Of a DNA stretch of 36,212 bases, positions 1 to 36,212 are shown piece by piece; position 1 is the stretch's first letter, and the number at the start of each line of letters is the position of its first letter. The notes beneath the pieces are model-generated. The model was not told the DNA's origin, searched no databases, and saw only the letters and a list, made by a program, of their open reading frames with translations. The stretch is from assembly GCF_001194135.2 (NCBI RefSeq), contig NC_068983.1:151228832-151265043 (forward strand). The letters run 5' to 3'. Position numbers and translations under genes: made by a program. The DNA is from Octopus bimaculoides. Lineage: Eukaryota.

Positions 1-110
1 AAACTCAGAGTAATGACATCATACAATCTCAGTTAGAATAATGTTACTATATACATAAATTTGTATTGGTGTGTGTGTGGGTGTGCGTGCACGTGCATGA
101 ATTTTAATTG

Positions 111-266
111 ATGCATTAACACACACACACGCACACACACACAAACACACACATTCACGCACACAGATATGGAGGGAAGAAGAAAGAGTCAGAAAAGAAA
201 GAGATGAAAAAGAGTGAGAGAGAGAAACACACACACACACACGCAGGCAAACAAACAGGAAAAGCC

Positions 267-303
<37 letters not shown>

Positions 304-360
304 GAGACAGAGAGAGAGAGCCAGGGAGAGAGAGAAAGCGTCAGAGAGAAGGAGAGAGAG
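111..360. repeat. Compound (CA)n then (GA)n microsatellite
   Basis: Visible dinucleotide runs. They explain the spurious ORFs 19..423, 189..452 and 214..495. Confidence 0.9.
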
Positions 361-1815
361 GGGAACGATAATGAATCTGGAATGAGTATTACTAAGCAAA
401 CTGGCAGACAGGCAAACAGCCAAACATCTGTGGGTCTCTCACATTCACACAAGAAAATTCAATTTGTTATACATGGAAACTGCAAACAGAAATAGTGCAG
501 GCTTTGCTTAATACATTTTCTTATTATTTCTTCGAATTCTTTGCCTAATCTGCATGAAAGAGATCTTCTCTGCTAAATCTGAAATGCCAGGACCCAGCTG
601 GTGCTTTTCATAAAAGCGGTAAATTTTGAAATTATCCGTTGATACTGTTGAGAATTATGATTGAATTCTAGGAAAACATTACGCCACCATAAGATTCGAG
701 AGATTCCCGCTTGCTTCTATACGCACACAAATAAACACACATACGCACACTCGCACACACAAATACACATACATGCACTCTTAGACATATTTACATAATA
801 CACGTATACGCATACACACAGACAAATATACCTACAGAGATATCCACTTCAGTACTCAAAGCCGTATGTGCTCATATATAAAACACGTGTATATTTAAAC
901 CGACACAAAACAGCTACCTATACACATACTCCTACGTGTATATCTGAATGTGTCTGTGTGTGCGGGTATATATGAGCATTATGTTATATATACATATATA
1001 TATGCGTGTAAGTGTACATATGGGGAATAGGTTTTAACTATATTAATATATCGTCGAAAACACGAAGAATCTCTAGTTTTGACTTATATTATGAATTTCT
1101 TGAATTTTCTTAACAATGCATTGTTTCGGTTCGAACAATATACTTGTGAAGTTCACTGGGTGAAATATTCTCAGGAAAAAAAAATATTAAAAGCAGAAGA
1201 TAAAACAGAGATTTATCGAAATAAATACTGCTACGAATACCACGTAAAAGTCCTGTTAGATCTTTGTTTATATTTACAAAATTGTCCACAGATTCTATAA
1301 GAATATTTTGTATATTCTAATATTCTATATGAATACTTTCTAAGTTAAACACATGAGCATAAGATGGTGAAACAATTGAAGAATTTTGAATTATATTCCA
1401 AGAATATTCTACCAATCCATGCTTTCTTAGAAATTTTAGAAGCTGGTCAAGGAATTCTTTTTTCCAATGTACATATGAGGCTACTGACTAAATGGGAAGT
1501 GACCAATATGACTTAGAATTCCGATGGAAACACAAATGTTGTCACCTTCGTATTTCTAGCCGTTACATTCAACATACAAGTAATGCACTTCTTAACGGCT
1601 GATCTTGCATTTCCAAATTGAAGAGAAAGATATTAGTTGATAACAGAGCTATCTTATATACAATGAAAAAAAAAATGTACCAGATGGCTAGTCGCAAAAG
1701 CTACATTATTAGCAGCAAGTACAAAGAAACTTGAAACTTGCCACACAATGCGTATTTTCACAATAAAATAAAGCCATAAAACTTACATACATGTACTTCA
1801 TCAGTGAAGAGAATT

Positions 1816-2208
1816 GTTGTTGTTGTTGTTGGCACTCCGTCGCTTACGACGTCGAGGGTTCCAGTTGATCCGATCAACGGAACATCCTGCTCGTGAAATT
1901 AACGTGCAAGTGGCTGAGCACTCCACAGACACGTCTACTCTTAACGTAGTTCTCGGGGATATTCAGCGTGACACAATGTGACAAGGCTGACCCTTTGAAT
2001 TACAGGCACAACAGAAACAGGAAGAAAGAGTGAGAGAAAATTGTGGTGAAAGAGTACAGCAGGGTTCACCACCATCTCCTGTCGGAGCCTCATGGAGCTT
2101 TAGGTGTTTTCGCTCAATAAACACTCACAACGCCCGGTCTGGGAATCGAAACCGCGATCCTATGACCGCGAGTCTGCTGCCCTAACCATTGGGTCATTGC
2201 GCCTCCAC
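1816..2208 (-). mobile_element. Full-length tRNA-derived SINE, family A (octopus OR-like), with (CAA)n tail and 13-bp TSD
   Basis: The minus strand starts GTGGAGGCGCAATG and has A-box-like TGACCCAATGG and B-box-like GGTTTCGATTCCC. It ends GAGTGCC(AAC)n. The direct repeat AGTGAAGAGAATT lies at 1803-1815 and 2209-2221. About 94% identical by manual alignment to 28588-28975. Confidence 0.92.
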
Positions 2209-2669
2209 AGTGAAGAGAATTAGATTACAACAAACAGTAGCGGTAATAAAAAAAACATGAAAAATACATGCAATTGTTTCTATGATGTTTGCCTATATGA
2301 TGAAACGCTAAAAGTGGCATTAACAAGTGCTATTAAAATCATTTTCTCTTGCAAAGAAAACAAAAATAATCCTGAAATGTCGATAGACTCAAAAATATAT
2401 TGCTTTAAAGAAAACATAAAGGAGCATCCTTGGTTAACTGTGTTTTTTTTTTTTTAATTCTTGCAATTTGGTTTGAAATATTCTTGAAGTGATCTCGATG
2501 TTATATTTTGTTGTATCTCGAAAAGATTATTATTATACTAATAATAATCATGACATTAATGAGATTGATCGCAAATAACGATACATTATTTCGACAAATC
2601 TAGTTGGCTGATTGGTTGAGCAAAGGATTAATCAAACAATTGATTAGTGAATTGATTAAATGATTAGAT

Positions 2670-2690
2670 AACAACAACAACAGCAGCAGC

Positions 2691-2746
<56 letters not shown>
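2670..2746. repeat. (AAC)n microsatellite with a short (CAG)3 interruption
   Basis: Direct reading. It forms the 5' flank of the R4/Dong-like fragment. Confidence 0.95.
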
Positions 2747-2748
<2 letters not shown>

Positions 2749-3243
2749 GACTTGACAGAGCCAAAAATTGGTACGACCACAAACCCGAATGCATTGTCGA
2801 AAATAGAAATGCAAAGATCCTATGGGATTTTATGATTCAGGGCGACCATGAGATTGAGAATAGGAAGCCGGACATAGTTTTAATTGAGAAAGAAAACAGA
2901 CTATGCTGGATCATAGACATAGCATGCCCAGCTGACAACAAGGTATGCGATAATGAAGAAAGAAAAGTCGATAGATATGGCAGGTTAGCATGGGAGGTGA
3001 AGCAGTTGTGGTCGATGAAAAAGGTAGCAGTAGTACCAATAATTGTCGGAGCCCTGGTAACAGTGAGCAAAAATCTCGTGAAGTACGTGGAACAAATAGG
3101 GGCTGCATTGCAGAAAACAGCACGGCTTGGAACCGCTCGAATACTCCGGAAGGTGCTCGAAAAATAAGAAGGGTTACTTTAGTTCACTGGTAGTGAATAG
3201 CTGACGCTGTAGTGCATCCCCAGCGTTAGAAGCTGTGCAAAGG
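2747..3243 (+). mobile_element. 5'-truncated R4-clade (Dong/Rex6-like) non-LTR retrotransposon: C-terminal restriction-like endonuclease (RLE) region plus 3' UTR
   Basis: The frame from 2748 reads GLDRAKNWYDHKPECIVENRNAKILWDFMIQGDHEIENRKPDIVLIEKENRLCWIIDIACPADNKVCDNEERKVDRYGRLAWEVKQLW...GALVTVSKNL...LQKTARLGTARILRKVLEK, with stop at 3167. The WYxHxP, ILWDF, KPDIV, IIDIAxP, K..Y..LA and LGTARILRKVL motifs are typical of R4/Dong RLE domains. Confidence 0.9.
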
Positions 3244-3288
3244 CAACAACAACAACAACAATAATAATAATAATAATAATGATAATAA
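3244..3288. repeat. (CAA)n-(TAA)n microsatellite
   Basis: Direct reading. It forms the 3' flank or tail of the Dong-like fragment. Confidence 0.93.
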
Positions 3289-4110
3289 GAGTGAGAGCCT
3301 TGCACACAAAGAGTACAAGCGCCGCCACGATAAAGTGTGTATCTACATTGGCTTTTATGTTGTAAATACCAATATGAAGTAACAGAGAACTAGTATAAGC
3401 ATGTACCAAGTGATTACCTCTCCTGTAAAACTATCAGTAAAGATGTCTGTTTTTGTCTTACTCTTACTTCGACGTCTGCTTATTCCATTGTCATTTTTCT
3501 CATATTTCCGTTCTTCCTGATCTCCTTCGGTGTCAAGGCTCAGCTTGATTATGACCGGACCTGCTCTACTGTTCCATAGGAAACCTGCCGGATGCGACAC
3601 CCTCGTAGTGATCATCCACCCTTTAAGAGGTTTTGTTTTTCTTTCTGCAGCGTGTCTAATAAACTTCAAACTTCTTACCAGGCAAGCACTTGGTGCGGCT
3701 GCCGGTTTAGTCGCTGACGGCACAACCATGTAATAGCACAAAAGGTGACCTGACATATTAAAAACTCATATAGTTGGATGGTCACTGACTCTAATGAGTT
3801 CATTCACCTTTTAACAGGTTTTGTTTTTCGTCCATATATATATATATATATATATANNNNNNNNNNNNNNNNNNNNNNNNNNNNNNNNNNNNNNNNNNNN
3901 NNNNNNNNNNNNNNNNNNNNNNNNNNNNNNNNNNNNNNNNNNNNNNNNNNNNNNNNNNNNNNNNNNNNNNNNNNNNNNNNNNNNNNNNNNNNNNNNNNNN
4001 NNNNNNNNNNNNNNNNNNNNNNNNNNNNNNNNNNNNNNNNNNNNNNNNNNNNNNNNNNNNNNNNNNNNNNNNNNNNNNNNNNNNNNNNNNNNNNNNNNNN
4101 NNNNNNNNNN

Positions 4111-4150
<40 letters not shown>

Positions 4151-4245
4151 TCTTTTTCGATTCACCACCCTTTTTCACTGCAGCCGTTGACAGGTTGTGC
4201 GAACCCCCCACTGACACTAGAGAGCAGTCACCATATTTCTTTCCA

Positions 4246-4347
4246 TATCGGCTAACTCTGATGAGCGTAAGGTTATGTAATCAGATTGTTACTTAACACT
4301 CCATTGTATTCCTTGCGCGAAACCAATTGGTAAGATTAGCTGTGATA
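4246..4347 (+). ncRNA. Type I hammerhead ribozyme with canonical core; predicted cleavage after GUA at 4332
   Basis: Helix I 4251-4257 GCTAACT pairs with 4333-4340 AGATTAGC (one bulged A) and extends through TATC 4246-49 / GATA 4344-47. Core CTGATGA 4258-4264. Helix II GCGTAAGG 4265-72 / CCTTGCGC 4311-18 (8 bp, one G-U). GAAA 4319-22. Helix III CC / GG closing the loop AATT. Cleavage triplet GTA 4330-32. Confidence 0.88.
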
Positions 4348-4535
4348 GATATATAGTACTATATATTTCGGATAATACACACGCACACACACACGTACAC
4401 ACGCACACGCACACACACATATATGTATATATATATGCGCATAATTAGGTATACACATTTCGCACACGTAGACGTACTTATAGTGCCGTATAAGTATACA
4501 TAGGCATACACACTTATGCAAACACACAAACACAA

Positions 4536-4583
<48 letters not shown>

Positions 4584-5106
4584 ACCCACACAAACACCCC
4601 CCCACATATATATATATATACACATGCATACTATTACACACACATGCACTTGCACATGTGCCATGTATCAGTGAGTTTGCATGATAAACTATGAAGCACG
4701 CTCAGATAATTATGGTGACAAATTGAATAGAGAGTAAAAGGAGAGAGAAACAAAGTGGGAGAGGGAGAGATGATGTGAGAGAACGTGACAGAATCAAAGG
4801 GTAAAGAGAGTAAGTGACGTGGCAAAAAAAAATATACTCAAATGATATTTAAAACTGAATAAATATACATATACCATCAATATCAAAAACAATATAATGA
4901 CATCTGAAGAAGATAGAGGGGAGGAGAGTAAGTATAGTATATTGCAAAAATACGGAAAAATTAATGGTAAATGTGAGGAATGGAAGAGCCATTGTAGAAG
5001 CAAGTGAGACGATAAAAATTCTCAAAGGAACAGAGGTGTGAGTGATAGAGGAAAAGATACAATGGGAGAATTACAGAATGAAGATGACGTTTGATAGGCG
5101 AATCTC

Positions 5107-5142
<36 letters not shown>

Positions 5143-6105
5143 NNNNNNNNNNNNNNNNNNNNNNNNNNNNNNNNNNNNNNNNNNNNNNNNNNNNNNNNNN
5201 NNNNNNNNNNNNNNNNNNNNNNNNNNNNNNNNNNNNNNNNNNNNNNNNNNNNNNNNNNNNNNNNNNNNNNNNNNNNNNNNNNNNNNNNNNNNNNNNNNNN
5301 NNNNNNNNNNNNNNNNNNNNNNNNNNNNNNNNNNNNNNNNNNNNNNNNNNNNNNNNNNNNNNNNNNNNNNNNNNNNNNNNNNNNNNNNNNNNNNNNNNNN
5401 NNNNNNNNNNNNNNNNNNNNNNNNNNNNNNNNNNNNNNNNNNNNNNNNNNNNNNNNNNNNNNNNNNNNNNNNNNNNNNNNNNNNNNNNNNNNNNNNNNNN
5501 NNNNNNNNNNNNNNNNNNNNNNNNNNNNNNNNNNNNNNNNNNNNNNNNNNNNNNNNNNNNNNNNNNNNNNNNNNNNNNNNNNNNNNNNNNNNNNNNNNNN
5601 NNNNNNNNNNNNNNNNNNNNNNNNNNNNNNNNNNNNNNNNNNNNNNNNNNNNNNNNNNNNNNNNNNNNNNNNNNNNNNNNNNNNNNNNNNNNNNNNNNNN
5701 NNNNNNNNNNNNNNNNNNNNNNNNNNNNNNNNNNNNNNNNNNNNNNNNNNNNNNNNNNNNNNNNNNNNNNNNNNNNNNNNNNNNNNNNNNNNNNNNNNNN
5801 NNNNNNNNNNNNNNNNNNNNNNNNNNNNNNNNNNNNNNNNNNNNNNNNNNNNNNNNNNNNNNNNNNNNNNNNNNNNNNNNNNNNNNNNNNNNNNNNNNNN
5901 NNNNNNNNNNNNNNNNNNNNNNNNNNNNNNNNNNNNNNNNNNNNNNNNNNNNNNNNNNNNNNNNNNNNNNNNNNNNNNNNNNNNNNNNNNNNNNNNNNNN
6001 NNNNNNNNNNNNNNNNNNNNNNNNNNNNNNNNNNNNNNNNNNNNNNNNNNNNNNNNNNNNNNNNNNNNNNNNNNNNNNNNNNNNNNNNNNNNNNNNNNNN
6101 NNNNN

Positions 6106-6137
<32 letters not shown>

Positions 6138-6141
<4 letters not shown>

Positions 6142-6700
6142 CACTTGCATATATGTGTACAGGACGTGAAAAACGAGAACATGAAATACGAAAACATGGA
6201 AAACGAACTTTTTTTGCGAACAACGAAAGAACAAATAGAAAAACAACACAGACAATATAAAGAACAATCCCTTCATCAGTTGTCGACTGTTTTATCTACT
6301 CCGCATTTCGAGCATTAGGACAAGATGCGTCTTCGTCACAACAATTGCTCCCGCAAAGCAAATTAAATAAAATTTGGGATTTGCGGAGGGTCAAATATGG
6401 TGACAAAAGCAGGATAGGGAAAACAAACGGTAAGGGCTGTTAAGCCATAACGAGGTGAAGTGGTGTACGCTGGAGAAACAACCTTTGACAGGAGACAGAC
6501 AAAATGCATGCTATCCCTGTAGCTGAACGAGAAGAAAGAAATTCGAGCTAGGAAAAGATGACCGCTGGTCACTTGTATTTGTTTTTTTGTTTTTTCGTTG
6601 TTCGCAAAAAAATTAATTATCCATGTTTTCGTATTTCATGTTCTCATTGTTCATGTTGTTAACGTTTTTTGACGTCCTGTACACATATATGCATGTATAT
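6138..6700. mobile_element. Interspersed repeat family D with an inverted copy of its own end (MITE-like or Penelope-like inverted terminus)
   Basis: 6138-6240 (GCATATATGTGTACAGGACG...AGAACATGAAATACGAAAACATGGA...TTTTTTGCGAACAACGAA) is the reverse complement of about 6575-6700. The internal part aligns with 13803-14260 and 7901-8100. Confidence 0.75.
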
Positions 6701-7619
6701 ATACATATATATGTAAATCTGTATATGTATCTATGTACATATGCATTATATATATATTTTGTTTTGGGATTTGGTTTTCAAGATTCTTTATATGAGTTCG
6801 TGCGTTGAAGCATATTCTGTTGTGTCTGTGGAGAGTCATTCTCTTCTAGTACCTTATAATCTAACACACTCACCGGTAAAATTTCCACTAATTTCCTTCT
6901 TGATTTTTCTAAACTTTTCGTTGCGTCTTGCAACATTTTCAATAGTTGTTGTCTCAAGTGCAGTTTTGCGTGTGGTGCTTGGCGAGTAGATGAACCTGAG
7001 AATCTGCATATTATTATGAAGGAACATGTTAATTTACTAAGCGTTACAGTATGGTGTGGCTTATTTATTAAACGGTTTAAACTGGACCATTCTCTTTTGA
7101 CAAATCTGTTATGCTAAGCATTCATGAAGAAGTTGGCGTAGAGTTTTATTTCTAGTAAGTTGGTGCACCCACCACCAATACCATAGTCAAGCAGAGAATA
7201 TAGATGAAGGGGGTATAGTAAAATATTTTTTGCTTTCATTGGACTCACACCACTTTTAAGTATTTATGGGGAAACTCAAAAGACAAAATAAGCAGTACCG
7301 GCAACAGTCAACGAATCGAGGTCAGCCTTTGAACAAGAAAGTGCACAAATACAGAATGAAATGTTTCTTGATTGTAATTCCGTTGCCTCGCATTGTCAGC
7401 AATGTCTGGATCAGAACGAATATCAGTTTGTAAAGTGACGTTCATAAAAATTAAATTATGTCTGTAGATTATATTAAACTTCGAAAAATAAAACAATAGT
7501 TAAATAAACACTAACTTAATAATCATTCCATGCGTATATAAATATTTTGAAAGATACCTTCCGTGTGTGTATGTGATTATGTGTATTATATACCTGTCTA
7601 TATAAGACAGTGAGCATAA

Positions 7620-7800
7620 GGCGATAAGTTCGCAGAATCATTAGCATACCAGGTGAAATGCTTAGCAGCATTGTCGTCCGTCCTTACGCTCAGAGTTCAA
7701 ACTCCGCCGAGATCGACTTTGCCTTATATTCTTTCGGAAGCGATAAAATAAGTTCCAATTGAGTACTGAGGTCGATGTAATCAAATCTCTTCCTCCTTGT
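7620..7800 (+). mobile_element. tRNA-derived SINE, family B (diverged)
   Basis: Head GCAGAATCATTAGCA...GAAATGCTTAGC, B-box GAGTTCAAACTCC, central ACTTTGCCTT...GATAAAATAAG, then GGTCGATGTAATC. Homologous to 27563-27742 and 33001-33217. Confidence 0.82.
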
Positions 7801-7815
7801 GTCTATAGTACAAAG

Positions 7816-7897
<82 letters not shown>

Positions 7898-7900
7898 GTA

Positions 7901-8100
7901 AGGAGTAGATAGACAGCCGATAACTGATGAAGGGTCTTTTCTGTGTTAACTTACCCTGTTTTCCATCTTTTTCTCAGTGTTTACGTATTTCACTCGATTT
8001 TGTCCTGTAATTACTGTCCACGTTTTGCATCTATCTCTCGTGTGTATGTTATTTGCACCGTTGGTGACGGCCTGTACCTATATATGCATGTATATATACA
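7901..8100 (-). mobile_element. Family D fragment
   Basis: The reverse complement matches the family D terminus (GCATATAT..GTACAGG.CGTCACCAACGGTGCAAA) and the internal TTCATCAGTT.TCGGCTG.CTATCTACTCC seen at 13803-13950. Confidence 0.75.
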
Positions 8101-8587
8101 TATTTAGTGCGGGTGTATGATTTATGCAAACGGGCCATTTTTGTGTGTCGTATGTCACAGTCAGAGACTCAAATTATGAAATATCTAAGCTGTAAATCTT
8201 AAACATTTACAAGAATTATATTGATCCATTTTCGCAATAATGTTTGACTACCCAAACAAGTATTTAAAAAAAAGAGAGACTACTTGGAATTTATGATTAA
8301 TATCTTGAAGAGAATTCAGAAAGTGTGATGTGCTTGATATTGCACAAAATAAATTTTTATACCCTCAAATATTAACAGCTAATTCCTTTGAATTCTTCCA
8401 TAGTAACATGAGTATCGTAGCGTTTATTTACATTGACCTTGTAATTCAAAAAATGCTAATGTATGTGGTCATAATTCTCATTTAACTGGTGTGACGTGCG
8501 TGACCAAAAGGGATGGGATATTTTCAAGACAAATATTTTCTATATCTTCTGAAATGTATAGATCTGGAAGAAAAAAAAAACAAACTG

Positions 8588-8860
8588 GTACCCCTTTGGT
8601 GGCGACGACGGGTGTTGACCCAATCAACAGAACAGCCTGCTCGTGAGATTAGCGTGAAAGTGGATGAGCACACCACAGACACACACAGCTTTAGCGTAGT
8701 TCTCAGGGAGATTCTATGTGACACGGAATGTGTCAATATTGGTTCTTTTGAATTACGGGTACAACTCATTTTTGCCAGCTAAGTTGACTGGAGCATCGTA
8801 CTGAAGGACACAACGCACCGCCGGATCGTGAGACGAATACCGTAACTACTAAACCGTTAA
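8588..8860 (-). mobile_element. Diverged SINE sharing the family A 3' tail
   Basis: GTTGACCCAATCAACAGAACAGCCTGCTCGTGAGATTAGCGTG...CGTAGTTCTCAGGGAGATTC..TGTGACAC...TTTGAATTAC aligns with 1860-2005. The 5' part differs from family A. Confidence 0.7.
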
Positions 8861-9075
8861 ATTGTCCCAATATCGATATATGGTCAGAAACGAACCATTT
8901 CAACTTTCATTTACAGGTACATATTGATTTTTCTGGACACTATAAAAAGTTTTCAAAATTTGGTTTGGTTTTTCCATAAAAGTTGCCCATATGCGATGGA
9001 CTTCTACACATTTCTTCTGAATACTATTCAATAATCAGGCGTTGCTTGCTTAAATCGACTTTAGTATATATAATA

Positions 9076-9148
9076 AAAGGACACTCGAACCGCAAGACGT
9101 CACACAGAGCAATCGAACCCCTAAGCCGCGTGATTACGAAGCGAACTT
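9076..9148 (-). mobile_element. Degenerate tRNA-like SINE head fragment
   Basis: The minus strand contains B-box-like GGGTTCGATTG followed by a decayed CORE-like GTGTCCTTT segment. It is short and diverged. Confidence 0.35.
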
Positions 9149-9179
9149 ATATATTAATTTATTTGTTTATTCATCCCTC

Positions 9180-9214
<35 letters not shown>

Positions 9215-10515
9215 TACTTATCTGTTACTATATTTTTAGCGTTCAAATATAATCAATTAAATTTAAAACAGGACTCGATGAATCTTAACTTTTTTCCTTT
9301 GAAATGTCTTTTCTTCCGACAGCCGCCATTTTTTTCTTTCGTTCACCTAACATTTCTTTCTTCTGTCCATTCTCTTTTATTCTTTCCTTCTAATTTCCTT
9401 CGTTTCTTCTCACTTTTACATTTTTGTTTACTTATATTTTTATTGCTGACTGTTTTACTTTTTGTTTTCATTCAGTCTATATCAGTTTTGCACTTCTTTC
9501 TTTACATCTTCCTTTCTCTCATTCCTTTTTTTTCTCATCCTTTATTTTGTGCGTTCATTCTTTCTTTTCCTTTCTCTCTTTCCACTTATTTGTTTCTTTT
9601 CTTATTTTATCTTTTTATGTTTTCCTTCTAATCTTCTCTCTCTCTTGTTTTTTACTTCTATTTTCCCTTCTTTTACTTCTATCTTTATTTCTTTATATAT
9701 GTCGTTTTTACAACTTTCGTTGTTGTTTAATGTCCTTCTATATACACATGTACAGATACACGTGTGTATATACATGCATACAAATATATATACATATACT
9801 TACATATATATGCATATAAACAGACACACACATACACACATATATATATATATATACGTATACAAATATATATATATGTGCGTATGTGTGTGTGTGTGTA
9901 TGTGTGTCTGTGTATGTATGTATGTATGCATGCATGTATGTATGTATGTATGTATGTATGTATACTTCCATCGTTGCATCAAAATGCAGAAGATCGGAAT
10001 TATACGACGTAGAGACAGTTTTATCCATTTTCTTACAGCCTTCAAGATTGGAAAAAGCAGTAAAGAAACTAAAAAACGAAATGTGAAGAAACAAACAAGA
10101 ACAAAAAAAAAAGAAACGAAAATAACCCCCTACGCGCGCACACACACACACATGTAATATACATACATACATACATACATATATATATATANNNNNNNNN
10201 NNNNNNNNNNNNNNNNNNNNNNNNNNNNNNNNNNNNNNNNNNNNNNNNNNNNNNNNNNNNNNNNNNNNNNNNNNNNNNNNNNNNNNNNNNNNNNNNNNNN
10301 NNNNNNNNNNNNNNNNNNNNNNNNNNNNNNNNNNNNNNNNNNNNNNNNNNNNNNNNNNNNNNNNNNNNNNNNNNNNNNNNNNNNNNNNNNNNNNNNNNNA
10401 TATATATATATATATAAATATATATATAATATACATAAATGCAAATATAGTCAACAAGTGAGATCCAAAGATTCTTATATAGGCAACACTTAATAGCGCT
10501 TTAATGACTCGAACT

Positions 10516-33345: not shown

Positions 33346-33685
33346 GAAAACCTACCAATGAAGAGTGTTGGATTGATGAATCTCTAAGAACGTCAAATTA
33401 CGTGGTTTGCATTGTATATTCCGGTACTTTGAGCTCTGAGTTTAAATCTCATAATGATTTATTTGAGGGTAGAATTACTCCATCGCCTGTTAAACACCCT
33501 CACCCGACACCTAGAATGCCTTTAGTGGCGTCCACTCTGTTACAATTATCTGGGCCATGTTTCCTCTTTGAGAATACTTTCCTCTCGCCGCTAGTATCCG
33601 ATGTCCTGTGACATAAAAGGGATCAACTTTCTCATTTATTCTTCCAAGGATGTTACGATAAATGCTAGCACCTATGCAAATATTG

Positions 33686-33894
33686 ATTTAAAATTTTGGT
33701 ACAAAGCTAGAGGTATCGGGGTAGGGTGTAAGCCGATTACATCGACCGCCAGTTCTCAACTGGTACTTACTTTATCGACCTTGAAAAGTTGAAACGAAAG
33801 TCGACCTCTGCGGAATTTCAACTCAGAAGATAAAGGCCGACGAAATAGCCGCTAAGCATGTTGCTTGGCGTGTAAACAATTTTGTCAGCTCGCC
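33686..33894 (-). mobile_element. Full-length SINE family B (tail 1), diverged
   Basis: AAATTTTGGTACAAAGC...CGATTACATCGACC...AACTGGTACTTACTTTATCGACC...AAGTCGACCTCTGCGGAATTTCAACTCAGAA...GCTAAGCAT...TGTCAGCTCGCC. Confidence 0.87.
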
Positions 33895-34044
33895 CCTTTA
33901 CCAGCTATCAAATATTAAAGCCAATGGTATGAGCTCTACCCATAATGGTAGTGCCCATAATGGCACCTTCCGATCATCAGAGGAAGAATGAATGCAATTA
34001 TTTACTTCACTTTATTTGTAGCGGCAAAACAACCTCCTCCTTAA

Positions 34045-34100
34045 GGCGGCGAGCTGGCAGAAATGTTAACACTTCGAGCGAAACGCTTAGCGGTATTTCA
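34045..34100 (+). mobile_element. SINE family B head only
   Basis: GGCGGCGAGCTGGCAGAAATGTTAAC...GCGAAACGCTTAGCGGTATTTC. Confidence 0.8.
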
Positions 34101-34789
34101 ATTGTTTTCTCACGGTTGTAGCAATAGCGAAAGAGGTAGTATGGAAGACGAGGATAAAAGGAATTAAGACAGGCAACTTTATCTCTGGCCACAATTTACG
34201 TTCATTTTTTACTTTTCATTTGAAAAGGAAAGTGTGGCTGGAGAGATGTTTGTCGGAGTGTACGTTCCAAAAGAGATGGAAGCATGTTGCACGAGTGTTG
34301 TGCGTGCAAGGAACCGTGTGAATAGTCAGAAAAAAAAAGAAAAAAAAAGGTGCCAGCGATAGATCGGGGCTTGTGGGGTCGGAGCGTGGCCTGATCATCG
34401 CTTCATTTGTGTTGTCTAACGTACTGTTAATATCATTCGATTTTTTATATTTTATAAAATTTTTAAAGTCATATTTATNNNNNNNNNNNNNNNNNNNNNN
34501 NNNNNNNNNNNNNNNNNNNNNNNNNNNNNNNNNNNNNNNNNNNNNNNNNNNNNNNNNNNNNNNNNNNNNNNNNNNNNNNNNNNNNNNNNNNNNNNNNNNN
34601 NNNNNNNNNNNNNNNNNNNNNNNNNNNNNNNNNNNNNNNNNNNNNNNNNNNNNNNNNNNNNNNNNNNNNNNNNNAAAAAAAAAAAAAAGGCAACCTTCTT
34701 CTTTAAAACTATGTCTTTAAAGCCACTCACTGTTTTTAAAATAAAAGATAGAATAATCGATGAAAAAAAATCCTAGGAACCAGCTTAAA

Positions 34790-34950
34790 GTAGTGGTTGG
34801 CTGAATTGTTTGAGTTAGGCAGAATACTGAGTTGTGTTAGCATATGTCCTAGTATATTCTGAGTTCAAATACCACCTAAACCAAGTTTGTCCATCATCAC
34901 TGTTTAGTTGACAAAACTAGCAGGACTCGATTTATTGGAGTCGATATTAT
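34790..34950 (+). mobile_element. Highly diverged family B-like SINE
   Basis: TTCTGAGTTCAAATACCACC B-box region and a later GGAGTCGATAT. The remainder is weak. Confidence 0.4.
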
Positions 34951-35214
34951 CAAAACTATTCTTAATGGCAGTGTCATAGCAAGACTACAAACTAATGACA
35001 ACAAAGGAAAATAAATTAAATTAAATGTCTTGAATTTAAAGAAATTTAACGATAAGTTTGATGATCGAAGTAATTTCCCACACAATGGTAATAACTTTGT
35101 GAAAGAGAAAATGTATGGTGTTTATCATATCCCTCGGCATATCCACGACGACTCCACACCTGTGGTACATCACGCCCAGCTATTCTAAAGCAAGTCATAA
35201 AATAAATCGTAAGA

Positions 35215-35460
35215 TTATTGGATAGCAGAATCAGTAGAGCAACCGAGGAAATGTCATATGCTCTTTGGACCCGACATGTGTGAGCTTAAATATTTCCTGG
35301 GTCGATTGAATCTGCCGTACATCATTCCGAGGTCGATAGAAATAACACATATTAAGTACCAGTCAAATCCTGGGTTGATAAAATCAAATACCCTCTTTGA
35401 AGGCGATGCTCCAGTATGGTCGTAGCCCAATGTCTAATGTAACGGAATGAAAAGAATTAC
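35215..35460 (+). mobile_element. Diverged SINE with family B head and core but family C tail 3
   Basis: GCAGAATCAGTAGAG head, GAGCTTAAAT B-box remnant, TCATTCCGAGGTCGATA...TAAGTACCAG..CCTGGG core, then TTTGAAGGCGATGCTCCAGTATGGTCGTAGCCCAATG tail. Confidence 0.62.
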
Positions 35461-35914
35461 AGTCAATAACATTCTGTACTTTACTTCATTTCACTTCATT
35501 CAAAACAGTCTGAACATCGAAAAAGACTAAATAGGCGTCACCAACAAAACCTCGCCCTTACCCTCAAATACCCACTTTCTTTTCTCCCGTTGTCCTACTA
35601 ATTTAAAAGCAAATAATAAAATACAATAACATAGTAAAGTATAAGATAATAACAGAAATGGTAGGAATCTTGTCTATGTAGGGAAAGCATTATTATTTCA
35701 AAGTGTAGACATTGTAGAGATAATTACAGTATAAATATTGGTGTTGCATTTCACATCGAGAATCTTTTATTACCCCAGGAGCTAAATTTCCAGTGACTAA
35801 TCTCAATTATTATAAATAGTTAAGCTACTTGTCTTCAAGCAGCAGCATCAACTTACAAAAATAAAAATGGTCACTTCGAAATGTGTAATTGGTTTGAAAG
35901 CGAATTGGTTGAGT

Positions 35915-36050
35915 GGTGGTGGAGGTGATAGCGATGGTGGTGGTGGTGGTAGTGGTGGCTGTGGTGTTGATAGCAGTGTTTATGATGGCTATGGTGATGG
36001 TTGTTGTTGTGGCGCTGTGGAAGGGGCTAGATCGTAGTTGTGGTGGTGGA
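35915..36050. repeat. Degenerate (GGT/GAT/GTT)n low-complexity tract
   Basis: Direct reading. Confidence 0.8.
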
Positions 36051-36212
36051 AGGTGGGGGGGGGGATAGGCGGCAATCAGGAATTCCCATCAGCCAATCAA
36101 ATAAAATAGAAAAAGAAAGATAAACACGAACAAAAAGGAAAATTAAGGCGAAGGAGAAAGAAAGAAAGGAAGGAAGGAAAGACAGAAGCCAAAGAAAACA
36201 CGAAGGAAGGAA

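What the first reader, a model, noticed from the sequence alone, without database searches (positions are those of the whole stretch)
4246..4347. Complete canonical type I hammerhead ribozyme with a palindromic, dimer-competent helix III
Seen: every catalytic-core nucleotide is present in correct topology: CUGAUGA, G10.1-C11.1, GAAA, A15.1-U16.1 and a GUA cleavage triplet. Helix II is 8 bp with a 38-nt loop. Helix I is 7 bp plus a bulged extension (TATC/GATA), like the helix I bulge that docks loop II in natural type I hammerheads. Helix III is only 3 bp, and ACCAATTGGT (4322-4331) is a perfect 10-nt palindrome. Established: short-helix-III type I hammerheads of Penelope-like elements and metazoan retrozymes cleave as dimers through such palindromes. 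Inference: this is a potentially active self-cleaving RNA. If the region is intronic on the + strand, it could cut the host pre-mRNA co-transcriptionally. The unusually long loop II may define a distinct family.
Basis: partly seen in the sequence, partly recalled or inferred. Interest (0 to 1): 0.9.

Follow-up and report, generated by a model that had tools for sequence, protein, structure and literature searches.

The report
Solitary hammerhead ribozyme motif, unverified
The sequence really does contain a complete hammerhead self-cleaving RNA motif that chance is unlikely to produce, but it is a single copy with no detectable relatives and some structural flaws, so it is most likely an ordinary leftover of a ribozyme-carrying mobile element.

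Summary
At 4249-4342 (+) there is a type I hammerhead with every core nucleotide: CUGAUGA, G10.1-C11.1, GAAA, A15.1-U16.1 and a GUA site. Helix II is 8 bp with a 38-nt loop. Helix III is 3 bp inside the perfect palindrome ACCAATTGGT.

Under a Markov null, stems this long arise about 0.2-0.8 times per 2.7-Gb genome. Adding G10.1-C11.1 and a palindromic helix III lowers that to about 1e-3. I therefore read it as a hammerhead by descent.

Four points weaken it:
A shifted register that pairs C3 and U4 is 1.7 kcal/mol more stable.
- No Rfam family matches, and a covariance model built from four validated animal hammerheads does not find it.
- There is no second copy in the window, no reverse transcriptase or GIY-YIG endonuclease, and no homologue in any searchable collection. 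Covariation could not be tested.
- Nothing shows that the site lies in an intron.

Best reading: a lone copy left by a Penelope-like element or retrozyme, sitting in a 199-bp segment between TA tracts. It is dimer-competent in silico but probably a weak cleaver. This is a new member of a known kind, of modest interest.

The parts
4148..4346 (+). Unique 199-bp segment (44% G+C, window 36%) that carries the motif at its 3' end. Possibly a retroposed unit.
   Evidence: It is bounded by (TA)18.5 at 4111-4147 and by the TA-rich tract that starts at 4347. No other copy exists in the window.
4249..4257 (+). Helix I, 5' strand (positions 2.9-2.1).
   Evidence: It pairs with 4333-4342, with A4335 bulged.
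4258..4264 (+). Core CUGAUGA (C3-A9).
4265..4272 (+). Helix II, 5' strand, starting with G10.1.
4273..4310 (+). 38-nt 'loop II'. It is predicted to extend helix II as an imperfect hairpin.
   Evidence: Minimum-free-energy folds all keep this hairpin.
4311..4318 (+). Helix II, 3' strand, ending with C11.1.
4319..4322 (+). Core GAAA (G12, A13, A14, A15.1).
4322..4331 (+). Helix III and loop: the perfect palindrome ACCAATTGGT, giving 3 bp plus loop AAUU. It forms a 10-bp intermolecular helix when two copies are cofolded.
4332..4332 (+). A17 of the GUA triplet. The predicted cleavage is between 4332 and 4333.
   Evidence: A GUA site is used by the validated axolotl Ax353 hammerhead.
4333..4342 (+). 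Helix I, 3' strand, with A4335 bulged.
4111..4147 (.). (TA)18.5 microsatellite on the left flank. It continues across the N gap (3857-4110) to (TA)n at 3834-3856.
4347..4366 (.). Degenerate TA tract on the right flank, followed by (CA)n.

Best explanation
This is a genuine type I hammerhead motif that descends from a functional ribozyme. It survives here as a solitary copy at the 3' end of a 199-bp unique segment lying between TA tracts.

The most likely source is a ribozyme-carrying retroelement: either the hammerhead-bearing terminal part of a 5'-truncated Penelope-like element, or a lone monomer of a non-LTR retrozyme.

If the + strand is transcribed, the RNA could fold into the three-way junction and cut itself after A4332, leaving a 2',3'-cyclic phosphate and a 5'-OH. 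It could do this as a monomer (3-bp helix III), or by pairing its palindromic helix III with an identical copy.

Shown: the motif, its rarity under a random model, and its ability to dimerise in silico.

Inferred: descent from a mobile element, and any activity. I expect activity to be weak. There are no recognisable loop-loop contacts, helix I has a bulge near the core, and a competing register hides C3 and U4. No host function is implied.

My sub-estimates are: hammerhead by descent about 0.8, retroelement origin about 0.55, measurable self-cleavage in vitro about 0.4.
For: - Complete consensus in the right topology, and the only hit in the window.
- Chance expectation is about 0.2-0.8 per 2.7-Gb genome for stems this long. 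It falls to about 1e-3 when G10.1-C11.1 and a palindromic helix III are also required. Cervera and de la Pena list these two features as hallmarks that were not part of their search descriptors (PMC4209133).
- C15.2-G16.2 fits the GAAAY/RUH core.
- Helix III has the same plan as the validated coral retrozyme hammerhead (ACAGTACTGT), and a GUA site occurs in the validated axolotl hammerhead.
[quoted passage not shown] Most of those occur as single motifs from truncated elements.
- Penelope-like elements are heavily 5'-truncated and favour microsatellite targets such as (TA)n. The segment is flanked by TA tracts.
- Lone retrozyme monomers are common and dispersed.
- The isolated 111-nt RNA folds into a three-way junction with z = -2.45.
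- Cofolding two copies gives the domain-swapped dimer.
Against: - No Rfam family reaches its gathering score, and no hammerhead family is listed even at E <= 10.
- A covariance model built from four validated animal hammerheads does not align the candidate.
- The hammerhead register of helix I is 1.7 kcal/mol worse than a shifted one that pairs C3 and U4. The hammerhead helices hold only 1-4% of the predicted ensemble.
- With more flank included, helix I is lost from the minimum-free-energy fold and z = 0.
- There is no second copy, tandem repeat, reverse transcriptase or GIY-YIG endonuclease in the window.
- No homologue was found anywhere, so there is no covariation evidence.
- TA tracts occur about every 620 bp in this window, so the flanks are weak evidence.
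- The long TA run on the left, and a weak collinear similarity to a SINE copy in the same orientation, would fit an element whose sense strand is the minus strand.
- Consensus matches are expected by chance in large databases (PMC3088659).
Confidence: 0.55

Rival explanations
1. A chance match. Ordinary non-functional DNA happens to satisfy the short hammerhead consensus, and it was picked out because many windows were read with a flexible eye.
For: - The motif is simple, and chance matches are expected in large data sets (PMC3088659).
- Loose matches arise about 0.17 times per Mb of strand.
- There are no homologues, and neither Rfam nor my own model finds it.
- Unusual features: a 38-nt loop II, a bulge at position 1.3, and a competing register.
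- The fold is not more stable than shuffles once flanks are included.
Against: - Stems of 9, 8 and 3 bp were never seen in 480 Mb of simulated strand.
- The expected number per 2.7-Gb genome is below 1, and about 1e-3 with G10.1-C11.1 and a palindromic helix III.
- Real hammerheads number thousands per genome in many animals. Prior odds therefore favour a real one.
Confidence: 0.17
2. The 199-bp segment is a decayed SINE-like retroposon whose sense strand is the minus strand, with its TA tail on the left. The hammerhead-like motif then lies on its antisense strand and runs into flanking DNA, so it is fortuitous.
For: - The first 16 nt after (TA)n, GGCTCTTTTTCGATTC, resemble the end of the SINE copies at 12976 and 15864, GGCTTCTTTCAGATTC.
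- Global alignment of 4148-4319 with 15864-16016 gives z = 2.5-3.0. Only 2-5 of 500 shuffles reach that score.
- The alignment ranks among the top 5 of 4018 window segments.
- That SINE copy also occupies 199 nt between TA runs.
Against: - Local alignment is not significant: 64 of 300 shuffles score as well. BLASTN finds nothing.
- I chose the comparison after noticing the resemblance by eye.
- The aligned SINE positions do not supply the 8-bp helix II, the core or the palindrome. SINE ancestry would therefore not make the motif any more likely by chance.
Confidence: 0.1
3. A host-recruited hammerhead inside an intron or untranslated region that cuts the host transcript co-transcriptionally.
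For: - Conserved intronic hammerheads exist in amniotes (my own knowledge; human and mammalian examples are also mentioned in PMC3088659).
- The motif is complete.
Against: - No gene or exon was recognised in the window.
- The surroundings are microsatellites, assembly gaps and repeat copies.
- In Xenopus, retrozyme-type hammerheads are depleted from introns relative to intergenic DNA.
- The predicted fold is weak in context.
Confidence: 0.04

Closest known systems
Minimal or atypical type I hammerheads of Penelope-like elements (Cervera and de la Pena 2014, PMC4209133)
   Same: - Long helix II (7-8 bp there, 8 bp here).
- Conserved G10.1-C11.1.
- Palindromic helix III and loop 3 that allow dimers.
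- No loop 1-loop 2 contacts.
- Mostly found as single motifs from truncated elements.
- The elements favour microsatellite targets.
   Different: - Helix I is long here (9 bp with a bulge) rather than 4-5 bp.
- There is no unpaired base between A9 and 10.1.
- Loop II is 38 nt.
- There is no pLTR, reverse transcriptase or GIY-YIG endonuclease nearby.
Canonical type I hammerheads of animal non-LTR retrozymes (coral Amil224, mussel Mg353, axolotl Ax353 and Ax330; PMC7229834)
   Same: - Same core.
- GAAAC...GUH, with a GUA site as in Ax353.
- Helix III of 3 bp plus a palindromic tetraloop inside a 10-nt palindrome, exactly as in coral Amil224.
- Host segment of about 200 bp with low G+C.
   Different: - Helices I and II are 6 and 4 bp there, with conserved loop contacts.
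- Those hammerheads sit in tandem repeats of 170-400 bp.
- A covariance model built from these four sequences does not detect the candidate, and there is no tandem copy here.
Rfam Hammerhead_1 (RF00163) and the other Rfam hammerhead families
   Same: Same consensus core and three-helix junction.
   Different: No match at the gathering score, nor at E <= 10. The likely causes are the 38-nt loop II and the helix I bulge.

Membership tests
Hammerhead ribozyme (general consensus, type I topology) | Core nucleotides C3 U4 G5 A6 N7 G8 A9 and G12 A13 A14. | tested here: met
   CUGAUGA at 4258-4264 and GAA at 4319-4321.
Hammerhead ribozyme (general consensus, type I topology) | An A15.1-U16.1 pair, a non-G base at position 17, and a G10.1-C11.1 pair. 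| tested here: met
   A4322-U4331, A4332, and G4265-C4318.
Hammerhead ribozyme (general consensus, type I topology) | Three helices around the core, with helix I open and helices II and III closed. | tested here: met
   The descriptor hit has stems of 9, 8 and 3 bp. A three-way junction is the minimum-free-energy fold of the 111-nt RNA. However, the exact hammerhead register holds only 1-4% of the ensemble.
Hammerhead ribozyme (general consensus, type I topology) | Site-specific, Mg2+-dependent self-cleavage. | not testable with these tools
   This needs in vitro transcription.
Hammerhead ribozyme (general consensus, type I topology) | Covariation in the helices among homologues. | tested here: inconclusive
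   No homologue was found in the window, in viral, metagenome or prokaryote contigs, or in the protein collection. The source genome is not in any searchable collection.
Rfam hammerhead families | A covariance-model score at or above the gathering threshold. | tested here: not met
   No match in the window at gathering score. No hammerhead family is listed at E <= 10 for 4150-4450.
Canonical animal type I hammerhead / non-LTR retrozyme | Helix I of about 6 bp and helix II of about 4 bp, with conserved loop 1-loop 2 contacts. | tested here: not met
   The stems are 9 and 8 bp, and loop II is 38 nt. The model built from four validated members does not align the candidate.
Canonical animal type I hammerhead / non-LTR retrozyme | Head-to-tail tandem repeats of about 150-450 bp. 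| tested here: not met
   No second copy and no tandem array apart from microsatellites. A 254-nt N gap lies 38 nt upstream of the unit, so a neighbouring copy cannot be fully excluded.
Canonical animal type I hammerhead / non-LTR retrozyme | A short helix III capped by a palindromic loop. | tested here: met
   ACCAATTGGT here, against ACAGTACTGT in coral Amil224.
Hammerheads of Penelope-like elements | A long helix II (7-8 bp), a G10.1-C11.1 pair, and palindromic 15.2-16.2 and loop 3. | tested here: met
Hammerheads of Penelope-like elements | An unpaired nucleotide between A9 and 10.1, and a short helix I (4-5 bp). | tested here: not met
   G10.1 follows A9 directly, and helix I is 9 bp with a bulge. 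My minimal-hammerhead descriptor gives no hit in the window.
Hammerheads of Penelope-like elements | A location in a pseudo-LTR next to a reverse transcriptase / GIY-YIG endonuclease ORF. | tested here: not met
   No RVT or GIY-YIG hit among 113 window ORFs. Solitary motifs from truncated elements are the commonest state in the literature, so this does not exclude descent from such an element.

The most novel reading that the evidence does not exclude
The copy is one member of an undescribed, possibly abundant hammerhead family in this invertebrate genome. From memory, the SINE copies in the window look cephalopod. In this family helix II would be extended into a hairpin of about 54 nt. The internal loop after its eighth base pair, rather than a terminal loop 2, would contact the distal end of the 9-bp helix I. 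Current Rfam models would miss such a family, and it could mark a new retrozyme or circular-RNA lineage.
Probability: 0.1. Interest if true: 0.5.

Novelty: new member of a known kind. Interest (0 to 1): 0.3.

Why it matters
If the motif is real and repeated in the genome, it would add a hammerhead-bearing retroelement, and possibly small circular RNAs, to a lineage where none is described in the papers I could search. It would also show that covariance-model screens miss hammerheads with long helix II insertions.

As a single relic copy it has no evident consequence for the host. Animal genomes commonly hold thousands of such motifs.

Tried and rejected
- **Rfam.** I scanned the whole window at gathering score and the locus at E <= 10. 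No hammerhead family appeared; only microsatellite-driven miRNA-like noise did.
- **Own covariance model.** I built it from four validated retrozyme hammerheads. It does not detect the candidate.
- **Search for copies.**
  - BLASTN within the window found none.
  - Pattern scans of viral, metagenome and prokaryote contigs all returned 0.
  - A protein-space search with the 49-aa read-through peptide found nothing.
- **Attempt to reach the source genome.**
  - Exact ORF look-ups found nothing on record.
  - Relatives of the transposon ORF at 2664-3164 are only 48-78% identical, on ENA contigs.
  - The two loci I fetched are about 74% identical in DNA, share none of the window's SINEs, and hold no hammerhead.
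- **tRNA-like origin.** ARAGORN found nothing.
- **Penelope-like element remnants.** There is no RVT or GIY-YIG among 113 ORFs, and no minimal hammerhead elsewhere in the window.
- **SINE homology of the unit.** The local alignment is not significant and the global one is borderline. I kept this as a rival rather than adopting it.
- **TA flanks as proof of microsatellite targeting.** I downgraded this, because TA tracts occur about every 620 bp in this window.
- **Identifying the organism from the literature.** A full-text search for a SINE sequence string gave no hit. The cephalopod assignment rests on memory only.

Full report
**What is there.** The window is a gap-rich, microsatellite-rich draft assembly of a eukaryote, with 11 N runs and 36% G+C. 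Reading 4100-4500 and scanning both strands with my own hammerhead descriptor gives exactly one hit, on the + strand.
- Helix I pairs 4249-4257 with 4333-4342. It has 2 bp, then a bulged A4335, then 7 bp including G4250.U4341.
- The core is CUGAUGA at 4258-4264 and GAAA at 4319-4322.
- Helix II is 8 bp (4265-4272 with 4311-4318) and opens with G10.1-C11.1. It encloses 38 nt (4273-4310).
- Helix III is A4322-U4331, C4323-G4330 and C4324-G4329, with loop AAUU. It lies inside the perfect palindrome ACCAATTGGT.
- A4332 is position 17 (GUA).

Helix I is interrupted by a one-base bulge two pairs from the core. The TATC/GATA 'extension' is only one of several competing pairings.

**Is it more than chance?** I used a first-order Markov model of the window.
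- In 480 Mb of simulated single strand there were 83 loose matches (stems of at least 5/4/2 bp), and none with stems of at least 9/8/3 bp.
- A factorised estimate uses four terms: 235 CUGANGA seeds per Mb of strand; 1.6e-4 for an 8-bp helix II followed by GAAA; 0.64 for any helix III; and 6e-3 or 1.3e-3 for a helix I of at least 7 or 9 bp.
- That gives about 0.2-0.8 such motifs per 2.7-Gb genome.
- Requiring G10.1-C11.1 and a palindromic helix III as well gives about 1e-3 per genome. Cervera and de la Pena single out these two features as emerging in real hammerheads without being part of their search descriptors (PMC4209133).
- Hammerhead-bearing animal genomes carry thousands of real motifs.

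The odds therefore favour a hammerhead by descent. This holds even after allowing for post-hoc choice of features, and for the general warning that consensus matches arise by chance in large databases (PMC3088659).

**What weakens it.**
- No Rfam family matches the window at gathering score. At E <= 10 on 4150-4450 no hammerhead family is listed.
- I took four experimentally validated animal hammerheads from the supplement of PMC7229834 (coral Amil224, mussel Mg353, axolotl Ax353 and Ax330). I aligned them and built a covariance model. The model does not align the candidate, either across the whole window or on the locus alone. The candidate is therefore not a canonical member: the 38-nt loop II, the helix I bulge and the long stems place it outside those models.
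- Thermodynamically, the isolated 111-nt RNA folds into a three-way junction (z = -2.45). In that minimum-free-energy fold, however, U4257, C4258 and U4259 pair with A4335, G4334 and A4333. This hides C3 and U4.
- The true hammerhead register is 1.7 kcal/mol less stable and holds only 1-4% of the ensemble.
- With more flank included, helix I is replaced by a local hairpin and the fold is no better than shuffles.
- Nearest-neighbour models ignore the tertiary structure of the core, so this is a caution and not a refutation.

**Dimer claim.** Cofolding two copies gives a domain-swapped dimer with a 10-bp helix III and intermolecular helices I, at -62.4 kcal/mol against 2 x -25.6. The palindrome is therefore dimer-competent. 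Dimerisation is not required, though. The coral retrozyme hammerhead has the same plan (ACAGTACTGT, 3 bp plus tetraloop) and cleaves efficiently as a monomer. Only one copy exists at this locus, so a dimer would need a transcript from elsewhere.

**Context.**
- The motif ends a 199-bp unique segment (4148-4346, 44% G+C). On the left is (TA)18.5, which continues across a 254-nt N gap to more (TA)n. On the right is a degenerate TA tract and then (CA)n.
- There is no second copy or tandem array and no other hammerhead or minimal hammerhead.
- No reverse transcriptase or GIY-YIG endonuclease appears among 113 ORFs, and no recognisable gene.
- Penelope-like elements carry hammerheads in their terminal repeats, are usually 5'-truncated, favour microsatellite targets, and leave mostly solitary motifs with a long helix II.
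- Animal retrozymes are now thought to derive from these elements, and lone retrozyme monomers are dispersed through genomes.

This is the best-fitting origin, but the flank evidence is weak. TA tracts occur about every 620 bp in this window, and a SINE copy (15864-16016) also sits in a 199-nt stretch between TA runs.

**A rival lead.** The first 16 nt of the segment resemble the end of the window's SINE copies. Global alignment of 4148-4319 to the SINE copy at 15864-16016 is borderline significant (z = 2.5-3). Local alignment and BLASTN are not significant. If this is real, the element's sense strand would be the minus strand and the hammerhead would be antisense and partly in flanking DNA. 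The aligned SINE positions do not supply helix II, the core or the palindrome, so this would not explain the motif. I keep it as a minor rival.

**Search for relatives.**
- Pattern scans of viral, metagenome and prokaryote contigs found nothing.
- A protein-space search with the peptide read through the unit found nothing.
- The source genome is not in the searchable collections: exact ORF look-ups failed.
- The best relatives of a neighbouring transposon ORF are 48-78% identical on ENA contigs. The two loci I fetched lack the window's SINEs and hold no hammerhead.

**Verdict.** The most likely reading is a solitary hammerhead relic of a ribozyme-bearing retroelement, possibly still able to cleave weakly. 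It is a new member of a known kind and of modest interest. An intronic or host role, and 'a distinct family', are unsupported at present.

Noticed in passing
window 15864-16016 and 12976-13028: Two copies (one partial) of a tRNA-derived-looking SINE in reverse orientation, each abutting TA or CA microsatellites. From memory it resembles the abundant octopus SINE. A literature search for the sequence string found nothing.
   Followed up: partly
window 33036-33344, 32851-33075, 33723-33872, 27569-27705(-), 25954-26112, 7634-7782(-), 11627-11737, 20686-20747(-): A dispersed repeat of about 150-230 bp, with at least 8 copies at 78-87% identity. It is the commonest interspersed repeat in the window.
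   Followed up: partly
window 1820-2212 and 28584-28976: A 393-bp pair of inverted copies, 94% identical and 26 kb apart, with a third diverged fragment at 8614-8765. This is probably another repeat family.
   Followed up: partly
window 2664-3164 (+): An open frame encoding the C-terminal part of a retroelement protein (KPDIV...IIDIACP...VVPIIVGALV). It has no Pfam family. Relatives at 48-78% identity lie on long ENA contigs, and the two loci I fetched (L001, L002) also carry RVT_1 genes.
   Followed up: partly
window 27100-27369 (+): An ORF tail (…YCSQLWSPH…LETIQRSYTKKI…ISYWEKLKKIKLFFLGRRRERYAMIY…) that, from memory, looks like the C-terminal region of a CR1/L2-type LINE reverse transcriptase. 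Pfam gives no hit.
   Followed up: no
window, all 11 N runs (e.g. 3857-4110, 5143-6105, 30465-30934): Most of the assembly gaps I could inspect are bordered by microsatellites (TA, TC, CA, or ATC-type trinucleotide runs). This suggests that the gaps are unresolved simple repeats.
   Followed up: no
window 4578-4605: A C-rich patch, ACACCCACCCACACAAACACCCCCCC, inside the (CA)n tract 230 nt downstream of the motif. It superficially resembles the (ACACCC)n stretches described next to hammerheads in endonuclease-deficient Penelope-like elements. It is probably only microsatellite decay.
   Followed up: no
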